Below the pieces are notes generated by a model. It worked only from the letters and a program-made list of their open reading frames with translations, ran no database searches and was not told where the DNA came from. The translations under genes were made by a program, and so were the position numbers. This document shows, piece after piece, positions 1 to 64,000 of a DNA stretch of 64,000 nt (position 1 is its first letter; every line of letters starts with the position of its first letter). The DNA comes from Candidatus Raymondbacteria bacterium RIFOXYA2_FULL_49_16. GTDB taxonomy: Bacteria; Fibrobacterota; OXYB2-FULL-49-7; XYB2-FULL-49-35. The stretch is taken from assembly GCA_001789205.1 (NCBI GenBank), contig MFYT01000006.1, positions 10,770-74,769 on the forward strand. The letters are read 5' to 3'.

Positions 1-167
1 CAGAGGTGCTGGTACTGGTTTCCCTGGATCAGCTTTTCAATTGTGCCGCCCCACTGTTTTACTGCCAGTTCCTGGCTGAATATCTCGATAAAGGTGGAGT
101 TGCCGCAATCAAAATAATATCCAAAGGGCGTGCCATCCTCAAGATCGAGGGTGAATTTGATTGGCAT
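1..167 (-). CDS. hypothetical protein, N-terminal fragment only (gene runs off the window start)
   Basis: ATG at 165-167 on the minus strand opens a frame that reaches position 1 (MPIKFTLDLEDGTPFGYYFDCGNSTFIEIF...). No family is recognisable from 55 codons. Confidence 0.3.
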   Translation of the reverse strand, partial: MPIKFTLDLEDGTPFGYYFDCGNSTFIEIFSQELAVKQWGGTIEKLIQGNQYQHL

Positions 168-261
168 GCTGAGTTTTTTTGAGTAAAAATCGACCATAGC
201 GTCAATATTTTTTGTGTAAAAACAGATGTGGGCCATTTGGCGAATCATACGTATAACCTCG

Positions 262-1962
262 TTATTGTGCTTTGAATACCATCTTGACCGCCTCGTACGC
301 GAGCTTGGGTCTGCGGTATTCGTCCACAGTCCCCTTGTTATTAAACGCGCGCGGCCGGGTGAGGGCAAAGGCGCTTGCATGGGTGCGGCAGTCGCAGAAC
401 TGCCAGAGCGAAACACCCGCAATTGCTGAATTGTTTTTCACTTCAATGCATACGGTCTTCAAATGTTCAGTCTGAAACTCTTCGGACCAGTGGGCGTGCA
501 AAGGGTCTCTCCAGCCATAGATGGCGCCCGCCCCAATTTCAGAAAGAATAAAGGGTTTTTTACCAAAACCCCGTTTTCCAAGCGAATCCATAATTTTATT
601 TATGTGCGGGACAATCTCGTCAAGTGGCGCCATTTTTTCCCTATCAATCGCGTACCAGCCAGGATAGGTGTTGACGCATACTACGTCGGCCAGGTCGAAA
701 TTGAGATCATCAAAGGGAAACATACTGGCATAGGTCACCAGCCTGGACGGGTCTTCCGCGCGGATACACGCTGCCAGACGGGTGTAGAGGTCGCGCGATT
801 CAGGAATGTTGCTTGCGCCCTCGTTGAGAAAGCCCCAGAGTACCACCGACGGATGGTTGATGCTGTTCTGCACCATAAGACGGGTCTGGCGTTCCTGCGC
901 TTCCACAAACAGCTGGTTTTTGAAGTGCTCGACTTTTTGGCCCCAGCCAAGGCTCTCTTCCATGACCAGAAAACCTTTTTCATCGCACAGATCGAGAAAA
1001 CGCTGGTCCTGCGGATAATGCGAACCCCGTACAAAATTACAGCCAAGGTCTTTCAGCAACTGGAGGTCGTCTACAAGCTGTTGCAGGGGCAGGGCAGGGC
1101 CGTATTGCGGATGGGCCTCATGACGGCAGTATCCCAATAGCTTGATAGTCTGTCCATTTAAAAAAACAGACCCTTTTTTTGCCTCAATGGTCCTTAAACC
1201 AAACCGTTCTACAATGTCGTCGTCTTTTGTTCGCACCTGCATAATGTGCAAACAAGGGTTTTCAGGAGACCAGGGAGTGGGATTTGGCACAGTGAGGTCA
1301 ACCGCAACACGGTTGTTTTTTACCGGAATATTCTGGAATTCTTGAATGGCGCTGTTATCTAGTGAAACAGACAGGGTGATTTGATCAGGCGTCGCACCGT
1401 TGAAGAGAATGTCCGCCTCGATTTTCCCCGAGGCAAGGTCCAGTGTTTTTATCCGCGCCCGTTCAATGAAGCAGGCGGGCGTTTCGTGCCATGCAACGCT
1501 CCTGAAGATGCCTCCGTAGGCGTAAAAATCGAAAAATTGCTCTTGAAGGGGCACGCGTTTTTTATCGAATCTGTTGTCTATAAGCACGATAAGTTCCCGG
1601 ACACGTTTTTCCGAAGCAGGGACTTGGACCCAAAAGCCCGAGTAGGGAAGGCTGCTTTCGTGCAACATGGTCCCATCCACAATGATCCTGCACCACATGC
1701 CAAGACCATGGAAGCGGATGCGGCCGGGCATGCCTGGTGTTACTTCAACCAAGGTCCGGTAGGCGGCTGTACCCCGTTTTCCCGCATAAGCGGGGCTGGC
1801 ATCGAACGCGCCGGGCACTGGCATGCGGTCTATGTATGCGAGGTTTTTAAGATCAATTGCCTCAAGATCGCACTCTGTTCCCAGGAACATAAAATCCCAC
1901 ATACCGTCGAGCAGATGAACTGTGCGGGAAACATGGCGCGGGTAGGGAGTTATTGTATTCAT
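262..1962 (-). CDS. uidA: glycoside hydrolase family 2, beta-glucuronidase-like
   Basis: The 566-aa product is collinear with E. coli GUS (LDGMWDF...RFDAV-like, NHPSVVLW..NE, TYPGWY, final KLAYEAVK). The start is set at MNTITPY (1962) because a terminator hairpin at 2007-2043 lies inside the longer ORF-track extension. Confidence 0.75.
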   Translation of the reverse strand: MNTITPYPRHVSRTVHLLDGMWDFMFLGTECDLEAIDLKNLAYIDRMPVPGAFDASPAYAGKRGTAAYRTLVEVTPGMPGRIRFHGLGMWCRIIVDGTMLHESSLPYSGFWVQVPASEKRVRELIVLIDNRFDKKRVPLQEQFFDFYAYGGIFRSVAWHETPACFIERARIKTLDLASGKIEADILFNGATPDQITLSVSLDNSAIQEFQNIPVKNNRVAVDLTVPNPTPWSPENPCLHIMQVRTKDDDIVERFGLRTIEAKKGSVFLNGQTIKLLGYCRHEAHPQYGPALPLQQLVDDLQLLKDLGCNFVRGSHYPQDQRFLDLCDEKGFLVMEESLGWGQKVEHFKNQLFVEAQERQTRLMVQNSINHPSVVLWGFLNEGASNIPESRDLYTRLAACIRAEDPSRLVTYASMFPFDDLNFDLADVVCVNTYPGWYAIDREKMAPLDEIVPHINKIMDSLGKRGFGKKPFILSEIGAGAIYGWRDPLHAHWSEEFQTEHLKTVCIEVKNNSAIAGVSLWQFCDCRTHASAFALTRPRAFNNKGTVDEYRRPKLAYEAVKMVFKAQ

Positions 1963-2006
1963 GCATGAAATATACTTTTTTACACGCATATGCCACTTTA
2001 CCGGAG

Positions 2007-2043
2007 ATAAAAAAGTGCGGGACGCCCTTGGGAGGCGTCCCGC
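2007..2043 (-). terminator. rho-independent terminator downstream of the sigma factor gene
   Basis: On the minus strand: GCGGGACGCC-TCCCAAG-GGCGTCCCGC followed by a T-run (A-run on plus, 2007-2015). Its counterpart after the mini-sigma is at 41152-41184. Confidence 0.6.
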
Positions 2044-2085
2044 ACCAACCACAAAAGAGAAGGGGGGGATTTATGTATACGCCTA

Positions 2086-2934
2086 TTAGGCGCAATGCGC
2101 CATTTGCACTGTGGGAAAACCCGCTTTCATTTTTTCGAGGGCCTTTTTCTTGATCTGACGCACACGTTCTTTGGAGATGTTCAATTTTCTACCGATCTGC
2201 TCGAGGTTGAAGGAGGTTTCCGCGTCAATGCCAAAATAATACTTGATGACCTTTTTTTCCTGCGTGTTGAGGGAATCGACCATCTCATCGATATTAAAGC
2301 GCAGGGCGTCCTTGTCCACGAATTCGTCCGGCGCCTCGGTGTGGGTGTCGGCCATGAGGTCGTGGATATTGGCGTCGTTCTCGTCATCGATCTGGGCGTC
2401 CATGGAAACACGGTTGTTGGAAAGCGAGAGAATCTGCTCAATCTCGTACGGTTTGCTCTGGGACTTACGCGCCACATAATCGTAATCAATGAAGCCGTGT
2501 TCTTGCAGAGACATTTCCGCGAGGCGGTTGACCCGTTTTGACTTTGACTCTTTTTCCGCTGAGACGCGGACCAGGCGCGATTTCTCGTACAGGGCCTTGA
2601 TAATGGACTGCCGGATCCACCACACCGAGTAGGAGATGAACTTGACCGAGTAGCTTGACATATTGTAGCGATCAATGCTTTCAATGAGCCCAAGATTGCC
2701 TTCGTTGATGAGCTCGGGCATGGAGAGGCCCTGGTTTTGGTATTTTATCGACACGCTGACAACAAACCTCAGATTGGACGTGATTAGTTTATTGAGCGCT
2801 TCCTTGCTTTTGCTTTTTTTATATTCAGTGAGGAGTTCACGTTCCTCTTCGCGCGAAAGGCGCGGATACCCTCTGATCTCTTTCAAATATTGATTAACGA
2901 AGTCCTGCTCTGTTCTGTACTTCTTATAATACAT
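2086..2934 (-). CDS. rpoD: RNA polymerase primary sigma factor, short FCB-type sigma-A lacking region 1.1 (282 aa)
   Basis: NLRFVVSV..YQNQGLS.P(E/D)LINEGNLGLI and FISY.VWWIRQSI closely match Bacteroidota/Chlorobiota sigma-A. Region 4.2 is ISKERVRQIKKKALEKMK. GGAGG lies 5 nt before ATG TAT TAT AAG AAG (MYYKK); the ORF-track M at 2946 is actually a TTG inside the RBS. Confidence 0.85.
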   Translation of the reverse strand: MYYKKYRTEQDFVNQYLKEIRGYPRLSREEERELLTEYKKSKSKEALNKLITSNLRFVVSVSIKYQNQGLSMPELINEGNLGLIESIDRYNMSSYSVKFISYSVWWIRQSIIKALYEKSRLVRVSAEKESKSKRVNRLAEMSLQEHGFIDYDYVARKSQSKPYEIEQILSLSNNRVSMDAQIDDENDANIHDLMADTHTEAPDEFVDKDALRFNIDEMVDSLNTQEKKVIKYYFGIDAETSFNLEQIGRKLNISKERVRQIKKKALEKMKAGFPTVQMAHCA

Positions 2935-2969
2935 TTTAACCTCCAATTCTCGTTTGATGTTCTATAAAA

Positions 2970-2999
2970 ATATAACGAAAGTGGCTTTTCTATGTGTCA
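2970..2999 (-). promoter_or_regulatory. putative rpoD promoter (TGACAC-N18-TTATAT in sense orientation)
   Basis: Sense strand reads ...CCGTGACACATAGAAAAGCCACTTTCGTTATATTTTTATAG... about 30 nt upstream of the ATG. The same block recurs upstream of the mini-sigma at 40787-40816. The hexamer assignment is tentative. Confidence 0.35.
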
Positions 3000-3069
3000 C
3001 GGTATTGTAATGGAGAGGTAAAAAGACGGTAATGGAAAAAATCGGCGTAACCCGCTATTTTATAATGAC

Positions 3070-3624
3070 TTACTGAACAGAATTGTTTTCTTTCACAATG
3101 TGTTCACCGATTTTTTCATTATAAATTCCCACAGCTTCAGGGATTTTATCGTGGGCAAGATAGTTGGGAACCCAGCTGATAAGGGTAAATCCGAATCCAA
3201 CAAAGAGGATAGGGGAGATTCCTTCGCCTCCAGCCAGAGATACAATGGCGCCTAGTGCCGAGAGGCCAAGGCCGCCGAAAAAGAGCCCGGAAAAGCCCAT
3301 TTTGCAGTTTCTATACGAAAGCATGATTTGGTAGGCGGGATCGACATCGTACACATATTCGGCGAGGTTGTCTCCGAAATAGGTCACTTTGGTATAGCGG
3401 ATGTCGCGATCGACTCTGAAATAGTACTGGTTTGATTTCGGTTTTTGCTTGATGCCTTTCTGGGAGAAAACATCTTCCTCTGTGGTAAGGTCGATATAGG
3501 TCATGCCCCTGAGGGGTTCGAGATTGAGATTGTCCGTCGCCTCAGCCGTGTCCCTCTCGGCCTGTTGTGCGCCTGTATATGCGCACGCAAAAAAAAGGAT
3601 GCTGAAAAGCGTTATCCGGAGCAT
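3070..3624 (-). CDS. hypothetical secreted/membrane protein (signal peptide, C-terminal Gly-rich TM)
   Basis: Starts MLRITLFSILFFACAYTGAQQ at the internal ATG (3622-3624). C-terminal GFSGLFFGGLGLSALGAIVSLAGG is hydrophobic. The sequence upstream of this ATG in the long ORF is AT-rich and non-protein-like. Confidence 0.45.
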   Translation of the reverse strand: MLRITLFSILFFACAYTGAQQAERDTAEATDNLNLEPLRGMTYIDLTTEEDVFSQKGIKQKPKSNQYYFRVDRDIRYTKVTYFGDNLAEYVYDVDPAYQIMLSYRNCKMGFSGLFFGGLGLSALGAIVSLAGGEGISPILFVGFGFTLISWVPNYLAHDKIPEAVGIYNEKIGEHIVKENNSVQ

Positions 3625-3670
3625 GATACTGTCCTGTCCCCCCTCATACTTAAATATTGTATAACATATA

Positions 3671-4279
3671 TTATTTTTCATTGAATTTTCTATCAACATT
3701 ATGAATTTCAGCCTGTACGTTTCGTAGAATGCGCCATTCGGAAAGGTCGGTATTGGCAATAAACCCCCGGCCCGAATAGACATCGCCCTCCTCGGTCACC
3801 ATGCGGACGAATTTATCCGAAGTGACCTTGGCCGACTTTTTGTCCCAGGCGATGAGCGAGGTGGTTACTCGCTTTCCCTCTGCGGTTGATATTTTGACTT
3901 TGCCCATTGCTATGAGCGTGTCCATGTTTTCAGAGATTTTCCCTGAATCGGCCGTGAGGTGCGAGGTGCCGTTTGTCTGAAAATAGACCAAGTCAACGGG
4001 ATTCACATAGGTGCGGCTGTCTTTACGGTATTTTATAATGTGCGTTGATGTAAGGGTCCAGAGCTTCCGGTTGTCCTCGGTAAGGGTAAGCCGGGTGGTA
4101 TCGAAGAATTCCTGAACGGGCAAGCGGCTCTCCTCAATCCTGGTACCGCTGATTTTTGGCTTGTCCCTGGAGCAGGAAATAAGAATCAGACAGCAGGCAA
4201 CAGGCAGCAGGCAGATAAAAGCCCTGACAAAGAGACCTAACGGCTGCCGGTTGCCAAGTATCCGCTGATTGCTTATCAT
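3671..4279 (-). CDS. LptC-like LPS export periplasmic protein (N-terminal TM anchor)
   Basis: The ATG at 4277-4279 overlaps the upstream acyltransferase stop (ATGA). The product starts MISNQRILGNRQPLGLFVRAFICLLPVACCLILISC (TM) followed by a beta-rich ~170-aa domain of the OstA/LptC type. It sits next to an lpxL-like gene. Confidence 0.5.
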   Translation of the reverse strand: MISNQRILGNRQPLGLFVRAFICLLPVACCLILISCSRDKPKISGTRIEESRLPVQEFFDTTRLTLTEDNRKLWTLTSTHIIKYRKDSRTYVNPVDLVYFQTNGTSHLTADSGKISENMDTLIAMGKVKISTAEGKRVTTSLIAWDKKSAKVTSDKFVRMVTEEGDVYSGRGFIANTDLSEWRILRNVQAEIHNVDRKFNEK

Positions 4280-5178
4280 GGCTTTGATTTCCATCGGTCG
4301 TGCATCCAAATCCATTGGGCGGGATCGTTCCTGATCACCTGTTCGAGCAGCGTGTTGAATTGGGTCATGACCGAGGTGATTTTCTCATCCTCGGCGTGTC
4401 CCCGCGGCTCAAGCGGGGGATGTATCGTGACCCGCTGGGTGTTGTCCGCCATGCGTTCCGTAAAAACAGGAATGAGCAGCGCACCAGTACGCACGCCAAG
4501 TTTGAAGGGCCCCATGACTGTTTTTGCCGGTTGTCCGAAAAAAGGTACAAATCTGCTTTCAACTCTTGTGTCAAGATCACACAGAACGCCCAGCGCCCGG
4601 CCCTGTTTGAGCCAGGAAAGCACGGCCCGGGGGCTTTCCTGGCGTTCGAGGTAGGTGACGTTGAAGAGACCGCGGTTGCGCGCAATAAAGCGGCTGACGC
4701 GTTCGTCGAACGAGGGCGCGCCCAGTACCAGTATGGGGAAACCGAGCAGGGAGAACCGGGGCGGCATCATTTCAAAGCAGCCTGTGTGCGCGGTGACAAA
4801 AATAATACCGCGGCCCGCGGCCAACGCGGTGTGTGCTATTTCCAGGTTGCGAACGGCCATATACCGCCCGGGCGCCTGTGTAAAAAGCTGTTTCATGAGG
4901 ATAGCGTCGACCAGATTCGCGGTGATGTTGGCAAAGACGCGTTCGCCAATGGCGCGACGGTCCTTTTCAGTGAGTTCCGGACCAAAGGCGCGCGCCAGAT
5001 TGGCGTCCATCTTGTTCCGTTCGTGTGCGGCAAGCTGGTATGCGGCCCGGGCGAGCCATGTGGCTGCGCAAAGCGATGCGCCGCGGGGGATCACGCCAAT
5101 GCAGGCTGCCGCCGCCCGAATGGCAAGATAGATGGCGGTGTTTTTCACCCGTTTTTTGAGGGGCTGGTCACTTTTCAT
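4276..5178 (-). CDS. lipid A biosynthesis lauroyl/myristoyl acyltransferase (LpxL/HtrB family lysophospholipid acyltransferase)
   Basis: The 300-aa product starts MKSDQPLKKRVKNTAIYLAIRAAAA and carries a VTAHTGCFE (HX4E-like) acyltransferase motif. Its length and order are typical of LpxL/LpxM. Confidence 0.7.
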   Translation of the reverse strand: MKSDQPLKKRVKNTAIYLAIRAAAACIGVIPRGASLCAATWLARAAYQLAAHERNKMDANLARAFGPELTEKDRRAIGERVFANITANLVDAILMKQLFTQAPGRYMAVRNLEIAHTALAAGRGIIFVTAHTGCFEMMPPRFSLLGFPILVLGAPSFDERVSRFIARNRGLFNVTYLERQESPRAVLSWLKQGRALGVLCDLDTRVESRFVPFFGQPAKTVMGPFKLGVRTGALLIPVFTERMADNTQRVTIHPPLEPRGHAEDEKITSVMTQFNTLLEQVIRNDPAQWIWMHDRWKSKP

Positions 5179-6079
5179 ACAGGTATCCGATGAGTACTCT
5201 GCCCACGGCATCGAGGCTTTCAGCAGAGCATTTGTCGGGCGTGTCCTGCGCCGTATGCCAGTACGGGTAATCAAAATCGATAAGGTCAATGGCCGGGAGG
5301 CCCTTTTCAATGAGCGGCACATGGTCGTCGAGGACCATGGGCCCCATACGGTCAACGAATGCGGGAATGTTCAGCGACGCTGCTATGTCCCAGAGCGTCC
5401 GGATAAGCAGGGGTGCGCTTTTAACCGAGCCAGGCTCTTTTGGTATGGAGAGGTTGCGGTCGCCGATCATGTCGATAAGGATGGCGCCCGCATAGGAAGC
5501 GGGCTTGGCCTGTGCGGCGAAGTGCTTTGATCCCAAAAACCAGAAATTGTCGCCACCGTTGCCCATGTCCTCGCCGTCGAAAAAAATTATCTCCACGCTT
5601 TTTGTAGAAGAAAGGCTATCGAGCGCGGTACATATCTCCATGAGGACCGCCACACCGCTGGCGCCGTCGTTTGCGCCCGGGATGGGCGTGTTCCGGTTAA
5701 CCTGCAGGGGCTCACGGTCGGCCCAGGGGCGCGTGTCCCAGTGGGCGCAGAGAATTGTTTTTTTAGGAGCAAGGCCGGTAAAGGTGATATGAAAATTTGT
5801 CAGCGCGAGCGCTTTTCCCTGCCGGGTGTCTTGTACGGAAAAATCATGGCGGGCATAGGTCCCATTTTTTTTCGATTTGAGAAATGTTTCGAGCCATATT
5901 TTCATGTTTCTATGACCTTGGGAGTTGGGATCCCTGGGCCCCAAAGCGCATTGGGCTTCGAGGTACGAAAAGGCGCGTTGAGAGTTGAACCGGGGAGTCG
6001 CGGCCCCAGCAACCAGGACTGGAAATAAAAAAAGGAGAGCGTAGAAAACTCCAGCGACTCTCCCGAAGTGCGTACGCAT
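5168..6079 (-). CDS. M28 family zinc peptidase (aminopeptidase/glutaminyl cyclase-like)
   Basis: Signal peptide MRTHFGRVAGVFYALLFLFPVLVAGAA. Carries HWDTRPWAD, GANDGASGVAVLME and FFDGED metal-binding motifs. Confidence 0.75.
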   Translation of the reverse strand: MRTHFGRVAGVFYALLFLFPVLVAGAATPRFNSQRAFSYLEAQCALGPRDPNSQGHRNMKIWLETFLKSKKNGTYARHDFSVQDTRQGKALALTNFHITFTGLAPKKTILCAHWDTRPWADREPLQVNRNTPIPGANDGASGVAVLMEICTALDSLSSTKSVEIIFFDGEDMGNGGDNFWFLGSKHFAAQAKPASYAGAILIDMIGDRNLSIPKEPGSVKSAPLLIRTLWDIAASLNIPAFVDRMGPMVLDDHVPLIEKGLPAIDLIDFDYPYWHTAQDTPDKCSAESLDAVGRVLIGYLYEK

Positions 6080-6469
6080 TTATTCGAGGTTTTTGCGCTT
6101 TTTTTCCTCTTCGGCCGATTTGCATTTTATGCAGAGCCGCGCGTGGGGAACGGCCTTGAGCCGCTCGAAATCGATGTCCTCGCTGCATTCCACGCACACG
6201 CCATAGTCCTTGTCTTTTACACGGAGCAGCGCCTCCTCGATGTGGTGCAGATACCGGCCTTCGCGTGAGGCGAAGAGGAAGGCCTTTTCGCGCTCCTGGA
6301 AATCGGTCGCCTGGTCGGCGAGGTGATAGGTGTAGGACGAGAGTTCGCCGCTGGCCTCTTTAGAGGTTGTGTTGAAATTTGACTCCTCGATGAGATTGAG
6401 CTCTTTGAGCAGGGTAGTGCGTTTTTCCATCAGGAGTTTTTCGAAGAATTTCCGGTCTTTCTGGTTCAT
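6080..6469 (-). CDS. DksA/TraR family C4 zinc-finger transcription factor
   Basis: 129 aa with CVECSEDID...RLCIKC (CxxC-N17-CxxC) at the C-terminus and a coiled-coil N-terminal part. Confidence 0.7.
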   Translation of the reverse strand: MNQKDRKFFEKLLMEKRTTLLKELNLIEESNFNTTSKEASGELSSYTYHLADQATDFQEREKAFLFASREGRYLHHIEEALLRVKDKDYGVCVECSEDIDFERLKAVPHARLCIKCKSAEEEKKRKNLE

Positions 6470-6511
6470 GCGCCCATCCTTTGTGACAATGTATTCTTGG
6501 TAAGATACATT

Positions 6512-9500
6512 TTATTTTTGCGCCTTTTCAATGCCGATTTTTACGGGCGCATCGTTAATAATATACTCTTTTTTTTCCTGAACGGAACCCGGAATCTTGG
6601 CGTCGAGGAAGGTCGCAAGGGTCTCGGACAGAACAAGCTCGCGGTATCGCACGCCAATGGCCGCAGCGAGGGCCGCGTCCGCGGTCTCAAAATGAAGCCG
6701 GATGCGGTCTTCCTTGTCCAGGCCGATTTCCTTGCGCATGGTATTGACGCGGTTCTTGAATTCGAGCGCAAGGCTTTCGGCGAAAAGTTCCTCTGAGATA
6801 GTGATATCGAGCGCCACTGTTATGGCATCGCGCGACTCAATGGCGCCGCTGGTAAGGGAGGTCCGTTCCACCACCACTTCACCGGGTTCGACGGCAACGC
6901 CCAAAATGCTTACGGGCGTGCCGTTGGCAAGCTCTGTTACACGGGCGGGTTCGAGGGCGGCGATGGCTACCGCGGCTTCCTTCATGCGCGGGCCGAACTT
7001 TTTTCCCAGCAGCCGGTAGTTGGGTTTGACCGTAAGCGAAACGATGGCCGTGGCGTCATTGGCCCAATCAATTCGTTTTATATTCAATTCCTCCCTGATC
7101 AGCTGTTCGTAGTGCCGTACCATTGACTGTTCGCGCTGTCCCATCACCACAGTGGCCAGGGGCAGAGGCTGCCGGTTTTTGATGTTGTGTTTGGCGCGCA
7201 GGGCATTGCCAATGCCCACCACGGCGCGTACCAGGCGCATCCGTTCCTCGAGTTCGGGATCAATGTGCGATTCGTCGGCCATGGGATATTCGCAGAGATG
7301 CACGGACGCGGGGCCGCCTTTTAAAGCGAGGTTTTGGTACATTTCCTCGGATACGAAGGGCAGTATAGGCGCCAGGACCTTCGAGAAGGTGAGTAGCACC
7401 GTATGGAGGGTGCTGTGGCATTCGTTTTTGGCGGCGGGGTCATCGGCGACATTGGCCCAAAAGCGTCCGCGGCTCCGCCTGATGTACCAGTTGGTGAGAT
7501 CGTCGATGAAATCGACCACGGCCGGCACCACCTTGTACAGGTTGTACGATTCCATCTGGGCGTTTACTTCCTTGACAAGACTCTGGAGCATGGAGAGGAT
7601 CCAGCGGTCGAGTTCGTTGCGCGAGCGCACGGTGTTGCGCGCGGGGTCCCAGCCGTCGGTGATCGCGTATTCAATGAAAAAGTTATACGAATTCCAGAGC
7701 GGGATAATTACGCTTTTCAGTATTTCCTTTACTCCAGCCTCCGAGAACCGGAGGTCCTCGGCCCTGACAACAGGAGAATTGATGAGATACATGCGCAACG
7801 CGTCAGCTCCATAGGTTTCCATCACATATTCGGGCGCAGGATAGTTCTTGAGGCGCTTGCTCATCTTCTTGCCGTCCTCGGCAAGGATGAGGCCGTTCAC
7901 GATCACGTTTCTGAACGCGGGTTTCTCGAAAAGAATGGTTGAGAGTACGAGAAGGGTGTAGAACCATCCGCGCGTCTGGTCGAGTCCTTCGGCAATGAAA
8001 TCCGCGGGAAAACCCTGTTCAAAAAGCTCTTTGTTTTCAAAGGGATAGTGCTTTTGTCCATAAGGCATTGAACCCGACTCGAACCAGCAGTCAAAGACCT
8101 CGGGCGTGCGCCGCATGGCGCCGGAACAGCCGGACCGTGTGCAGGCAAAGGTGATTGGGTCAAGCGTGTGCTTATGAAGATCGCCGGCAGTACGGCTGGC
8201 CAGGGCCTCAAGCTCTTTGATGGACCCTATGCATTCGACGTGGCCGCACGCTGGACAGATCCATAGGGGGATGCAACTGCCCCAGAAGCGGTTGCGGCTG
8301 ATGTTCCAGTCCTTGGCCTCCTTGAGCCAGTTGCCAAACCGCTTGCTTCCCACGTATTCGGGCACCCAATGGATGCGTTCGTTGCTGGCGCACAGTTTTT
8401 CGCGCAGATCCTCAACCCTGATATACCAGGCTTCGATAGCGCGGTATATCAGGGGAGTGTCGCTCCGGTCGCAGAAGGGGTAGCTGTGCACGATCGTACT
8501 CTGATGCACCAGCTTTCCCTGGCTTTTCAGCATATGGATAATGGCCTTGTCCGCGGCCTTGCAGTGCTGGCCCGAGAAATCCGGGACCATGCCGGTAAAG
8601 TTAGCCTCAATGTCCAGGGGATCGACAATCTCGATGTTCTCCTTGATGGAGATCCGGTAGTCGTCCTCGCCATAGGCGGGCGCCATGTGCACAATACCGG
8701 TGCCGTCCTCGGTGGTGACAAAGGGGTCGTTCAACACCCTGAAGGCGTTGGGGTGGTCTTTGAAATAGGGAAAGAGCGGCTCGTACGCCATGTTGTAGAG
8801 CGCCGTGCCTTTTATGCGAGAAAGGACCTCATACTCGCCGGGTTTTTTGTAATGAGTGGCAAGCCGCGCCTCGGCAAGGTAATAGACCGCGTTCTGGGCC
8901 GTGTCTCGTATCTTGACATAATCAATATCAGGTCCCGCGCACAGGGCCAGGTTGCTGGGGAGCGTCCAGGGTGTGGTGGTCCACACGAGGAAATACTCGT
9001 TTTCCGCACCTTTGATTTTGAATCTGACCGTTATTGAGGGGTCCTGCACGTCTTTGTAATTCGCATTTGCCTCAAAATTGGACAAGGGGGTCGTCAACGC
9101 CCATGAATAGGGCATGACCCGGTGTGCCTTGTACACCCGGCCCTTTTTCCAGATTTCCTTAAAAACCCACCAGACCGATTCCATGAAGGTGCGGTCCATG
9201 GTCTTGTAATCATTGTTAAAGTCGACGAAGCGACCCATGCGGGTGACCGTGGTCCGCCATGCTCCCGCGTATTTAAGCACCGAGGAACGGCAGGTTTCGT
9301 TGAAGAGGGCCACGCCTTTGTTCAGGATTTCGGGCGTGCCTTTGAGGCCCAGTTCGTCCTGCACCAGTTTTTCTATTGGCAGACCGTGGCAGTCCCAGCC
9401 AAAACGGCGTTCGACATAGCGGCCGCGCATTGTCCAGTAGCGGGGCACAATATCTTTGAGCGTGCCCGCGAGCAGGTGGCCGTAATGCGGCAGTCCTGTG

Positions 9501-9649
9501 GCAAAGGGCGGACCGTCGTAAAAGACAAAGGGCTTTTTCGCCTTGGTCTGTTCCAGGCTTTTTTCAAAGGTTTTATTTTTTTCCCAGAGGACCAGTACCT
9601 CTTTCTCCATTTCAGGAAAGGTACGGGATTTATCGAGTTTTTTAAACAT
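6512..9649 (-). CDS. ileS: isoleucine--tRNA ligase (type 2, eukaryote-like)
   Basis: Carries PPFATGLPHYGHLL (HIGH), KMSKRL (KMSKS) and a WCISRQ-like editing domain over ~1045 aa. Start is set at MFKKLDKSRTFPEMEKEVL (ATG 9647-9649). Confidence 0.95.
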   Translation of the reverse strand: MFKKLDKSRTFPEMEKEVLVLWEKNKTFEKSLEQTKAKKPFVFYDGPPFATGLPHYGHLLAGTLKDIVPRYWTMRGRYVERRFGWDCHGLPIEKLVQDELGLKGTPEILNKGVALFNETCRSSVLKYAGAWRTTVTRMGRFVDFNNDYKTMDRTFMESVWWVFKEIWKKGRVYKAHRVMPYSWALTTPLSNFEANANYKDVQDPSITVRFKIKGAENEYFLVWTTTPWTLPSNLALCAGPDIDYVKIRDTAQNAVYYLAEARLATHYKKPGEYEVLSRIKGTALYNMAYEPLFPYFKDHPNAFRVLNDPFVTTEDGTGIVHMAPAYGEDDYRISIKENIEIVDPLDIEANFTGMVPDFSGQHCKAADKAIIHMLKSQGKLVHQSTIVHSYPFCDRSDTPLIYRAIEAWYIRVEDLREKLCASNERIHWVPEYVGSKRFGNWLKEAKDWNISRNRFWGSCIPLWICPACGHVECIGSIKELEALASRTAGDLHKHTLDPITFACTRSGCSGAMRRTPEVFDCWFESGSMPYGQKHYPFENKELFEQGFPADFIAEGLDQTRGWFYTLLVLSTILFEKPAFRNVIVNGLILAEDGKKMSKRLKNYPAPEYVMETYGADALRMYLINSPVVRAEDLRFSEAGVKEILKSVIIPLWNSYNFFIEYAITDGWDPARNTVRSRNELDRWILSMLQSLVKEVNAQMESYNLYKVVPAVVDFIDDLTNWYIRRSRGRFWANVADDPAAKNECHSTLHTVLLTFSKVLAPILPFVSEEMYQNLALKGGPASVHLCEYPMADESHIDPELEERMRLVRAVVGIGNALRAKHNIKNRQPLPLATVVMGQREQSMVRHYEQLIREELNIKRIDWANDATAIVSLTVKPNYRLLGKKFGPRMKEAAVAIAALEPARVTELANGTPVSILGVAVEPGEVVVERTSLTSGAIESRDAITVALDITISEELFAESLALEFKNRVNTMRKEIGLDKEDRIRLHFETADAALAAAIGVRYRELVLSETLATFLDAKIPGSVQEKKEYIINDAPVKIGIEKAQK

Positions 9650-9662
9650 GATACATGTGTCC

Positions 9663-10484
9663 TTACAGTTTTTCCAGCACACCTTCGACCAGTGACACAA
9701 GGCGAGGTTCGGCCTCATTGGCGCGCCTGATGATTTCTTGTATGTCAACCGGCTTGAGCGTATCAGGATCGCATTTATCGGTGATGACGGAAAGACCGAG
9801 CACCTGGAGTCCGCAATGGACTGCCACGGTCACCTCGGGCACCGTTGACATGCCCACCACGTCGGCCCCGATAACGCGCAGCATGCGGTATTCCGCCGCG
9901 GTCTCGAGACAGGGACCACTCATGATCGCGTAGACGCCTTTGCGTACGGAAATGCGTTTGTGCGCGGCAACCTGTTCTGCAAGGCGGATGAGGTCTTTGG
10001 TGTAGGCGTTGAACATGTCGGGAAAACGCGGACCCAGCCGGTTGTCGTTCTTTCCAATGAGGGGCGTCTGGCCCAAAAGGTTGATATGGTCGGTGATGAG
10101 CATGATGTCGCCGGGATCGAGGTCGCGGGAGATGCCGCCGCACGCGTTGGAAACAATGAGCGTCTGGATGCCCAGCGTCTTGAGGACCCGCACCGGATAG
10201 GTGACCTGCTGGAGCGTATAGCCTTCGTAGAAATGAAAGCGGCCCTGCATGACAGCCACTTTTTTTCCCGAGAGAAGGCCCAGAATGAGCTTGCCTGTGT
10301 GGGTCTCGACCGTGGAGAGCGGGAAATGGGGGATGTCGCCGTAGCTTATCTCCGCCTCGCGCTGCACCCGGTCCGCAAGCTTACCCAGGCCTGTGCCCAA
10401 GATGATGCCGATCTCCGGCGTAAACGGCGTGCGCTCCCGTATGGCAGCCACAGATTGTGAAATGCAATCAAAAATTTTGTCCAT
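9663..10484 (-). CDS. purine nucleoside phosphorylase (trimeric PNP family)
   Basis: 273 aa with GIILGTGLG, ISYGDIPHFP, SNACGG, GADVVGMSTVPEV motifs. Confidence 0.85.
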   Translation of the reverse strand: MDKIFDCISQSVAAIRERTPFTPEIGIILGTGLGKLADRVQREAEISYGDIPHFPLSTVETHTGKLILGLLSGKKVAVMQGRFHFYEGYTLQQVTYPVRVLKTLGIQTLIVSNACGGISRDLDPGDIMLITDHINLLGQTPLIGKNDNRLGPRFPDMFNAYTKDLIRLAEQVAAHKRISVRKGVYAIMSGPCLETAAEYRMLRVIGADVVGMSTVPEVTVAVHCGLQVLGLSVITDKCDPDTLKPVDIQEIIRRANEAEPRLVSLVEGVLEKL

Positions 10485-10486
10485 GA

Positions 10487-10711
10487 TTATCTCCTGATTT
10501 CAACGATTTTGTTTCGCGATCCCTGGCCCGCGACAATGGTCACCGCGCTTTTTGCCACGTCAAAGTGCCGCGCCAGCGCTTCGACCACGGCCATGTTCGC
10601 CTTGTTGCCGACCGGCGGCGCCGTGCACCGCACCCGTACCCTGCCTTCGGCGTCGGGGCCTTCGACGTTGTTCCGCGACGAGCGCGGCGCCACCTTCACG
10701 GAAACCCTCAC
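10487..10711 (-). CDS. DUF167 (YggU) family protein
   Basis: 74 aa of the form VKV.P.S..N...G......V.V.A.P..GKAN with a SRNK C-terminus. Adjacent to the divIVA/yggT/yggS cluster. Confidence 0.65.
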   Translation of the reverse strand: MRVSVKVAPRSSRNNVEGPDAEGRVRVRCTAPPVGNKANMAVVEALARHFDVAKSAVTIVAGQGSRNKIVEIRR

Positions 10712-11190
10712 TGCGCCTCACCGTGCTGCTTCTGCGTTTCCGGTTCGATTTCAAGTACATTGAGCATTTCGAGTTGCGATTTGACAAGTGCCCTAAACTT
10801 GATGATGAACGTTTTCTTCTGTTCGTGCAGCAACGCCATATCACGATTGATGGCCTCAAGGCGCTGCACCGCGTCGGCCGCGGATTGTGTGGCCCGGTAT
10901 TCGGCTTCCCTGACAATGAGTTCCGCCTGTTTTTCAGCGTTTTTCTTTGTCTCCTCAATGGACTGCTGCGCCTGGAGCAGCATGTCGTGCAGGACTTTCT
11001 CAAGTTTTTCATATTTCTCGAGTTCGCCTTTTAAACGGGCGTTTTCGAATTCACCGTCTTTTTTTCCGCGTTCAAACTCTTCAACGCGGCCGGCCATCAT
11101 GTCGAGGTAGGCCTGCACTTCGTCCGGATCGAATCCCTTGAAGGTCCGCTTGAATGTCTGGCGCCTAATGTCCATTGGCGAAAGGGCCAT
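10708..11190 (-). CDS. DivIVA domain cell-division protein
   Basis: N-terminal MALSPMDIRRQTFKRTFKGFDPDEVQAYLD, the classic DivIVA start, followed by a long coiled coil. Confidence 0.8.
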   Translation of the reverse strand: MALSPMDIRRQTFKRTFKGFDPDEVQAYLDMMAGRVEEFERGKKDGEFENARLKGELEKYEKLEKVLHDMLLQAQQSIEETKKNAEKQAELIVREAEYRATQSAADAVQRLEAINRDMALLHEQKKTFIIKFRALVKSQLEMLNVLEIEPETQKQHGEAQ

Positions 11191-11205
11191 GGGTATTCTC
11201 CCAAG

Positions 11206-11484
11206 TTAAATCAGTGAAATGAGCGTGCGCTCCAAAAAGCCGATGAGCAAAAAAACCATCAGGGGCGAGAGGTCGATGGGCAACTGGACATTAAGCCTGT
11301 CCATGAGGCGCACGTAGAGCTCGCGCACAGGCAGGAGCACCGGATCGGTGAGTCGCACCAACCAGTCAACAATCACATGGTCGGGGGCCATGGGCACCCA
11401 CGAAAGGATGATACGCATGAAGATAAGCATTTCGTAGATCCGCAGCAGGGTGACCAGCACCATGATGAAATTTTCCGCTGCCAT
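11206..11484 (-). CDS. YggT family membrane protein
   Basis: 92-aa two-TM protein positioned between yggS and divIVA, the canonical ylmG/yggT location. Confidence 0.7.
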   Translation of the reverse strand: MAAENFIMVLVTLLRIYEMLIFMRIILSWVPMAPDHVIVDWLVRLTDPVLLPVRELYVRLMDRLNVQLPIDLSPLMVFLLIGFLERTLISLI

Positions 11485-12167
11485 CAGCTCGCCTCCGCGA
11501 AAAGAGCGCGGCCAATGCGCACCATGGTTGCGCCTTCCTCAATGGCGATCTCAAAGTCATCGGACATACCCATGGAGAGTTCGGGCAGCGCAATGCCGAT
11601 GACGCGCGCACAATCGGTTTTAAGAGCGGCGAGTATTTTAAAACACGAACGGATGCGCGTAGCGTCGTCCGTGAGCGGCCCCATGGTCATGAGACCCTGT
11701 ATTGTTATGTTCTGCAACAGGGCCATCTCCCGTATAGCGGCAATAGCATTTTCGGGACGAACGCCTGACTTTGCATCTTCACCTGAGGTATTTACTTCAA
11801 TAAGCGCATTCATTGTCTTTCCCAGTTTTACGCACTCGGCATCTATGCATTGCGCGAGCCGTACCGAATCCACGGATTGGATCATGTCAGCCATTCTTAC
11901 TGCCTGCTTTGCCTTGTTTGTCTGCAGATGGCCGATGAAATGGACTGTGAACAGCCCGTGCATGGCGTCATATTTCGTTGTAAGCTCCTGCACCCTGCTT
12001 TCACCGATGTTGGCTATGCCATGGTCCTTCAGAGAAACGACCTCTGCGACAGAATGAGTTTTTGTCACGGCCACAAGAGTAATGTCTTTTCCCGTGCGGC
12101 CGCTTCTGCGCGCGGCAGCATCGATCCGTTCCAGAATACGGCCAATGGCTTTTGCCATAACAGACAT
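11484..12167 (-). CDS. YggS family pyridoxal-phosphate homeostasis protein
   Basis: VAVTKTHS (lysine), HFIGHLQTNKAK and MGMSDDFE motifs. About 225 aa. Confidence 0.85.
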   Translation of the reverse strand: MSVMAKAIGRILERIDAAARRSGRTGKDITLVAVTKTHSVAEVVSLKDHGIANIGESRVQELTTKYDAMHGLFTVHFIGHLQTNKAKQAVRMADMIQSVDSVRLAQCIDAECVKLGKTMNALIEVNTSGEDAKSGVRPENAIAAIREMALLQNITIQGLMTMGPLTDDATRIRSCFKILAALKTDCARVIGIALPELSMGMSDDFEIAIEEGATMVRIGRALFAEAS

Positions 12168-12236
12168 AAAATCAATAAAATATATCTTTAGTACGCAGGA
12201 TTTCTCAATGAAAACATGGGGACACGGGGCGGAATT

Positions 12237-12881
12237 TTATTCAAAGACCCAGCGGCCGAAGCACGTGCTGTTATGGAAATCGGCGATGCCCGTGGGCGAC
12301 CAGGCGCAATATTCAGGCACGCCGGCAAGAACATCGCACCGAAGCAGATTTCCCCGCCACGCATCGCCGGCACGCGGCGGAATATGTGGAGAGAGAAAGA
12401 GGTCGGCAAAATCAATGGCAATGTAGGCTTCCCAACCTACCTGCGAGGTCCTGGTCCTGCTCTGGAAGCTTTCAGGATTCCACCCTGTAAAGCCTTGAAA
12501 CCGTTTTCCCCTGCGGCCCGGCGCTGCAATGTCGTTTATTATGAGGGCGTCGAAGCGGGCGTTGAGAGGGTTTACTTCAAGTTCATAGTACAGGGAGCCG
12601 TACCCAAAAGGATCGATGAAAAGTTCCACCACGTCTTCGGTATACAGGGGATCGTCGTGCCCGGTGAGTGTGGCAAAGGGCTGGATATCATCGCAGGAAA
12701 ACCAGGCGTAGAGACGTTCGCTGTCCCAGGCAAGTCGGCCCTCGGTTTTCTGTTTTGGCGGTTTTCCGGTCACGGTATCGACCAGCCTGATGGGTGTTGC
12801 GGCGGAAAAATGAGAGGCGTCAATCTGATCAAATTCAGGCATGACGCAGCGCCTGATGCCGTACGAAGAAAGTTTTTCCAT
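12237..12881 (-). CDS. carbohydrate-binding family 9 (CBM9/DOMON-like) domain protein
   Basis: Start MEKLSSYG overlaps the upstream stop (ATGA at 12879-12883). Content WDSERLYAWFSCDD, YTEDVVELFIDP and WNPESFQ..TRT..GWEAYIAID is typical of CBM9-like folds. Confidence 0.45.
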   Translation of the reverse strand: MEKLSSYGIRRCVMPEFDQIDASHFSAATPIRLVDTVTGKPPKQKTEGRLAWDSERLYAWFSCDDIQPFATLTGHDDPLYTEDVVELFIDPFGYGSLYYELEVNPLNARFDALIINDIAAPGRRGKRFQGFTGWNPESFQSRTRTSQVGWEAYIAIDFADLFLSPHIPPRAGDAWRGNLLRCDVLAGVPEYCAWSPTGIADFHNSTCFGRWVFE

Positions 12882-13342
12882 CACTGCCGCTCCTGCGCAG
12901 CGCGGGCAAGTTCCTTGCCAAGTGCGCAACACGCGTCCAGGACCGTCCGCGAAGGCTTGCCCGCTGACGCAATGGTCGGGCCAACTTTGTCCCCCAGTTC
13001 GGAAAAGAGCGTTTCGAGCGGGCCCTTCACGTCGCCGCCGCCGCCGTGTGAATAAAAGAGACCGTATTTTTTCCCTGTAAGCCCCCGGGCATTGTTCTTT
13101 TTCGCGATATACCAGTCGTCAAGAAACGTTTTCAGACCGCCGGCAATATAGCTGTAGTAGTCTGGCGAACCAAAGGCGGCCACAGAAAACAGACGGTATT
13201 GATCGATGTCCATGCGCACCTCGTTGGTGTTGACGAGAACGGCCTTCATTCCCTCGGCGGCGGCGCCCTCGGCAATTGCCCGGGCCATGGCAGCGGTGTT
13301 GCCATATTCTTGCGAATGAAACAGAATCAGGAGAGATCCCAT
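12881..13342 (-). CDS. flavodoxin-like fold protein
   Basis: 153 aa starting MGSLLILFHSQEYGNTAAMARAIAEGA with a G-rich FMN loop YSHGGGGD. Confidence 0.6.
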   Translation of the reverse strand: MGSLLILFHSQEYGNTAAMARAIAEGAAAEGMKAVLVNTNEVRMDIDQYRLFSVAAFGSPDYYSYIAGGLKTFLDDWYIAKKNNARGLTGKKYGLFYSHGGGGDVKGPLETLFSELGDKVGPTIASAGKPSRTVLDACCALGKELARAAQERQ

Positions 13343-13359
13343 GGGCGCGTCCTTTCACC

Positions 13360-13668
13360 TTAATGGCATGCGCGGAGCATGTTGAAAATCCAGTGTATGA
13401 AAAAAGGCGACAACAACGCGAGCGCGAAAAGCCGCGGTCCCTGTTCCGAAGAGAATATAAACCTGAGTCGTTTCAGGTTCAGCAACGAAATTGCCAGCCC
13501 GTAGAACGCAAGACACACACAAATGAGCAGCACGGCGGCAAAGAACGATGAGAGCGAAAAGGCGGCGTCTATGTTACCGGCCGCAAGCGCCTGGACCGTG
13601 CGGGTGATGCCGCAGGTAGGGCAGGGCAGGCCGGTCAATGAAAAAAAGAAGCAGTGAAAGCGGCCCAT
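13360..13668 (-). CDS. DUF2752 domain membrane protein
   Basis: MGRFHCFFFSLTGLPCPTCGITRTVQAL matches the conserved TG.PCP.CG.TRA motif near the N-terminus. The upstream part of the long ORF-track entry is high-GC junk with no alternative start. Confidence 0.6.
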   Translation of the reverse strand: MGRFHCFFFSLTGLPCPTCGITRTVQALAAGNIDAAFSLSSFFAAVLLICVCLAFYGLAISLLNLKRLRFIFSSEQGPRLFALALLSPFFIHWIFNMLRACH

Positions 13669-13784
13669 GATGTGTCCGGGTAAAAAGGCAACGATGATAA
13701 GCGCGCAGAAAAATAATACAGACCAGACAAGTTCGTGGTCAAGGGCGCCTGGAGCAAGGCGTACGCGCTGCAGTCGTATGGCTT

Positions 13785-14528
13785 TCACAGCGCCAGAAGC
13801 CCCTTTACCAGGCCTACGCCGGACACAACAAGCGTGAGGGCCGCTGCGGTGGCGCAGGCGCAGCAGAGCGCCACGGGAAGTACGACCGCGACAAGCGCCC
13901 GCATCGTGGAGGTTCGGTGCGCCTCCTTGAGACCGGTTATCATTATATATAGCCACCAAAAGAGCGCTGCAATGACGCCGCATACGGGAACAACGCTCAA
14001 CAGCGCTGTCGCTCCCTGGGCATAGGCGAGTACCTTGAACGTGGAGGCAAAGCCCTGTGTTGCGCCACCGGTAATCGTGAGGCAGAGGTGAAGAAGACCT
14101 GAAAGCGCGAAGAGCGCAACAGCGACGCAGAAAGGCATAATGAAGACCACGACGCACAGGTCGGCCCAGGTACCCAGATACCGCGCAATAAAGGCGTTGT
14201 CGGGACCGAGATTGAAGGTGCGCAACACGCCTTGCCAGAGCGTGCTAAATGCGCCGCCGATGGTGCTTCCGATGATGCCGAAGAGAAAAGCCTTGAACAG
14301 GGCCGAATCCCGGTTAAGGTTCCTGAAGGTATGGGAAGGGGAGAACAGCACTTCCTGGATGGTAATGAAGAACGAGGGAATGCTGAAGATGCCGGTTTTC
14401 GCTTCCCAATCCGGGGCAATGGCCGGACCAACAGGTACCACCGCGGTGCCTAATTCCGCACCGCAATTGAAGCACGCGGCATTGTGCGCGCTGTTTTCCA
14501 TCCCGCAGAAATGGCAGACCATGGTCAT
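13785..14528 (-). CDS. Yip1-family membrane protein with N-terminal zinc-ribbon
   Basis: CHFCGMEN...CFNCG ribbon followed by 5 TM segments with a Yip1-like topology. Confidence 0.6.
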   Translation of the reverse strand: MTMVCHFCGMENSAHNAACFNCGAELGTAVVPVGPAIAPDWEAKTGIFSIPSFFITIQEVLFSPSHTFRNLNRDSALFKAFLFGIIGSTIGGAFSTLWQGVLRTFNLGPDNAFIARYLGTWADLCVVVFIMPFCVAVALFALSGLLHLCLTITGGATQGFASTFKVLAYAQGATALLSVVPVCGVIAALFWWLYIMITGLKEAHRTSTMRALVAVVLPVALCCACATAAALTLVVSGVGLVKGLLAL

Positions 14529-15397
14529 GCTCCCTTTCTGAATACGAGGCCAATTGACGAAGAGGCGACCCCTTTGTAGTCTTGGATCGCGAGGCCGGGC
14601 GTTGACTCGAGCGCCGCGAGGCTGAAGGAGTCGTAGCCGTACAGTGTATTGGCGCGCTCGAGCGGCATGAGGGAGAGGCCAGAGGCCTCGATGACGTTTT
14701 TCACATCAATATTGCACTCGAGGAGCGCGGAACGGCGCGGATAGATGAAGTCGAGGGTGAGCGCCAGGATGCCGTTGGGCTTGAGCACGCGCGCCATTTC
14801 GCGCATCATGCGCGCCTGCAGGTCGCAGTCCGCCTGGGTCTGGGCCGTATGGAGTTCATCGGCAACAGGGACCGCCCTGCAGTGTTCGAGTACCGAGACG
14901 GAGACCACCCGGTCGAACGTGGCGCTGGCATAGCTTATCTTTTCCATGCCCTCTACCCGGTAGTCGATGGCAAGGCCGTATTTTTTCGCAAGTCTCCGGT
15001 CAATGCCATGCCATCCCACATTTTCAAAGGGGTCGATTGCCGAAACTTTCAGGCCCATATCGGCGTAAAAATATTGGAGCGGCGCCCTGCCGCAGCCTGC
15101 ATCGAGAATGGAGAGCCCGGGTTTGAGGTCCAGGTTTTGTATGATCCAGGGGTATTCCCACCGTTTGTTGGGTCCCACGGGTCCTGAACCCACGTACGAA
15201 TCGAGTTTTTGCATGATGTTTTTATAGGACGCTGAATTGCGTTCCGCAAGGCGGGCATAGGTACTGATGAAGTCGGGCCGGGGAACCTGGGCCAGATCAA
15301 AGGGTGCGCGTACATAGGTTTTGCGCAGGGTGAGAGTGAGCTTTGAACGCTGCAGGAAACGGATAAGAGGCGCGGGTATGCGCTGGGTAAGATTCAT
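14525..15397 (-). CDS. class I SAM-dependent methyltransferase
   Basis: ILDAGCGRAP (motif I) and a DRVVSVSVLEH-type post-I motif. 290 aa. Confidence 0.7.
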   Translation of the reverse strand: MNLTQRIPAPLIRFLQRSKLTLTLRKTYVRAPFDLAQVPRPDFISTYARLAERNSASYKNIMQKLDSYVGSGPVGPNKRWEYPWIIQNLDLKPGLSILDAGCGRAPLQYFYADMGLKVSAIDPFENVGWHGIDRRLAKKYGLAIDYRVEGMEKISYASATFDRVVSVSVLEHCRAVPVADELHTAQTQADCDLQARMMREMARVLKPNGILALTLDFIYPRRSALLECNIDVKNVIEASGLSLMPLERANTLYGYDSFSLAALESTPGLAIQDYKGVASSSIGLVFRKGA

Positions 15398-15596
15398 GGT
15401 GGAATGTAATATACAATTTTATGCCCCTGAAAATAAGGCAAAAAAAAGCCCGCAAGAGCGCCTCATGTATGGGCATCATTCATACAAGCCATGCTCTTTG
15501 TTGCTTGATGACGCCCGTACAGACTTACTCCCACTATCCAATCCTAAATATTCCTGGCTTGAACCAGACCTTGCCAATTTATAATTTTTTAGATCC

Positions 15597-16547
15597 ATGA
15601 TGTTCAGATCCTGTGCCATTGGCATCGTATTTATAACAACAGCTCTTTTTTCGTTTGACCTTACCCGTAGCGTTGACCAGACAACGATCACGCTTGGTGA
15701 CATGGTGCGTCTCAAGGTGACGGCAGTGCGGCGCGCGGATGAAAAACTTGTGTTTCCCGGTCCTGACGCTGATTTCGGCCAGTTTGAATTAAAAGACATG
15801 CGGAGCAGCGAAGCGCCTTCGGGGTCCCTGCTTGCCGAGACGTATGAATACCTCGTCACTGCCTATACGTTGGGAACGCTCACCATGCCCGCGCTCACGG
15901 TCGTCAATCTGAAGGACACTGCTGACCGGAAAGCGACCGACCCTGTGGAAATCGTTGTCAAGCCGGTCACGGTCAAGGACACCAGCGACATTGTGGACAT
16001 CTACGGGCCGGAGAGCATCGGCTTTGGCGCGCGCTTCTGGGCAGCGCTTTTTGGCATTGTGGTTGCCCTGGGCCTTCTCGTGTGGCTGATTGACCGGTAT
16101 CTTCTGAAGCGCAAACGGAACGAGGAGAAAAAGGAGGCGCCGCCAATACCACCGGAAAAACTTTTTGAACAGGAGATAGGGCAGCTTGTCCGCGACGACC
16201 TTCTGGCAAAGGGCGAGGTGAAAATATTCCATTTCAGGATTTCGGAAATATTGAGGAGGTACATTGGCGCGCGTCTCAATTTTTACGCCCTCGAATCGAC
16301 CACCAGCGAGCTTATCAGCGCGCTCAAGGCGTCAAAAACCGATCCCAAAGTGGTGCGCCTTGTTGAACAGTTCTGCACAGTAAACGATCCGGTGAAATTC
16401 GCCAAATGGATACCGAAAAGCGGGGAATCCGAGAACCTGATAATTTTGGCGCGCGAACTGGTCTCTCTGACACCTCCCTTGGAACAGAAGGAACCTGCCG
16501 GAAGCCCCGCGGCACAGCAAGGCGCTGATAAAAAACACATTACATAA
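15597..16547 (+). CDS. hypothetical secreted protein with a C-proximal TM segment (BatD-like)
   Basis: Signal peptide, a beta-rich domain, then TM FWAALFGIVVALGLLVWLI, a basic stretch and a cytoplasmic tail. The family assignment is weak. Confidence 0.4.
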   Translation: MMFRSCAIGIVFITTALFSFDLTRSVDQTTITLGDMVRLKVTAVRRADEKLVFPGPDADFGQFELKDMRSSEAPSGSLLAETYEYLVTAYTLGTLTMPALTVVNLKDTADRKATDPVEIVVKPVTVKDTSDIVDIYGPESIGFGARFWAALFGIVVALGLLVWLIDRYLLKRKRNEEKKEAPPIPPEKLFEQEIGQLVRDDLLAKGEVKIFHFRISEILRRYIGARLNFYALESTTSELISALKASKTDPKVVRLVEQFCTVNDPVKFAKWIPKSGESENLIILARELVSLTPPLEQKEPAGSPAAQQGADKKHIT

Positions 16548-16659
16548 AAACAGCCGACAGTACGTCAGATATTTCCTTTTTTTAGGCCAAGCGAATTTTG
16601 TATTTTAATATGTTTAGCATTTATGTGGATAGTTTAAATAAAGGAAATTTTTTTAGGAA

Positions 16660-17517
16660 GTGACGAATGCCGTCAAAAAGAAATACATAGACCTCCATTT
16701 ACATTCAACTTATTCTGACGGTACCCTTTCAATAAAGGAGATCGTCGAATATGCGTCCACACAGCATCTTGCGGCCATTTCCCTGACCGATCACGACTGC
16801 ATCGCCGGGATACGGGAAATAACCGAACTGGCCGGAAAAGTGGGACTTGAGGTCGTTCCCGGAGTGGAGATAAGTTCGCTTGTCGAAACCAGCGATATCC
16901 ACGTCCTCGGATATTTTATCGATTACAGCAATACCGAACTGAACGAGCGGCTCGAGGAGATCCGGCTTATCCGGATAGAGCGCGCCAAGAAGATAGTCCA
17001 GCGCCTTAACGACAAGGGTGTGGTGCTCCGCTTTGAACGGGTGCTCGAGTTCGCCCGGGGCTACTGTATCGGCAGGCCGCACATTGCCCAAGCACTGGTT
17101 GCCGAGGAACACGTTAATTCGTTTACCGAGGCTTTTGACCGCTATCTGGGAAACCACACGGAGTTCTATATCCCGGTCCAGAAACTGAACCCTGCCGAGG
17201 CCATCGCGCTGATCAAGTGCGCGGGCGGCGTCTCCGTGCTTTCACACCCGCATGTAACCGATCGGAACGACCTGCTTGAGCAATTCGTAAAGGATGGCCT
17301 TGATGGCATTGAGGTATACAGTCCCAAGATGACCTACCGGCAATTTAATTTTTACCGGCAGTTCTGCCACAAATACAACCTTTTGGAAACTGGCGGCTCG
17401 GACTGCCATGGGCCGCGCTTCAACGACACCATGTCGATAGGAAGCACCAAGACGCCGTATCGATTTCTGGAGAGAATGCAGGCGCGGATTCAGCAGCACA
17501 ACGGCGCAAGCTTCTAA
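16660..17517 (+). CDS. PHP-domain metal-dependent phosphoesterase (TrpH/YciV-like)
   Basis: GTG start after AGGAA. DLHLHSTYSDG and LTDHD motifs. 285 aa. Confidence 0.8.
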   Translation: MTNAVKKKYIDLHLHSTYSDGTLSIKEIVEYASTQHLAAISLTDHDCIAGIREITELAGKVGLEVVPGVEISSLVETSDIHVLGYFIDYSNTELNERLEEIRLIRIERAKKIVQRLNDKGVVLRFERVLEFARGYCIGRPHIAQALVAEEHVNSFTEAFDRYLGNHTEFYIPVQKLNPAEAIALIKCAGGVSVLSHPHVTDRNDLLEQFVKDGLDGIEVYSPKMTYRQFNFYRQFCHKYNLLETGGSDCHGPRFNDTMSIGSTKTPYRFLERMQARIQQHNGASF

Positions 17518-17521
17518 AACG

Positions 17522-18385
17522 TCACTCTTCCACCTTTACCCACGCTGGCAGCGGACCGGCATAGCCGAGTTTCGCGGCGTTTTCACTAAGGACCGGTTCG
17601 TATGCCGCAGGCGTTTTGTCAGCGGGAAGCACGACATACACTTTTTCAACGAGGAAATTGCTGCCTATGGGCGCTCCGCCGTACAGAGTAACCGCGCGAT
17701 TGATAAGATCGTTGTCAGCGTACGACTTAAGGTTGGTGCGGCCACGGAGTTCAAGGAGGTATTCATCACCCCCTTCGCCGGGAAGGTGCTGCGAGGGACC
17801 CATGAGCAGCTGGTAGCCGTAGAGTACGTCAAAGGTTTCCAGCTTACGGATGACGCATTCCGGCGTTTCAGACACTGTATCTACGGGAGCATATCTCTTT
17901 TTATAAAACATGGTGCCGTAGAGCAGCAGGGGAAGCCCGCTCTTCACATAGACTGCCGCGCAGCGGGCGGGGCACACGTCCATCGCGTAAACGGCAAAGC
18001 CGCGTTCCGCAACGCTTTTAAGAAAAATGGAGGGATCGATGTCCGGACCGCGGCCATTTAAATACCGGGTTATGTTTTTTTGCCCGGGAAAGGTCTCTTC
18101 GGCAAGGGGAGGCAGACCAGGCAGGTGATAGGAGAGAAGCACATCCAAAAAATTGAATTGCATCCAGTAAAAATCGTGCTCGGGAATGCGGCTGAGCCCG
18201 GAATCGCCCCGTTCCCAGTAGATGCGCTCCTCTTTGAGTGAGAGTGGGGGCAGGTCGCAGCGGTGACGTGCGGCATAGAGGAGCGGCGAATTGTGGACAA
18301 TGTCAGGGTTTCTAAAAATCGAGGCGCACGAAAAGAAAAGAGCGGCCGCGCCGCAGCACAGCACTGTCCGCAGCAGGGCGTTCAC
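17522..18385 (-). CDS. hypothetical secreted/lipoprotein
   Basis: N-terminal MNALLRTVLCCGAAALFFSCAS is a lipobox-like signal. No recognisable domain. Confidence 0.4.
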   Translation of the reverse strand: MNALLRTVLCCGAAALFFSCASIFRNPDIVHNSPLLYAARHRCDLPPLSLKEERIYWERGDSGLSRIPEHDFYWMQFNFLDVLLSYHLPGLPPLAEETFPGQKNITRYLNGRGPDIDPSIFLKSVAERGFAVYAMDVCPARCAAVYVKSGLPLLLYGTMFYKKRYAPVDTVSETPECVIRKLETFDVLYGYQLLMGPSQHLPGEGGDEYLLELRGRTNLKSYADNDLINRAVTLYGGAPIGSNFLVEKVYVVLPADKTPAAYEPVLSENAAKLGYAGPLPAWVKVEE

Positions 18386-18387
18386 GG

Positions 18388-18777
18388 CTATTCCCAGTTT
18401 ACCCGTTTAGGCTTAAGTACGCCGTTTTCATTCGCGAGATTGTAGGTGCACACAATGCGGCGTTTCATGTTGTTCACATAGCCGATTGAAATGGCGGAAA
18501 AGGTGGTGTCGTTCGCCTTTTCCATATTGACAGTATAGTAGCCGCCGCGGTATTTGACGTTGAGGAAACCTTGGTTCCACAACGGGTCTTTCTGGATTTC
18601 CATGAGGGCCATTTCCATGCCGTACTCGGCCACTTCCTGGGCCAGCTTCTTGTTCACCTCGCGTTCGCGCAACTCCTTGGTCACGAAGACGATGATGACA
18701 CCCGCGAGGGCGACAAGCGTGACCAGCGCCACGATAAAGACGGTCATAGACTGGGAGGAACCTCTCTGATTTTTCAT
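18388..18777 (-). CDS. hypothetical membrane-anchored protein
   Basis: Start MKNQRGSS with AAGGAG 6 nt upstream. TM segment VFIVALVTLVALAGVIIVFV. Confidence 0.4.
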   Translation of the reverse strand: MKNQRGSSQSMTVFIVALVTLVALAGVIIVFVTKELREREVNKKLAQEVAEYGMEMALMEIQKDPLWNQGFLNVKYRGGYYTVNMEKANDTTFSAISIGYVNNMKRRIVCTYNLANENGVLKPKRVNWE

Positions 18778-18800
18778 TCCGCTCTCCTTACTTGGCCGTA

Positions 18801-19274
18801 TCACCGGTGATAGGCCGTATGGCGGGCGATGGACAACGCCCGGTATATCTGCTCCGCCAGGACCACGAGGGCCACATGGTGATTGAAGGTGAGCGCCGAA
18901 AGAGATATCGCGCTATGCACGTGTTTCAGGATGTCCGGAGCAAACCCGTTAATGCCGCCTATTAAAAATAACAATTTGCCGTTGCTGTGTACACTCTCCT
19001 CAACAAAGGAGGCGAAAGCGAGGCTGTCCAAGGAGCGTCCCGCAGGTGTGAGGAGCACCACGCGTCCCGTGAATCCCTCAAGGGCCTCTATAGCCGCGTC
19101 GGTCTCCTTGCGCACCTGGGTTTTCATGGGTTCGCTGTTGCGGTCCCTGAGACGAATAATGGAAACATCGCACCAGGCGCGGCACAGCACCGCGTAGTGT
19201 CCAGCGCCGCTCTCCGCAAAGGGTTCGGCCCGTTTTCCCACGCAAAGGACCGTGACAGAAGGCTTTATTGCCAT
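18801..19274 (-). CDS. rlmH: 23S rRNA (pseudouridine1915-N3)-methyltransferase RlmH
   Basis: 157-aa SPOUT protein with the GxxxG...LIGG C-terminal trefoil-knot region (LLFLIGGINGF). Confidence 0.85.
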   Translation of the reverse strand: MAIKPSVTVLCVGKRAEPFAESGAGHYAVLCRAWCDVSIIRLRDRNSEPMKTQVRKETDAAIEALEGFTGRVVLLTPAGRSLDSLAFASFVEESVHSNGKLLFLIGGINGFAPDILKHVHSAISLSALTFNHHVALVVLAEQIYRALSIARHTAYHR

Positions 19275-20401
19275 TGGATTTCTTCGCGTTGTTTCTCAAA
19301 AATAAGGCGGATGAGTTTTTCACGGAGCGCGGCATCGATGCTCAGGAAACTGATGTTATTGAAAAGGAAGGACTCGCCGGCCGTGTTTTTTTTCTCGATG
19401 CGGACCACCTTGCTTTTAAGTCCGCGAAACGACTCGCCCCTGAAATTAAAATTGACGGACAATACATCACCCAAATGGAACTCCTCGACCGTGCGGAGTT
19501 TTACTCCGCCGCCGGAAATGTCCTTGATGGTGCCGGTGAATTTGGCCCCGCTTTTGGCGAGTTCGGGGTCGGCCTCGGAGGCGAGTACGCGGAACATGGC
19601 CTCAATGGTCACTTCGAGGCGCAGGTACTCGCGCAGTTGTTTGCGGTCCATCTCGACAACGTGCGCCAAGGTGAGGGACGTATTGTCCGGGCTCTTGGTG
19701 ATTACCAGGGTGCGGAAGCTGTAGACCGCGTCGCCGGTCTGGATGAGCGACACGGCCACCTCAGAGCCCTGGGAAAAAGCGGCCACCGCCTCCTGTTCTT
19801 CGGGATTGACCACTGCCATGGACAATTCGCTGATGTCCCTGATTTTGCTTCTAAACTTGGCGTTGTCCGTACCCTTGACAGGAGATATGTTTATAGGCTG
19901 GCCAGCGGACAACTCGCGCGATGAATAATAGCGGGTGCCGGGCTGCAGCCGCGTGTATTCGAGGCGGCTGCGGATGGCGCTGATGATGTCGCAGACACGG
20001 AGCAACTCGTCGTGTTTGCCCCTGAGGCGTTCGATCTCGGCACTGACACCCTCTTCGAAGGCCTTAATGCTTTTGAACATAACGTCGGACGTCTCAGCGC
20101 CGCTGGCATGGAAGATTCTGCGCAATTCCTGTTTTTCAACATCGTTGAGTCCATGTGTTTTACAGAGGGACTCGAATACGCTCCAGGAGAGTTCGGCGGT
20201 CTTCTGCGATTCGCGCCGTGAGCGGAAGAGTTCGGTACCAAACATTAAGAAGACGGCGAGCAGCAGGACGCCGCCAATGCCAAAAAAGATGTAGAGTGAT
20301 GCGTTGGGCCACGAGGAAAAAATGTCTTTTACCGTATGGGTGGCAGCGTGCGCCGCAACGGGCAGCAAGGCGCACAGGCTCAGGAATACGGGTTTTGCCA
20401 T
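19265..20401 (-). CDS. PilZ domain-containing protein (YcgR-like) with N-terminal signal/TM
   Basis: C-terminal RxxxR..(D/N)ISGGG motif (TGTIKDISGGGVKL). The N-terminal half resembles a YcgR-N/PilZN-like domain. Confidence 0.6.
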   Translation of the reverse strand: MAKPVFLSLCALLPVAAHAATHTVKDIFSSWPNASLYIFFGIGGVLLLAVFLMFGTELFRSRRESQKTAELSWSVFESLCKTHGLNDVEKQELRRIFHASGAETSDVMFKSIKAFEEGVSAEIERLRGKHDELLRVCDIISAIRSRLEYTRLQPGTRYYSSRELSAGQPINISPVKGTDNAKFRSKIRDISELSMAVVNPEEQEAVAAFSQGSEVAVSLIQTGDAVYSFRTLVITKSPDNTSLTLAHVVEMDRKQLREYLRLEVTIEAMFRVLASEADPELAKSGAKFTGTIKDISGGGVKLRTVEEFHLGDVLSVNFNFRGESFRGLKSKVVRIEKKNTAGESFLFNNISFLSIDAALREKLIRLIFEKQREEIQWQ

Positions 20402-20501
20402 GGGCTTTGATTTAGGTTGACAGTAATTTTATATTTAATATATATATATACTTACCTTTTTTTGTCCAAGTCAATCGTTTTCTGACGCAAGCAAGGAGCA
20501 T

Positions 20502-20813
20502 ATGAAGCGCATATCGGTAAACGAGATAACCGAAGGCATGGTATTGGCAAAACCGGTTGTCGGGTCCGGAGGTAATATCCTCCTTGGCGAAGGTACGGAG
20601 CTTCGTACCACCCTTATTTCGCGACTGCGCAACTGGGGGGTACCTTTTGTGGTCATCCAGAGCCAGGAAGGCGAAATTACCGAGGAAAAGATCACGGCAT
20701 CACTTGATACGAAACGACAGGAAGTGGAACGGGTATTTGAACAGGTGAAAAACCATCCACTTATGGCCATTATTTATGAAGCGACAAAAGAGCATTTTGG
20801 GAAGGCATCATGA
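20502..20813 (+). CDS. standalone DUF3391-like domain protein
   Basis: I.V.EI.EGMVLAKPV...G..LL..GT.L.....SRL...GV..V.I matches the N-terminal domain normally fused to HD-GYP phosphodiesterases. Its stop overlaps the HDOD start (ATGA). Confidence 0.45.
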   Translation: MKRISVNEITEGMVLAKPVVGSGGNILLGEGTELRTTLISRLRNWGVPFVVIQSQEGEITEEKITASLDTKRQEVERVFEQVKNHPLMAIIYEATKEHFGKAS

Positions 20814-21688
20814 TTACCGCTAGCACAATCGGATCACAGGAAAAGCTGAAACTGGCGGTTGACCGCATTACGGGCCTGCCAACGCTGCCGCAGGTCATCA
20901 CTGAAATCACCCGGCTCATGCAAAATCCCCGTACCTCCGCCGAGGAGGTGGGCAAGGCGCTCATTATGGACCAGGCGCTTGCCTCAAAGGTACTCAAGCT
21001 GGTCAATTCCGCTTTTTACGGGTTTCCGGGCCGCATCAATACCATTACCCACGCTATTGTCATACTCGGGTTCAACACGGTCAAAAATATCATTCTTACC
21101 GCATCCATTTTTGAGACACTGGGCGGCAAGGGCGGAGGCCAGAAGGAATTTGACATTGAAAAATTCTGGCTCCATTCGATAGGCACCGGGGTCCTTGCGC
21201 GTGAAATATCGAAAAAGCTCAACTTCAAGTTCTTTGAAGAATGCTTCCTGGGAGGCCTGCTCCACGACCTTGGTAAAATCATCCTGTATAAATTCATGCC
21301 CGAGGAGATGGACAAGGTGCTCCAGGTACAGAAGGAGGAAAACTGCCTTTTCTTCCTGGCTGAGAAAAAAGCGCTTGACGTTACCCACGATCAGATTGGT
21401 GGCTGGCTGACCAGCAAATGGAACCTGCCCGAGGATTTACGCAACGCGGTACTGTATCATCACATGCCCATGCTTTCGGGAAAATACGCCATGATGGTTT
21501 CGATCGTCCACATTGCCGATATCCTGTGCCGCGCGCTCTGCATTGGGTCGGGCGGGGACTCCACCATCCCGGTTGTCGATGAAAAAGCGTGGGAAAAACT
21601 GAAATTTTCGCGGCAGCTGATAGACAAGATCTACAGCGACATCGATTTAGAGCTCGAAAAGGCCGCGGTCTTCTTTCAGATAATGTGA
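20810..21688 (+). CDS. HDOD domain-containing signalling protein
   Basis: LPTLP..I..I..L..N...S..E.....I..D.AL..KVLKLVNSAFYG is the HDOD signature. 292 aa. Confidence 0.8.
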   Translation: MITASTIGSQEKLKLAVDRITGLPTLPQVITEITRLMQNPRTSAEEVGKALIMDQALASKVLKLVNSAFYGFPGRINTITHAIVILGFNTVKNIILTASIFETLGGKGGGQKEFDIEKFWLHSIGTGVLAREISKKLNFKFFEECFLGGLLHDLGKIILYKFMPEEMDKVLQVQKEENCLFFLAEKKALDVTHDQIGGWLTSKWNLPEDLRNAVLYHHMPMLSGKYAMMVSIVHIADILCRALCIGSGGDSTIPVVDEKAWEKLKFSRQLIDKIYSDIDLELEKAAVFFQIM

Positions 21689-22239
21689 TCTTTCGCGCCC
21701 GAGTCTGCGACCAACAAAGCACAGAGAATTGTTTTTGAATCGATTATTTCTTTTCGTTGCACCAGCCATAACAGTTTTTTAAACGGCATACTTACCTGTT
21801 CCACGAATTCTGTTTTGTCGAGTTTCAGCGATCCGGTATTCACGAGATCCGTTCCCGCAAATAAGGTGATGAAACCCGTGGAGTATCCTTCGGCATGGGC
21901 ATAGGTAAGCAGCTTTCTCAGGCGCCGCGGCCGAAAGCCGGTCTCCTCGGCGCATTCCCTGCGTGCACACGCCGCAGGAGTTTCTTTTTTGTCAATTACT
22001 CCCGCCGGAATTTCCAGAATGGTGCGGCCAATTGCCGGTCGGTGCTGCCGTACCAGATGAACAATGCCATGATTGTCGATCGGCAGAACAGCCACGGCAT
22101 CGCGCACGCGCACAATTTCCCTTAATGCGCGCTTACCGTCCGGCAGGGTGATGGTGAGCCGTTCGAGAGAGAGATAGGAGCCGGTAAAGGGGCGTTCCCG
22201 CTTTGTTACCGGCTCGAACAGAGGATCGTGGCGTTTCAT
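21676..22239 (-). CDS. NUDIX hydrolase (ADP-ribose pyrophosphatase-like)
   Basis: Nudix box GVIDKKETPAACARRECAEETGF (Gx5Ex7REUxEExGU). Confidence 0.8.
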   Translation of the reverse strand: MKRHDPLFEPVTKRERPFTGSYLSLERLTITLPDGKRALREIVRVRDAVAVLPIDNHGIVHLVRQHRPAIGRTILEIPAGVIDKKETPAACARRECAEETGFRPRRLRKLLTYAHAEGYSTGFITLFAGTDLVNTGSLKLDKTEFVEQVSMPFKKLLWLVQRKEIIDSKTILCALLVADSGAKDHII

Positions 22240-22250
22240 GACCAGGGGAT

Positions 22251-23066
22251 TTACCAGCCGAGCGAAGAGTCTTTTTTCCGGTTCCAGTCCGCCCAGCCAG
22301 CGGAGCCTATTTTTTTCGCGTCAATTGGCCGAAGCGCGCAATTTGTGCCATTGACAATGGAAAAGGCCCGGCGTTCCTCATCGAGCATGGCGCGGAGCTT
22401 CTCTTCCTGCTCTTTCTGGTGTTGCTCAAAGGCTTGCTCTTGTTCCGCAGCGTATTTTTCGAACTCCACGTCCGCTTGGGCCGCATAGTCCTGGAAGGCC
22501 TTTTCCTGCTGTTTCAGGTATTGTTCCATGTTCTTCACCAAGTCGATCTGCTTTCCCTGCTGCACGACAAAGACCGAATCGCGGCCCCCTGTCTTGTTTG
22601 ACAATAACACGCCAATGGCCCCCTTGAAGACCAGGTATTTTGAGGCATTGGTATTGCTTTCAACGGCAAAGACCGTGCCCCGGATGGCGGCCGAGGCCGT
22701 GGGCGTTGAGACCTCGAAGCGTTGGGGGCCCACCAGCCGTTTCACATTGACCCAGATAGACCCTTTTACCGCGTTGACTTTTGTCAGCGAACTGTCAATG
22801 GCGCTTACCACTACAAGGGCGTTTTCATCGATACGCACCACACGGTCACTGGCCAGGGTCACTTCGCAGCGCGACTCGGCCTTGGTGGCCACTGCGTCGT
22901 TTTCGAACAGGGGCAGCCGTATCCGGGCCTTTACCCACGATGAGTCACTGCTGCGTTTAATGAATACGTCGCCAACCATGTCCGAGACCTGGCCCAGGGG
23001 CTGTTTTGCCCACCCGGCATTTGCCAGAAAAAAAATCGCGCAAAACGCGGCGGTTATTTTATGCAT
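22251..23066 (-). CDS. periplasmic FecR-domain protein with C-terminal coiled coil
   Basis: Signal peptide MHKITAAFCAIFFLANAGWA, a FecR-like beta domain, then an EQ-rich coiled coil. It lacks the cytoplasmic anti-sigma N-terminus. Confidence 0.55.
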   Translation of the reverse strand: MHKITAAFCAIFFLANAGWAKQPLGQVSDMVGDVFIKRSSDSSWVKARIRLPLFENDAVATKAESRCEVTLASDRVVRIDENALVVVSAIDSSLTKVNAVKGSIWVNVKRLVGPQRFEVSTPTASAAIRGTVFAVESNTNASKYLVFKGAIGVLLSNKTGGRDSVFVVQQGKQIDLVKNMEQYLKQQEKAFQDYAAQADVEFEKYAAEQEQAFEQHQKEQEEKLRAMLDEERRAFSIVNGTNCALRPIDAKKIGSAGWADWNRKKDSSLGW

Positions 23067-24811
23067 TTGCCCTTGACCTGTCCCACGAGGTTATCGGCAA
23101 GGGGCCGCAGATTGGTGATGTCAAAGCCTGAGGCGCTCATGGCGCAGAGGGCCGTGCCCTTGCCCGAGTCAATGATGCGCGCGTCGACCTCGATTTTTCC
23201 CGCGACCACACTGGCGCTGCCAATGAGGATGAGTTCCGCGCCAGCCAACTGGGCTATCTGCAGGGCCTCGCTTTGTTCAACAATACCGCTTTGGCCCAGG
23301 GTCTTCTCTTCCATGATCTTGTTGATCTGGGAGCGCTCGACCACGTCGAACTTGCGCGAGTTGATGAGCTTGGTGATAATCATGTCGGAGACTGACTCTG
23401 CAAGGTTGTACCAGTCGGTATAGGCGCTCATGTTTTTAAATGGGAAGACCGCGATGGTGCGCTTTGGCGTATCAGCGCCCGCCCCGCAGATTTTATCGAG
23501 TATGAGTTTTATGTCGCTCTTGATGCCCACATTACCAATGCCCTGGGACACTGATTTGCCAAGTGTGCTGCCTGTGCCCTTGCCTATTTTTTCGAACGAT
23601 ACAATGCTTTTACCGTCCTGAATCAGGGCAAAGCCCATGGTCACGTCGCTTTTGACAAAGGTACGCGCTTCGGAAAGGCCCTGAACATTGCCGGTTTCCT
23701 TTGCGGAAAGCGATACCTCAATCGTGTTTTCAGACGCCGTGTCCATTTGCACGTCGTATTTGCCCAGAAGTTTTATGGCTTTGTCGGTAAGGTCGATCTG
23801 GTCGGCCCTGAGTTCGGGCGCGACCTTGACTGTTATTTTTGCCCAGCAGGGGTTTGAATTCACCTTGTAGGTAAAGGTCTGGTCGGTTGCGGCAAGGACC
23901 TTGCGGAGGGTCTCGTTTACCGGGAGCCTGACGCAGGTAATGTATTTGTGGCTGCCCACGGCGCTGTTCACGTTTTCGCCCAGGCTGAACGATGCTGAAC
24001 CCGATTCATCGGTGTATTTTTCCATGACAGTCTTTTTCGCCTCGTCCTTGAGTTCAACAAGGGTCCCCGCCACTGGTACGCTTTCCGCACTCACGGTGAT
24101 CATAAAAGGCGCCTCGGGTACCATGCCAACGGTAAGTTCCTGGTTGTCGCCCGCGGCCTTTTCGACTTTGATTGAGGCAACACACTTTTCGTAGAGCGCG
24201 GCAATGTCGTTTACCGACACGTCGATCTGTTCCGCGGCGGTGACCTCGGCTGCGGCCGAGAGTAGGGTGCGCTGTTCCATGATGTCCGCGATGTCGCGTT
24301 TGGCGGCCGAGAGCTTTTTCATGCCCTGGCCGATTTTGCCGGCCCCGATATCGGCCTTGGCGCCGTTCATCTGCGTGGCAAGGTCTTTTTTCAATTCCTG
24401 TATTCTTGCTTTGGTGTTGGACACGAAGTTGTTTTTATCCAGGACCGCGAGCGCATAGTAGATTTTACCCTGCTGGGCGGTCTCGACCACCTGGATGCCC
24501 TGGATGTCTCCTGAAGTGGTGAGCTGCGCGCGCGATGCGGACTTGGAGGTTGTCTTTTCAGCGCCATTGATGGAGAACGAAGTCATTTCATCGAAGGTAG
24601 AGGCGTTTACTTTTACTGAAATCTGCTTTTTGACTTCAACCATGGCGCTCTGCTTTGCGGCATCAGCGCCTTTTTCTGAGAGGCCCACGCCTACAAAATA
24701 GAGCGCGTTGGGATAGCCCTGGTGCTTGCCCGTGGTAATCCAATCATTTGCGGCGAAGAGCGCGACAGCCGCGCACAGCAGGCCAATCCGGGTGAGAAGA
24801 GTGGATGTCAT
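23054..24811 (-). CDS. LPP20-like N-terminal domain fused to a CsgG/TolB-N-like C-terminal domain (secreted)
   Basis: Start MTSTLLTRIGLLCAAVALFA with AAGGAG 8 nt upstream. The N-terminal WITTGKHQGYPNALYFVGVG resembles LPP20. The C-terminal TIAVFPFKN...LAESVSDMIITKL..S.KFDVVERSQINKIMEE..LGQSG resembles CsgG. Confidence 0.55.
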   Translation of the reverse strand: MTSTLLTRIGLLCAAVALFAANDWITTGKHQGYPNALYFVGVGLSEKGADAAKQSAMVEVKKQISVKVNASTFDEMTSFSINGAEKTTSKSASRAQLTTSGDIQGIQVVETAQQGKIYYALAVLDKNNFVSNTKARIQELKKDLATQMNGAKADIGAGKIGQGMKKLSAAKRDIADIMEQRTLLSAAAEVTAAEQIDVSVNDIAALYEKCVASIKVEKAAGDNQELTVGMVPEAPFMITVSAESVPVAGTLVELKDEAKKTVMEKYTDESGSASFSLGENVNSAVGSHKYITCVRLPVNETLRKVLAATDQTFTYKVNSNPCWAKITVKVAPELRADQIDLTDKAIKLLGKYDVQMDTASENTIEVSLSAKETGNVQGLSEARTFVKSDVTMGFALIQDGKSIVSFEKIGKGTGSTLGKSVSQGIGNVGIKSDIKLILDKICGAGADTPKRTIAVFPFKNMSAYTDWYNLAESVSDMIITKLINSRKFDVVERSQINKIMEEKTLGQSGIVEQSEALQIAQLAGAELILIGSASVVAGKIEVDARIIDSGKGTALCAMSASGFDITNLRPLADNLVGQVKGKCIK

Positions 24812-24898
24812 GAACAGGTCTCCTTTCTTAGAAAAAACGGCCGGCACAGGTGCCGGCCGTTGTATGGTTCACACGAGAGGGCATTATTGCTGGCGGTG

Positions 24899-26143
24899 TT
24901 ATTCCGGCTGGACCCCGCAGATGATCAGTTTGCGGTTGAGAACAATCTGGGTCACCTTGGCCGTACCAGTCATTTTTTTCTGGATAAAACGCATGACATT
25001 GCGGGCTTTCTTGAAATCGTCCTTTTTCGCCCACACATTGTAGTCCATGGTTTTGTCCGTTGCCACGTTTTCCTTGTTCTTCGCAAAGCCTTCGTCAATG
25101 CAGTCGGAGATGGCGTCCTGGACAGTCTGGATATCGTCAAACCCGCTGGTGATGTTGAAGATAAGTTTGTACTGGATGCCGTCGTTGAGGTCCTTGGTCC
25201 AATAGGCGGAAACACGTGCGAGCACTTTGTCGATGGCGTCGTTGATGGCCTCTTCGACCAGGGGTTCCATGGCAGCGCCTGCGCGGGTTTTGCTGTAGCC
25301 GGTTTCTGTTCCAAGCAGGCGGGCCGTGGTGGTTTCATAGGCCTTGACCTGGACGGAAGCTTTGCCGTTTGTCACTGTTCCGGCAAAAATAATATAGACG
25401 TCAGAACCAAGGGCCAGGGCGATCTGATAGGCAATGTCCTCTTCTGCGCCTTTTACCTCGGCCTGCATCTTGGACTGATCGGCAAGCTGCTCGGCGGCGC
25501 GGGGAACAGCCACCTCGTAGGTGCGGGCAGTGAGATAGCTTTCAATTACCGCTGCAGCGTGTCTGGCCAGCGGGTTGGTGTCAAAGACCTGCATGGGGGT
25601 TTGGCCCTTGGGGGTCTCGGGGATGACCATGATGACCGGATTTCCCTGTGCAGAGGCGAGCGCGTCCTTTGACACAATCACGTTCTTTGCAGCAAGATCA
25701 TCGGTGAGCTTCTGCTTGTTTACCCTGAAGAGCTTGGTCATTTTCACGCCTTTTTCTCCGTCGGGCAGCTTGGTCTTTACTGTTGAGATGACCTTGTCAG
25801 CTTCCCACGAAATATAGACGTTCACATTTTCGCCTTTGAAGAACTCTTCGGCAATGCCTTCGAATTTAGTCTTTGCGTCAGGCGAATTGAGCAGCGGATC
25901 CGTGCCGCCGACGAGTACAAACCAGACCGCCGACTTGCGCGCGTCGAGCAGTGCGTTCTTTTCCATGTCGTTCACGAACCAGCCAGTCTTGCCGCCCAGG
26001 CCAGTCGCACTGATGGTAACTTCTGCGGACGAGAAACTCTCAACAAAGGTCGCCTGATTAGACAACGGCTTGTTGGATTCGTCCTTGGCAAAAGCGCTGA
26101 AGGCCAGCAGGCCCACGCACAGGAGTGAAGTGATTAATTTCAT
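24899..26143 (-). CDS. hypothetical secreted protein with two CsgG/TolB-N-like segments
   Basis: Signal peptide MKLITSLLCVGLLAFSAFA. Contains repeated (I/V)xVxPxxxK-type segments (NPVIMVIPETPKGQ). No named family. Confidence 0.45.
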   Translation of the reverse strand: MKLITSLLCVGLLAFSAFAKDESNKPLSNQATFVESFSSAEVTISATGLGGKTGWFVNDMEKNALLDARKSAVWFVLVGGTDPLLNSPDAKTKFEGIAEEFFKGENVNVYISWEADKVISTVKTKLPDGEKGVKMTKLFRVNKQKLTDDLAAKNVIVSKDALASAQGNPVIMVIPETPKGQTPMQVFDTNPLARHAAAVIESYLTARTYEVAVPRAAEQLADQSKMQAEVKGAEEDIAYQIALALGSDVYIIFAGTVTNGKASVQVKAYETTTARLLGTETGYSKTRAGAAMEPLVEEAINDAIDKVLARVSAYWTKDLNDGIQYKLIFNITSGFDDIQTVQDAISDCIDEGFAKNKENVATDKTMDYNVWAKKDDFKKARNVMRFIQKKMTGTAKVTQIVLNRKLIICGVQPE

Positions 26144-26167
26144 TATTTGTTTCCTTTTCTATAAATG

Positions 26168-27847
26168 TTACAGACCAAGACGGCCGCGAACCATGTCAAC
26201 AGGATCGAACGGCAGCGATGGCGGAGACCAGGTGAGACCAGCGTGAATGCCAATGCCTGAATGGGGGAAATCACCAGTCTGCCAGTCGCTTGCGAGAGTT
26301 GCTGATTCAAACCGGATGCTTAGATCTGCTATGAGGGCCGGGGTAAGGTTAAATCCGGCATTGGCTCCTGCAAAAAAGCCCATTCCCGAGAAGGTTTCAT
26401 CGATGCTCAAGCTGAAGGCACCCGCACCAATGGATCCGCGTGAGGCTGTGGCTGAAAATGAAGCCAATCCGGCTTCAACGCCCAGGGTGAATCGCTTGAC
26501 CAAAAAGCGTTTCATAAGAAGAATATCGAGCTGCCCGACCGATGCGCCGTCCGAATATGTGGCAATGTCTGCTTCTCCGGCAGATCCGAGACCATAGCCA
26601 ACACCGGCAAAGAGCTGGTTGACGCCAAAATGACGGCCAATATTGTATCGTGCGTCGAGCTGGAGCCCCATACCCATGCCCAAGATGGCAGTGTCACCGC
26701 TGTTTGCCACACCGGGGAAGGTGCGGAACTTGATTGCAATGTCGATGGGGATGCGGGGAAATTCGGAAAGCACTGAACCGGTCATTGGTTCGCCGGCAAC
26801 GATCTGCGCCTTGGATTTGTAGCCTTCCTTGCTGTTGGAGTCGGCGACCATGGAGACAACAACCCAGCCGTTAAAGGTGGATTTGACCGAGCCGTCTTCT
26901 GATTCTTCAAATTCGGCAATGCGGAATTTATCGTCGGCACGGAGACCTTCATTTTTTCCAAGATCGAAACCGACCTTGCCAGCATCGACTTCAACAACCT
27001 GTCCGGAAAGGCGGAATTCGGGCATTTCCTGGGTGGCGACCAACAGATTGCGGGCCGCATTTTTTACGCATGAACGGAAGGCGAATTCTTTGTGGTCAAC
27101 AAGTTTTCCGTCCTTCATGAAGGTTTTACCTTCTTTTGCAAAGCCCATGGATTTGGTCATTTTTTTGACCACCAGCTTGGCCTGGGCCTTTTCGCCCTTG
27201 GTTGATATGCGGTACCAGAGAATACCCACATCCATGAGCATTTTGTACTGGCCGCCGCTGGTGAGTCCCGAGTAGCTTTTACACACGGGGATGAAGATAA
27301 AGGCTGAGTTCATGACTTTTGCGATTTCAACATCGCTAAAGCCGAATTCTTTTGCCTTGATGGCGTAGAAGGAGTTGCGGTCAGCCTCGCTGGTGTAGTT
27401 TTGGGCGCGCAGTTCCTTGTTCAGATCGACGATGGCCAGGATTTTTGGCACAATGGTTTTGTCCATAATCTCGGCGATATTGTCGATGGTGATTTCTTCC
27501 TTGGCATTTGCCTGGGCCACAAAGTCGCTGATGAATGACTGGGGAAGAGGATTGTAGTCGAAGCGGGGCATCATGAGTTTTTCCTTGATCTTCTCAAGGG
27601 TGTATCCCACGTATTCGCCCGGCATGCCGCGCACTGATTTGTCCATGAGCCAGAGCGCGTCGATAAAGGTGACTGACTTGCGTTCGTATTTGCCTGCTTC
27701 GGTTGTGGCCGCGTCCTGCTCGGCTTCGGCGCTTTCGAGAAGCGCCTGGTTGTCAGGCGCGGGTGCTGCCTGTTCAGCGGTTTGTGCTGCGACCGGAACA
27801 ATGGCTGCAAGAACCACGATTAAGGCTATTGCAATGATCTTTTTCAC
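26168..27847 (-). CDS. hypothetical secreted protein with Gly-rich beta-rich C-terminal region (possible outer-membrane barrel)
   Basis: Signal peptide MKKIIAIALIVVLAAIVPVAAQ with RBS AAGGAAGG. The C-terminal 200 aa has alternating G/A/S hydrophobic dyads typical of OM beta-barrels. Confidence 0.45.
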   Translation of the reverse strand: MKKIIAIALIVVLAAIVPVAAQTAEQAAPAPDNQALLESAEAEQDAATTEAGKYERKSVTFIDALWLMDKSVRGMPGEYVGYTLEKIKEKLMMPRFDYNPLPQSFISDFVAQANAKEEITIDNIAEIMDKTIVPKILAIVDLNKELRAQNYTSEADRNSFYAIKAKEFGFSDVEIAKVMNSAFIFIPVCKSYSGLTSGGQYKMLMDVGILWYRISTKGEKAQAKLVVKKMTKSMGFAKEGKTFMKDGKLVDHKEFAFRSCVKNAARNLLVATQEMPEFRLSGQVVEVDAGKVGFDLGKNEGLRADDKFRIAEFEESEDGSVKSTFNGWVVVSMVADSNSKEGYKSKAQIVAGEPMTGSVLSEFPRIPIDIAIKFRTFPGVANSGDTAILGMGMGLQLDARYNIGRHFGVNQLFAGVGYGLGSAGEADIATYSDGASVGQLDILLMKRFLVKRFTLGVEAGLASFSATASRGSIGAGAFSLSIDETFSGMGFFAGANAGFNLTPALIADLSIRFESATLASDWQTGDFPHSGIGIHAGLTWSPPSLPFDPVDMVRGRLGL

Positions 27848-27882
27848 ATGACCTTCCTTTTTTGTTTATGTTTTTGTAATTA

Positions 27883-28434
27883 CTAGTTGTTCTGGAGTTT
27901 GTCGAGTTCCTTATCAAGGTTCTCAAAGCCCTGTTTGGCGCGGAATTCAGAGAGTAGGGCCTCGCGCGAGGTAAGCGAATTGGTGACCTGCTGTTTCACG
28001 AAATCTTTTACCGCAGGGTCTGTGGTGTTGAGCACTGCCAGGGAATACATGGATCCATTTACAAATTCGCGGCGTTCAATGACCACGCCAATAAGGTTCT
28101 GGTCTGTGATGGAACGGGTGACGGACTGTGAGAACTCAGTAACTTCAGGGCTGTTGATGCCTGATTCCTGCATGAACTGGGAGGTCATATTGGAGATCTT
28201 CTGTCCCAATATCTTCGCGATCTCTGTTTTTGCATTGAGATCGGCAATGTCTTTTGCCAACTGGGGGCTCGCTTTTTTCGCAATTCCTGTGCCATAAAGT
28301 TTGCCTGGCGCAGAGGGAGGGTTGAGGACAAACGCGGGCATGCCGGACTGGTCGACCGGAGCAGCCTCTTTTGTACCGCCGCAATTTACAAGCATGAGAC
28401 TGAGACCCAGAAGGGCCGGAACGAGGAATCGCAT
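27883..28434 (-). CDS. LPP20 family lipoprotein
   Basis: Lipobox LMLVNCGG. PAFVLNPPSAPGKLYGTGIA...AK..A...A..EIAKIL is the LPP20/FlgP-like signature. Confidence 0.7.
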   Translation of the reverse strand: MRFLVPALLGLSLMLVNCGGTKEAAPVDQSGMPAFVLNPPSAPGKLYGTGIAKKASPQLAKDIADLNAKTEIAKILGQKISNMTSQFMQESGINSPEVTEFSQSVTRSITDQNLIGVVIERREFVNGSMYSLAVLNTTDPAVKDFVKQQVTNSLTSREALLSEFRAKQGFENLDKELDKLQNN

Positions 28435-28587
28435 GAAACCTCCAATTGGGTTAAGTTGTTGTTATTTATGACTTACAGCATTTTCTGATCCAATAGTATA
28501 TGTTTTAAGTATTTTTACAGTCAAGGGATATTAATACATATTCTGTATTTGTAGTTTTTATAGTTTTAGTGACCATAGAATTAATCA

Positions 28588-29086
28588 ATGAGACGAATAC
28601 TAATATTGATGCTCTGCATTGCCGCTGATAAAAAGGGCGTTGTCTGGTTTGGCCATTTTTTTAGTCTCACCTGTCTTTTAAAAAATGCGACGCTTGTCCG
28701 CTATACGCCTGAAAATGGCCTGCTCAGCAAGGAGATAAACCAGGTGCTCTGTACGTCAAAAGGCGAGTTGTGGGTCAGTTATATGGGCAAAACCGCCAAG
28801 GTGAGCAGGTCAATGGACCAGGGAAAAAACTGGGAGCATTTTGAGCCTGTGACAGTCAAAGGTCTTGGCATGCAGGAGCCGGTTGGTCTTGGATGGTTGG
28901 AAAAAATATAAGCAGGAAGAAAAGGGGCTTGCCAGTTATCGCGTCTGGGACGTATTTGTTGACGCGACAAACGCGGTCTGGTGCGCATTTGTACTCGCGA
29001 TAGCCCAGATACCCGATGGGACGCTGTGGTTTGCTACGGCCCAGGGTGTCAGCTCGTTTGCTGGTGAGAAGAGACCCCGTGCGTAG
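28588..29086 (+). pseudogene. degenerate fragments of a two-component-regulator propeller (Reg_prop) sensor domain
   Basis: Two short overlapping ORFs carry Reg_prop-like blades (GELWVSYMGK..., GTLWFATAQGVSSFAG) but no complete domain, start or kinase part. Confidence 0.3.
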
Positions 29087-29107
29087 TGAGGGACCATCCT
29101 GTTTTTC

Positions 29108-31441
29108 TCATGCAAGCAATTTTTTTAAAAGTTTGGCAAGGTCGCTGCTCCGGTAGGGTTTGGCGGCCATGCCCGCAAAACCGAATTGTCCGGGATGGGC
29201 CAGCACCGGGTCGTTTGAATACCCGCTTGAGACAATGGCCCTGACCTGCGGATCAATATTTTTCAGCTGCTCAAGGGTTTCTTTGCCGCCCATGCCGTTA
29301 GGAATGGTAAGATCAAGAATGACCACGTCGAATTTCTTTCCCGCTTCCATTGCTGCCTTGTAGCTTCGCAGGGTTTCCTCTCCATGCATGGCAACCGAGA
29401 CATTGTATCCAAGATTTGAGAGCATATCAGTGGCAAGGTTGCGCAAAATAGGCTCGTCGTCCATAATTAGGATGCGGCCCGTGCCATGCGGCGCAATGTC
29501 CGCGGCGTTTTCCTCAGCAGCCAGGGGCCCGGTTGCGGCGGGCAAATAAATTGAAATAGCCGATCCTTTGCCCGGCTCGGATTCAACCGTGATTGTACCG
29601 AAGTGTTTTTTGACAATGGAATATGAGATGGCAAGCCCCAGACCGCTACCCTGTTGTTTGGTGGTGAAAAACGGGTCAAATATCTTTCCCGCCATTTCGC
29701 GGGGAATACCCACACCCGTATCAGCAATGGTGATGCGGGCGTAATTTCCCGGAGCCAGCGGAGGTATCTGTCCCGCACCAAGGACCAGGGTTTCTACTCC
29801 TATTCTGATTGTGCCGCTTCCAGGCATTGCCTGGCGCGCGTTAAGTACGATATTACTGATGAGTTGAGAAATCTGGCCTGGATCAGCCTCGCATGGCAGT
29901 TGCTGCTGGGCAAAGGTGTATTTGCATACGCAGGATGAACCGCTTATGGCAAGCTCGGCAGCGTCCCGAATAAGCGGCTGCAGATCAACGGGCTTTTTTG
30001 CCGGGCTGCCGCCTTTGGCAAAGGTAAGGAGCTGATTGGTGAGGTCTTTTACCCTGTTGAAGGCGCCCATTGCCCGGTCAAGATAATGCGCTGGCTTTTC
30101 ATCGGCCGAAAGCAGATTGCGCGCCATGTCGATGTATCCAAAAAGACCTGAGAGCATATTATTGAAATCGTGGGCAATGCCACCCGCGAGGATGCCCAGG
30201 GAATCAAGTTTTTGGGATTTTTGCATCTCGTATTCCAGGCGTTTGCGTTCTTCCTCGGCCTGTTTTATCTTTGTTTCATCAGTATAGACGGCAACGATCT
30301 CACCGGATGCTAGTTTGTACACATAGTTATCGCGCCATCCGACAATGCGATCGTCCATGTACTGGCCAACGGGAAAATGTTCCGGAGCGCCTGTGCGATA
30401 CACCCGCTGGAACACGGCGAAAATGCCAAAATCCCTGACACCGGGAAAGGCCTCGGTGACCCGTTTTCCTAAAACCTGCTCGCGCGGCATCTGTTCCATG
30501 GCTTGGGCTGCTTTGTTGAATTCCTTGAAGATAAAATCGTCCCCATTGTCCACGACCTCGTACACAGCCACGGCTGTCTGCATGGTATCGATGAGCATGC
30601 GGTAGCGGCCTTCACTCAGGACCATCTGCTGGTTTGCGGCGCGAAGCTGCTGTTCGGTCGCCTGAAGCTGTTGGTTCGCGGCCCGGAGCTGCTGTTCGTT
30701 AGCTGTCAACTGCTGGTTTGACGCCTTGAGCTGCTGTTCGCTTGCTGTCAGCTGCTGGTTGGTGCTGTCCAGCTTACGATTTGCATCAAACAATAGGTTC
30801 AGCATTGCGGTGCGGGCGCTGACAAACCGTATTGAGGTGACGAGCACATAGATAAAAAGGACCACGCACAAGACAAAAAGAACAATTTGGATCTTGTGAA
30901 ACGCGCTGATTTTCTCATCAATTGTCGCGTGGATTTCTGCAGTGAGGCTGTCCGCGCGCAGAATGAGTTCGGTAAAAAGCGAATCGTATGAAGCGTCAGA
31001 AAGTGAACGGTCGGAGAGCCTTTTTTGTGACAAATCTTTAATTGATAGAATGATGATAGAAAAGGTGTTTGAATAAGAACAGATGCCCGTGGTGCAGGTA
31101 TCGGGTTTTTTGACCCCCAGGACTTGGTGCATGCAGAGACGGCCTGCATGGGTCTCTGCGCTGTCGAGGCACGGCCAGAGAGAATCGAGCGTCTGGTCAG
31201 GATCGCCCGCGAGATATTCCTCGAATGCAAGGTGGGCGCGAATGGCTTCGTATTTTGCGTTTAGCGCTGCATGTTCAATGGGCAGCAGCGTACGGGTGAT
31301 TGTTGATTCAATGTGCAGGGAATAGGCGACGAATCCTGCGACAAACAACCCGAGCAGCGCTGCCGGAACATAGATCCGGCTGGCGCGTGTGAGGCGTTGT
31401 CGCCTGGCCGTCCTTGGTTCAGGGCCTTTCTTCATGGGCAT
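29108..31441 (-). CDS. hybrid sensor histidine kinase/response regulator (TM-periplasmic-TM, coiled coil, PAS, HisKA, HATPase_c, REC)
   Basis: Two TM segments, a QQL heptad coiled coil, a PAS domain, H-box LAGGIAHDFNNML, N/G boxes and a C-terminal receiver RILIMDDEP...D. Confidence 0.9.
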   Translation of the reverse strand: MPMKKGPEPRTARRQRLTRASRIYVPAALLGLFVAGFVAYSLHIESTITRTLLPIEHAALNAKYEAIRAHLAFEEYLAGDPDQTLDSLWPCLDSAETHAGRLCMHQVLGVKKPDTCTTGICSYSNTFSIIILSIKDLSQKRLSDRSLSDASYDSLFTELILRADSLTAEIHATIDEKISAFHKIQIVLFVLCVVLFIYVLVTSIRFVSARTAMLNLLFDANRKLDSTNQQLTASEQQLKASNQQLTANEQQLRAANQQLQATEQQLRAANQQMVLSEGRYRMLIDTMQTAVAVYEVVDNGDDFIFKEFNKAAQAMEQMPREQVLGKRVTEAFPGVRDFGIFAVFQRVYRTGAPEHFPVGQYMDDRIVGWRDNYVYKLASGEIVAVYTDETKIKQAEEERKRLEYEMQKSQKLDSLGILAGGIAHDFNNMLSGLFGYIDMARNLLSADEKPAHYLDRAMGAFNRVKDLTNQLLTFAKGGSPAKKPVDLQPLIRDAAELAISGSSCVCKYTFAQQQLPCEADPGQISQLISNIVLNARQAMPGSGTIRIGVETLVLGAGQIPPLAPGNYARITIADTGVGIPREMAGKIFDPFFTTKQQGSGLGLAISYSIVKKHFGTITVESEPGKGSAISIYLPAATGPLAAEENAADIAPHGTGRILIMDDEPILRNLATDMLSNLGYNVSVAMHGEETLRSYKAAMEAGKKFDVVILDLTIPNGMGGKETLEQLKNIDPQVRAIVSSGYSNDPVLAHPGQFGFAGMAAKPYRSSDLAKLLKKLLA
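30626..30772. repeat. 7 x 21-nt tandem repeat (3.5 x 42-nt higher-order unit) encoding a QQLxAxx heptad array
   Basis: Plus-strand units ctgctggtttgcggcgcgaag / ctgctgttcggtcgcctgaag / ... The minus strand encodes QQLTASE QQLKASN QQLTANE QQLRAAN QQLQATE QQLRAAN QQM.... Confidence 0.8.
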
Positions 31442-31944
31442 AGGAAACCTCCCTCAGATTTACCAGTCCGGCATCCGAAGCATCGCCCAGACCGCAGAAG
31501 ACCTGGCCTGTTGCGCAGTGCAGAGTAATGCGCCGCCGTAAAAAACCGCCAAGAGAAGAAGCGGCAAGGGGCAGGCTTAAGTCGTAGAGGGTCTGCAATG
31601 CGCTGTCTATGTTCATTTCACAAATGGTATCTTCGTGCCGCTGGAGCACATTGGCCCCGCCAGCGACAAAGGCGACCAGGGATTGGGACTTCGAACCGCA
31701 CTCAAGAAGCCGCTGCACCAGTCGGGCTGCCGCGTTCGAAATGTATTTTGAGCACATTGTCCGTGCCATGTATTGGCGCGCTTCCCGGCAGCATGGCATG
31801 GGCGAGTCCGCCCGCGCACGCCACGGGATCATAGAGGCCTATGACAATGCATGAGCCGATTGCGCTGGAGACAAGCGCCGTGTTCCCGGTACCTACCCCC
31901 ACCTCACCGGTCTGGACGTCGATGACATGCCGTTCGTAGCGCAT
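31419..31944 (-). pseudogene. cheD: chemoreceptor glutamine deamidase CheD, split by a +1 frameshift
   Basis: The N-terminal half (31702-31944; GSCIVIGLYDP...GGLAHAMLPGS) and C-terminal half (31419-31832; SKYISNAAARLVQRL...FVAGGANVL...) lie in adjacent frames. The shift maps to about 31755-31785 with no homopolymer. Confidence 0.55.
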
Positions 31945-32089
31945 AAAATTTCACTTTGTAAGGATACCGAAAATATATGTTTGTTATTTTCCGGTATCAA
32001 TTGAAAAAATGAAACTATTTGACCTTGCCAATAAATTTATTATTTTTTACAATCCTTATGATACGAAAAAAATCAACCAAGGAGATTCA

Positions 32090-32293
32090 ATGGCAGGCCA
32101 AATTAAGCGATTAATAGACACGATTATTACCCAGCGTGCAAAAGGAAATACAACAATTATGTATACGACAAAAGCAAAATTGACGTTGAAAGGGGTTAAT
32201 CCCGACTTGTTTTCAGATACATCAGCCGACGATCCCGAAACTATTAACCGGCTTAAAGGGATAGCCGCCGAACTCGGCGTGACCATTGCTTAA
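32090..32293 (+). CDS. hypothetical small protein (67 aa)
   Basis: AAGGAG 7 nt before the ATG at 32090. Product MAGQIKRLIDTIITQRAKGNTT..., 39 nt upstream of the FIST gene. No recognised family. Confidence 0.4.
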   Translation: MAGQIKRLIDTIITQRAKGNTTIMYTTKAKLTLKGVNPDLFSDTSADDPETINRLKGIAAELGVTIA

Positions 32294-32331
32294 GAATTTA
32301 ATAATAGAACTTTTATAACAGGAGTATTACA

Positions 32332-33435
32332 ATGGCAATCAAGCAAGTGTATTCGCTTCAGGAAACGAAGCTGGTAGCCGGTGATTTTAAAAAGCAATTG
32401 GGTTCCTTCTCTCCTTCTGTTGTCTTGTTTTTCGCGTCAGTCAGCCACGACCACTCTCTTCTTAATACGGAGTTGCAGAAGGCCTTTCCCGGAGCAAAGA
32501 TTTTCGGTTGTTCCACAGCAGGGGAAATCGTTACAGGCAAGATGCTCAGCAACGCTGTTGTATGCATGTGTTTCGACAAGGAAACGATCGCCGATGCGCA
32601 TATTGAGGTCCTTGAGAACATCGCTTCCGAAGACCGGGTGCCAGAAACGTTTAAGAAATTCGAAACGTATTTCAAGACACCAATTAAAGATATGGATGTA
32701 TCACAGTATGTGGGTATCATCCTTATTGATGGGATGAGCGGGGCCGAAGAGCGCGTCATGGACCGCATTGGCAATTTGACGGACATTTCATTTATCGGCG
32801 GTTCCGCGGGCGACGACCTGCAATTCAAAAAGACGTTCGTTTCCTCGGGAGGAAAGGCCTATTCGGGCGCGGCGGTATTGGCGCTTTTAAAGCCAGTCAA
32901 CGGCTTCGATTTTCTTAAGACGCAAAGTTTTTCTTCGACCGGAAAAAAGTTGAAGGCGACGGACGTTGATGAAACCGCGCGCACTGTCCACGCATTCGAC
33001 GGAAAACCAGCTATGCAGGCGTATGCGCAGGTGCTTGGTGTATCATTGGCGGATGCCGGGCAGAAATTTATGACAAATCCAGTTGGGCTCAAGGTAGGAG
33101 AGGAATTTTATGTGCGAAGCCCCCAGCAGCCGCAGGGACAATCGCTGCGTTTTTATTGCAACATTAAAAAAGGGATGGAACTCGATGTCCTGGTTTCCCG
33201 CGATATAGTCCAGGATACGCGCATCGCCTTGGACGCGAAGAAGAAGGAACTTGGCCTGATACGCGGCATTATTGATTTTCATTGCATTTTGCGCACACTC
33301 GAGCTTCGGCAGAAAAACCAATGCGATGCCTATGGAAAACTGTTCGAAGGAATCCCTGCGATTGGGTTCTCAACATATGGTGAGGAATTTATAGGCCATA
33401 TTAACCAAACCTCTACAATGTTGATTTTTAAATAG
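32332..33435 (+). CDS. FIST N/FIST C domain sensory protein
   Basis: 367-aa layout VVLFFASVSHD...IFGCSTAGEI...FIGGSAGDD...IGFSTYGEE is typical of FIST_N plus FIST_C. Confidence 0.7.
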   Translation: MAIKQVYSLQETKLVAGDFKKQLGSFSPSVVLFFASVSHDHSLLNTELQKAFPGAKIFGCSTAGEIVTGKMLSNAVVCMCFDKETIADAHIEVLENIASEDRVPETFKKFETYFKTPIKDMDVSQYVGIILIDGMSGAEERVMDRIGNLTDISFIGGSAGDDLQFKKTFVSSGGKAYSGAAVLALLKPVNGFDFLKTQSFSSTGKKLKATDVDETARTVHAFDGKPAMQAYAQVLGVSLADAGQKFMTNPVGLKVGEEFYVRSPQQPQGQSLRFYCNIKKGMELDVLVSRDIVQDTRIALDAKKKELGLIRGIIDFHCILRTLELRQKNQCDAYGKLFEGIPAIGFSTYGEEFIGHINQTSTMLIFK

Positions 33436-33517
33436 AACGGGCGCAATTCTACGGGACCCAATCGGGCACGTCGGGCGATATCGCGTGCCGTATACGCGAA
33501 AATATGCCGCTGTCTTA

Positions 33518-34051
33518 TTATGCCGCTGTCTTATTTAGTATAAGGCAGCGGTTTTTAGTTTTTATGGTAAATTTCCGCGTACCCTGATACAGGATGACTA
33601 CCAGGGTGATGCCAAAGTACACCATGTCGCGCACCAGGAGTTCACGGGGGTCTGAAAATTCGCCCGCCTTGTGAAAGCCGAAGCAGCCGCAGTCGAATTG
33701 CAGGCCGCGCATCAGATTATAACTGATTGCCACGATGAATATAAGCAGCATACCGTTGATAAGCACTGCTGCCGAACGGGGCCATATGCCAAACACAAGG
33801 CAGAGACCGCAGACCAGCTCGAAAAAGGGCAGCATGATGGCCAGCACGTTTATGGTAACCCCCGGCATTATCTTGTAGCCATAGATGACTTTTGCCATGT
33901 CGGCCGGATGCATTATTTTATGAACGCAGGAATAGACAAAGAGCCCTCCTAAAAAGAGGCGGCAGGCAAGTTCCACATAGGGATTGCCGAAAAAAGCGGC
34001 GAGTTTAGTTTTCAACGGGAAGGCCCTCCGATTTCCATGCCGGGAATCCAT
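33518..34051 (-). CDS. MauE/DoxX family membrane protein
   Basis: Four TM segments with the MauE pattern (LFLGGLFVYSCVHKI, conserved CGCFG). An alternative TTG start at 34015 would reduce the overlap with the rhodanese gene. Confidence 0.6.
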   Translation of the reverse strand: MDSRHGNRRAFPLKTKLAAFFGNPYVELACRLFLGGLFVYSCVHKIMHPADMAKVIYGYKIMPGVTINVLAIMLPFFELVCGLCLVFGIWPRSAAVLINGMLLIFIVAISYNLMRGLQFDCGCFGFHKAGEFSDPRELLVRDMVYFGITLVVILYQGTRKFTIKTKNRCLILNKTAA

Positions 34052-34499
34052 CGATAAAGACTTTTACGTGTACATATCCCGCGTTTTCAAGGTTTTCGGC
34101 AAGTTCGTGGCTATCGGGACATTCGCGGCCGCTGCAATAGGCCACAATGAGCGTTGAATCGGGGTATGCCTGCCTGAATGGGCCGAACACGCTGAAAAAA
34201 TTGTCTACCGGCAGCGAGATTGCCCCGCGAATGTGGCCCGCTGCATAGTCTTCGGCAGCGCGTGCATCGACAAAAAGAACGCCTTCGTTAAAATACTCCT
34301 GCGCCTTGGGCAAGTCTATCTCCCTCGCCTGGTTGATAAAATCGTGCTTGGCCTTTGCCGATATAACGCCTTTTGCCGTGTCCCACTGGCCAACCAGGGC
34401 GATGCCGCGAGGGGAAAGCGCATTGACGATAAAGGCCAACGCTATGGCGATAAGGGCAATGACAATGCATCCTTTACTGGTATTGATTATTGCTGCCAT
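34005..34499 (-). CDS. rhodanese-like sulfurtransferase domain protein with N-terminal TM anchor
   Basis: Active-site loop YCSGRECPDS (CX4/5R) and LFVDARAAEDYAAGHIRGAISLP. Confidence 0.8.
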   Translation of the reverse strand: MAAIINTSKGCIVIALIAIALAFIVNALSPRGIALVGQWDTAKGVISAKAKHDFINQAREIDLPKAQEYFNEGVLFVDARAAEDYAAGHIRGAISLPVDNFFSVFGPFRQAYPDSTLIVAYCSGRECPDSHELAENLENAGYVHVKVFIDGFPAWKSEGLPVEN

Positions 34500-35203
34500 T
34501 TTTTTATCGAGGCCCCTATGCGTTTGGTGAATTTTCTGCCATCGGCGAACGAAACCGAAAGATCCACATGGCCATATCTGGTTGAATCGACTGGAGCGGT
34601 TATTTTTGGTTCTATGGAAAAATCGAAGGTCTGATTAGCCTGAAGCGTGAGGCCTGTAACGGGAAAGCGTTTGCTGAACACCAGTTCCTTCAAGTCCGTG
34701 ACCACGTTAATCTCTGTCAGCGGAGACTGGTGGTCATTGGTCACGGTAAATGCGATCTCTTTTTCCTGAGTGGTTTTCCCGTCCTTTTCACATGAAAACT
34801 TGATATAGGTTGGATTATACGACCAGACGCGTTTGATATCAGCCGTGAACGCGACCACTGCATAGGGCTTTTGCGGATCGTTTGAATAGACCGTGACGGT
34901 CTTGTGCACATTGCCGAAGAATTTTTCTGAATCAAAGGTGATTTTCAGCGCGCCTTTTTCACCGGGAGCCAGCTGTTTCTTTGCCATCTCGGGAGCGGTA
35001 CAGCCGCACGAGCGGTCGATTTTGCCGATTACCAGGTCAGCGTCGCCCGTGTTTGTTATCTCACAGGAATACGAGACAATGTCGCCTTGGATGAGCGTGC
35101 CCATGGAAAAGGAGTCGGGAGCAACAACAATGCGTGGAGCAGCGGTAACTGTGCAGGCAAGAATAATGGGTAAAATAATAGCCGACAGGCGCCTAAGAGT
35201 CAT
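34487..35203 (-). CDS. DUF1573 domain protein (secreted, Ig-like)
   Basis: Signal peptide followed by NTGDADLVIGKIDRSCGCTAPE, the DUF1573 signature. Confidence 0.75.
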   Translation of the reverse strand: MTLRRLSAIILPIILACTVTAAPRIVVAPDSFSMGTLIQGDIVSYSCEITNTGDADLVIGKIDRSCGCTAPEMAKKQLAPGEKGALKITFDSEKFFGNVHKTVTVYSNDPQKPYAVVAFTADIKRVWSYNPTYIKFSCEKDGKTTQEKEIAFTVTNDHQSPLTEINVVTDLKELVFSKRFPVTGLTLQANQTFDFSIEPKITAPVDSTRYGHVDLSVSFADGRKFTKRIGASIKKWQQ

Positions 35204-35235
35204 GGGAGAAAAGTATTAAATTCGGCGGGCTGATA

Positions 35236-38200
35236 TCAATTTTTCTCTGCTGGTTTTTTGTCGGCTGTGTCTTGTTTGTTAAAACTTTGCACGTTGAACG
35301 AGAAGATATTGATTTTGGACATGATATTGGGCGGATAGAGGTTGCCGTCGTTTTCGAGTGAAATGACCGGATATTTGCGTTCGTGCGCCCACGGACCATA
35401 GATGGACTCGATTAAGCGGCCGGGCAGACAGGCAAAGGGTGCGATAATGACAATGCCTGAATATCCCTGTTCCATGGCTTCGGCAGCTACCGAAGGCGAA
35501 AGCGTTGCCTCGGTGGCAAAATCCGTAGAAGTGAATTCGTCGGCGCGCGCCATTATTTTCATCATATTAGAAGGCGCGGCCGGGAAAATGCCCGAGGCCT
35601 GGAAGGCATGTTCAATTTTATGCTGGACTTTGTGCTTCCACCAGAATTCTACACGCAACAGCGCCCGCTTGAGCAGGTAGCGGGTGACAATTTTGTTCCA
35701 CAAAGGTTTTTTTCTGTACGCCAGCTTCAGTTCGTATTCGCGCATGAAATCGAGATAGTGTATCCACTCGGAAAGGCCCGAGATGCGCGCCATGATACCC
35801 CATTCGGTAAGGGTGTCGATGAGCGATTGCACTGAAAAGTCATCGCGCCGCACGTAGATTTCGCCCACTACCAGGACTTTTTTAACCGTGGTAAGATCGC
35901 GCGCCAGAGGCAGAGTACGCAGTTTTAGGGACATTTCATGGATGACCTTGGGCAAATCGCGTGACAGATTGCCGCTGGCAAAGACCTCGATCATTTTTTT
36001 CCAGTATTCATCGGCAATGGCAAAGCCGTCCTCGGGATTTTTCAAACAGACACGCATGCCGCTCTTGAGGTCTTTCATGGCATCGCCCGCGCACACCGCA
36101 TGCCAGGCCATGAGCGTGAAGCCGCGTCCAAGTTCGGAGTACGAATTGTCAGAATTAAGTTTGAGCAGCGCGATGTTGGGAAATCCTTTTTCGCGTAAAA
36201 TTCGGTCGAAAAAGACCGCGTATTGGCCCGTGCGGCAGGGACCGGTGGTAATAGGCATAAAGAGCACGTAGATTTTTTCAGGGTCTATAGTAAACTCGTT
36301 GAAATAGCGGATAAAGGCGCCTAAAACCAAAAGCGCGGGAACGCACTCCTTTCCGCTGGCAACATTGCGCGCAAGCTGGAGCGAGGTGCGGTCGGGCACG
36401 GGCAGGGGCACGGCATTGACCCCGCACCTGTTGGCGATGGTGGCAATGGCTTCGGTGGATTCGCTGCCCATGGAGGGCAGGAGCAGGACCACGCGTTTGT
36501 CGAGCAGGTCGATTTTTTTGCCGGTCTGCAAATCTTCAATCTTGATGTTTTTATCGGCGATTTTAATGTCGTACCGACGATCGAACACGGTACCGGGTTT
36601 GAACATGGCGCTGCGCGCGTACCCGTCGATAATGTCGAGAAAAGCCTCGATGCGTGTATCGACACCCGCATCGGCAGTGTGCGAATCGAGTTCGAGCACC
36701 AGGAAGGGCTTGGTGCCGTTTATCCAGCGCATGTAGTGGAGGATAAAGGAGTCGGGCGCGCAGGAAAAATTGGATAGATAGCACTGGTAGAGGCTCTTGT
36801 ATTTGGCGATGTTTTCCGCGGCCCGCATGTTTTGCTGTCCATAGTACCAGTACATGTTTTCGTAGATATCCGCGTTTTCGAGCGGAACAAAATCAAAGGG
36901 AATGACCGTGAAACCGCGCGAGGTAAATTTGCGCGGGATACCCATGTTGGTGTAGTGGGTAAAGGCGTTGTAGGGTCTTCCGAAAACCACTATGGCGCGC
37001 CGGCCTTCGGCCTCGTACCGTTCCATGGCGCTTTTTCCGATCTCATTGGCTTTTTTAAGGTATTTGAGGTACGCGACCACTCCTTTGCGGAATGCGTGGC
37101 GGCCTTCTTTTGCTGAAAAGCCCAGTTTTTGCGCGGTTTCGATAAAAGGTTTACCGCCTTTGTCAAAGCCGTGAGCGAAGTCGATGACCGGTCGCAGAAT
37201 TTTTTCATCAGGGATCTGGAATGCGGTGCGGATATAGTAGGGGAAACCCTGCACAATAGGGCACAAGCAGGCGTGGGCATCGTCCTGCATGGTTTCCATG
37301 AACTTGAAATGCGGCAGGAAATAGTAGTCCACATTTTTTTTATAGAGCTCTTCGGTCATGGCGTGCGCGATTTCACCCGGATAGCAGAAGGGCGCGTTCA
37401 TTTTATCCAGGCCATCTTTGTCCGGTGTCTCGGACAGAATGGTTTTTACGCCAAGTTCCGCAAAGAAGGTGGCGTAGAGCGGCCACAGGTTGTAGACTGA
37501 GAAGGCCTGGGGAATGCCGACAACGAGATCTTTTTTCGGTACGACCTTTGAGAGATCGGGAGCGAATTCGGAAAAGAGCATGGTGTGGCGTACGGCAATG
37601 AGATCTTCAACCTTTGCCTCATCGACCTGTACTTTTTTGCGGCTGTTGGCGTATTTGTTGCACCTGCCGCCGAAAAAGTAGCGTGAATCAGCCACGCGGA
37701 GCTTGCGGATGGGGCAGTAGTTGTCGCACGATTTACAGACGAATTCGCCCTCATATACAATTTCGGCAGCGAGAATGGCGTTGAACGAGAAATCACCGGC
37801 ATCGAGCAGGCCGTCGGCGTGTTTCTGCTTGGCGAGTATGCCCACGCCAAAGCAGCCCATGAGTTCGGGGTCGGGCGGCACCACAATGGGCTTGTTTACC
37901 AGTGCGGCAAAGGCCAGGGGGATGCCGCTATTTTTTGCCACGCCGCCCTGCAGCACAACGCGATTGCCGATGGAACGATTGCCTACAACGCGGTTGAGGT
38001 AATTATGTACAATGGAGTAAACAAGGCCGGCCACGATGTTTTCGCGGCTTGCGCCTTCCTGGATGGCCTTGCGTATGTCGGAATTGATGAAGGCCGAGCA
38101 ATGCTCGCCGAAACGGAGCGGCGCCTCGGCCTTTTCGGCAATGGGACCAATCTCGGCTGCCTGGTGTATATTGAGATCTCCGTGGGCTGATTCCTCGAGA

Positions 38201-39504
38201 AACGAGCCAGTACCCGCGGAACACGCCTCGTTCATTGCATAGTCGACCGGCACATTGTTTTTCAGATATACGTATTTGGCGTCCTGGCCGCCGATTTCAA
38301 AAATGGTATCAATTGATTTGTCAAAATAGGTGGTTCCCACTGTGTGTGCGATGATTTCGTTGTACACGCCCTGGGTTTGCATGAAGACGCCCAGGATCTC
38401 GCGGGACGAACCGGTGGTTGCCGCAAGCGTGATATGGATGGGACTGTCGCCGATTTTTGCGAACACCTGCGCTTTGACCTCTTCAATGCATTTTTTTAGC
38501 GCCTTGACTGGATCGCCATGGGTGCGGCCATAGTGTGAGGCCACAATGAGCTCACGTTCCTTGTCGATGAGCGCGACCTTGGTGGTGGTGGAGCCGCCGT
38601 CGATACCTAAAATGTATTCGCGACCCGCCTCGACCTCGCCGTGACGCGGGGCCATATAGGTAACCTTGTCGTGGAAGGGGGTGAGTGACGGCATGCGCTC
38701 GAACGATACTTTTTCGTGGACAAAGACTTCGTCAAACGGGGGCAGGGGCGTGCCGTCGCGGCCCGCGATGATTGCCGCGCCATAGGCCTCAAAGTAAGGC
38801 GCGCTTTCGGGAATAATGAATTCGACCCGGGGCATGCCTTCGCGCAAAAATTTTATCAGGTGGCTGTTTTGGGTAAGGCCGCCGGTGAGCAGTACAAAGC
38901 CGCTCTGGATTTTGGCTTTTTTCAGGAATTCCATGACCTTGACAGCCATGACATTGGAGAGCGAGAGCACAATGTCGCCCTTGGCCGCCTCGCCTTTGTT
39001 GAGCTTGTGGGTGCAGTCGCTTTTCATAAAGACCGAGCAGCGCGAAGATAGTTTGTGCACCTGTGCTCCCTCGGCAAGGCGTATGCCTTCGGGGATATCG
39101 AGGTCCATGCGTTTGAGCTGCTGTTTGAAAAACTCGCCCGTGCCCGAGGCGCACTTGTTTCCGGAAAAGGAGTTGATGACGCGGCCGTCAGCATCGATGA
39201 CATAGACCACGAGGTCTTCACCGCCCAGGGCGACTACGGCGCGGCAGGCAAGATTGTCGCGCACAAGCACTTCCTGGATGGCCATTGCCTCAATGACGCC
39301 GTGGGCTGCGACCTGCTTGCGTCCCTCGTTGCCTGTGACCACGGTGGTTATATCTGGCTGTACGCCCAAATCCTTGAGCATGGTCACCAGGGTGGTACGT
39401 ACGTCGCCGTCGTGCGCCCTGACGCTATTGGCAACCATGGCCTGGTCTTCGAGGACCACGATTTTAACACTCGACGCGCCGATATTAATGCCGCATGTTT
39501 TCAT
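35236..39504 (-). CDS. fusion of two BadF/BadG/BcrA/BcrD-type ATPase (HgdC-like activase) domains with a 2-hydroxyacyl-CoA-dehydratase-like (HgdB/DUF2229-like) domain, 1422 aa
   Basis: Two acetate/sugar-kinase-fold activase modules (GINIGASSVKIVVLED..., GIDGGSTTTKVALID...) each followed by Cys clusters, then a large dehydratase-component-like C-terminal part. Confidence 0.75.
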   Translation of the reverse strand: MKTCGINIGASSVKIVVLEDQAMVANSVRAHDGDVRTTLVTMLKDLGVQPDITTVVTGNEGRKQVAAHGVIEAMAIQEVLVRDNLACRAVVALGGEDLVVYVIDADGRVINSFSGNKCASGTGEFFKQQLKRMDLDIPEGIRLAEGAQVHKLSSRCSVFMKSDCTHKLNKGEAAKGDIVLSLSNVMAVKVMEFLKKAKIQSGFVLLTGGLTQNSHLIKFLREGMPRVEFIIPESAPYFEAYGAAIIAGRDGTPLPPFDEVFVHEKVSFERMPSLTPFHDKVTYMAPRHGEVEAGREYILGIDGGSTTTKVALIDKERELIVASHYGRTHGDPVKALKKCIEEVKAQVFAKIGDSPIHITLAATTGSSREILGVFMQTQGVYNEIIAHTVGTTYFDKSIDTIFEIGGQDAKYVYLKNNVPVDYAMNEACSAGTGSFLEESAHGDLNIHQAAEIGPIAEKAEAPLRFGEHCSAFINSDIRKAIQEGASRENIVAGLVYSIVHNYLNRVVGNRSIGNRVVLQGGVAKNSGIPLAFAALVNKPIVVPPDPELMGCFGVGILAKQKHADGLLDAGDFSFNAILAAEIVYEGEFVCKSCDNYCPIRKLRVADSRYFFGGRCNKYANSRKKVQVDEAKVEDLIAVRHTMLFSEFAPDLSKVVPKKDLVVGIPQAFSVYNLWPLYATFFAELGVKTILSETPDKDGLDKMNAPFCYPGEIAHAMTEELYKKNVDYYFLPHFKFMETMQDDAHACLCPIVQGFPYYIRTAFQIPDEKILRPVIDFAHGFDKGGKPFIETAQKLGFSAKEGRHAFRKGVVAYLKYLKKANEIGKSAMERYEAEGRRAIVVFGRPYNAFTHYTNMGIPRKFTSRGFTVIPFDFVPLENADIYENMYWYYGQQNMRAAENIAKYKSLYQCYLSNFSCAPDSFILHYMRWINGTKPFLVLELDSHTADAGVDTRIEAFLDIIDGYARSAMFKPGTVFDRRYDIKIADKNIKIEDLQTGKKIDLLDKRVVLLLPSMGSESTEAIATIANRCGVNAVPLPVPDRTSLQLARNVASGKECVPALLVLGAFIRYFNEFTIDPEKIYVLFMPITTGPCRTGQYAVFFDRILREKGFPNIALLKLNSDNSYSELGRGFTLMAWHAVCAGDAMKDLKSGMRVCLKNPEDGFAIADEYWKKMIEVFASGNLSRDLPKVIHEMSLKLRTLPLARDLTTVKKVLVVGEIYVRRDDFSVQSLIDTLTEWGIMARISGLSEWIHYLDFMREYELKLAYRKKPLWNKIVTRYLLKRALLRVEFWWKHKVQHKIEHAFQASGIFPAAPSNMMKIMARADEFTSTDFATEATLSPSVAAEAMEQGYSGIVIIAPFACLPGRLIESIYGPWAHERKYPVISLENDGNLYPPNIMSKINIFSFNVQSFNKQDTADKKPAEKN

Positions 39505-39680
39505 AATATATCACCGGGAGCGGGTATCAGTAAAAGGATGTAAAAAATAATAAATACACGGGTATAGGACAATGCAAATCACCCTTATGGGTAAATGGCA
39601 GGAGGCGGCGAAGTGTCCGCAAGTGACGGTTTCAGGCTCACACAAAGCCCCATTTAAAAACAGTCTCTGAAAACCCCTTT

Positions 39681-39712
39681 GTATTTCGTCCTTTTTTTTG
39701 GCTCCACCATTT
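39681..39712. repeat. 31-bp imperfect direct repeat, copy A (gtatttcgtccttttttttggctccaccatt)
   Basis: Matches copy B at 40749-40779 (gtatttcgtcctttttttacttcaccatt), about 27/31 identical. The pair brackets the DUF4143 gene remnant. Confidence 0.6.
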
Positions 39713-39765
39713 TTTTTGGACCCGCCTCGCCGAGCGCGAGGCGGGCGAGTAAAAGAAATGGTGGA
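39705..39765. repeat. nested palindrome (outer ccaccattt/aaatggtgg, inner 10-bp GC stem cccgcctcgc/gcgaggcggg)
   Basis: The perfect inner stem with a 5-nt loop lies inside an outer 9-bp stem. It is flanked by T8 runs on the 5' side, so it is not a canonical terminator for either strand. Confidence 0.55.
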
Positions 39766-39815
39766 AATCCCGGTATTGGCAGCTTCCCGGTGATCAGCTT
39801 TTAATCTTACAATAG

Positions 39816-40722
39816 CATTACTCAGTGAAGGCTGCCTGGGATGAAAAGGCCAGAAAAGAAATCCCTGTGGTAATCTTGGCGCTGGGGTCTTCCTCTTTTT
39901 TTATCCAGAAAGGCCTGTCAGAGAGCCTCTCCGGCCGTTTTCTGCTGTATCGCTTTCCTCATTGGAGCTTTCCGGAAATGAAGGCCCTGTACGGGTGGGA
40001 TGTGGATAAATGGATCTTTTATGGCGGGTATCCCGGCACCGGAACACTCGTCGATACACCCGGCACCTGGCAAAACTATGTCACGGATTCCCTCATTGAA
40101 ACCGTGCTCGCAAAGGATGTGCTGCAAATGCAGAGCGTGGCAAAGCCCGCGTTACTGAGGCACCTCTTTGCGCTATCCGCGGCGCATCCGGCGCAGATAT
40201 TTTCCTATAATAAAATGTTTGGCCAGCTTCAGGATGCGGGCAACACTACCACCCTGTCCCATTATCTCAAGCTCTTGGAATCAGCTTATCTCATCATGCG
40301 GACTGGAAATGTTCCGGCAGGGTCAGAGGGTCAAAAGAGGCAGCAGCCCCAAGATTATCTTATGGAACAATGCCCTTGTCACGGCGCTCCATTTAAAATC
40401 TTTTGCGGAAACACGGAAAGATCACGAATGGTGGGGGTGTCTTGTGGAAAACGCGGTCGGTGGTCACCTGCTCAATCACCTCCATGAGACAGCAGGTGAG
40501 TTGTATTACTGGCGGCAGAGAGACTTTGAAGTGGATTTTGTGCTGAAAACCGCTGAAAAAACAGTGGCCATTGAAGTCAAATCTTCCCGGCCAAGGGTGT
40601 CAAAAGGTCTTGAGGCGTTTTTAAAGAGGTATCCAAAGGCCGTGCCGGTCATTATCGGACCGGGTGGCATAGCTCTTGAAGAGTTTTTCACCATGTCTTT
40701 AGACAAACTGCCAGGATTGTAA
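39816..40722 (+). pseudogene. DUF4143-family AAA ATPase remnant (5'-truncated, +1 frameshift near 40302-40312)
   Basis: The frame opens after a stop at 39813-39815, already inside the ATPase domain (VVILALGSSSFF..SESLSGRF...; Walker A missing). YLKLLESAYLIMR (frame 0) continues as ...FRQGQRVKRGSSPKIILWNNAL (frame +1). Confidence 0.6.
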
Positions 40723-40748
40723 CGGTTGTTGTTTATAATTATTGTCGC

Positions 40749-40779
40749 GTATTTCGTCCTTTTTTTACTTCACCATTAC
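40749..40779. repeat. 31-bp imperfect direct repeat, copy B
   Basis: See copy A at 39681-39712. Copy B directly precedes the mini-sigma promoter block. Confidence 0.6.
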
Positions 40780-40786
40780 ATTCGTG

Positions 40787-40816
40787 TGACACTTAGAAAT
40801 TTGGTTTTCGTTATAT
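40787..40816 (+). promoter_or_regulatory. putative promoter of the mini-sigma gene, paralogous to the rpoD upstream block
   Basis: CGTGTGACACTTAGAAATTTGGTTTTCGTTATATTTATAAC aligns with the rpoD upstream CCGTGACACATAGAAAAGCCACTTTCGTTATATTTTTATAG, including an identical TTCGTTATATTT. Confidence 0.35.
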
Positions 40817-40850
40817 TTATAACACACAAGACAATGTATCGGAGGACAGA

Positions 40851-41105
40851 ATGTATTACAAAAAACCTGCTGTGAAGAATGAAGAAAAACATGTCAATAT
40901 TGAAGAAATGATCGGTACACTCACCAGTCCGGAAAAACTGGTCATCAGTTCCTATTTCGGGCTCAACGAAAAAGAAGCGTTGACCCTTGAGCAAGTCGAG
41001 AAAAAGCTGAATATTTCAGAGGAACGGGTCAGGCAGCTCAAAAACAATGCTTTGGATAAAATGAAACATGCCTTCCAAACAGTACAAATAGCGTATTGCA
41101 CATAG
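40851..41105 (+). CDS. sigma-70 region-4-only protein ('mini-sigma'), an internal-deletion paralog of the primary sigma factor
   Basis: GGAGG-N5-ATG TAT TAC AAA AAA (MYYKK), as in rpoD. Residues 20-84 align with the rpoD C-terminus at ~55-60% identity (YFG(I/L)...L(E/T)LEQ(I/V)..KLNIS.ERVRQ.K..AL.KMK..F.TVQ.A.C.*). Confidence 0.7.
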   Translation: MYYKKPAVKNEEKHVNIEEMIGTLTSPEKLVISSYFGLNEKEALTLEQVEKKLNISEERVRQLKNNALDKMKHAFQTVQIAYCT

Positions 41106-41151
41106 CACTATGTGTTAATATAAATCCCCCTTCTCTTTTGTGGTTGGTAAC

Positions 41152-41184
41152 GGGGCGCCCCCCCTTGGCGCCCCTTACTTTTTG
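41152..41184 (+). terminator. rho-independent terminator after the mini-sigma gene
   Basis: GGGGCGCC-CCCCCTT-GGCGCCCC followed by TTACTTTTTG. Confidence 0.6.
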
Positions 41185-41277
41185 TGTTCTTGACCTTCCC
41201 TCCTGCGGAATGACATTTTAGAAACAGACAAATGAAATTTTCTGTGGCAAACAAGAGCATCAAAAAAGGAGACAACA

Positions 41278-41421
41278 ATGGGTAAATTTTTGATCGTGGT
41301 TTCGCTCTTTATGTTCGGCTGTGCTTCTCAAAAAGCGACCAAAAGCAATGCTGATCTGTCAGAGGAAAAGGCCAAGGCGGGTTTTGAAGAGATGCAGAAG
41401 GAATTGGACAAAAATAAGTGA
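41278..41421 (+). CDS. small lipoprotein (47 aa), below the 60-aa ORF-track cutoff
   Basis: AGGAG 7 nt upstream. MGKFLIVVSLFMFGCASQKATKSNADLSEEKAKAGFEEMQKELDKNK has an LFMFGC lipobox and a charged helical tail. Confidence 0.45.
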   Translation: MGKFLIVVSLFMFGCASQKATKSNADLSEEKAKAGFEEMQKELDKNK

Positions 41422-41443
41422 TACGAGGTATCTGGCGCCTTTT

Positions 41444-41953
41444 TCAGGCAAGCGCCCGCTGATATTCTGCTAGATCCCGTTCTGAGAAGCAGCAAAAGAT
41501 CACCTGCATGGGATTGACAAGGGTTTCAAGCGTGGTGCGTACCGTGGCAACAGCCACCTGGGCCGCCTTCTCAATTGGATAGCCATAGACACCGGTGCTT
41601 ATCGCCGGAAACGCGATCTCCCTGATTCCATGCTGTTGTGCAATCTCTAAAGATTTTCTGTAACAACTTCCCAGCAGCCCTTTCTCGCCCCGTGCGCCTC
41701 CATGCCACACAGGACCCACGGTATGGATCACGAAACGGACAGGCAGTTTGTAGCCCTTGGTGATTTTTGCGTCTCCGGTCGCGCATCCGCCCAGCGTACG
41801 GCACTCTGCCAGCAGTTCCGGGCCTGCCATCCGGTGAATGGCGCCGTCAACACCGCCGCCTCCCAGAAGCGTGGTGTTTGCGGCATTGACAATGGCATCG
41901 ATTCTTAGGGTCGTTATATCAGCGCGCATGGCTTTCATGGAAGGTTTTACCAT
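41444..41953 (-). CDS. macro-domain protein (O-acetyl-ADP-ribose deacetylase, YmdB-like)
   Basis: [21 protein letters not shown] and [13 protein letters not shown] motifs. Confidence 0.85.
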
Positions 41954-42122
41954 AGTGTTTCTCCTATGGAATATTTCTTGGATAATATAAATAATTGTTT
42001 ACCAATTAAACCCTAAATACAGCGCGCCGATCCCCGAGGAGGCCCCTTGTTTCAGGTATTAGGCCGTATCGAGGGGCGGCGCACCACTACTTCCTGACGC
42101 GACCTGCATTTAATTATCTTTC

Positions 42123-42608
42123 ATGCGTATGCGTAACCTACTTATTGTCCTTTGCTGTGTGGCGTTTTCAGGGTGCATCAGGTACAGTTTTACCGGATCA
42201 ACCCTGCCGTCGCACATCAAGACCGTGTCCATCCCGCTTGTCGAAAACACCACGGCCGAAATCGGGATAGAGGAGAAGCTCCGCGACCAAGTGTACAACG
42301 CTTATACGGGGTTGAACGTGCTTTCCGTGGTGCAGGACAACGGCGACGCTGACCTGCGCATACGCGTCATCGTGTACGCCAATGTACCAGACGAATACGA
42401 CGCTTCGGGAAACGTGAAGACCTACAAGGTCACCATCACTGCCCAGGTGGCTTTTGTCGATACAAAAGAGAACAAGGCAATTTTTGAAGATACAATTACC
42501 GGCTCAGGCATCTACGACCACCGGACCGAAAACGTGGACACTGGCATTGGGATCGCCCTGGGCATGCTCAAGGAATCAATCATCAATAACACGGTATCAG
42601 GATGGTGA
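42123..42608 (+). CDS. LptE-like LPS-assembly lipoprotein
   Basis: Lipobox VAFSGC followed by IRYSFTGSTLP...KTVSIPLVEN..., about 160 aa with LptE-like topology. The assignment is tentative. Confidence 0.4.
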   Translation: MRMRNLLIVLCCVAFSGCIRYSFTGSTLPSHIKTVSIPLVENTTAEIGIEEKLRDQVYNAYTGLNVLSVVQDNGDADLRIRVIVYANVPDEYDASGNVKTYKVTITAQVAFVDTKENKAIFEDTITGSGIYDHRTENVDTGIGIALGMLKESIINNTVSGW

Positions 42609-42611
42609 CGT

Positions 42612-43442
42612 ATGAAGTTTGTTAAGATGCACGGCGCTGGCAACGACTATATCTATGTTGATTGCTTTGCCCAGACCGTGAAAGACCCTGCGGCGCTGGC
42701 CATAAAAGTTTCCGACCGTCATTTCGGCATTGGCGGCGACGGACTTATCCTTATCGCCCCTTCGTCAGTGGCTGATGCGCGCATGATCATGTACAATGCC
42801 GACGGCAGCGAGGCCGAGATGTGCGGCAATGGTGTGCGATGCGTGGCCAAATACGTATACGACAACATTGTGCCAAAGGAAATGCTTCGGATCGAGACAA
42901 AAACAGGGGTCAAGGACATTGTCATGCAGGCGCGTGATAAAAAGGCCTTTGCCGCGCGCGTGAACATGGGCAAGCCTGTATTGGCCGCGCAGGAAATCCC
43001 CGCCATTCACCCGAAGCAGATGGTGATTGAACAGCCCCTGTCTGTTGGCGGTATGGCCCTTACCATGACCCTGGTGAGCATGGGCAATCCGCACTGCGTC
43101 ATCTATGTTGACACAGTTGACTCGTTCGAGGTATGCAACATTGGCTCGCAGATCGAGAACCATCCCATGTTTCCCCGGCGCACCAATGTTGAATTCGTTG
43201 AGATTTTATCGCGCACTGAGGTGCGGCAGCGTACTTGGGAGCGCGGCTCGGGTGAGACCCTTGCCTGCGGCACAGGCGCGTGCGCGGTCTGCGTTGCGGG
43301 CGTGCTCACGGGAAAGACTGATACGGTCATTATTAACCGTTTGCGCGGGGGTACCTTAACGCTCGAGTGGATGAACAAGGACGAACCAGTGTTCATGACC
43401 GGGCCGTGCGTGGAGGTTTTCAGAGGAGAGATAGGTGAGTAA
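42612..43442 (+). CDS. dapF: diaminopimelate epimerase
   Basis: MHGAGNDYIYVD, GNGVRC and ACGTGACAV catalytic-cysteine motifs. 276 aa. Confidence 0.9.
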   Translation: MKFVKMHGAGNDYIYVDCFAQTVKDPAALAIKVSDRHFGIGGDGLILIAPSSVADARMIMYNADGSEAEMCGNGVRCVAKYVYDNIVPKEMLRIETKTGVKDIVMQARDKKAFAARVNMGKPVLAAQEIPAIHPKQMVIEQPLSVGGMALTMTLVSMGNPHCVIYVDTVDSFEVCNIGSQIENHPMFPRRTNVEFVEILSRTEVRQRTWERGSGETLACGTGACAVCVAGVLTGKTDTVIINRLRGGTLTLEWMNKDEPVFMTGPCVEVFRGEIGE

Positions 43443-43443
43443 G

Positions 43444-43522
43444 GAGGCACGAGGCACGAGGTACGAGGTACAAGACCGGATACCAGACCTTCATTCATCT
43501 CGCTCCTCGCTCCTTGTACCTC
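43444..43522. repeat. tandem heptamer (cacgagg x4) with inverted partner, forming a long hairpin after dapF
   Basis: ggaggcacgaggcacgaggtacgaggtacaag ... ctcgctcctcgctccttgtacctc. The two arms are reverse complements separated by about 22 nt. Confidence 0.5.
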
Positions 43523-43635
43523 AATCCTGCCATGTGCGATATTTTGTAACCGGCATTCTCTTCCCCGCGCTTTTTTTCTTGCACTGTTCCTTTGATCCTT
43601 TTCGTACGACCTTTGATGACACTGAAGACGCGGTC

Positions 43636-44628
43636 ATGTATGAAGCTGCAGAAAAAACCTCGGCGCTCGCGTCCATAGACACCCTCACTATCATGGCGTG
43701 GAATATCAAATTCGCGGGCGGCCGCATCGACTTTTTCTTTGACTGCTACGGCGATCGAACTCTCATGACCAAGGATGAGGTAACGGATAATCTCGACGGG
43801 CTGGTGCGCAAGATCAATCAGGTAAATCCGGACATCCTGCTGCTCGAAGAGGCTGATATCGAATCAAAGCGCTGCGCCTATGTAGACAATATCCAGTATA
43901 TCCTCGACCACACCAAGCTCAACTACGGCGCGTATGCGTCGCAATGGAAAGCTGATTATGTGCCCAGCGACGGCATTGGCCGCATCAATTCGGGTAACGT
44001 GATATTGTCAAAATGGAAACTCTCGGACGCGGAACGCATTGCCCTGCCGCTGCAGAGCGAGCAGGACGCGCTCACACGGTATTTTTACCTGCGCCGCAAC
44101 ATCCTGACCGCGCGGGCCGCGGTGCCTGGCCAGGCGAATTTCCGGGTCATCTGTATTCACGCCGACGCATATTCCCAGGATGGTACCAAGAAAAAGCACA
44201 TTGACCGGTTCAAGGCGGAAATTGATCGTTTTGACGCAGCAGGCGCGCTGGTTGTTGCCGGCGGCGATCTTAATTCCTTGCCTCCAGGATCCACCATGCT
44301 GAAGGATTTTCCTGATTCAAAGTGCGTAAGCGAGGATTTTCAGGCTGATGATTTCAGCGAAGAGACAGAGTGGCTTGTGCCGCTGTACACCGCCTATGCC
44401 GAGGCCATTCCTCTTGCAGTGTATCAGGCAGACCAGGCGTCTTATTTTTCTCATACAACAGACAAAGATGGTTTTTGGAACAGGCGGCTCGACTATATTT
44501 TCACCAACAATGATTCCGGGTTTGTTACTGGTGCTGGCATGGTGCATCAGGACATTGGCCATGGAGGCATGGAAACCATGCCCCTTTCTGACCACGCACC
44601 GATAACGGTGAGGATAGTGTTGCCATGA
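43636..44628 (+). CDS. endonuclease/exonuclease/phosphatase (EEP) family protein
   Basis: IMAWNIKFAGG, ILLLEEAD, GNVILSKW, HADAY, GGDLNS and SDHAP motifs. The start is taken conservatively at MYEAAEK; an upstream GTG at 43537 would add a hydrophobic signal-like N-terminus. Confidence 0.65.
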   Translation: MYEAAEKTSALASIDTLTIMAWNIKFAGGRIDFFFDCYGDRTLMTKDEVTDNLDGLVRKINQVNPDILLLEEADIESKRCAYVDNIQYILDHTKLNYGAYASQWKADYVPSDGIGRINSGNVILSKWKLSDAERIALPLQSEQDALTRYFYLRRNILTARAAVPGQANFRVICIHADAYSQDGTKKKHIDRFKAEIDRFDAAGALVVAGGDLNSLPPGSTMLKDFPDSKCVSEDFQADDFSEETEWLVPLYTAYAEAIPLAVYQADQASYFSHTTDKDGFWNRRLDYIFTNNDSGFVTGAGMVHQDIGHGGMETMPLSDHAPITVRIVLP

Positions 44629-45398
44629 GGTCTCTCCGGATATTTCTTTTTCTTCCATTACTTGTCTTTTCTAAGACCGCGCCATGGTCAGCAGGTACTG
44701 CCGCGACCATTCCCGCGCACCGGGTTGAAGTGGGTCTGTTCCAGCCTCTGTGTTACGGTCTTACTGAATCAGTAGAGCTTTCAACGTTTCCTTTGGTCAA
44801 TGTGCTCATGCCCAACCTGGGCCTCAAAAAAGCGTGGCCCGATAAAGGCAGGCTTTTGCTGGCGTCCGAGCATTCTATCACCTGTCCAACACCTCTGTTG
44901 CGCACATTGGCGCGCGATGGTGCTGGCGGCCTGCTGCCGTCGGACGCGGTTGTTCCTGTTATCCTCACGGTCAAGAACCAGGCCCTGGTCACCAAGGAAT
45001 GGAACAATGGTTTTTCCCTGACAGGCAAGGCGGGCATTGTGCTTGCGGCGCGGTTTGGTGACATGAACATGCCCACTATCGATTATGCGAATATTTTTCC
45101 CCGTACTGCGGTGTATCATTCAGGATATATAGTCAACGCTGGCGTGGATTTCAACGGGGTTATCCGCGGGCCGTTCGCGTTTTTACTCGACGCTGACCTT
45201 TTTCTCACAGGCCTCGATGATGGCGCGTATGCGATTGAACACAAGGGGCTTTTCATCTGGAACAAAAGCCACAGGTTCAGGACGTGTGCGGGGTACAAGG
45301 TCATCTTTGGAGAATATCCCTTTGGCACGCAGCTTGATGTAATGCCGTTTTACCCATTACCGGTACCGGTGTTTGATCTGCAATGGGGATTTCGATAA
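44625..45398 (+). CDS. hypothetical secreted protein (beta-rich)
   Basis: Signal peptide MRSLRIFLFLPLLVFSKTA, ATGA-coupled to the EEP gene. Confidence 0.45.
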   Translation: MRSLRIFLFLPLLVFSKTAPWSAGTAATIPAHRVEVGLFQPLCYGLTESVELSTFPLVNVLMPNLGLKKAWPDKGRLLLASEHSITCPTPLLRTLARDGAGGLLPSDAVVPVILTVKNQALVTKEWNNGFSLTGKAGIVLAARFGDMNMPTIDYANIFPRTAVYHSGYIVNAGVDFNGVIRGPFAFLLDADLFLTGLDDGAYAIEHKGLFIWNKSHRFRTCAGYKVIFGEYPFGTQLDVMPFYPLPVPVFDLQWGFR

Positions 45399-45422
45399 GA
45401 GTATATTTGCCTTTTTTAATCC

Positions 45423-46388
45423 ATGGCTGCAATACAGAAAATCACGGGAATTGTTAATCCCAGGAGTGCGAGCGGAAAAACCGCGCACCGGTTCAGAGAC
45501 TTGGTGGGTCTGTGCGACAAGCACCTTGGCCGGGCGGCGGACCGCATCAACTGGAAATTCACCATGAAAAAGGGCCATGCCGAGGAGCTTACCCGCATTG
45601 CCCTCGAAGAGGGCGCATCCATCATTCTTTCCGTGGGCGGCGACGGCACGCACAGCGAAGTGGTCAAAGGTTTTTTTTCCAAGACTGGCGCGGTCATACA
45701 TCCGGCGGCCAAACTTGCGGTCATTCCACAGGGAACAGGTGGCGACTTGTCACGCAGCCTGGGATTAACAAGCGGCGCAGAGGCGGGTGTCAAAGCGCTT
45801 GCGCAGGGAACGACGATCGCGGTTGACGCGGGTGCGCTTGAATACACCAGTCTTAACGGCGCAACCGCAAGAACCCATTTTATCAACATTACCTCCATGG
45901 GGGTAAGCGGTGTCATCACCAAACTCGCAAACAGCGGCCCAAAGTGGCTGGGCGGCAAAACCGTGTTCGCGCTTTCCACCGCACTGGCATTTCTGAAATA
46001 CAGGAACAGGCCGCTGAGCCTGAGCATTGACCATGGCCCGTTTGAAGAGCATGTTGTGGCGTCCCTTGCCGTTGCCAATGGCAGGTTTTTCGGCGGCGGC
46101 ATGAAGATTGCGCCCACGGCGCTTCTCAACGACGGACTTTTTGACGTTGTGTGCATCGGTGATTTCAATTTCTTTGGGTTTTTGCGCCATTCCCGGCATG
46201 TCTATGCAGGCGCCCATCTCTCTGAAAAAGGGTTCTGGTGCAGGCAGGCGCGTACCATCACGGTCAGATCAGACCACGAGATATTCCTCGATGTTGATGG
46301 TGAAAACCCGGGTACGCTTCCCGCGACCTGTACGGTGCTGCCCCGTGCCATTACCCTGTTCACGGGCCCTGGCGCCGCAATATCCTGA
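45423..46388 (+). CDS. YegS/BmrU-family lipid kinase (diacylglycerol kinase catalytic domain)
   Basis: NPRSASGK..., ILSVGGDGT and GTGGD motifs. 321 aa. Confidence 0.8.
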   Translation: MAAIQKITGIVNPRSASGKTAHRFRDLVGLCDKHLGRAADRINWKFTMKKGHAEELTRIALEEGASIILSVGGDGTHSEVVKGFFSKTGAVIHPAAKLAVIPQGTGGDLSRSLGLTSGAEAGVKALAQGTTIAVDAGALEYTSLNGATARTHFINITSMGVSGVITKLANSGPKWLGGKTVFALSTALAFLKYRNRPLSLSIDHGPFEEHVVASLAVANGRFFGGGMKIAPTALLNDGLFDVVCIGDFNFFGFLRHSRHVYAGAHLSEKGFWCRQARTITVRSDHEIFLDVDGENPGTLPATCTVLPRAITLFTGPGAAIS

Positions 46389-46453
46389 GAAACCCTTTTT
46401 CAGACTTGCTGCAACAGTATATATTACTATTGGTACAGCACAAGGAGTAACGC

Positions 46454-47716
46454 ATGGACGATCTTTCCCTGTTTCTCAGGTTTGTGGTGGCGCTTGCCAT
46501 CAGCGTTCTCATGGGTTTGCAGCGCGAATTCGCGTACGAGCAGCACGACCGCGAATTGCCCACGGGTGTTCGTACCTTTGCCCTCATGGGCCTTATTGGC
46601 TGCAGCACGGCCTTTATTTCCGACACGCTTTCGTCGCCATTGCCCTTTATTATCGCGCTGGGCGTTGTGGGCGCATTTCTAGCCGTCAATTATTATATCG
46701 AAGCAGCCCAGGGGCAGGTGGGACTCACCACAAAAATGGCCTCAATTTTCACCGTCATTATCGGCGGCATGGCCTACTGGAGCCAGATTGAGGTTCCCAT
46801 TGCCCTGGGAGTTGTCGCGACCTTTCTGCTCTCGGCAAAGATTGAGCTCCATTCATTTGTCCAGCACTTAAAGCGCGAAGATGTTGTGGCGGCACTTAAA
46901 TTCGCGGTCATTTCCGCGGTCATTCTCCCTGTTTTTCCAGATAGGTCCTTTGGCCCCGAGCCTTTTAATATTTTCAATCCCTTCAAGCTCTGGCTTTTTG
47001 TGGTTTTCATCTCAGGCATCAGTTTTATTGGATACGTGATGATCAAAATTGTCGGGTCTAAAAAGGGCATAGGCATTACCGGGTTTTTTGGAGGCATAGC
47101 ATCGAGCACAGCCGTTACCCTCAGTTTTACCCAGCGCAGTGTCGAGAACCAGGAATATTCCACCTCATTCGCTTTTGCCATTGTGCTTGCCTGGACCATT
47201 ATGTTCATACGGCTGCTCGCAGTGGTTGCTTTCCTGAATGTGAGCCTTGTGCCGCTGTTGGTTATGCCGGTGGTTGTTTCCGTGATCGTGGGGCTTTCCT
47301 ACTGCATCTATCTTTTCAAGTCTCAGAGTTATGGACAGCAGAAGGAGGATGTTGCGTTCACCAATCCTTTTGAAGTGGTGCCCGCGGTAAAATTTGTGCT
47401 TATTTTTATTGTCATTCTTCTTGTTTCAAAAGTCGCACAGCTCTATTGGGGCAACTTCGGCGTATATATATCAAGTTTCTTTGCCGGTTTGGCTGATGTG
47501 GACGCCATTGCCTTTTCCATGGCAAAGTTGAGCAAAGGGCCTGAAGGGCTCACCATTGCGATTGCGTCAAAAGCCATTGTTCTTGCCGCTGTGGCAAACA
47601 CTCTGGTAAAGGGTACAATTGTGTGTGTGAGTGGCGCGCCTGCTCTCAGAAAAGCGATTTTGCCAGGATTTATTCTTATCACTGTTGCGGCCACTGCGGT
47701 CATCTTCTTTATGTAG
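46454..47716 (+). CDS. MgtC/SapB family membrane protein with DUF4010 C-terminal domain
   Basis: N-terminal MgtC-like LGLQREF...GVRTFALMGLIGC, then about 8 more TM segments. Confidence 0.75.
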   Translation: MDDLSLFLRFVVALAISVLMGLQREFAYEQHDRELPTGVRTFALMGLIGCSTAFISDTLSSPLPFIIALGVVGAFLAVNYYIEAAQGQVGLTTKMASIFTVIIGGMAYWSQIEVPIALGVVATFLLSAKIELHSFVQHLKREDVVAALKFAVISAVILPVFPDRSFGPEPFNIFNPFKLWLFVVFISGISFIGYVMIKIVGSKKGIGITGFFGGIASSTAVTLSFTQRSVENQEYSTSFAFAIVLAWTIMFIRLLAVVAFLNVSLVPLLVMPVVVSVIVGLSYCIYLFKSQSYGQQKEDVAFTNPFEVVPAVKFVLIFIVILLVSKVAQLYWGNFGVYISSFFAGLADVDAIAFSMAKLSKGPEGLTIAIASKAIVLAAVANTLVKGTIVCVSGAPALRKAILPGFILITVAATAVIFFM

Positions 47717-47754
47717 ACAACTCCTGGCGAATTGACAATTTTTTCTTACAATCT

Positions 47755-48189
47755 TTATAAAAGTAACGCCTCCAAAGGCTCTCTTTCCTGCAATTCAAGC
47801 TCCCGCTCTCTCAGCTGCAAGGGTAGTGTTGCCTGAAGGGTGAAATTTCCCATGGCAAGTCCAAGGTCGTATAGCGCCCAGCGGTTGGGATCGCCGTTTT
47901 CCATGGTTGTTTTGACCACTGTTAAAACCAGCAAAGGCGCGCTACCTGCCCACGTTTTGTTCCGGTCAGTAAGGCAGGCGAAGAGTTGTGCATGGCGCGG
48001 GGCGTCTTTTTTTTGCGCATAGACAAACCGCCATGGCTGTTCGTTCATGGCAGACGCTGCCCAGCGCGCCGCTTCAAACAGGGAGAGGATGGTTTCCTTT
48101 TCAATGGCCTTGTCCGCAAAGGCGCGGGGGCTCCAGCGCTTGCTGATGAAGGCGTGGACAGGATGGCCAACAAATGGTACGGGTTTCAT
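47755..48189 (-). CDS. nitroreductase family protein, possibly C-terminally truncated
   Basis: Start MKPVPFVGHPVHAFISKRWSPRAFADK...AMNEQPWRFVYA. The product ends after ~144 aa with a low-complexity LPLQLRERELELQERE tail, where family members normally continue for another ~40-60 aa. Confidence 0.5.
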   Translation of the reverse strand: MKPVPFVGHPVHAFISKRWSPRAFADKAIEKETILSLFEAARWAASAMNEQPWRFVYAQKKDAPRHAQLFACLTDRNKTWAGSAPLLVLTVVKTTMENGDPNRWALYDLGLAMGNFTLQATLPLQLRERELELQEREPLEALLL

Positions 48190-48330
48190 ATGTGTCTCCA
48201 AAGCTCTGTAAGAGATCGTGAGTGACCGTTTTCCAGGAAGAATATAGCAGATGAAATGAGAATTTTCAAGACACTTATCCCTCACCGGCCGTTTTGATAT
48301 CCGCCTTTGGCGGACTATTCGACGCTCGGT

Positions 48331-50838
48331 CTACCTCCACTCATGCCTGGGATATCTCCGTGACAGCGTTTTCTTCAACTCCGGATAATGCTTTTCCCAA
48401 AATCCTGCCAGATCATTCGTGACCTGAACAGGTCTGTGGTTTGGCGCAAGTATCTCAAGCAGCACGGTTGCCCTGCCATTGGCGATTTTCGGTGACGCAT
48501 TCATGCCGTAAAAATCCTGGATTCGTGACCTGCCCTTAGGCTCCTGACCCACTGTATATGTAATAGGCATGCGCCTGCCATTGGGCAGTTGAATATGAGA
48601 CGGCGCCATGGAGTCAACAAAGTGTGATTTGCTCCCAAGAATTCTACGGATAACAGGTAACACTTCTTTTTCCCGCACAGCATTGTATCGCGTTTCCCCG
48701 GCACAGAGCTCTTTAATAATCAGTTTTTTATCATCATCGCCCATTTGCGGCAGGTTTTGTTCAGGGAAAATTGACGCAACCCAGCGAATGCGGTCAATAT
48801 ATGCCTGGGTTTCCTCGTCAAAGCCATTGAGAGCTAGATTTTTATCAACAATGTAATGTGCGAGAAATTCAGCCGCAGCTTCTGGATCAGGCTGGTCGTT
48901 TAGTTTGTCTTCAATGAGCACCCCAAGGCAGAAAGTTTTGGTGCGCTGTTCAACTGCTTTGCGCTCAGCATTATACGAAAAATTGGTTTGTGAGCGCCAG
49001 TTATCAGGAAAGAGTTCGAGTAACCAATCTTCCTCTATGCCGCAGCAGAGCGTTAAAATGGTTTTTGGCTGCTGGCCCCTGTTGCGTACTTCGCGTACTT
49101 CTGTTGCCACCAGGAATTGGGCGCCGCGCGCAGCGCTCTCGCGGGCAAGTTCGCCCCTGCGTCCGTCACGAAACTCGCATTGAAGCGTGCCCATGTCGCG
49201 GCGGCGGGCAAGCCGGTCAGGATAGGAGAGCAGCAGGGCCTTTGACAATGCGTGCGGATCTTCGGCATTATCGCGCGTGTGCATGCGCTGGTGGCGCAAC
49301 AGGTTCAGGAAATAAGCCTGTGTACGAAGGACCTGGCGTGCAGCGCCAGCATTGAGCCCAAGCCTGGTACATATGGTTATATCAAAATGGGATTGCTCAG
49401 CGCGATCTATCAGATACGCTAATGCGTTAAAATCAGATCCGTGTTCGCGCATGGCTGAACGGTCGGGCAGATCGGGTTTGCCTGTTAACACCTGCCGCTC
49501 GGTCAGAACAGCGGCTGCAAGCGCGCCCATTTTTGGTACCCCGCGTTTGACGGATTCAAGCAAAAGCCGTGACAGCCGGGGGTGGGCTGGCAGTTTTGCC
49601 ATTGCAGTGCCGTCGGCCGTGACTGAGCCATCGGCTTTGAGCGCGCCAAGCTCAACAAGCGTTTCAAACCCTGCCTTGAGCGCAATTTCAGGAGGCGGTT
49701 CAAACCAGGGGAATGTTGATACGTCATTGACCCCCATCATCTTTACGTTCAGCAGGGCTTCGCACAGATCAATGCGCGCCACTTCAGGCTGGGTGCGCGG
49801 GCTGCGTGTGTCATGATTTGCCTGGCTCCACAGGCGTATGCAGATGCCCGGTGCTTCGCGGCCAGCGCGTCCTGCGCGCTGTGCAGCAGATGCCTGGCTT
49901 ATGGTCTCAACATAGAGGGTGTTAAAGCCTCTGTTCGGGTCGTACCTGTTTATACGCGCAAGGCCGCTGTCCACAACATGGCGCACGCCAGGAATAGTAA
50001 GCGAGGTTTCGGCAATGTTTGTGGCAACAATGATTTTGCGGCGGTCCGTTGGTTCCATGACGCGCTGCTGCTGGTGTGGCGGCAGATCGCCGTACAAGGG
50101 AAAGAGTGTGCAGAGTTCGGGCAAATGTGCGTTGCGCACTGCTTCGACCGTGCGCCGTATTTCATAGGCGCCGGGCATAAAGATCAGAATGTCGCCTGTT
50201 TCTGTGTTCATAAGCTGACGAACCGCCGTTACCGCATTGTCCCATGGCGGTGATTCGCGGCCAACAGCAGAGTAGCGTATGTCAACAGGAAAGACGCGGC
50301 CCTCCGTATGCACGGTCACGCTGTTTTCAAGATAGGCTGCAAGAGGCCCTGGTTCGAGCGTGGCAGACATAACAATAATTTTGAGGTCAGGCCTGCGTTC
50401 AATTTGCAATTGGCGCGTCAAGGCCAGGCCAAGGTCTGTTGTCAGGCTTCGTTCGTGGAATTCATCAAAGATTATTGTTGAAACATTTTTTAATGAATGG
50501 TCATGCAAAAGTCTGCGAGGCAGAATGCCTTCGGTAATGAACAGCACGCGCGTGTCATCCGAAACTGCGCTTTCAAACCTGGTCTGGAAGCCTATTGCCT
50601 CGCCGAGTTTTACATTGCGCTCGGAGGCAACGCGCGCTGCAAGCATTCGCGCGGCAATTCTGCGCGGCTGCAGAACAAGGATTTGGCCCTGTGCTATATC
50701 GGAATCAAGAACAAACTGCGGCACCTGGGTCGATTTGCCGCTGCCGGTTGGCGCGTGGAGTATCAGGCGGTTTTTTTCGCGCAGGGCTGAAACAATCTGT
50801 TCTTTGACATCGTAGATGGGGAGCGTAGAAGGATTCAT
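48331..50838 (-). CDS. hrpB: ATP-dependent RNA helicase HrpB (DEAH-box)
   Basis: APTGSGKST, DEFHER, SAT and QRAGRAGR motifs with the HrpB-specific C-terminal domain. 835 aa. Confidence 0.9.
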   Translation of the reverse strand: MNPSTLPIYDVKEQIVSALREKNRLILHAPTGSGKSTQVPQFVLDSDIAQGQILVLQPRRIAARMLAARVASERNVKLGEAIGFQTRFESAVSDDTRVLFITEGILPRRLLHDHSLKNVSTIIFDEFHERSLTTDLGLALTRQLQIERRPDLKIIVMSATLEPGPLAAYLENSVTVHTEGRVFPVDIRYSAVGRESPPWDNAVTAVRQLMNTETGDILIFMPGAYEIRRTVEAVRNAHLPELCTLFPLYGDLPPHQQQRVMEPTDRRKIIVATNIAETSLTIPGVRHVVDSGLARINRYDPNRGFNTLYVETISQASAAQRAGRAGREAPGICIRLWSQANHDTRSPRTQPEVARIDLCEALLNVKMMGVNDVSTFPWFEPPPEIALKAGFETLVELGALKADGSVTADGTAMAKLPAHPRLSRLLLESVKRGVPKMGALAAAVLTERQVLTGKPDLPDRSAMREHGSDFNALAYLIDRAEQSHFDITICTRLGLNAGAARQVLRTQAYFLNLLRHQRMHTRDNAEDPHALSKALLLSYPDRLARRRDMGTLQCEFRDGRRGELARESAARGAQFLVATEVREVRNRGQQPKTILTLCCGIEEDWLLELFPDNWRSQTNFSYNAERKAVEQRTKTFCLGVLIEDKLNDQPDPEAAAEFLAHYIVDKNLALNGFDEETQAYIDRIRWVASIFPEQNLPQMGDDDKKLIIKELCAGETRYNAVREKEVLPVIRRILGSKSHFVDSMAPSHIQLPNGRRMPITYTVGQEPKGRSRIQDFYGMNASPKIANGRATVLLEILAPNHRPVQVTNDLAGFWEKHYPELKKTLSRRYPRHEWR

Positions 50839-50985
50839 GGGCGCATCTTTTCCGGCAGCACGGAGGCTGCCGGGTGATCAGTTATTTCTGTTTTTTTTTG
50901 GGCCAGGGACGGCCCATAAATCGAGACCGTCTTTGGTCTTATGATCAAGCGGCACCCTCCGCGTTGCCGCATTCATCAGGGGGGA

Positions 50986-52176
50986 TCAAATTACCCTGCA
51001 TATAATGCATTTTAAATACGCTGATTCAGGACACGAGGCAAGTACGGGATGGTCTGGGGGTTGGCCGCGCACTTCGAGTATCTGCACATTCCTGTTTTCG
51101 CGCGCAGCGGCATTGCTGATGACGCGAATGAGTTCCTGATCTGACACACGGCCAGAGCAGCTGCACGAGACAAAAATAGCGTTTTCAGCGCATATTTTAA
51201 GCGCCTGTGAATTCAGCTGTGTATAGCCTTTGAGCGCCTGGTCCACCCCGCGTGACGATTGGGCAAACCGGGGAGGGTCAAGCACAACGAGGCCGAAGCT
51301 TTCGTGGTCAGAAGCCATTTTATCAAGCATTTTAAAAGCATCGCTCCGGACCCAGGTAATATTCCGCAGGTTGTTCAGGGAGGCGTTTTGCCCGGCAAGG
51401 GCAAGCGCGTTCTCTGAGGAATCAATGGCTGTCACTTCAACGGCGCCGGCTTTTGCCAGATTTAGGGAAAAGCCGCCCGAATAACAGCAGATATCGAGAC
51501 AGCGTCTGCCCACCGCATAAGCGGCCGCGGCCTTCCGGTTGTCGCGCTGGTCAAGGTAATAGCCTGTTTTATGTCCAGTGTGCAGGTCCACAAGAAATGA
51601 AATATTGTTTTCGACAATGGTAACGGGGCCTTCGGGCATGTTTCCCCGGATCAGTTGGTCCTGTGCTTCAATACCTTCGAGTTCGCGCATGCCTTTTTCA
51701 GTGCGCAGATACACAACCGCTGGCTGCAGCAGAGTAACAAGCGAATCGACGATAAGGTCCTGTTGGAGGAAAAGACCCAGAGAAGTGAATTGAACCGCAA
51801 GAATGTCGCGATAGCGATCAACGACAAGACCGGAGAGCATGTCACCTTCGCTGAAGACGAGTCTGCACCCAGTTTCCTGACCCATGAGCCCAAGGCTTGA
51901 ACGCAGATGTATTGCACATGCGATTCGGTTGTGCCAGAAATCGTGTGTGAGTCTGACTTCTTGGTCCCACGAATAGAGGCGAACGCGGATCTGGCTGTTG
52001 GCATTGTACAGGCCATGGGCCACAAAAGCGCCGGTTCCGGAGATAACCGTGACTTCCGCGCCATTGGCAGGTTTGCCTTCTATACGGTCAACAGCGCCTG
52101 AGAAAAGCCATGGGTGGCGGCCAAACGCAGGGCCCTCACGTCCGGTCTTGAGATATACGCGCGGTAATTCAGCCAC
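50986..52176 (-). CDS. PUA-domain class I SAM-dependent rRNA methyltransferase (RlmI/RlmK-like)
   Basis: N-terminal PUA-like domain plus an LDICCYSGGFS motif I. Confidence 0.75.
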   Translation of the reverse strand: MAELPRVYLKTGREGPAFGRHPWLFSGAVDRIEGKPANGAEVTVISGTGAFVAHGLYNANSQIRVRLYSWDQEVRLTHDFWHNRIACAIHLRSSLGLMGQETGCRLVFSEGDMLSGLVVDRYRDILAVQFTSLGLFLQQDLIVDSLVTLLQPAVVYLRTEKGMRELEGIEAQDQLIRGNMPEGPVTIVENNISFLVDLHTGHKTGYYLDQRDNRKAAAAYAVGRRCLDICCYSGGFSLNLAKAGAVEVTAIDSSENALALAGQNASLNNLRNITWVRSDAFKMLDKMASDHESFGLVVLDPPRFAQSSRGVDQALKGYTQLNSQALKICAENAIFVSCSCSGRVSDQELIRVISNAAARENRNVQILEVRGQPPDHPVLASCPESAYLKCIICRVI

Positions 52177-52188
52177 AGCGTTGATTGT

Positions 52189-53358
52189 TTACGCGGCCTT
52201 TATAATACGGACTTTAATGACACCATTGATGGCTTCGAGTTTCCTCGTCACATTCTCGCCCACGTCGCCATCGATGTCCACGATGTTGTAGGCATAGTCG
52301 CCCCTGCTCTTATTGAGCATTTCAGCGATGTTCATTTTCGCATCGGCAAGGGCTGTGGTGAACTGGCCCACCATGTTGGGTATGTTTTTATTGATGATGG
52401 AAATGCGCGTTTTGCCCGAGCGTTCCAATTGGCAGGCCGGGAAGTTGACTGAATTGGTGACATTGCCATTTTCAAGAAAATCCCGTACCTGGTTTGCCAC
52501 CATGATTGCGCAGTTGTCCTCTGCCTCGGGTGTGGACGCGCCCAGGTGGGGGAAGCAGGTGACATTGGGGGCCTGGAGAATGGCTTCGTTGCCGAAATCA
52601 GAGACATAATGGGCGATTTTGCCCTCCTTGAGCGCGGCGATAAGCGCGGCTTCATCAACCAGCGCGTCGCGCGACAGATTCACAATGCGCACGCCTTTTT
52701 TCATGAGGCTGATTTTTTCGGCATTGATGAGGTGCTTGGTTTTATCAGACAGGGGCACGTGGACGGTGATATAGTCGGAATTGGCCACCAGCGCGTCGAG
52801 GCTGCGCGCTTTTTTCACATCGTGCGAAAGGCTCCAGGCCGCTTCGACCGAAATATAGGGGTCAAATCCTTCAACATCCATGCCCAAGGCCAGTGCGCTG
52901 TTGGCGACCATGACGCCTATGGCGCCAAGACCTATGACGCCCAGTTTTTTTCCCAGGAGCTCGGGACCCACGAATTGCGACTTGTCCTTTTCGATCATTT
53001 TGGAGATTTCAGCGCCTTTGCCCGCAAGGCCGCGTGCATAGGCCAGGGCGTCGGCAATGCGGCGCGAGCTGATGAGAAGCCCGAGGATTGCCAGTTCCTT
53101 GACCGCGTTTGCGTTTGCGCCGGGTGTATTAAAGACAACAATACCCTGTTCAGAACATGCATCAACAGGAATATTGTTGACGCCTGCGCCGGCCCGGCCA
53201 ATGGCCTTGAGCGTGGCAGGCATTTTGCCGTTCATTTTAAAGCTGCGTAGCAGAATGGCATCGGGATTGGCCAGTTCCAGGGCAGTTTCATAAGTTTCTT
53301 TGGGCAGTTTTGCAAGGCCCAGGGGAGAAATTTTGTTCAACATGCTTATTCTGAACAT
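52189..53358 (-). CDS. serA: D-3-phosphoglycerate dehydrogenase with C-terminal ACT domain
   Basis: GAIGLGAIG NAD-binding motif, a D-2-hydroxyacid dehydrogenase catalytic His/Glu/Arg pattern, and a C-terminal ACT (YNIVDIDGDVGENV). Confidence 0.8.
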   Translation of the reverse strand: MFRISMLNKISPLGLAKLPKETYETALELANPDAILLRSFKMNGKMPATLKAIGRAGAGVNNIPVDACSEQGIVVFNTPGANANAVKELAILGLLISSRRIADALAYARGLAGKGAEISKMIEKDKSQFVGPELLGKKLGVIGLGAIGVMVANSALALGMDVEGFDPYISVEAAWSLSHDVKKARSLDALVANSDYITVHVPLSDKTKHLINAEKISLMKKGVRIVNLSRDALVDEAALIAALKEGKIAHYVSDFGNEAILQAPNVTCFPHLGASTPEAEDNCAIMVANQVRDFLENGNVTNSVNFPACQLERSGKTRISIINKNIPNMVGQFTTALADAKMNIAEMLNKSRGDYAYNIVDIDGDVGENVTRKLEAINGVIKVRIIKAA

Positions 53359-53424
53359 GGCGCAGATCCTTTCGTAAAAACGTTTTATTTCCGGAATTTT
53401 TTTGGCAGAGTAATATAAAAAAAA

Positions 53425-54906
53425 TCAGTTTGATCGGACCAGTATCTTTTCGCGTACGGTCCTGAAAATGAGCCAGAAATAACTTGGCGCGAAAAAGAGA
53501 AAGGCGGGCAGAAGGGCAAGCTTTCCCGAGCTCATGATGAGTATGAACATGGTTATGAAGTAGGCCACAAAGAGAAAGACCAGGTAATGAAACGGCTTGA
53601 GAGCGCGTTCGCAGCTGATGGTGGCCCTCAGGTTATTGTTGAACTTTGGGGTGCGGATAAAGGAGGTCTTTTTTCCTCTGACCGCATCTATGACCGCGAG
53701 CAGGCCGTTGAGAGAGAGGCCGATGCTGAAGATGACCAGAAGAAGCGGGTAAAAGAAAGTCCTTGGAGTAAATCCCCTGACACCGGCTTCGGCGATAAAA
53801 TAGTAGAACCAGATCATGACGCAGTTGATGAAAATAAAGCTCAGGGTAAGGTACATATAGTGTATGTCGAGGTATTCCTTGGTTAGGAAGAGCACGGGTA
53901 TTGCGCAGAGCGTAATGAGAACCGAGAAAATATAGCCCATGCCCGAACCCAGGTTCAGGGTGGCGTCAACTTTGTTGCGGAGCGAGACCGGAGATTTCCA
54001 TATAACCGGTAACACTTTGACGAGTACTTCGCACATGCCTTTTACCCACCGGTATTGCTGGCCGTTGAAGGCGTCGAGGGTGGGAGGCAGTTCAGAATAG
54101 CACACTAGATCTTTAAGGAACACGAACTTCCATTTGTTCACCTGGGCACGGTACGAGAGGTCGAGGTCTTCGGTAAGCGTATCTCCCTGCCAGCCGCCTG
54201 ACTCGAGAATGGCCTTTTTTCTCCAGATGCCCGCTGTGCCGTTGAAATTGAAAAAAAGGCCGCTTCTATTGCGTGAGGTGTGTTCAATGATAAAATGGCC
54301 GTTCAGAAAGGTGGATTGGAGACGAGTGAGTAGGGAGTCGTTGGCGTTTATATATCCCCAGCGCGCCTGGATCATGCCGACCTTGGGATCCGTGAAAAAG
54401 TGGACGGTTTTGGTCAGGAAATTTTCAGGGACAATGAAATCTGAGTCAAAGATGGCGACATAGTCGCCCCGGGCTATTTTGAGGCCCTCGGCAAGTGCGC
54501 CAGCCTTGAAATCTTTTCGTATTTTTCTGCGGATGTGTTCAATATTGAACCCGTCGGACCTGTATTTTTCCACAAGACTGGCAGTAAGAGTCACTGTTTC
54601 ATCGGTTGAATCATCCAATACCTGAATTTCATACCTGTCTTTAGGGTAGGTAAGGGCAGTGGCAGAGCCAAGGAGTCTCTCAACAACATTAGCCTCGTTG
54701 TACAAGGGGAGTTGTATGGTAACAAAAGGCAGGTCGTTGAATTGGCTAAAAGGCACGGGGACATTTTTATTATAATAAACGTAGAAAAAGAGCAGTTTTA
54801 ATTTATAAATGATCAGCGCGGAAAGCGAACCGAGCAATGGAAAGTAGAGACCAAAGAGCAATATGGTGAAAAAGGGGGTTTCTTTCAATTCCATAGTGGG
54901 CGCCAT
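53425..54906 (-). CDS. family 2 glycosyltransferase, processive membrane synthase type (cellulose/chitin/hyaluronan synthase-like)
   Basis: Multiple TM segments with the D, DxD, ED and Q(Q)YRW motif set (VTIQLPLYNE, DSD, QQYRWVKG). Confidence 0.8.
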   Translation of the reverse strand: MAPTMELKETPFFTILLFGLYFPLLGSLSALIIYKLKLLFFYVYYNKNVPVPFSQFNDLPFVTIQLPLYNEANVVERLLGSATALTYPKDRYEIQVLDDSTDETVTLTASLVEKYRSDGFNIEHIRRKIRKDFKAGALAEGLKIARGDYVAIFDSDFIVPENFLTKTVHFFTDPKVGMIQARWGYINANDSLLTRLQSTFLNGHFIIEHTSRNRSGLFFNFNGTAGIWRKKAILESGGWQGDTLTEDLDLSYRAQVNKWKFVFLKDLVCYSELPPTLDAFNGQQYRWVKGMCEVLVKVLPVIWKSPVSLRNKVDATLNLGSGMGYIFSVLITLCAIPVLFLTKEYLDIHYMYLTLSFIFINCVMIWFYYFIAEAGVRGFTPRTFFYPLLLVIFSIGLSLNGLLAVIDAVRGKKTSFIRTPKFNNNLRATISCERALKPFHYLVFLFVAYFITMFILIMSSGKLALLPAFLFFAPSYFWLIFRTVREKILVRSN

Positions 54907-54998
54907 TTCCTTTTTTAAATTAACAAACGCCCATTAAAAGAACGTAATAATATCTTATTTTATTACAATACATTGCAAGTAATTAATTTAACCGGGCG

Positions 54999-55970
54999 TT
55001 AAACAGAATGGTGAATTCCAGCCTGATGAAGGCATTTTTCATCAGAATCTGTTTCAAGCTGGATAGTAGCATGATTTATACTGAAATTCTCATGTAAAAG
55101 AGCTCTGATTTTGCCCATAATACTGTTTCCTTCGGCCATGGGGATATTTGCTACGCGGACATGCAGTGTTGCAGCATAGAGATTTCCTGTTATTACCCAG
55201 ATATGAATATCGTGGATCTCCTTTATCTCCGGGACTTGTGAGAGCAGCGTCTCTTTTACGGCATGTATATCAATGTGTTTGGGTGTTGCCTCAAGGAGAA
55301 TATTGGCCGATTCCTTGAAAAGGCGCCACGCCCAGACAAGAATGAGGACACTGATCAGGAGTGAAAGCAGAGGGTCGATGAAGTAGAGCTTTTTATAATA
55401 GATGACAATACCGCCGGCTATGATAAGTACCGACGAGGCTGTATCGCTGATCACGTGCATGAAAGCGGACCTTATATTCATGTCTTTTTCAGAATCGGAT
55501 TTTAACAAAAAGACACTGACAATATTGGTTATAAGACCGATACAAGCAATGCCTACCATCTCTTTTTCCCTCACCGGAACAGGAGTGATGAGCAGCGCTA
55601 TTGCGTGGTAGACAATGAGCCCTGTGACGCAAAAAAGAAAGAGCGCATTGATGAATGTGGCGAGTACCTCGGCCCTGAAATAGCCGAAACTTCTGCGGTC
55701 ATCGAAACGCCGCGAAGCAAGGACAATGGCAAAGTAACTCATGCCAAGGGCAAAGATGTGGGTAAGCATATGGCCCGCGTCGCTTAGCAAGGCCAGGCTG
55801 TGCGTGTGCAGGCCGCCCGCGAATTCGAGGAGCATGACCAGGCCATTTACCAGCAGGGCAAGCAGGAGATGGCGTTTTTCCGAACTCTTGTAGGTGTGGT
55901 GATGGTGGTTGTGGGAGTGGTCGTGCATAAACAGCAGGAAGCTGCCGGGCAAGGCAGCCTCCTGCATCAT
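54999..55970 (-). CDS. cation diffusion facilitator family transporter
   Basis: His-rich N-terminus HDHSHNHHHH, six TM segments and HxxxD motifs. Confidence 0.85.
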   Translation of the reverse strand: MMQEAALPGSFLLFMHDHSHNHHHHTYKSSEKRHLLLALLVNGLVMLLEFAGGLHTHSLALLSDAGHMLTHIFALGMSYFAIVLASRRFDDRRSFGYFRAEVLATFINALFLFCVTGLIVYHAIALLITPVPVREKEMVGIACIGLITNIVSVFLLKSDSEKDMNIRSAFMHVISDTASSVLIIAGGIVIYYKKLYFIDPLLSLLISVLILVWAWRLFKESANILLEATPKHIDIHAVKETLLSQVPEIKEIHDIHIWVITGNLYAATLHVRVANIPMAEGNSIMGKIRALLHENFSINHATIQLETDSDEKCLHQAGIHHSV

Positions 55971-55977
55971 TTTAAGA

Positions 55978-56148
55978 TTATTTCTGCTTTATTGATTCAG
56001 AAGGGCAGACATCCACGCAATTGCCGCAGTCCGTGCATTTTGCCGCGCTAATTTTGTAGATGGGGTCACCTTCGGAAATGGCTTCTTCCGGGCATTCGGG
56101 CAGGCATGCCCCGCATGCTGCGCAGTCGTCGGTGATATAGTGTGCCAT
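55978..56148 (-). CDS. 2x[4Fe-4S] ferredoxin (56 aa), below the ORF-track cutoff
   Basis: AAGGAG 8 nt upstream. MAHYITDDCAACGACLPECP...AAKCTDCGNCVDVCP is a classical dicluster ferredoxin. It ends 7 nt before the CDF start. Confidence 0.7.
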   Translation of the reverse strand: MAHYITDDCAACGACLPECPEEAISEGDPIYKISAAKCTDCGNCVDVCPSESIKQK

Positions 56149-56282
56149 GTGTCTAAACTCCTTTCTTTGGGTTATGTTTCACCTGAAAAGGCAGGTAAAA
56201 GTATAGTCTTTTTTTGTTTCGGAAAACAACCAAAACAGCGCGGTTTCTGGATTCCCCAAAGCCAAGAGGTTATATTTCCTGC

Positions 56283-56993
56283 ATGAAAATTCTGGTGATT
56301 ATTATCCGCATCATGCTAGCGCTGCCCCTGTATGCCCAGGACCTGGAAGATTCAACCGTGGCAACGCTCAGAAAGACCGGCGTGCGCGTCCAAAGTGTCA
56401 CGCTGCTTTCCCCGGGCGTGCTTAAAGTGGCACCGGCCTTTTTCCAGGCCGACAGGTTTGAACTTCTGGGAAAGCTCATGACCGTTTTTCAGGAAGGGGA
56501 CGATAAGGCCTATGCAATCAAGAGGCTTGGTCCAGGCTTGTTTTCCATCAGGAGCAGACGGACCATCCGCCAGGGCAGTACCCTTAGCATAGCGGCCATG
56601 GATAAAGACCATTTCATTGCATATGCCAATCTGAACCTTAAAAAAGGGGTCTCTTTTTCGTGCATAGCGGTCCTCGAGGCATGGTACACCGCGACCCCGT
56701 CAGGCGTGCGCTGTTCAACCGTGGTGGCCTATGAGGCGCCTCTCGCTGTCAAAGGCATAGACAGAGGCATGGCCTTTTTTACGGGAATGGGCTTTGTGGG
56801 AAGAAAGACAGCGGGATTTATCGAGAGAATGAATGTAACCATGGAGCGTGCGGCCGCGCTTTCGACCGTGGAATGGCGGCGAATGAGCGGCGACAGCAGT
56901 GCGCTTGCGTCCCTGTTTTTTCCGGTTGTATTTACCGGTGAAGAAAAGCATTTTATTACCAAGATGCTTGAAACCCCCAAGAGTCAAAAGTGA
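56283..56993 (+). CDS. hypothetical secreted protein
   Basis: Start MKILVIIIRIMLALPLYAQ (signal peptide). No recognisable domain. Confidence 0.4.
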   Translation: MKILVIIIRIMLALPLYAQDLEDSTVATLRKTGVRVQSVTLLSPGVLKVAPAFFQADRFELLGKLMTVFQEGDDKAYAIKRLGPGLFSIRSRRTIRQGSTLSIAAMDKDHFIAYANLNLKKGVSFSCIAVLEAWYTATPSGVRCSTVVAYEAPLAVKGIDRGMAFFTGMGFVGRKTAGFIERMNVTMERAAALSTVEWRRMSGDSSALASLFFPVVFTGEEKHFITKMLETPKSQK

Positions 56994-58174
56994 ACAGGTC
57001 CTTTTCTAAGACCGATGGTCTGCTCTGGGCTGTCATTCTTGCCTATACGGCCGTTATCTATGCCACGCTTTCATGCGTAGGCGCCATCAGGAAAGAGCTG
57101 GTCGAACGGTTTGGTCCCCAGTCTCTTGATATTCTGTACGTGGTATTTATTGCCGCTGGCGTTATATTTCTTTGCGTGTGCCTCAGGCGTTTCCGGGGAG
57201 CGCGGCTGGTCAAAAGCCTGATCGCCCTGTGCGTTGCGGGCTGCATGTACGCCTATTATCTGACATCAATCAAGTACGCAATTGAACGCATCCATTTCCT
57301 TGAATACGGGGTGCTTGGCGCCCTGGTCTGCGCGACCCTGGGCCGGCGCATGGCCAGACTGGGCGCGGCAATCAGCGCTGTGAATATTGTGTATTGGATC
57401 GGGCTTGGCGATGAAACCATCCAGCATTTGCTGCCCGACCGGGTGGGTGAGATCCGTGACTGCATCACCAATCTGGTCTCCGGCGCCCTGGGCGCGGCCC
57501 TGGTCTTTATTCCCGCGGACATGGCCCGCGATCCAGATGCCCAGGCGGTGGTGCAACGTCCCCGTCTTATTATTGTTTTTCTCATGGTTTCGACCTTGAT
57601 AACGGCATTATTCCTCGCGCGGGTCCATGGGTTTGGGTATGTGTACGAACGTAAGGAGACGGGGACCTTTTTCTCATCGCTGCCGCCCTCGGCCTTCAAG
57701 GCCATGGAGACCGATCCCGTGGGTGTTTCAGACCGGGTGCGAGCGGTCTACGAAGACGAGGCGGCCCGCCACCTGTTTCAGCGGGAGTTTTATTTTATCA
57801 ACGATTACCAGATTACTGGCGGCGGTTTTTACCGGAAATACGACCACGCGTATTACGAAAACCAGATTCTTGAAAAGTATTTTCCCCGCTTCCTGAAATA
57901 CCATGCCCTTGAGTCAGCGCGGTTTCACATGGCCCGGTACGACGCATCTACCGCGCAAAAGGCCCTTTTACACACAGTAAAGCTGCCCGATAGTACTGTT
58001 GCCTGGCTCTCCAGCCAGCTGCCGCGCTACAACAATCTCTTCACCAGCAGGGTGAAAGGGACCATTATTACCTCATTTGGCCCCGGTGACCTGTTCTTCT
58101 ATATAATATTACTATTAAGTCTTCTGACTTACGCCTTGTTCAGGTGCCAGGGAAGGCTAAAACACCACCTGTAG
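56990..58174 (+). CDS. VanZ-like family membrane protein with extra C-terminal domain
   Basis: GTG start overlaps the upstream stop (GTGA). Four TM segments with VanZ-like arrangement. Confidence 0.5.
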   Translation: MNRSFSKTDGLLWAVILAYTAVIYATLSCVGAIRKELVERFGPQSLDILYVVFIAAGVIFLCVCLRRFRGARLVKSLIALCVAGCMYAYYLTSIKYAIERIHFLEYGVLGALVCATLGRRMARLGAAISAVNIVYWIGLGDETIQHLLPDRVGEIRDCITNLVSGALGAALVFIPADMARDPDAQAVVQRPRLIIVFLMVSTLITALFLARVHGFGYVYERKETGTFFSSLPPSAFKAMETDPVGVSDRVRAVYEDEAARHLFQREFYFINDYQITGGGFYRKYDHAYYENQILEKYFPRFLKYHALESARFHMARYDASTAQKALLHTVKLPDSTVAWLSSQLPRYNNLFTSRVKGTIITSFGPGDLFFYIILLLSLLTYALFRCQGRLKHHL

Positions 58175-58315
58175 ACATCGTTTATACTTTATTTTGTGTC
58201 GTGCATTATTTCTTGATTTGTTTTTCAAGATATTGTATCTTACTACCCAACAGATTGTGGTACAATCGGTTGAATAGTCATCAGTAAAGAACACAACATA
58301 TACGCTGCGAGGGTT

Positions 58316-61300
58316 TTGCACATGCACTTAAAACAGTTGCGGGTTTCAGGGTTCAAGTCTTTTGCCGACGACCAGGTAATCAATTTCAATTCAGGCCTTA
58401 CCGCCATCGTGGGGCCCAATGGGTGCGGTAAGACCAACATCATCGATACCATCCGTTGGGTTTTGGGCGAGCAGCGCGTGCGTATACTCCGCGCTGAAAA
58501 GATGGAAGATGTCATCTTCAGCGGAACCATCAGAAGAAAGCCGCTTAATTTCGCTGAAGCGACCCTTACCATCGACAACCGGGACCGTTCGCTCCAGTCT
58601 GACGCTGATACTGTGCAGATTACGCGCCGTATTTTCCGGACCGGCGAGTCCGAATACCTGGTCAACAAAAAACTCTGCAGGCTCAAGGACCTCCACACGC
58701 TCTTTTTTGACACTGGCATGGGCCTGGGATCCTATTCGCTCATCGAACAGAAAATGATCGACCTCATCCTTTCCGACAAGGACGAGGAGCGGCGTATCAT
58801 GTTCGAGGAGGCTGCGGGCATCCACAAATACCGCAGCCAGCGCAAGGAGGCCCTGAGGAACCTGCTGAAAACCTCGGACGATCTCAAACGGATTTCAGAC
58901 ATTGTGGGCGAAAAGGACCGGTATGTGAAGAGTCTTGCGCGCCATGTTACCAAGGCGCAGAAATACCGCGAATACCGCGATGAACTCAAGAAAATAGAAG
59001 TGGCCTATACGGGCGCCATGTTCCGCGGCGTGTGCGAGAAGATGAAGGAGGCTGGCCGCAGCCATGCTGAACTCAAGTCCGGCAAGGAAAGCATGGCCGC
59101 CGAGATAGCGACCATTGAGACCCATGTAGAGGAGAAACGGCTCGAATCGCACGCACGCGAGGAAAAGGTCATGCACGCCTCGCAGGAGACGGCCGCCATT
59201 GCCGAGCGCATTCATACCCTGGAAAAAGAGATGGCCCTGGTCAGCGCCAAGACAGAGGCCGCTCACCGGGCTGTTGCAGAATTGGGAACGCGGCATACGG
59301 AGCTCGAATCAAAGGCCGCGATCCTTGCCGAAAACCACAAGGGGCACGAGGGCCGTCTCATTGAACAGGAGGCGGGGCTCAAATCGGCCGAAGAGGCCTA
59401 TGCGATGGCCAAGCAGGAGCTCGACGCGGTCGAGGCCGACTATCAGGAAAAGAAGCAGCATCTGGCAGGCATAAACACCGAACGGCTGCGCGTGCTCGAG
59501 GAACGGACCGAATTGTTATCACGTATGGAGAAGATCCGTTCCGACCTGGACAACCTTCTCGAAAACAAGGCCGCCATTGAACGTACCATTGAGAGCGAGG
59601 AACGCCGCATCGAGGAATGCGGACAGCGCATTAGCGAAAGTAAGGCCGTGCTCAACCGGGCCACCACCGAATACGAGGCCTTTGCCGCCACGCGCGACCG
59701 CCTGCATGCCAAGATACAGGAGGAAGAACAGCGGTATCGTCAGATCCTTGAGGAAGAGAAGAATCTTTCCGCGCACCTCATCTCGGACCGCAAAAGTCTC
59801 ACCTTCATCGAAGAGATGCAGAAGAACCACGAGGGATACAAAGACGCGGTCAGGTCAATTGTCGAACGGTCCCTCGACGGCATCGCGGGCATTGTCGCCG
59901 ATGTCATCAATGTAAACCCCGAATACCTGGCGCCGGTCGAAGCCGCGTTGGGATCGCGGGTGCAGTTTATCCTCGCGGATACGCGTGAAATCGCGGACCA
60001 GGCCATCGCCTACCTGCAGGAAGGAAAGATGGGCAAGGCGAGCTTCATTATCCACAACCAGATAAACACGGGCGAACGCGCCCAACACCTTGCCGCGCTT
60101 GAATCCATTGAAGGCGTTTTGGGGTGGATGGAAAAATTCGTCTCGTTCCAAGAAAAATACGTCGCGCTCTCGGGCCTCCTTTTCGGCGATGTGCTTCTAG
60201 TGAAGGACGCGGCAGCAGCGGACCGGGTGCGGGCCGCTGCCGGTACAACGGCCCTCTACTGCGTCACACCCGATGGTACTATCTATAATACCAGCGGTAT
60301 TGTCCGCGGCGGCGAATTTACCAGCGAGGAATTGGGCCTCCTGAGCCGCGCCAAGGTCATTGAGACGCTTAAAGAGAGCATTCGTAAGCTCGAAACGCAG
60401 ATCCAATTTAAAGAAGGGGAGAAGGCGGCCTCGCTCCAGACCATCAAAGAGGCGCAAATGGCCATGCTCGAGATCGATGAGAAGCTCTCCTCCGGACAGC
60501 GGGTGCGCCAGGAGCAGGAAGGAAGCATCCGGTATCTCGACGAAGAGATCATGCGCATACAGGCGCGCAAAAACGAGTCGCTCGAAAAAATTCGGATCAT
60601 CGACGCGCGCTGCGAGGAGACCCGCGAGGACGAACAAAACACCGAGCGAAGCCTGGGCGCCATTGAGGACAAAAAGACCGAACTCGAAGGATCGCTCATT
60701 ATTTGTGAAGAAGAGGCTGGCGCGCTCGAAAGACGGCGCTTCGAGGTCACGGAAAAGGCCAAGAACACTGAAGTGGCGCTGCAATCGGTCATCCACCAAC
60801 TCGACAGTACGCGCCGTGAAATCGGCCGCATGACCGGCGAACTGGAGGACACCTATGCGGCGCTCGCCGATTGCCGGCGCCAGCAGCAGGCCTACGAGGG
60901 TGAAATCGCCGCTCATGTTGATGCGGGCCGCGAACTCGCCTCTTTACGCGAGACTGCCTCGCATGACAAAGACGAGCGTGAGCAGCACGTGCAGCGCTGC
61001 AAAGAGGAATACCACGTTTTCCTCAACGAGATCGATGAACAGCGGGCCATTGCGCATGAAAAGGAAAAACAACTCACCCTGCTTGCCGATAAGGTGCACG
61101 AATGCGAGATGGAGCTCGAGAAACTCTCTTCCCAGCGCCGCCACCTTGTCGAACGGATTTTTGAGGAATACGAGGTTGACCTCAACACTATACAGGACGC
61201 GGACCTAGTCCTCGATATGAACGAGGAGAGCGTGCGTGAGCGCATCGAGGTACTGCGCAAACGGCTCAAACTCATCGGCGCTAATGTCAATTTGAGCGTG

Positions 61301-61924
61301 CTCGAGGACTACGAGGAGGAGAAGAAGTCGTTCGAGGCGCTGGCCCGACAAAAGGACGACCTCGAGAACGCGACGAGCCAGCTCGAGAAACTGATCCGAA
61401 AACTCGACAAGGAAGCGAACGAGAAATTCATCGAGACCTTCGAAATTGTGCGGCAGAACTTCAAGAAAATCTTCATCGGCCTTTTCGAGGGCGGCGAGGC
61501 TGACGTGCGGCTTGAGGAGAGCGAGGATTCGCTCGAGGCCAAGATTATCATCTACGCCCGTCCCAGCGGCAAAAGCATGAAGAACATTTCGCTGCTCTCG
61601 GGCGGCGAACGCGCGCTCACCGCCACAGCGCTCCTCTTTGCGCTCTATCTGGTTAAGAGTTCGCCCTACTGCATCCTCGACGAAGTCGACGGCCCTCTCG
61701 ACGACGCCAACATAGGCAGGTTCATCAAGCTCATACGCCAATTCTCGAAGCAGACGCAGTTCCTTATCATCACGCACAACAAGAAGACCATGGCCGCGTG
61801 CGATGTGCTCTATGGCGTCACGCTTATTGAACCCGGCGTGTCCAAGATGGTGTCGGTCTCGCTTGCCAGCGAGGAAGACGAGAAGAAGATCGACGCGCTC
61901 CTCGAAGCCGGCGTGCCCGCATAA
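58316..61924 (+). CDS. smc: chromosome segregation protein SMC
   Basis: N-terminal GPNGCGKTN Walker A, long coiled coils with a central hinge, and C-terminal LSGGE signature with Walker B DEVD. 1202 aa. Confidence 0.95.
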   Translation: MHMHLKQLRVSGFKSFADDQVINFNSGLTAIVGPNGCGKTNIIDTIRWVLGEQRVRILRAEKMEDVIFSGTIRRKPLNFAEATLTIDNRDRSLQSDADTVQITRRIFRTGESEYLVNKKLCRLKDLHTLFFDTGMGLGSYSLIEQKMIDLILSDKDEERRIMFEEAAGIHKYRSQRKEALRNLLKTSDDLKRISDIVGEKDRYVKSLARHVTKAQKYREYRDELKKIEVAYTGAMFRGVCEKMKEAGRSHAELKSGKESMAAEIATIETHVEEKRLESHAREEKVMHASQETAAIAERIHTLEKEMALVSAKTEAAHRAVAELGTRHTELESKAAILAENHKGHEGRLIEQEAGLKSAEEAYAMAKQELDAVEADYQEKKQHLAGINTERLRVLEERTELLSRMEKIRSDLDNLLENKAAIERTIESEERRIEECGQRISESKAVLNRATTEYEAFAATRDRLHAKIQEEEQRYRQILEEEKNLSAHLISDRKSLTFIEEMQKNHEGYKDAVRSIVERSLDGIAGIVADVINVNPEYLAPVEAALGSRVQFILADTREIADQAIAYLQEGKMGKASFIIHNQINTGERAQHLAALESIEGVLGWMEKFVSFQEKYVALSGLLFGDVLLVKDAAAADRVRAAAGTTALYCVTPDGTIYNTSGIVRGGEFTSEELGLLSRAKVIETLKESIRKLETQIQFKEGEKAASLQTIKEAQMAMLEIDEKLSSGQRVRQEQEGSIRYLDEEIMRIQARKNESLEKIRIIDARCEETREDEQNTERSLGAIEDKKTELEGSLIICEEEAGALERRRFEVTEKAKNTEVALQSVIHQLDSTRREIGRMTGELEDTYAALADCRRQQQAYEGEIAAHVDAGRELASLRETASHDKDEREQHVQRCKEEYHVFLNEIDEQRAIAHEKEKQLTLLADKVHECEMELEKLSSQRRHLVERIFEEYEVDLNTIQDADLVLDMNEESVRERIEVLRKRLKLIGANVNLSVLEDYEEEKKSFEALARQKDDLENATSQLEKLIRKLDKEANEKFIETFEIVRQNFKKIFIGLFEGGEADVRLEESEDSLEAKIIIYARPSGKSMKNISLLSGGERALTATALLFALYLVKSSPYCILDEVDGPLDDANIGRFIKLIRQFSKQTQFLIITHNKKTMAACDVLYGVTLIEPGVSKMVSVSLASEEDEKKIDALLEAGVPA

Positions 61925-61955
61925 TCCTGTCCGGCGGCGTGCGGATTCTTTTTAT
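61923..61955 (+). terminator. possible weak rho-independent terminator after smc
   Basis: Short GC stem (aatcc...ggatt around ccggcggcgtgcgg) followed by TCTTTTTA. The structure is weak. Confidence 0.3.
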
Positions 61956-62015
61956 TGACAACTCACCTCCACAGACTTTTATCGCAGGTGCTGTGAAACA
62001 CGAGGAGAGCCCCCT

Positions 62016-63584
62016 ATGAAACTTGATACCAAACAGCACAACCTTTCTTTACCCCAATTACTCGATACTGTGGCGCGCGAACACCCATCCGCAACCGCGG
62101 TTTTTTTCAAGGGAAAAGTGACAGACTACGACACGCTCAGCAGGCAAAGCGGCAGGACGGCCGCTGCTCTGTGCGACAGGGGAATCCGCCCAGGCGACCG
62201 CGTTGCCCTTTATTGCGTCAATTCCGATATATTTGTGATCGCCTATTTCGCGATATTGAAGGCAGGCGCGACAGTGGTCACGGTCAACCTTCTGCTAAAC
62301 CCCAAAGAGATCGCGTATATGATCAACGACTCTGGCGCAAAGGCTGTCATATATTCCGATGTATTAAAAGACAAGGTGAGTGCTTTTCGTGAAACCTGTC
62401 CGGATCTCAAATTCCTGGTGAGCATTGGGGAGGAAAAATCACATTCCAGCGATTTGAACTTCTCTGACCTGTTACAATTAGACGCGCCTGTTCCCGCAAT
62501 CGCGTGTGATACACACGAAGATGTCGCGGTTATTATCTATACCTCTGGAACAACTGGCCAGTCAAAAGGCGCCATGCTGACACATTATAATCTTACCTCA
62601 AATGTACAGAGCGTGTCCACGGCCATTAAGACCGAGCCCGGGAAAGACATTTTTCTCGTGGTGCTTCCCATGTTCCATTCATTTGCCGGAACCGTGGGCA
62701 TGCTTACGCCCCTGCTGTCGGGCTGCGCCATTGTGCCGCTAGGCCGTTTTGATCCAAAAGAAGTCGCCGATACCATTGAGTCGGCCAACGCCACTGTGTT
62801 CCTGGGCGTTCCCAGCATGTACAATGCCCTGCTCAAACTACCTGACGACTATGCACACAAACTGGCATCTTTAAGATACGGGCTTTCGGGCGGCGCGGCA
62901 ATGCCCCAGGAGGTCATGAAACGGTTTGAGGAGCGTTTTGGCAAAGTGATTTATGAGGGAGACGGGCCCACGGAATGCTCACCGGTAACATGTCTGAATC
63001 CCATTGATGGCAAACGGAAACCTGCGTCAGTGGGCCTTCCCATTCCAGGTGTGGAGATGAACATCATGGACGAGCAGGGCGCGGAAATGCCGCACAACCA
63101 GATAGGGGAGATTTGTGTTCGCGGGCCCAATATCATGAAGGGCTACTGGAACAAACCCGAAGAAACAAAGGCCTCAATGTTTGGTCAATGGTTTCGGACC
63201 GGCGATTTGGGAACCGAGGACGATGAAGGATATTTTTATATTGTGGACCGCAAAAAAGACATGGTCATTGTCAATGGCATGAACGTCTATCCCCGCATGG
63301 TCGAAGAGGTCTTGTATCAATTCGAACCCATCTACGAGGCAGCAGTGGTTGGCGAGCCGCATGAAAGCCATGGTGAGATACCGGTTGCGTATATCGCGTT
63401 CAAGGAGGGAAAAAGTGCTACACCAAAAGAGATCCGTGCTTTCTGTCAGGCCAGCCTGGGGCAGTTTCAGATCCCAAAGAAGTTTATTGCCATGAAGGAA
63501 CTGCCCAAAAACGCCTCGGGAAAGATATTGAAGCGGGAACTGCGTAAACAGGGAGAACTGGAACGGGGCGTTGACAGCAGGTAA
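62016..63584 (+). CDS. long-chain fatty acid--CoA ligase (AMP-binding enzyme)
   Basis: YTSGTTGQSKG (AMP box), GDLG and KKDMVI motifs. 522 aa. Confidence 0.85.
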   Translation: MKLDTKQHNLSLPQLLDTVAREHPSATAVFFKGKVTDYDTLSRQSGRTAAALCDRGIRPGDRVALYCVNSDIFVIAYFAILKAGATVVTVNLLLNPKEIAYMINDSGAKAVIYSDVLKDKVSAFRETCPDLKFLVSIGEEKSHSSDLNFSDLLQLDAPVPAIACDTHEDVAVIIYTSGTTGQSKGAMLTHYNLTSNVQSVSTAIKTEPGKDIFLVVLPMFHSFAGTVGMLTPLLSGCAIVPLGRFDPKEVADTIESANATVFLGVPSMYNALLKLPDDYAHKLASLRYGLSGGAAMPQEVMKRFEERFGKVIYEGDGPTECSPVTCLNPIDGKRKPASVGLPIPGVEMNIMDEQGAEMPHNQIGEICVRGPNIMKGYWNKPEETKASMFGQWFRTGDLGTEDDEGYFYIVDRKKDMVIVNGMNVYPRMVEEVLYQFEPIYEAAVVGEPHESHGEIPVAYIAFKEGKSATPKEIRAFCQASLGQFQIPKKFIAMKELPKNASGKILKRELRKQGELERGVDSR

Positions 63585-63618
63585 CAACGGCAGAATTTTT
63601 AAAAGAGATAAAAGACAT

Positions 63619-63945
63619 ATGAACAAAACAAATACCACCACTGCTTTTGAAATTCATGGAAAACGCATAAAACAGAATCTGGGGCTTGTTCGCGGGCTCA
63701 CTGTGCGTTCCCGTTCTTTTATTGGGACACTTGGTGGCGCGTTGCAGACAATCGTTGGCGGCAATATAACGCTTTTCACGGAATTGTGTGAAAAAACACG
63801 GCAGGAAGCGTTTGATAACATGGTGAAGCACGCTGAGGAGCTTGGCGCGAACGGTATCATCGGCATACGCTACGATGCCAATGAGGTGATGTCAGGGGTC
63901 ACGGAAGTGCTTTGTTACGGCACCGCGGTTGTTTTGGAAGAATAA
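63619..63945 (+). CDS. YbjQ/UPF0145 family protein
   Basis: Start MNKTNTT. GANGIIGIRYD and a heavy-metal-binding-like fold. 108 aa. Confidence 0.7.
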   Translation: MNKTNTTTAFEIHGKRIKQNLGLVRGLTVRSRSFIGTLGGALQTIVGGNITLFTELCEKTRQEAFDNMVKHAEELGANGIIGIRYDANEVMSGVTEVLCYGTAVVLEE

Positions 63946-64000
63946 TTCACAGAGAATTATATATCCAGGATTTCTAAACCTAAAAAACAAGTTGTAATCT

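Follow-up and report, generated by a model that had tools for sequence, protein, structure and literature searches.

A Raymondbacteria copy of an uncharacterised envelope module conserved across the FCB superphylum

The H-ring of the Vibrio flagellar motor consists of 26 FlgT and 26 FlgP subunits, with a presumed FlgO subring outside them (PMC12222027, PMC13626733), and FlgT docks on the L/P rings (PMC13626733). FlgT, FlgP and Lpp20 share the SHS2 fold (PMC12222027, PMC13626733), and in FlgP a beta-hairpin insertion correlates with ring formation (PMC12222027). [quoted passage not shown]

Here we describe a locus that resembles several of these systems in part. It comes from an aquifer genome of Candidatus Raymondbacteria, related to Fibrobacterota, and was analysed within a stretch of 64,000 nucleotides (the window). 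Its five genes, A to E, contain the Raymondbacteria copy of an uncharacterised envelope module that is conserved across the FCB superphylum.

Gene layout and transcription signals

The five genes are co-directional on the minus strand, as the first-pass annotation had read them (Table 1). The strong ribosome-binding sites that it described are present in front of A to D as Shine-Dalgarno-like GGAGG (A), AAGGAAGG (B), AAAGGAAA (C) and AAGGAG (D), and E overlaps D by the 13 nt reported. All gaps had been given as 55 nt or less; counting D from the ATG that yields the annotated 585 aa, the gap between C and D is 87 nt. Export signals were found on all five products, again in agreement, with a lipobox in A and N-terminal signal-peptide-like sequences, read by eye, in B, C, D and E. 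The AT-rich island in front of these genes indeed has the lowest GC of any 160-nt stretch in the window (28441-28620, 26% GC), and it contains the best-scoring promoter candidate of the region, located 5' of gene A. On its match to the consensus, this site may be the promoter of gene A.

A terminator-like, GC-rich hairpin followed by a T-run occupies the C-D gap, directly upstream of the D ribosome-binding site, and the gap as a whole has a minimum free energy of -28.2 kcal/mol (z-score of -2.6). A hairpin plus U-run also occurs 3' of C in related Fibrobacterota loci, both where D comes next and where it does not (loci L010, L012, L013, L015, L017, L018, L025, and L033). The hairpin divides A-B-C from D-E both here and in relatives, and the earlier description of a five-gene operon is therefore overstated. 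A sixth co-directional gene, encoding a NudE-like NUDIX hydrolase, begins 11 nt downstream of E, with which it is probably co-transcribed in this genome. Only the closest relatives (L030 and L094) have this gene near the module; we regard it as a local addition outside the conserved module.

Table 1. Features of the Raymondbacteria locus, in window positions
Feature	Position	Strand	Description
Promoter candidate	28495-28524	-	Sigma-70-like, TTGACT-18 nt-TATACT; 10/12 consensus matches
Gene A	27883-28434	-	183 aa
Gene B	26168-27847	-	559 aa, GTG start; signal peptide, variable linker, conserved EAGKYERKS motif, periplasmic module, barrel, then conserved LPFDPxDMxRG tail
B periplasmic module	26753-27685	-	~residues 55-365; best structural match FlgT
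B predicted outer-membrane barrel	26213-26752	-	~residues 366-545; C-terminal, 8-stranded
Gene C	24899-26143	-	414 aa
Terminator-like hairpin and T-run	24830-24861	-	Between C and D; 11 bp, 8 G-C pairs
Gene D	23054-24811	-	585 aa counted from ATG
D LPP20 domain	24437-24742	-	Residues 24-125; Pfam E=3.9e-9
D CsgG/LpoB/FlgO/TolB_N-like C-terminal domain	23141-23473	-	Residues 447-557; Pfam CsgG E=5.9e-15
Gene E	22251-23066	-	271 aa
E FecR domain	22614-22898	-	Residues 57-151; Pfam E=3.5e-13
NUDIX hydrolase gene	21676-22239	-	Pfam NUDIX E=3e-15

Extent of the conserved module

Conservation was counted over the best 80 loci. These repeat the gene order [A]-B-C-D-[A] and come from about ten lineages of the FCB superphylum: Fibrobacterota, Cloacimonadota, Neomarinimicrobiota, Kryptoniota, LCP-89, Zixibacteria, Latescibacterota, Ignavibacteria, and Chlorobi-type and other Bacteroidota. 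MAGs labelled Fibrobacter succinogenes, Chlorobiales, and Chloroherpetonaceae carry the module as well. B lies directly 5' of C in at least 50 of the 64 loci with enough flanking sequence, a D-like gene follows C in 51 of 67, and an A-like gene occurs in 30 of 80. E-like genes accompany only four of the 80 loci, D lies on a different contig in a close relative (GCA_016788315.1), and no other recurrent neighbour family was found in more than 10 of the 80. The conserved unit is thus smaller than five genes, comprising B and C with at least one LPP20-domain partner (lipoprotein A and/or D). The first-pass idea of an uncharacterised envelope assembly that co-occurs across genomes holds for this core but fails for the five genes as one unit; because D and E can be separated from the core, composition differs between lineages.

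E appears to be a lineage-specific accessory, consisting of a signal peptide, a FecR domain, and a charged helical segment of ~65 aa. Its closest NCBIfam models are secreted Leptospira FecR-domain proteins, Lsa33 (E=8.6e-16) and LipL45 (E=6.8e-9), but both matches fall far below the equivalog cutoffs, and E is not conserved with the module. That A to E form a FecR-type cell-surface signalling system, or are adjacent by chance, has next to no probability. The FecR domain does pass the Pfam cutoff; however, E lacks the cytoplasmic anti-sigma domain of FecR anti-sigma factors, as had been noted from its N terminus, no ECF sigma factor or TonB-dependent receptor is adjacent, and E is rare among related loci. 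Chance adjacency is excluded for A to D by a gene order conserved across phyla.

Module proteins and their structural relatives

B, a core component, matched no Pfam or NCBIfam family. An exhaustive HMM search with B returned 691 clusters at 50% identity, and nearly all of the 150 matches listed were full length. In Foldseek searches of the PDB, the AlphaFold2 model of B (pLDDT 85) matched FlgT best (8z5n, E=2.6e-9; 3w1e, E=2.2e-8), followed by NspA, Ail, OmpA, and OmpW. The C-terminal barrel suspected earlier is seen in the model as ~180 aa in 8 strands, with target TM-scores of ~0.56-0.72 to NspA, Ail, OmpA, and OmpW, and B is accordingly modelled as a putative integral outer-membrane protein. 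C, the other core component, is more conserved than any other module protein, with 40-80% identity across FCB phyla and 218 relatives in a one-genome-per-species collection. It is a soluble periplasmic DUF6175 protein of three domains (Pfam E=3e-11, 43 bits against a cutoff of 23). Its model (pLDDT 88) also matched FlgT best (3w1e, E=2.2e-7; 8z5n, E=5.6e-7), and the next informative matches were PelC, LpoB, CsgG, and GNA1162 at E ~1e-4. The middle domain is TolB_N/PelC/LpoB/CsgG-like; of the two CsgG/TolB-N-like segments previously proposed for C, this one domain stands, and two segments could not be confirmed.

The proposed likeness to H-ring proteins is stronger than could be told at first reading, with FlgT being the best solved-structure match of two separately predicted models, at E values of 2e-7 to 3e-9 over 330-415 alignment columns. 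Global TM-scores are low (0.2-0.3), which points to shared domain composition, not rigid superposition. At the sequence level, profile searches related neither B nor C to FlgT, nor B to C, and neither protein passes the Pfam FlgT_N, FlgT_M, or FlgT_C models. Directly 5' of B in seven LCP-89/Zixibacteria-type loci lies a ~380-aa protein, which scored 31-37 bits against the FlgT_N cutoff of 28.8 in the four copies scanned singly; a batch census suggests FlgT_N in two more copies. The profile of this protein matches that of C weakly (hhalign probability of 53%, E=1.4e-4, 150 columns).

A is a small outer-membrane lipoprotein with an LPP20 (SHS2-fold) domain of the FlgP/Lpp20 type. The lipobox of the original assignment is firm, with Cys18 invariant in 18 aligned homologues; the Pfam LPP20 match is weak (E=1.6e-4, 22.5 bits, below the cutoff of 25.9), and alignment of the A family to the D N terminus by hhalign supports the domain (98.2% probability). 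A thereby parallels FlgP and Lpp20 as a lipoprotein, and A and the D N terminus both belong to the LPP20/SHS2 family, but they differ from the basal disk in having no motor context. Read by eye, the A family alignment contains no obvious beta-hairpin insertion of the ring-forming FlgP kind, an observation that speaks against ring formation.

Like the H-ring, the module combines FlgT-like proteins (the B periplasmic part and C), an LPP20/FlgP-type lipoprotein, and a FlgO/TolB_N-type domain in clustered genes, with products assigned to the periplasm and outer membrane. It is nonetheless very improbable that the proteins serve flagellated Fibrobacterota as true motor accessories, equivalent to an H-ring or basal disk, although the D gene of a close relative (L095) lies ~4 kb from two flagellin genes and the window encodes CheD and PilZ proteins. 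No flagellar or curli genes were found among those called on ~60 kb of the contig overlapping the window, as first stated, no flagellar gene recurs beside the module across the 80 loci, and partners such as MotX/MotY or FlgH/FlgI are missing. Moreover, the MAGs carrying the module include some labelled as Fibrobacter succinogenes, Chlorobiales, and Chloroherpetonaceae, lineages that are not known to have flagella. B also has its own predicted 8-stranded barrel, in contrast to FlgT with its docking on the L/P rings (PMC13626733), and ring formation in the module is hypothetical.

D is a periplasmic multidomain partner whose annotated fusion of an LPP20 N terminus to a CsgG-like C terminus was recovered by Pfam; the region between the two is helical and beta-rich. 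The C terminus also matches LpoB (4.5e-7), FlgO (2.4e-4), and TolB_N (1.2e-3). This domain type is linked to B by homologues of B that have a CsgG/LpoB-like domain at the N terminus (P0006 above the Pfam cutoff, P0046 weakly).

A curli-like or Pel-like secretion channel for polymer or amyloid draws on the same domains. At 55.6 bits D exceeds the Pfam cutoff for CsgG, C has a structural likeness to PelC (E=8e-5 and a target TM-score of 0.57 in Foldseek), and like the Pel exporter the module has an outer-membrane barrel partner; the LCP-89-type array includes an SLBB protein, and a Poly_export gene lies near the Chitinivibrio-type locus. However, D matches only profile positions 6-97 of 210, and the PDB profile search aligned only CsgG residues 60-134, which make up the alpha/beta portion at the N terminus of the fold, so D has no counterpart of the barrel-forming region; the D domain is predicted to lack the CsgG transmembrane hairpins. 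D also has no lipobox in this organism. The B barrel has only 8 strands, like OmpA/OmpX/NspA, which are not known to form an export pore; PelB is a much larger porin, and C, unlike PelC, is not a lipoprotein. Together, the missing channel-forming part of D and the small B barrel make a secretion pore unlikely. With no curlin, csgA/B/E/F or pel genes linked, and no glycosyltransferase or polysaccharide-synthesis gene recurring beside the module, the secretion channel that the first-pass annotation had listed among its options is highly implausible.

The LpoB matches raise another alternative, an outer-membrane-anchored cell-wall regulator or tether, acting either as an LpoB-like activator of peptidoglycan synthases or as a tie between outer membrane and peptidoglycan. 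Both the D C terminus (NCBIfam LpoB E=7e-7) and the LpoB/TolB_N-type fold of the C middle domain fit this explanation, and the layout of B, a barrel with a periplasmic domain, parallels OmpA-type tethers. We consider it improbable, as the TolB_N-like fold serves many unrelated functions (CsgG, PelC, FlgO, GNA1162), the LpoB score of 29 bits falls far short of the family cutoff of 110, and the top-25 families of immediate neighbours include no penicillin-binding protein and no domain that binds peptidoglycan (OmpA_C, LysM).

Type IX secretion neighbours and a proposed outer-membrane scaffold

In four phyla the module adjoins T9SS genes, in four different arrangements, which suggests a T9SS link. 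Seven LCP-89/Zixibacteria-type loci have the array PorU, PorV2/PorV family, 260-aa protein, SLBB protein, FlgT_N protein, B, and C (PorU as NCBIfam T9SS sortase, E=2e-73; PorV2/PorV, E=1e-26). In a Bacteroidota MAG (L065), A, an LPP20 protein, B, C, and D are followed by PorU (Peptidase_C25, E=3e-91) and PorV (PF19572, E=3e-30). A PorV-like gene lies directly 5' of B in a Cloacimonadota MAG (L052), and a TPR protein takes this place in four Fibrobacterota loci, with PorW/SprE as its top-ranking NCBIfam model (E from 1e-29 to 1e-35). The module could thus be a T9SS-linked platform, periplasmic and anchored in the outer membrane, acting together with the PorU/PorV sorting complex or with PorW/SprE. 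The module, too, is confined to FCB lineages, the range reported for T9SS (PMC11205867).

The association nevertheless involves only ~13 of 85 loci. Gene calls over ~60 kb of source contig overlapping the window include no T9SS families, and none adjoin the module in the closest relatives. The PorW/SprE-like matches, at 103-124 bits, do not reach the family cutoff of 250, and the 80 best loci include no genome of the Bacteroidia or Flavobacteriia, where T9SS is best studied. We found no paper linking LPP20 to T9SS, nor any literature on a link between the module and T9SS. Placement of these genes inside a known T9SS locus had been named at the outset as a finding that would speak against a distinct assembly; the adjacency in other phyla bears on this in part, but A to E match no NCBIfam T9SS model or described T9SS family, and the putative link is one of gene adjacency. 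We therefore regard a T9SS-linked platform as possible but on the unlikely side; it would refine the idea of a scaffold and does not exclude it. With the T9SS PorK/N ring and PorG the module would share the concept of a periplasmic structure held by a small barrel protein.

Our preferred explanation, at a probability of roughly 0.45, is that the module builds a multiprotein scaffold on the periplasmic side of the outer membrane, a non-flagellar analogue of the H-ring. A structural role is the default reading and is hard to distinguish from a regulatory or secretion-accessory one. The B barrel and the lipid anchor of A would hold the scaffold in the outer membrane, C would bind the periplasmic module of B, and D would reach from the assembly towards peptidoglycan. 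These contacts are purely inferred, as is the oligomerisation of the whole into a ring or plate, which would resemble that of FlgT, FlgP, and FlgO in the Vibrio H-ring. The terminator-like hairpin after C may make A-B-C more abundant than D-E, with E and the NUDIX gene as probable local additions. Such an assembly would serve as structural support or as a docking platform for the outer membrane or an outer-membrane machine.

Gene organization and candidate expression signals of the locus

The ORF listing bore out the five co-directional minus-strand genes proposed in the first-pass annotation, which we refer to as A (an LPP20-domain lipoprotein), B (a periplasmic part resembling FlgT plus an outer-membrane barrel), C (a DUF6175 protein), D (an LPP20 domain plus a CsgG/LpoB/FlgO/TolB_N-like C terminus), and E (a FecR-domain protein). 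A and B are separated by 35 nt and B and C by 24 nt, D and E overlap by 13 nt, and a NUDIX gene follows E after 11 nt. Gaps of no more than 55 nt had been claimed, which is wrong for the 585-aa form of D, as the C-D spacer is then 87 nt. The ATG start of this form (24811) is favored by gene callers and by the ribosome-binding site; a GTG start at 24847 (597 aa) was rejected because it falls inside a hairpin. A, B, C, and D are each preceded by a Shine-Dalgarno-like motif. Many near-identical contigs from aquifer metagenomes carry the same gene calls, and the nearest NCBI match of B is a protein of Candidatus Raymondbacteria bacterium RifOxyC12_full_50_8 (99% identity).

Coordinates of the five genes and of the hairpin between C and D
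Feature	Position	Strand	Description
A	27883-28434	minus	183 aa
B	26168-27847	minus	559 aa, GTG start
C	24899-26143	minus	414 aa
D	23054-24811	minus	585 aa from ATG
E	22251-23066	minus	271 aa
Terminator-like hairpin	24830-24861	minus	11 bp, GC-rich, then T-run; inside the 87-nt C-D spacer

The AT-rich island described upstream of A is indeed the lowest-GC 160-nt stretch of the window (28441-28620; 26%), and it contains a candidate sigma-70-like promoter (TTGACT-18 nt-TATACT), the best match in the region. Downstream of C, the ribosome-binding site of D directly follows the T-run of the hairpin. A GC-rich hairpin with a U-run also lies directly 3' of C in related Fibrobacterota loci (handles beginning with L denote the loci compared), both where D comes next (L010, L018, L025, and L033) and where it does not (L012, L013, L015, and L017). 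Taken together, this pattern across related loci suggests that A-B-C may be the primary unit, with D-E expressed by read-through or separately. It also suggests that the hairpin could act as an internal terminator or attenuator, which could set the C:D expression ratio.

Beside the AT-rich island, a short plus-strand ORF (28588-28911) gives a faint match to Reg_prop (two-component regulator propeller) only, consistent with the sensor-propeller gene remnant noted previously. The NUDIX (21676-22239), HDOD (20810-21688), and PilZ (19265-20401) genes flank the module in the window. The closest relative, L030, repeats the HDOD-containing flank, with NUDIX at a distance, and this local order is common to this clade only.

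Domain content and predicted structures of the module proteins

The score of A against LPP20 (PF02169) is 22.5 bits, just below the Pfam cutoff of 25.9. Because the A family aligns to the LPP20 domain of D with 98% hhalign probability and its lipobox Cys is invariant, A is predicted to be an LPP20-type lipoprotein. The N-terminal LPP20 match of D itself exceeds the gathering score (37.3 versus 25.9 bits; E=4e-9), and in most D homologues the N terminus is a standard signal peptide and not a lipobox. The C-terminal ~110-aa domain of D matches CsgG (E=6e-15), LpoB, FlgO, and TolB_N in Pfam. However, the CsgG match (PF03783) spans only profile positions 6 to 97 of 210, and in a PDB profile search D residues 470 to 540 align only to CsgG residues 60 to 134, after which ~45 residues of D remain. 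Since both matches are partial, the membrane-barrel-forming region of CsgG is absent from D.

No Pfam or NCBIfam family matched B. C belongs to DUF6175 (PF19672; 43.4 bits versus a cutoff of 23, E=3e-11; residues 168 to 356, profile positions 2 to 224 of 293), and its homologues carry the source name "DUF6175 family protein." We predicted structures of B and C from homologue alignments (pLDDT of 85 and 88, respectively) and compared the B model with 350,000 solved chains by Foldseek. The B model consists of a disordered linker, a periplasmic alpha/beta module, and a C-terminal barrel with eight predicted strands between residues 368 and 540; three further strands of 16 to 17 residues lie at 181 to 238. 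The top two matches were both FlgT (cryo-EM LPHT ring 8z5n, E=2.6e-9; crystal structure 3w1e, E=2.2e-8), followed, for the barrel, by NspA, Ail, OmpA, and OmpW (target TM-score, ~0.56 to 0.72). At the sequence level, weak OMP_b-brl matches were seen in B homologues only. The C-terminal outer-membrane beta-barrel anticipated for B in the first-pass annotation is thus upheld by the model.

Modeled separately, C also matched FlgT best (E=2.2e-7 and 5.6e-7), followed by PelC, LpoB, CsgG, and GNA1162, which have a common TolB_N-like fold. The FlgT matches of B and C cover 327 to 415 alignment columns with global TM-scores of just 0.2 to 0.3, and given these low scores we limit the claim to a shared multi-domain make-up: in the models, B and C resemble FlgT in their multi-domain composition and not as a rigid-body match. 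[quoted passage not shown] By hhalign, B and C showed no relationship. Most other pairings of single domains from A, B, C, and D were likewise negative, apart from the A-D match given above and a weak one (33%) between the C terminus of D and the middle domain of C. Some B homologues have an N-terminal CsgG/LpoB-like domain (P0006 above the Pfam cutoff, P0046 weakly), and these fusions link the C-terminal domain type of D to B.

A secretion channel had been among the functions considered possible for the operon. The CsgG-like domain of D recalls the curli secretion channel, but D differs from CsgG in its lack of the barrel-forming region, and linked curli genes are missing. Genes for curlin (CsgA/B) and CsgE/F were found neither in the window, as the first-pass annotation had stated, nor in related loci, and Pfam matches on ~60 kb of overlapping contig were to housekeeping families only. 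A CsgG-type channel was rejected because the CsgG domain of D is partial, and this, together with the 8-strand barrel of B, makes a secretion pore unlikely.

Conservation and composition of the module across the FCB superphylum

An indexed search returned only Fibrobacterota-type and metagenome proteins for the B family. An exhaustive profile search returned 691 clusters at 50% identity, 276 of them with E<=1e-30. Because nearly all of the 150 clusters among the matches listed align along their entire length, B is a coherent protein family that no Pfam model covers. Conservation is much stronger in C than in B (50 to 80% identity within Fibrobacterota for C), and a one-genome-per-species scan recovered 218 relatives. 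The best 80 of these 218 (40 to 79% identity) belong to Fibrobacterota, Cloacimonadota, Neomarinimicrobiota, Kryptoniota, LCP-89, Zixibacteria, Latescibacterota, Ignavibacteria, Chlorobi-type lineages, and other Bacteroidota.

We searched all ORFs of these 80 loci with profiles or sequences of A to E and found the gene order [A]-B-C-D-[A] to be strongly conserved. Among the 64 loci with enough flank, at least 50 have B as the gene directly preceding C, and a D-like gene lies downstream in 51 of 67. An A-like lipoprotein is encoded in 30/80 loci, E in only 4/80, and NUDIX only in the closest relatives. Unbiased clustering of all neighboring ORFs turned up no further family shared by more than 10 loci, and hence no other widely conserved partner. 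D can also be detached from the core, as in GCA_016788315.1, where it sits on another contig although the C of that genome and the C of the window are 79% identical. Based on these counts and on the separability of D, the conserved core consists of B, C, and one or more LPP20-domain partners, with E and NUDIX as local additions; NUDIX was rejected as a module member for want of conservation. Co-occurrence of the five genes across FCB genomes, raised in the first-pass annotation, therefore holds for this core but not for E.

E consists of a signal peptide, a FecR domain without an anti-sigma N terminus, as had been described, and a charged helical segment. Although the domain might suggest FecR signaling, Pfam and NCBIfam scans found no anti-sigma module, the score against the NCBIfam FecR equivalog is 20.6 bits versus a cutoff of 385, and no sigma factor gene adjoins E. 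We rejected FecR signaling on these grounds and on the rarity of E; a gene so seldom present and without a sigma factor partner is unlikely to give the module such a role.

Several individual loci stand out. Two tandem B paralogues precede C in L023 (5324-8949; a Fibrobacterota MAG) and L027 (2863-6449; a MAG labeled Fibrobacter succinogenes). In L049 a single 769-aa ORF (7888-10197) matches both the B and C profiles; it is a genuine fusion of B and C, or else the product of a lost stop codon or an error in assembly. A MAG labeled "archaeon" (L090; JBAZPA010000107.1) carries a B-C pair arranged as in the Neomarinimicrobiota locus L086 and is probably a mis-binned bacterial contig. Kryptoniota-type loci (L008, L044, L045, L062, L063, and L076) have an extended cluster downstream of C, comprising an LPP20 protein (447 aa), an LPP20 lipoprotein (191 aa), DUF454, another LPP20 protein (318 aa), a separately encoded CsgG-like protein (302 aa), an LPP20-DUF4384 protein (650 aa), and a protein that joins a caspase (Peptidase_C14) to an outer-membrane barrel; their B also bears an N-terminal CarboxypepD_reg domain.

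Possible relation to the flagellar H-ring and to type IX secretion

FlgP, Lpp20, and FlgT have a common SHS2-type fold (PMC12222027), and the Vibrio H-ring is composed of 26 copies each of FlgT and FlgP, FlgO being presumed to form an outer subring (PMC13626733). Given these published folds and this make-up, the module has counterparts of all three H-ring proteins, the likeness in B and C being a FlgT-type multi-domain fold (SHS2-type, TolB_N-like, and C-terminal domains) recognized by Foldseek. The C-terminal tail of FlgP binds a groove in the FlgT ring (PMC13626733). Among LPP20/FlgP proteins, ring formation has been linked to a beta-hairpin inserted after the SHS2 helix and ahead of the second strand (PMC12222027); by eye, no obvious insertion of hairpin length is present in the A-family alignment. 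In 7 LCP-89/Zixibacteria-type loci, a ~380-aa protein is encoded directly upstream of B, and four copies scanned one by one matched FlgT_N (31 to 37 bits versus a Pfam cutoff of 28.8). Its profile aligns weakly with that of C (hhalign, 53%), and the protein provides a sequence-level link of the module to FlgT.

The best NCBIfam match of one such FlgT_N protein (L047, 5995-7134) is LipL46, and those of E are Leptospira Lsa33 and LipL45, all far below cutoffs, which hints that poorly understood spirochaete outer-membrane antigens may share domains with module partners.

Despite this likeness, the module differs from the H-ring in having no recurrent linkage to flagellar genes. None recurs next to it across the 80 loci, and none occurs in the window, in accord with the first-pass annotation, or among Pfam matches on ~60 kb of overlapping contig. 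The module is found in MAGs labeled Fibrobacter succinogenes, Fibrobacter sp., Chlorobiales, and Chloroherpetonaceae; the Fibrobacter, Chlorobiales, and Chloroherpetonaceae lineages are not known to have flagella. A flagellar accessory was rejected for lack of linkage, which, together with presence in MAGs of such lineages, makes a flagellar role unlikely. In the close relative GCA_016788315.1, D (L095, 1372-3247) lies between beta-helix proteins, and two flagellin genes are found ~4 kb away. Flagellin genes are thus encoded in this lineage at least, but their proximity to D is a single, nonconserved case.

Family scans of neighbors showed that the module adjoins type IX secretion system (T9SS) genes in four arrangements. 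The 7 LCP-89/Zixibacteria-type loci (L034, L047, L049, L051, L056, L066, and L067) share a conserved seven-gene array, in which ~9 kb upstream of and including B-C encode, in order, a PorU-like protein, a PorV2/PorV-family barrel (E=1e-26), a 260-aa protein that matched no family, a 163-aa SLBB protein, the FlgT_N protein, B, and C. The first belongs to Peptidase_C25, bears a T9SS sorting tail, and matches the PorU sortase model of NCBIfam (E=2e-73); NCBIfam labels the first two genes as a putative second sorting system, PorU2/PorV2. L065, a Bacteroidota MAG, has the order A, LPP20, B, C, D, PorU, PorV (Peptidase_C25, E=3e-91; PorV, E=3e-30), and in L052, a Cloacimonadota MAG, a PorV-like gene directly precedes B. 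Finally, in four Fibrobacterota loci (L007, L017, L019, and L021) a TPR protein is encoded directly upstream of B; PorW/SprE was the top NCBIfam match for each of three copies scanned (E of 1e-29 to 1e-35, below the model cutoff). By rough estimate, a given single-copy gene would fall in a random 18-kb window in <1% of cases, and chance is therefore an unlikely explanation for several independent arrangements. The T9SS has been reported from the FCB superphylum only (PMC11205867), and the module likewise appears confined to it.

A T9SS-linked role is the most interesting live alternative and is compatible with a scaffold. However, such adjacency (PorU/PorV or PorW/SprE-like) occurs in only ~13/85 loci, T9SS genes were found neither near the module in the window nor among Pfam matches on ~60 kb of overlapping contig, and A to E matched no NCBIfam T9SS model at E<=0.1. 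A literature search found no paper linking LPP20 or DUF6175 to the T9SS, nothing on DUF6175, and nothing relevant on LPP20, CsgG, and Bacteroidetes.

For the scaffold reading, we propose that the barrel of B and the lipid anchor of A would hold the assembly in place on the inner side of the outer membrane. There, the LPP20 domains of A and D and the modules of B and C that resemble FlgT would form an oligomeric scaffold. D may contribute its TolB_N-like domain beyond a long middle region, extending deeper into the periplasm, and the assembly could serve as a structural or docking platform. Gene content, export signals, folds, and conserved gene order are results of the analysis; the contacts, oligomeric state, and role are what we infer from them. 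Since its components use known folds and resemble those of the flagellar H-ring, the module would be a non-flagellar outer-membrane scaffold of a known kind. It is uncharacterised and very widespread, with two links, evolutionary and functional, that can be tested. We give a probability of roughly one in five to the full reading, in which the B-C-LPP20 module is an unrecognised FCB-wide periplasmic ring or platform, evolutionarily related to H-ring proteins, that works with the T9SS secretion and sorting machinery (PorU/PorV and PorW). If so, FlgT/FlgP/FlgO-type scaffolds would be a general outer-membrane docking device and not a flagellar invention, recruited independently by two different envelope machines.

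B represents a new protein family that lacks a Pfam model, and DUF6175 gains structural and genomic context. If our interpretation is true, an unstudied, conserved, and abundant-looking outer-membrane assembly would span a whole superphylum, with carriers including rumen Fibrobacter, marine Marinimicrobia, Cloacimonadota, and green sulfur bacteria. The recurrent PorU/PorV/PorW adjacency would nominate new candidate T9SS components outside the well-studied Bacteroidia, and a non-flagellar relative of H-ring and basal-disk proteins would make the origin of these flagellar add-ons directly testable.

What the first reader, a model, noticed from the sequence alone, without database searches (positions are those of the whole stretch)
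40780..41190. Intact region-4-only 'mini-sigma' paralog of the housekeeping sigma factor that keeps the parental promoter, start context, 3'UTR and terminator
The 84-aa ORF at 40851-41105 is a paralog of the primary sigma gene (2086-2934, minus strand) with sigma regions 1.2 to 3 (about 200 codons) deleted. Five features are shared:
(i) A ~45-nt upstream block with identical TTCGTTATATTT and a TGACAC-N18-TTATAT arrangement (40787-40823 versus the reverse complement of 2962-3000).
(ii) The same translation start, GGAGG-N5-ATG TAT TA(T/C) AA(G/A) AA(G/A), giving MYYKK.
(iii) A C-terminal ~65 aa covering sigma region 4 and the 4.2 helix-turn-helix (...LEQ(I/V)..KLNIS(K/E)ERVRQ(I/L)K..AL(E/D)KMK...TVQ(M/I)A(H/Y)C(A/T)*), about 55-60% identical.
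(iv) A 28-nt block right after the stop.
(v) A GC hairpin plus T-run terminator.
Nucleotide divergence is roughly 20-25% and includes synonymous changes, so this is an old duplication rather than an assembly artefact. The reading frame and RBS are intact. A free region-4 module driven by the sigma-A promoter could compete for -35 elements, bind the beta-flap or region-4-directed regulators, or sequester an anti-sigma-like partner. I know of no characterised equivalent for the FCB-type short sigma-A.
Basis: partly seen in the sequence, partly recalled or inferred. Interest (0 to 1): 0.75.

Follow-up and report, generated by a model that had tools for sequence, protein, structure and literature searches.

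The report
Conserved region-4-only sigma factor paralogue
An uncultured Raymondbacteria genome carries a shortened copy of its main sigma factor that keeps only the last domain plus the parent gene's control signals. A second organism has the same short gene, so it is probably a working small protein rather than junk, but its role is untested.

Summary
ORF 40851-41105 (84 aa) is a Sigma70_r4-only protein, 54% identical over 69 aa to the C-terminus of the 282-aa sigma at 2086-2934(-).

Homology also covers the non-coding flanks:
- upstream block (z=14 against shuffles);
- RBS and first five codons;
- a 23/23-nt box in the 3'UTR;
- the terminator (z=22).

A full HMMER search of 1.84 billion representatives found one close relative, P0122. 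It is 83 aa and 59% identical, with the same build: (M/V)YYK, a short linker, region 4 and a VQIAYC tail. It shares derived residues with the window protein, so the two form a small family rather than being a one-off remnant.

Changes in both mini proteins avoid sites that are invariant in 24 full-length orthologues (p about 0.01). The changes they do have hit DNA-facing basic residues: net charge of region 4 falls from +4 to -1 and 0.

The AlphaFold2 model matches solved sigma-A region 4.

Other duplicates of this sigma cassette in relatives (L015, L020) are truncated or frameshifted.

Most likely this is an expressed free sigma-4 domain, co-regulated with the parent sigma, that acts through protein contacts. 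The mechanism is inferred only.

The parts
40760..40823 (+). Upstream control block copied from the parent sigma. It holds three phased repeats, TTAC (40765-40768), TTACA (40776-40780) and GTGACAC (40786-40792), each 11 nt apart. After 18 nt comes TTATAT(TT) (40811-40818), a -10/-7-like element.
   Evidence: 77% identical to the reverse complement of 2965-3024, z=14 against shuffles. The mini copy agrees at 26 of the 28 upstream columns that are invariant in seven full-length sigma cassettes from other genomes. Promoter function is inferred: the sigma-70 consensus scan finds no match here.
40841..40865 (+). Shine-Dalgarno GGAGG (40841-40845), a 5-nt spacer, the ATG (40851) and codons 2-5 (YYKK). 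This is the same start context as the parent.
   Evidence: Direct reading. The parent has GGAGG-N5-ATG TAT TAT AAG AAG at 2951-2920(-). P0122 also begins (V)YYK.
40851..41105 (+). 84-aa mini-sigma ORF, including the TAG stop. Residues 1-5 match the parental N-terminus. Residues 6-15 are a linker of unclear origin. Residues 16-84 are sigma region 4.
   Evidence: ORF list. Pfam Sigma70_r4 E=1e-11. BLASTP 54% over 69 aa, E=5e-25. Exact protein found in 21 contigs, always in the same context. An 83-aa homologue, P0122, is 59% identical.
40896..41102 (+). Sigma region 4 domain (4.1, the 4.2 helix-turn-helix and the C-terminal tail VQIAYCT).
   Evidence: AlphaFold2 helices at 17-21, 26-36, 46-53 and 57-74; mean pLDDT is 83-90 per 10-residue block over residues 21-70. 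Foldseek top hits are Thermus and S. aureus sigma-A region 4 (1ku7_A TMt 0.74, 4g6d_A 0.81). There are no indels against the parent over 69 codons.
41126..41148 (+). 3'UTR box CCCCCTTCTCTTTTGTGGTTGGT: a pyrimidine-rich, anti-Shine-Dalgarno-like stretch followed by TTGGT. It is 23/23 identical to the parent's box.
   Evidence: two copies in the window, none in shuffles. A related box (CCTCCTTTTT / CCCCCTCTTTTT, followed by ATTGGT in most) precedes the terminator in all seven other cassettes. In the predicted fold of the mini transcript the SD pairs with the CCUUC of this box, but the statistical support is weak.
41149..41184 (+). Intrinsic terminator: G+C hairpin (stem 41152-41174) followed by a T-run.
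   Evidence: Terminator scan. The parent's hairpin (2046-2014, -) has a different stem sequence but still pairs. Homology to the parent ends here.
2086..2934 (-). Parent gene: a 282-aa sigma with regions 1.2, 2, 3 and 4, of the short Bacteroidota/Fibrobacterota primary-sigma type.
   Evidence: Pfam r1_2, r2, r3 and r4. About 25 orthologues at 60-73% identity and 280-284 aa; the next best hits are Bacteroidales 287-aa RpoD/SigA at about 42%. The best solved relatives are SigA/RpoD.
2005..2066 (-). Parent 3'UTR box (2044-2066) and terminator (2014-2046, with the T-run reaching about 2005).
2962..3026 (-). Parent upstream control block (TTAC / TTACA / GTGACAC repeats and TTATATTT).

Best explanation
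The 84-aa ORF is a selected, expressed 'micro-sigma'. It arose when the whole cassette of the primary-type sigma, from upstream control block to terminator, was duplicated. An in-frame internal deletion then removed regions 1.2-3. What remains is the first five codons, a roughly 10-residue linker and a complete region-4 domain.

It keeps the parent's upstream repeats, -10-like element, RBS, 3'UTR box and terminator. It should therefore be made whenever the parent sigma is made.

It lacks sigma region 2, so it cannot act as a sigma factor. Both known family members lost several DNA-facing basic residues but kept the hydrophobic core and the C-terminal tail. The most likely action is therefore through protein contacts normally made by region 4 of the parent sigma. 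Two candidates are the RNA polymerase beta-flap tip, or a regulator or anti-sigma that grips region 4. In either case it would serve as a co-regulated competitor or decoy.

What is shown: homology, architecture, fold, conservation in a second organism, and constraint on coding and control elements.
What is inferred: expression, and the decoy mechanism.
For: Origin:
- Coding and flank homology.
- The mini, P0122 and the window's own sigma alone share NI(D/E)xM and F(P/Q)(T/A)VQ(M/I)A(H/Y)C. This places the duplication inside this sub-lineage.

Not a one-off remnant:
- P0122 (83 aa, 59% identical) has the same architecture. It is a complete gene inside its contig.
- The two mini proteins agree with each other but differ from the window's own sigma at 11 sites. 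At least five of these are clearly derived, including K65N and K66N.

Constraint:
- Substitutions are depleted at sites invariant in 24 full-length orthologues: mini 7/26 against 25/43, p=0.014; P0122 5/26 against 22/43, p=0.011.
- There are no indels in 69 codons, while the flanks carry several.
- Pairwise dN 0.27-0.30 against dS 1.3-2.2.
- Although dS is saturated, the mini copy keeps 26/28 upstream and 14/16 downstream columns that are invariant across seven sigma cassettes, plus the 23/23 box.

Fold: the AlphaFold2 model matches sigma-A region 4.

Protein partner rather than DNA:
- Three of the positions invariant in full-length sigmas that are changed in a mini align with E. coli -35 contact residues. 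K, aligned with R584, becomes E or M. Q, aligned with R554, becomes P or H. R, aligned with R586, becomes Q in P0122 only. The KK aligned with A592/K593 becomes NN in both (E. coli numbering from my own alignment and knowledge).
- Net charge of region 4 falls from +4 to -1 and 0. The recognition-helix segment falls from +6 to +2 and +1.
- The tail VQIAYC is identical in both mini proteins. It aligns with helix H5, which together with H1 and H2 contacts the beta-flap tip (PMC2988021).

Precedent for titration: the title of Sharma et al. 1999 states that a truncated sigma-70 fragment neutralised AsiA toxicity (reference list of PMC2988021).

Contrast: other duplicates of this cassette in relatives are visibly broken (L015 is 5'-truncated; L020 has two frameshifts).
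Against: - Only two family members exist among 5.8 billion clustered and 1.84 billion representative proteins. P0122 sits on a 1.4-kb contig whose DNA I could not obtain, so dN/dS within the mini family could not be computed.
- The pairwise dN/dS mixes the strongly constrained parental branch with the mini branch. If all dN lies on the mini branch, omega could be up to about 0.5.
- GC3 has dropped from 0.62 to 0.49 and the protein evolves much faster than the parent. Relaxed selection fits this too.
- There are no expression data.
- A free region 4 should compete poorly with the tethered region 4 of a sigma already bound to core (my reasoning).
- The base-contacting E, R and Q of the recognition helix (E. 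coli E585, R588, Q589) are retained, so DNA binding is not excluded.
- The adjacent DUF4143 gene is a pseudogene, which shows that the neighbourhood tolerates decay.
Confidence: 0.45

Rival explanations
1. It is a non-functional remnant. A duplicated sigma cassette suffered an internal deletion that happened to stay in frame, and it is decaying slowly. The open frame and retained signals are leftovers.
For: - Sigma cassette duplicates do arise and decay in this clade. L015 is a 5'-truncated 3' fragment next to a truncated Tn3 transposase. L020 is a full cassette with two frameshifts in a non-syntenic place.
- The mini evolves fast: 46% amino-acid divergence from the parent, while 26 of the 69 compared region-4 positions, including the core motif ISKERVRQIKK, are (nearly) invariant across 24 orthologues.
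- GC3 has fallen.
- The upstream neighbour is a pseudogene.
- Only two members are known.
Against: - Two lineages that are 41% divergent both keep the start, the frame, the length (84 and 83 aa) and the tail.
- Substitutions avoid structurally invariant sites.
- There are no indels in coding sequence but several in the flanks.
- With dS above 1, unconstrained promoter, RBS and 3' box sequence should no longer be recognisable. Yet 26/28 and 14/16 invariant columns and a 23/23 block persist.
Confidence: 0.2
2. It is a small DNA-binding regulator. The free helix-turn-helix binds -35-like sequences, for instance the three phased TTAC / TTACA / GTGACA repeats upstream of both the sigma gene and its own gene. 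It would feed back on sigma expression or compete with holoenzyme at selected promoters.
For: - The mini keeps the recognition-helix residues E, R and Q that align with E. coli E585, R588 and Q589.
- Three T(T/G)AC repeats at 11-nt spacing are invariant upstream of all eight cassettes.
- Isolated region 4 of sigma-A binds -35 DNA in the crystal structure 1ku7, which is among the top structural matches.
Against: - Four to five positive charges were lost, mostly in the DNA-facing helix.
- The residue aligned with R584 is E in one mini and M in the other, and the R586 position is Q in P0122. The DNA-contact surface is therefore not conserved within the family.
- An isolated region 4 is generally a weak DNA binder (my knowledge).
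- Nothing links the repeats to region 4 specifically.
Confidence: 0.15
3. The selected product is the RNA. The locus is kept because its 5'UTR and 3'UTR elements titrate or share a post-transcriptional regulator of the sigma mRNA, and the short ORF is incidental.
For: - The non-coding blocks are better conserved between the paralogues (76-77% and 23/23) than the coding part (66%).
- The anti-SD-like box is conserved in all cassettes.
- The predicted fold of the mini transcript pairs the SD with the box.
- 5'-3' UTR pairing that controls translation is known for icaR (PMC3868564) and hbs (PMC5737220).
Against: - Protein-level conservation with P0122, and the site-specific pattern of substitutions, point to selection on the protein.
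- Duplex energies are not better than shuffled controls for six of seven genes.
- Rfam finds nothing.
Confidence: 0.08
4. It is the region-4 half of a split sigma. It works in trans with a separate region-2 protein, as in B. subtilis SigO-RsoA or T4 gp55/gp33.
For: Split sigma factors exist (PMC7826278). The mini is a complete, foldable region 4.
Against: - No region-2-only gene lies beside it. The neighbours are a DUF4143 pseudogene, a 47-aa ORF and a Macro-domain gene.
- The DNA-contact residues are degenerating.
Confidence: 0.05
5. It is a by-product of a mobile element: a displaced 3' gene end left at an integration site, as with the icd fragment left by e14 or phage 21, or a passenger on an element.
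For: - P0122 is followed by an HTH_17 (excisionase-type) gene.
- L015's fragment lies beside Tn3 transposase remains.
- L020's copy has a weak integrase hit about 4 kb away.
Against: - The window copy also carries the parent's upstream block and first codons, which an attachment-site duplication would not.
- The two copies are inverted and 38 kb apart.
- The neighbours are LptE, DapF and Macro, with no integrase.
- No relatives occur in 2.9 million viral contigs.
Confidence: 0.03

Closest known systems
Short primary sigma of Bacteroidota / FCB bacteria (about 287-aa RpoD/SigA)
   Same: The parent gene is of this type. It has 282 aa, regions 1.2-4 and no region 1.1. It is 42-44% identical to Bacteroidales and other Bacteroidota RpoD/SigA. 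The mini's region 4 derives from it.
   Different: The mini lacks regions 1.2, 2 and 3. It therefore lacks the main core-binding and -10-recognition parts and cannot be a sigma factor.
Two-subunit or split sigma factors (B. subtilis SigO-RsoA; phage T4 gp55 with gp33)
   Same: Region-2 and region-4 functions sit on separate small polypeptides (PMC7826278). From my knowledge, T4 gp33 occupies the beta-flap without binding DNA, which is what the decoy reading proposes for the mini.
   Different: No partner gene is nearby. The mini is a recent derivative of the primary sigma, not of an ECF-type or phage lineage. gp33 has no sequence relation to it.
Region-4-directed regulators and their titration by sigma fragments (AsiA, Rsd/AlgQ, S. 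aureus phage G1 ORF67, Wbl proteins)
   Same: These proteins grip free or holoenzyme-bound region 4. Solved complexes of isolated region 4 with ORF67 and with WhiB proteins are among the top structural matches. The title of Sharma et al. 1999 states that a truncated sigma-70 fragment neutralised AsiA toxicity in E. coli (listed in PMC2988021). That is the artificial equivalent of the proposed decoy.
   Different: Those fragments were engineered. Here the fragment is a natural, conserved gene under the sigma gene's own control signals. No region-4-binding partner has been identified in this organism.
Eukaryotic 'microProteins' (for example Id, LITTLE ZIPPER): single-domain paralogues of transcription factors that act as dominant-negative competitors
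   Same: Same evolutionary route (duplication plus loss of all but one interaction domain) and the same proposed logic (competition for a partner). This comparison rests on my knowledge.
   Different: Different kingdom and protein families. No bacterial sigma example is known to me.
Sporadic stand-alone Sigma70_r4 ORFs in databases
   Same: The HMMER search lists dozens of 80-130-aa proteins that consist of region 4 only, at about 40% identity.
   Different: The seven I looked up are singleton clusters. Four lie on contigs of 1.4 kb or less, so they may be gene fragments, and none carries a specific name. None shares the MYYK start, the NNAL signature or the AYC tail. No curated family exists for them.
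S. aureus icaR and B. subtilis hbs 5'-3' UTR pairing
   Same: A pyrimidine-rich anti-SD-like motif in the 3'UTR could pair with the Shine-Dalgarno sequence of the same mRNA (PMC3868564, PMC5737220). Both the parent and the mini carry such a box.
   Different: Here there is only a prediction, with weak statistics. No experiment has been done.

Membership tests
Sigma-70 family, region 4 domain (Pfam PF04545) | Profile match above the curated cut-off | tested here: met
   44.6 bits against a cut-off of 24.1, E=1e-11, residues 21-73.
Sigma-70 family, region 4 domain (Pfam PF04545) | Four-helix region-4 fold with a helix-turn-helix | tested here: met
   AlphaFold2 helices at 17-21, 26-36, 46-53 and 57-74; mean pLDDT is 83-90 per 10-residue block over residues 21-70. 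Foldseek: 1ku7_A TMt 0.74, 4g6d_A 0.81, 1rio_H 0.86.
Functional sigma factor (any sigma-70 group) | Region 2 present (core binding and -10 recognition or melting) | tested here: not met
   Only Sigma70_r4 is detected. Residues 1-15 are not region 2, and residues 1-13 are disordered in the model.
Group 1 (primary) sigma: status of the parent gene 2086-2934(-) | Regions 1.2, 2, 3 and 4 present, with group 1 sigmas as closest relatives | tested here: met
   Pfam r1_2, r2, r3 and r4. Best PDB sequence hits are SigA/RpoD, ahead of RpoS and RpoH. Nearest relatives outside the clade are Bacteroidales RpoD/SigA. Two of the orthologues listed are named RpoD/SigA by NCBI and several are named primary sigma by JGI.
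Group 1 (primary) sigma: status of the parent gene 2086-2934(-) | Reaches the NCBIfam RpoD equivalog cut-off | tested here: not met
   TIGR02393 scores 183 bits against a cut-off of 354. It scores about equally against the RpoS models.
Group 1 (primary) sigma: status of the parent gene 2086-2934(-) | Only group-1-type sigma in the genome, and essential | not testable with these tools
   The whole genome was not available: the species was not hit in genome contigs.
Mini-sigma family (window protein plus P0122) | Same architecture and shared derived residues in independent genomes | tested here: met
   Both have (M/V)YYK, an 8-10-aa linker, region 4 and the VQIAYC tail. They agree with each other and differ from the window's own sigma at 11 sites, at least five clearly derived.
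Mini-sigma family (window protein plus P0122) | Purifying selection measured within the family (dN/dS between members) | not testable with these tools
   The DNA of the P0122 contig could not be fetched, and the metagenome scan missed it.
Two-subunit sigma (SigO-RsoA type) | A region-2-like partner encoded alongside | tested here: not met
   The neighbours are a DUF4143 pseudogene, a 47-aa ORF, Macro, LptE and DapF.
Attachment-site partial gene duplication (icd / e14 type) | A 3'-end-only copy, in direct orientation, bounding an integrase-bearing element | tested here: not met
   The copy includes the upstream block and start codons. The copies are inverted. No integrase lies next to either copy. 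The full 38 kb between the copies was not annotated.
Known RNA family for the 3'UTR box | Rfam covariance-model match | tested here: not met
   No Rfam family reaches its gathering score anywhere in the window.

The most novel reading that the evidence does not exclude
The mini-sigma is a host-encoded region-4 decoy. It is produced in fixed proportion to the primary sigma from the same control signals. It would soak up proteins that attack or regulate sigma through region 4, such as phage AsiA/ORF67-type anti-sigmas or an Rsd-like factor. It has shed its DNA-binding charges so that it does not itself disturb promoters. That would make it a natural 'anti-anti-sigma' and the first bacterial microProtein derived from a primary sigma.
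Probability: 0.15. Interest if true: 0.8.

Novelty: new variant of a known kind. Interest (0 to 1): 0.55.

Why it matters
Sigma region 4 is a hub. It holds the -35 element and the beta-flap, and it is the target of many activators, anti-sigmas and phage takeover proteins.

A natural, conserved, free-standing copy of that hub, wired to the same control signals as the primary sigma, would be a new way to tune or protect the basal transcription machinery. It would also be a bacterial counterpart of eukaryotic microProteins.

The case is a clean example of how a one-domain regulator can arise: cassette duplication, followed by an in-frame deletion.

The practical limits are that the host is uncultivated, the family has two known members, and every functional statement is still inference.

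Tried and rejected
1. Known stand-alone families. Pfam, NCBIfam and PHROGs give only generic sigma or region-4 hits.

2. Known RNA. The Rfam gathering scan of the whole window was empty.

3. More family members.
- The word-indexed search with the single protein, and then with the two-sequence profile, returned only the two proteins.
It returned only the window's own contig plus unrelated full-length sigmas.
- The genome scan with a degenerate VRQxK(K/N)xALxKM pattern returned five loci, none of them a mini of this family.
- Two viral scans found nothing close.

4. A shared breakpoint with the independent fragment in L015. Its homology starts one codon before the point where the mini's clear region-4 homology starts. 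That suggested a site-specific mechanism. However, P0122's linker (NDADVSKI) may be residual homology to the parent's VDKDALRF, which would move the mini's deletion edge about 8 codons upstream. I therefore do not claim a common breakpoint.

5. RNA-mediated (retro-copy) origin, suggested because homology ends at the terminator. I rejected it as unsupported. The window copy also holds about 40 nt upstream of the -35-like element. With dS above 1, neutral flanks would be unrecognisable anyway.

6. Diversity-generating-retroelement-type mutagenesis. Differences are not concentrated at adenines: 17 of 70 A against 22 of 47 C and 19 of 47 G.

7. Recent gene conversion as the source of similarity. 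The last 11 codons are only about 73% identical by my count. Only the 23-nt box is perfect, so at most a micro-conversion of that box.

8. Codon-position test as proof of selection on the mini branch. The 17/15/38 pattern can be produced largely by the constrained parental branch, so I did not rely on it.

9. SD / 3'-box pairing. Duplex energies beat shuffles only for the parent (p=0.03), not for the mini or most orthologues.

10. The sigma-70 consensus promoter scan finds no match at the shared upstream block in either copy. This organism probably uses a different promoter type.
Full report
**What is at the coordinates**

The window comes from the population represented by the MAG Candidatus Raymondbacteria bacterium RifOxyC12_full_50_8. 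ORF 40851-41105(+) encodes 84 aa. Its only family matches are sigma-70 region 4:
- Pfam PF04545, 44.6 bits against a cut-off of 24.1.
- In NCBIfam, only the C-terminal ends of the RpoD, RpoS and RpoH models, all far below their cut-offs.

The gene at 2086-2934(-) encodes a 282-aa sigma with regions 1.2, 2, 3 and 4. BLASTP of the two gives 37/69 identities (54%), no gaps, E=5e-25. Residues 16-84 of the short protein align to residues 214-282 of the long one.

**The non-coding homology is real**

- Upstream, 40760-40818 matches the reverse complement of 3026-2968 at 45/59. The repeat finder reports it independently as a 60-nt, 77% inverted repeat. The alignment score is 14 standard deviations above dinucleotide shuffles.
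- Both copies have GGAGG, 5 nt, then ATG TAT TA(C/T) AA(A/G) AA(A/G).
- Downstream, a 23-nt block is identical in the two copies: CCCCCTTCTCTTTTGTGGTTGGT, at 41126-41148 and at the reverse complement of 2044-2066. It occurs nowhere else in the window.
- A G+C hairpin and T-run follow. The scan calls this a terminator in both copies. The downstream alignment is 22 standard deviations above shuffles.

Two corrections apply. The perfect block is 23 nt and begins 20 nt after the stop codon. Coding divergence is about 34% (137/207 identical), with dS 1.3-2.2, which is saturated.

**What the parent is**

The 282-aa sigma has about 25 orthologues, 60-73% identical and 280-284 aa long. Those with a source name or a fetched record title come from Fibrobacterota or Fibrobacteres MAGs. 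The next best hits are the 287-aa RpoD/SigA of Bacteroidales at about 42%. The best solved relatives are group 1 sigmas, ahead of RpoS and RpoH.

Upstream synteny is shared: a lipid A acyltransferase, then an LptC or LptC-positioned gene, then sigma. For L018 and L019 the evidence is only a similar C-terminal peptide in the upstream gene.

The protein does not reach the NCBIfam RpoD cut-off (183 against 354 bits). I could not inspect the rest of the genome. 'Primary sigma of the short FCB type' is therefore likely, not proven.

**Is the short gene a lone remnant?**

No. An exhaustive HMMER search of 1.84 billion representatives gave one close relative, P0122. It is 83 aa, 59% identical, and reads VYYKTNDADVSKINIEKMM...VQIAYCAC. 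It is a complete gene at 207-458 of a 1,366-bp JGI contig.

It has the same build: (M/V)YYK, a short linker, region 4 and the same tail.

In an alignment with 24 full-length orthologues:
- The two short proteins agree with each other and differ from the window's own sigma at 11 sites.
- At five or more of those 11 sites the full-length proteins hold the ancestral state (N25T, Y34S, I49V, K65N, K66N).
- Together with the window's own sigma, the two short proteins alone share NI(D/E)xM and F(P/Q)(T/A)VQ(M/I)A(H/Y)C.

The simplest history is one duplication and one deletion within this sub-lineage, followed by a speciation that both short genes survived.

Sampling of the sub-lineage is thin. The closest full-length relative of the window's sigma in 5.8 billion clusters is only 73% identical. 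Two members out of very few sampled genomes is therefore not evidence of rarity.

**Evidence for constraint**

1. Substitutions in both short proteins are depleted at sites that are at least 95% invariant in the 24 full-length orthologues. The window protein changed at 7 of 26 such sites against 25 of 43 variable sites (Fisher p=0.014). P0122 changed at 5 of 26 against 22 of 43 (p=0.011).
2. There is no indel in 69 aligned codons. The roughly 200 nt of aligned flanks carry about five.
3. Pairwise dN is 0.27-0.30 against a dS of 1.3 or more. Even if every non-synonymous change fell on the short gene's branch, omega there would be at most about 0.5.
4. With synonymous sites saturated, neutral DNA should be unrecognisable. 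Yet the short gene keeps 26 of the 28 upstream columns and 14 of the 16 downstream columns that are invariant in seven full-length cassettes from other genomes, plus the 23/23 box.
5. The two terminator stems differ in sequence but both pair.
6. The locus is identical in all assemblies read, apart from 7 mismatches in 5 kb in one MAG. These represent one population and add little.

Points on the other side: GC3 fell from 0.62 to 0.49, and the protein evolves much faster than the parent. Selection is weaker than on the parent, or different from it.

**A useful contrast**

The degenerate-pattern scan of species-representative genomes and a context look-up turned up other duplicates of this sigma cassette in relatives.

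- L020 is a complete cassette: upstream block, gene, 3' box and terminator. It lies in a non-syntenic place, and homology to the syntenic copy (L019) runs only from -86 to the end of the terminator. Its reading frame is broken twice. The frameshifts could be long-read assembly errors.
- L015 sits in the MAG that also holds the intact L019 gene. It is a 5'-truncated piece comprising the last roughly 70 codons, the 3' box and the terminator. It is 92% identical to L020, has no start context, and lies next to a truncated Tn3 transposase.

Cassette copies therefore arise repeatedly here and usually break. The window/P0122 form is the one that stayed intact across a speciation.

**Fold and surfaces**

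AlphaFold2 gives four helices (17-21, 26-36, 46-53, 57-74). Mean pLDDT is 83-90 per 10-residue block over residues 21-70. The N-terminal 13 residues are disordered. The best PDB matches are region 4 of Thermus and S. aureus sigma-A, including the isolated domain on -35 DNA (1ku7) and in complex with phage G1 ORF67 (4g6d).

Against the motif ISKERVRQIKK(K/R)ALEKM, which is constant in the full-length orthologues, the short proteins read ISEERVRQLKNNALDKM and ISMEQVRQIKNNALEKM. The E. coli numbering below comes from my own alignment and knowledge.
- The position aligned with R584 is E or M.
- R586 is Q in P0122.
- A592/K593 are NN in both.
- The R554 position is P or H.
- E585, R588 and Q589 are kept.

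Net charge of the domain falls from +4 to -1 and 0. The recognition-helix segment falls from +6 to +2 and +1. The tail VQIAYC is identical in both short proteins. It aligns with helix H5, which together with H1 and H2 contacts the beta-flap tip (PMC2988021).

**Most likely mechanism**

Without region 2 the protein cannot be a sigma. It carries the parent's control signals, so it should be produced in parallel with the parent.

The loss of DNA-facing charge, which differs in detail between the two members, argues against -35 competition as the conserved role. The preserved core and tail argue for a protein partner. That partner could be the beta-flap tip, or a factor that binds region 4.

There is experimental precedent that a free sigma-70 C-terminal fragment can titrate such a factor. 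The title of Sharma et al. 1999, listed in PMC2988021, reports that a truncated sigma-70 fragment neutralised AsiA toxicity.

I rate 'selected, expressed region-4 protein acting by protein contacts' at 0.45. The rivals are:
- inert remnant, 0.2;
- small DNA-binding regulator, possibly at the phased T(T/G)AC repeats, 0.15;
- RNA-level role of the shared UTRs, 0.08;
- split-sigma half, 0.05;
- mobile-element by-product, 0.03.

**Comparison with what is known**

The protein is a member of the sigma-70 region-4 domain family by profile and by fold. It is not a sigma factor. It is not filed under any curated stand-alone family.

Region-4-only ORFs of 80-130 aa do occur in databases. The seven I checked are unnamed singletons. 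Four lie on contigs of 1.4 kb or less, and they lack this family's signatures.

The functional analogues are T4 gp33 and the SigO-RsoA split sigma, engineered region-4 fragments used to titrate AsiA, and, conceptually, eukaryotic microProteins.

My text searches found no paper describing a natural region-4-only derivative of a primary sigma. The library is incomplete, so this is absence of evidence only.

**Verdict**

The new information is a second family member, measurable constraint, and the loss of DNA-facing charge. Function is untested. I rate it a new variant of a known kind, with moderate interest.

Noticed in passing
window 41126-41148 and 2044-2066(-); L007, L015-L020 just upstream of each sigma terminator: Every sigma cassette in this clade has a pyrimidine-rich, anti-Shine-Dalgarno-like box before the terminator hairpin: CCTCCTTTTT, CCCCCTCTTTTT or CCCCCTTCTCTTTT, followed by (A)TTGGT in most. 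In L019 and L020 it resembles, from memory, the 3' end of 16S rRNA (AGATCCTCCTTT). It could pair with the strong SD of the same mRNA, as in icaR. The predicted fold of the mini transcript does this, but duplex energies beat shuffles only for the parent gene (p=0.03).
   Followed up: partly
window 40765-40792 and 2992-3020(-); the same positions in L007 and L016-L020: Three direct repeats, TTAC / TTAC(A) / GTGACAC, each 11 nt apart (one helical turn), are invariant upstream of all eight sigma cassettes. About 18-19 nt further on comes T(T)ATAT(T)T. This looks like a conserved regulator-binding array or an unusual promoter. The sigma-70 consensus scan does not call it.
   Followed up: partly
L015 6108-6320(-), with a Tn3 transposase fragment at L015 6936-7799(-); L019 5866-6718: MAG MFD04716.bin.2.54 carries an intact syntenic sigma (L019). 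It also carries a separate 5'-truncated copy comprising the last roughly 70 codons, the 3' box and the terminator. That copy is 85% identical to the MAG's own sigma and 92% to the L020 cassette. dN/dS against L019 is about 0.1. Homology stops exactly at the terminator. It lies next to a truncated Tn3-family transposase.
   Followed up: partly
L020 4854-5872: A complete sigma cassette (upstream repeats, gene, 3' box, terminator) sits in a non-syntenic location, with an AAA ATPase nearby and a weak phage-integrase hit about 4 kb upstream. The reading frame is broken twice into 164-, 61- and 63-aa ORFs. This is either a decaying second copy or long-read assembly errors.
   Followed up: partly
window 39825-40722(+): The DUF4143-domain gene just upstream of the mini-sigma is split into two overlapping frames (39825-40487 and 40168-40722). 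Only fragments of 92-137 aa are called in the assemblies listed, so it is a genuine pseudogene.
   Followed up: partly
window 41278-41421(+): A 47-aa ORF lies directly downstream of the mini-sigma terminator. It has a signal-peptide-like start and a lipobox-like LFMFGC. It is called as a gene in most assemblies and has no family match.
   Followed up: no
C-termini of P0002-P0024; window 2086-2100(-): Most full-length sigmas of this clade end in (L/M)-A-x-C-A, with a cysteine at the penultimate residue (a minority end in ...LSA or ...MSA). Both mini-sigmas keep the A-Y-C. This is an unusual, conserved C-terminal cysteine in the part of region 4 that contacts the beta-flap.
   Followed up: no
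P0123 (1692 aa), P0125 (749 aa), P0126, P0127 and others: Large proteins with 7-12 separate matches to region 4, apparently tandem arrays of sigma-4-like helix-turn-helix domains, rank among the best hits to the mini-sigma.
   Followed up: no
L014 2938-3972: A 345-aa protein has a region-4-like domain at its N-terminus, followed by about 280 residues I did not examine further. It was picked up by the metagenome scan.
   Followed up: no
window 30623-30760: Four overlapping 54-nt repeat copies, offset by 21 or 42 nt (a 21-nt periodicity; motif CAGCTGCTGGTT / AAGCTGCTGTTC), lie within the span of the 777-aa ORF at 29108-31441(-). They probably encode a heptad-like repeat.
   Followed up: no
window 40500-41500: G+C drops to 41-44% across the mini-sigma locus, against 51-58% in the neighbouring genes. 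GC3 of the mini is 0.49 against 0.62-0.67 in the parent sigma.
   Followed up: partly
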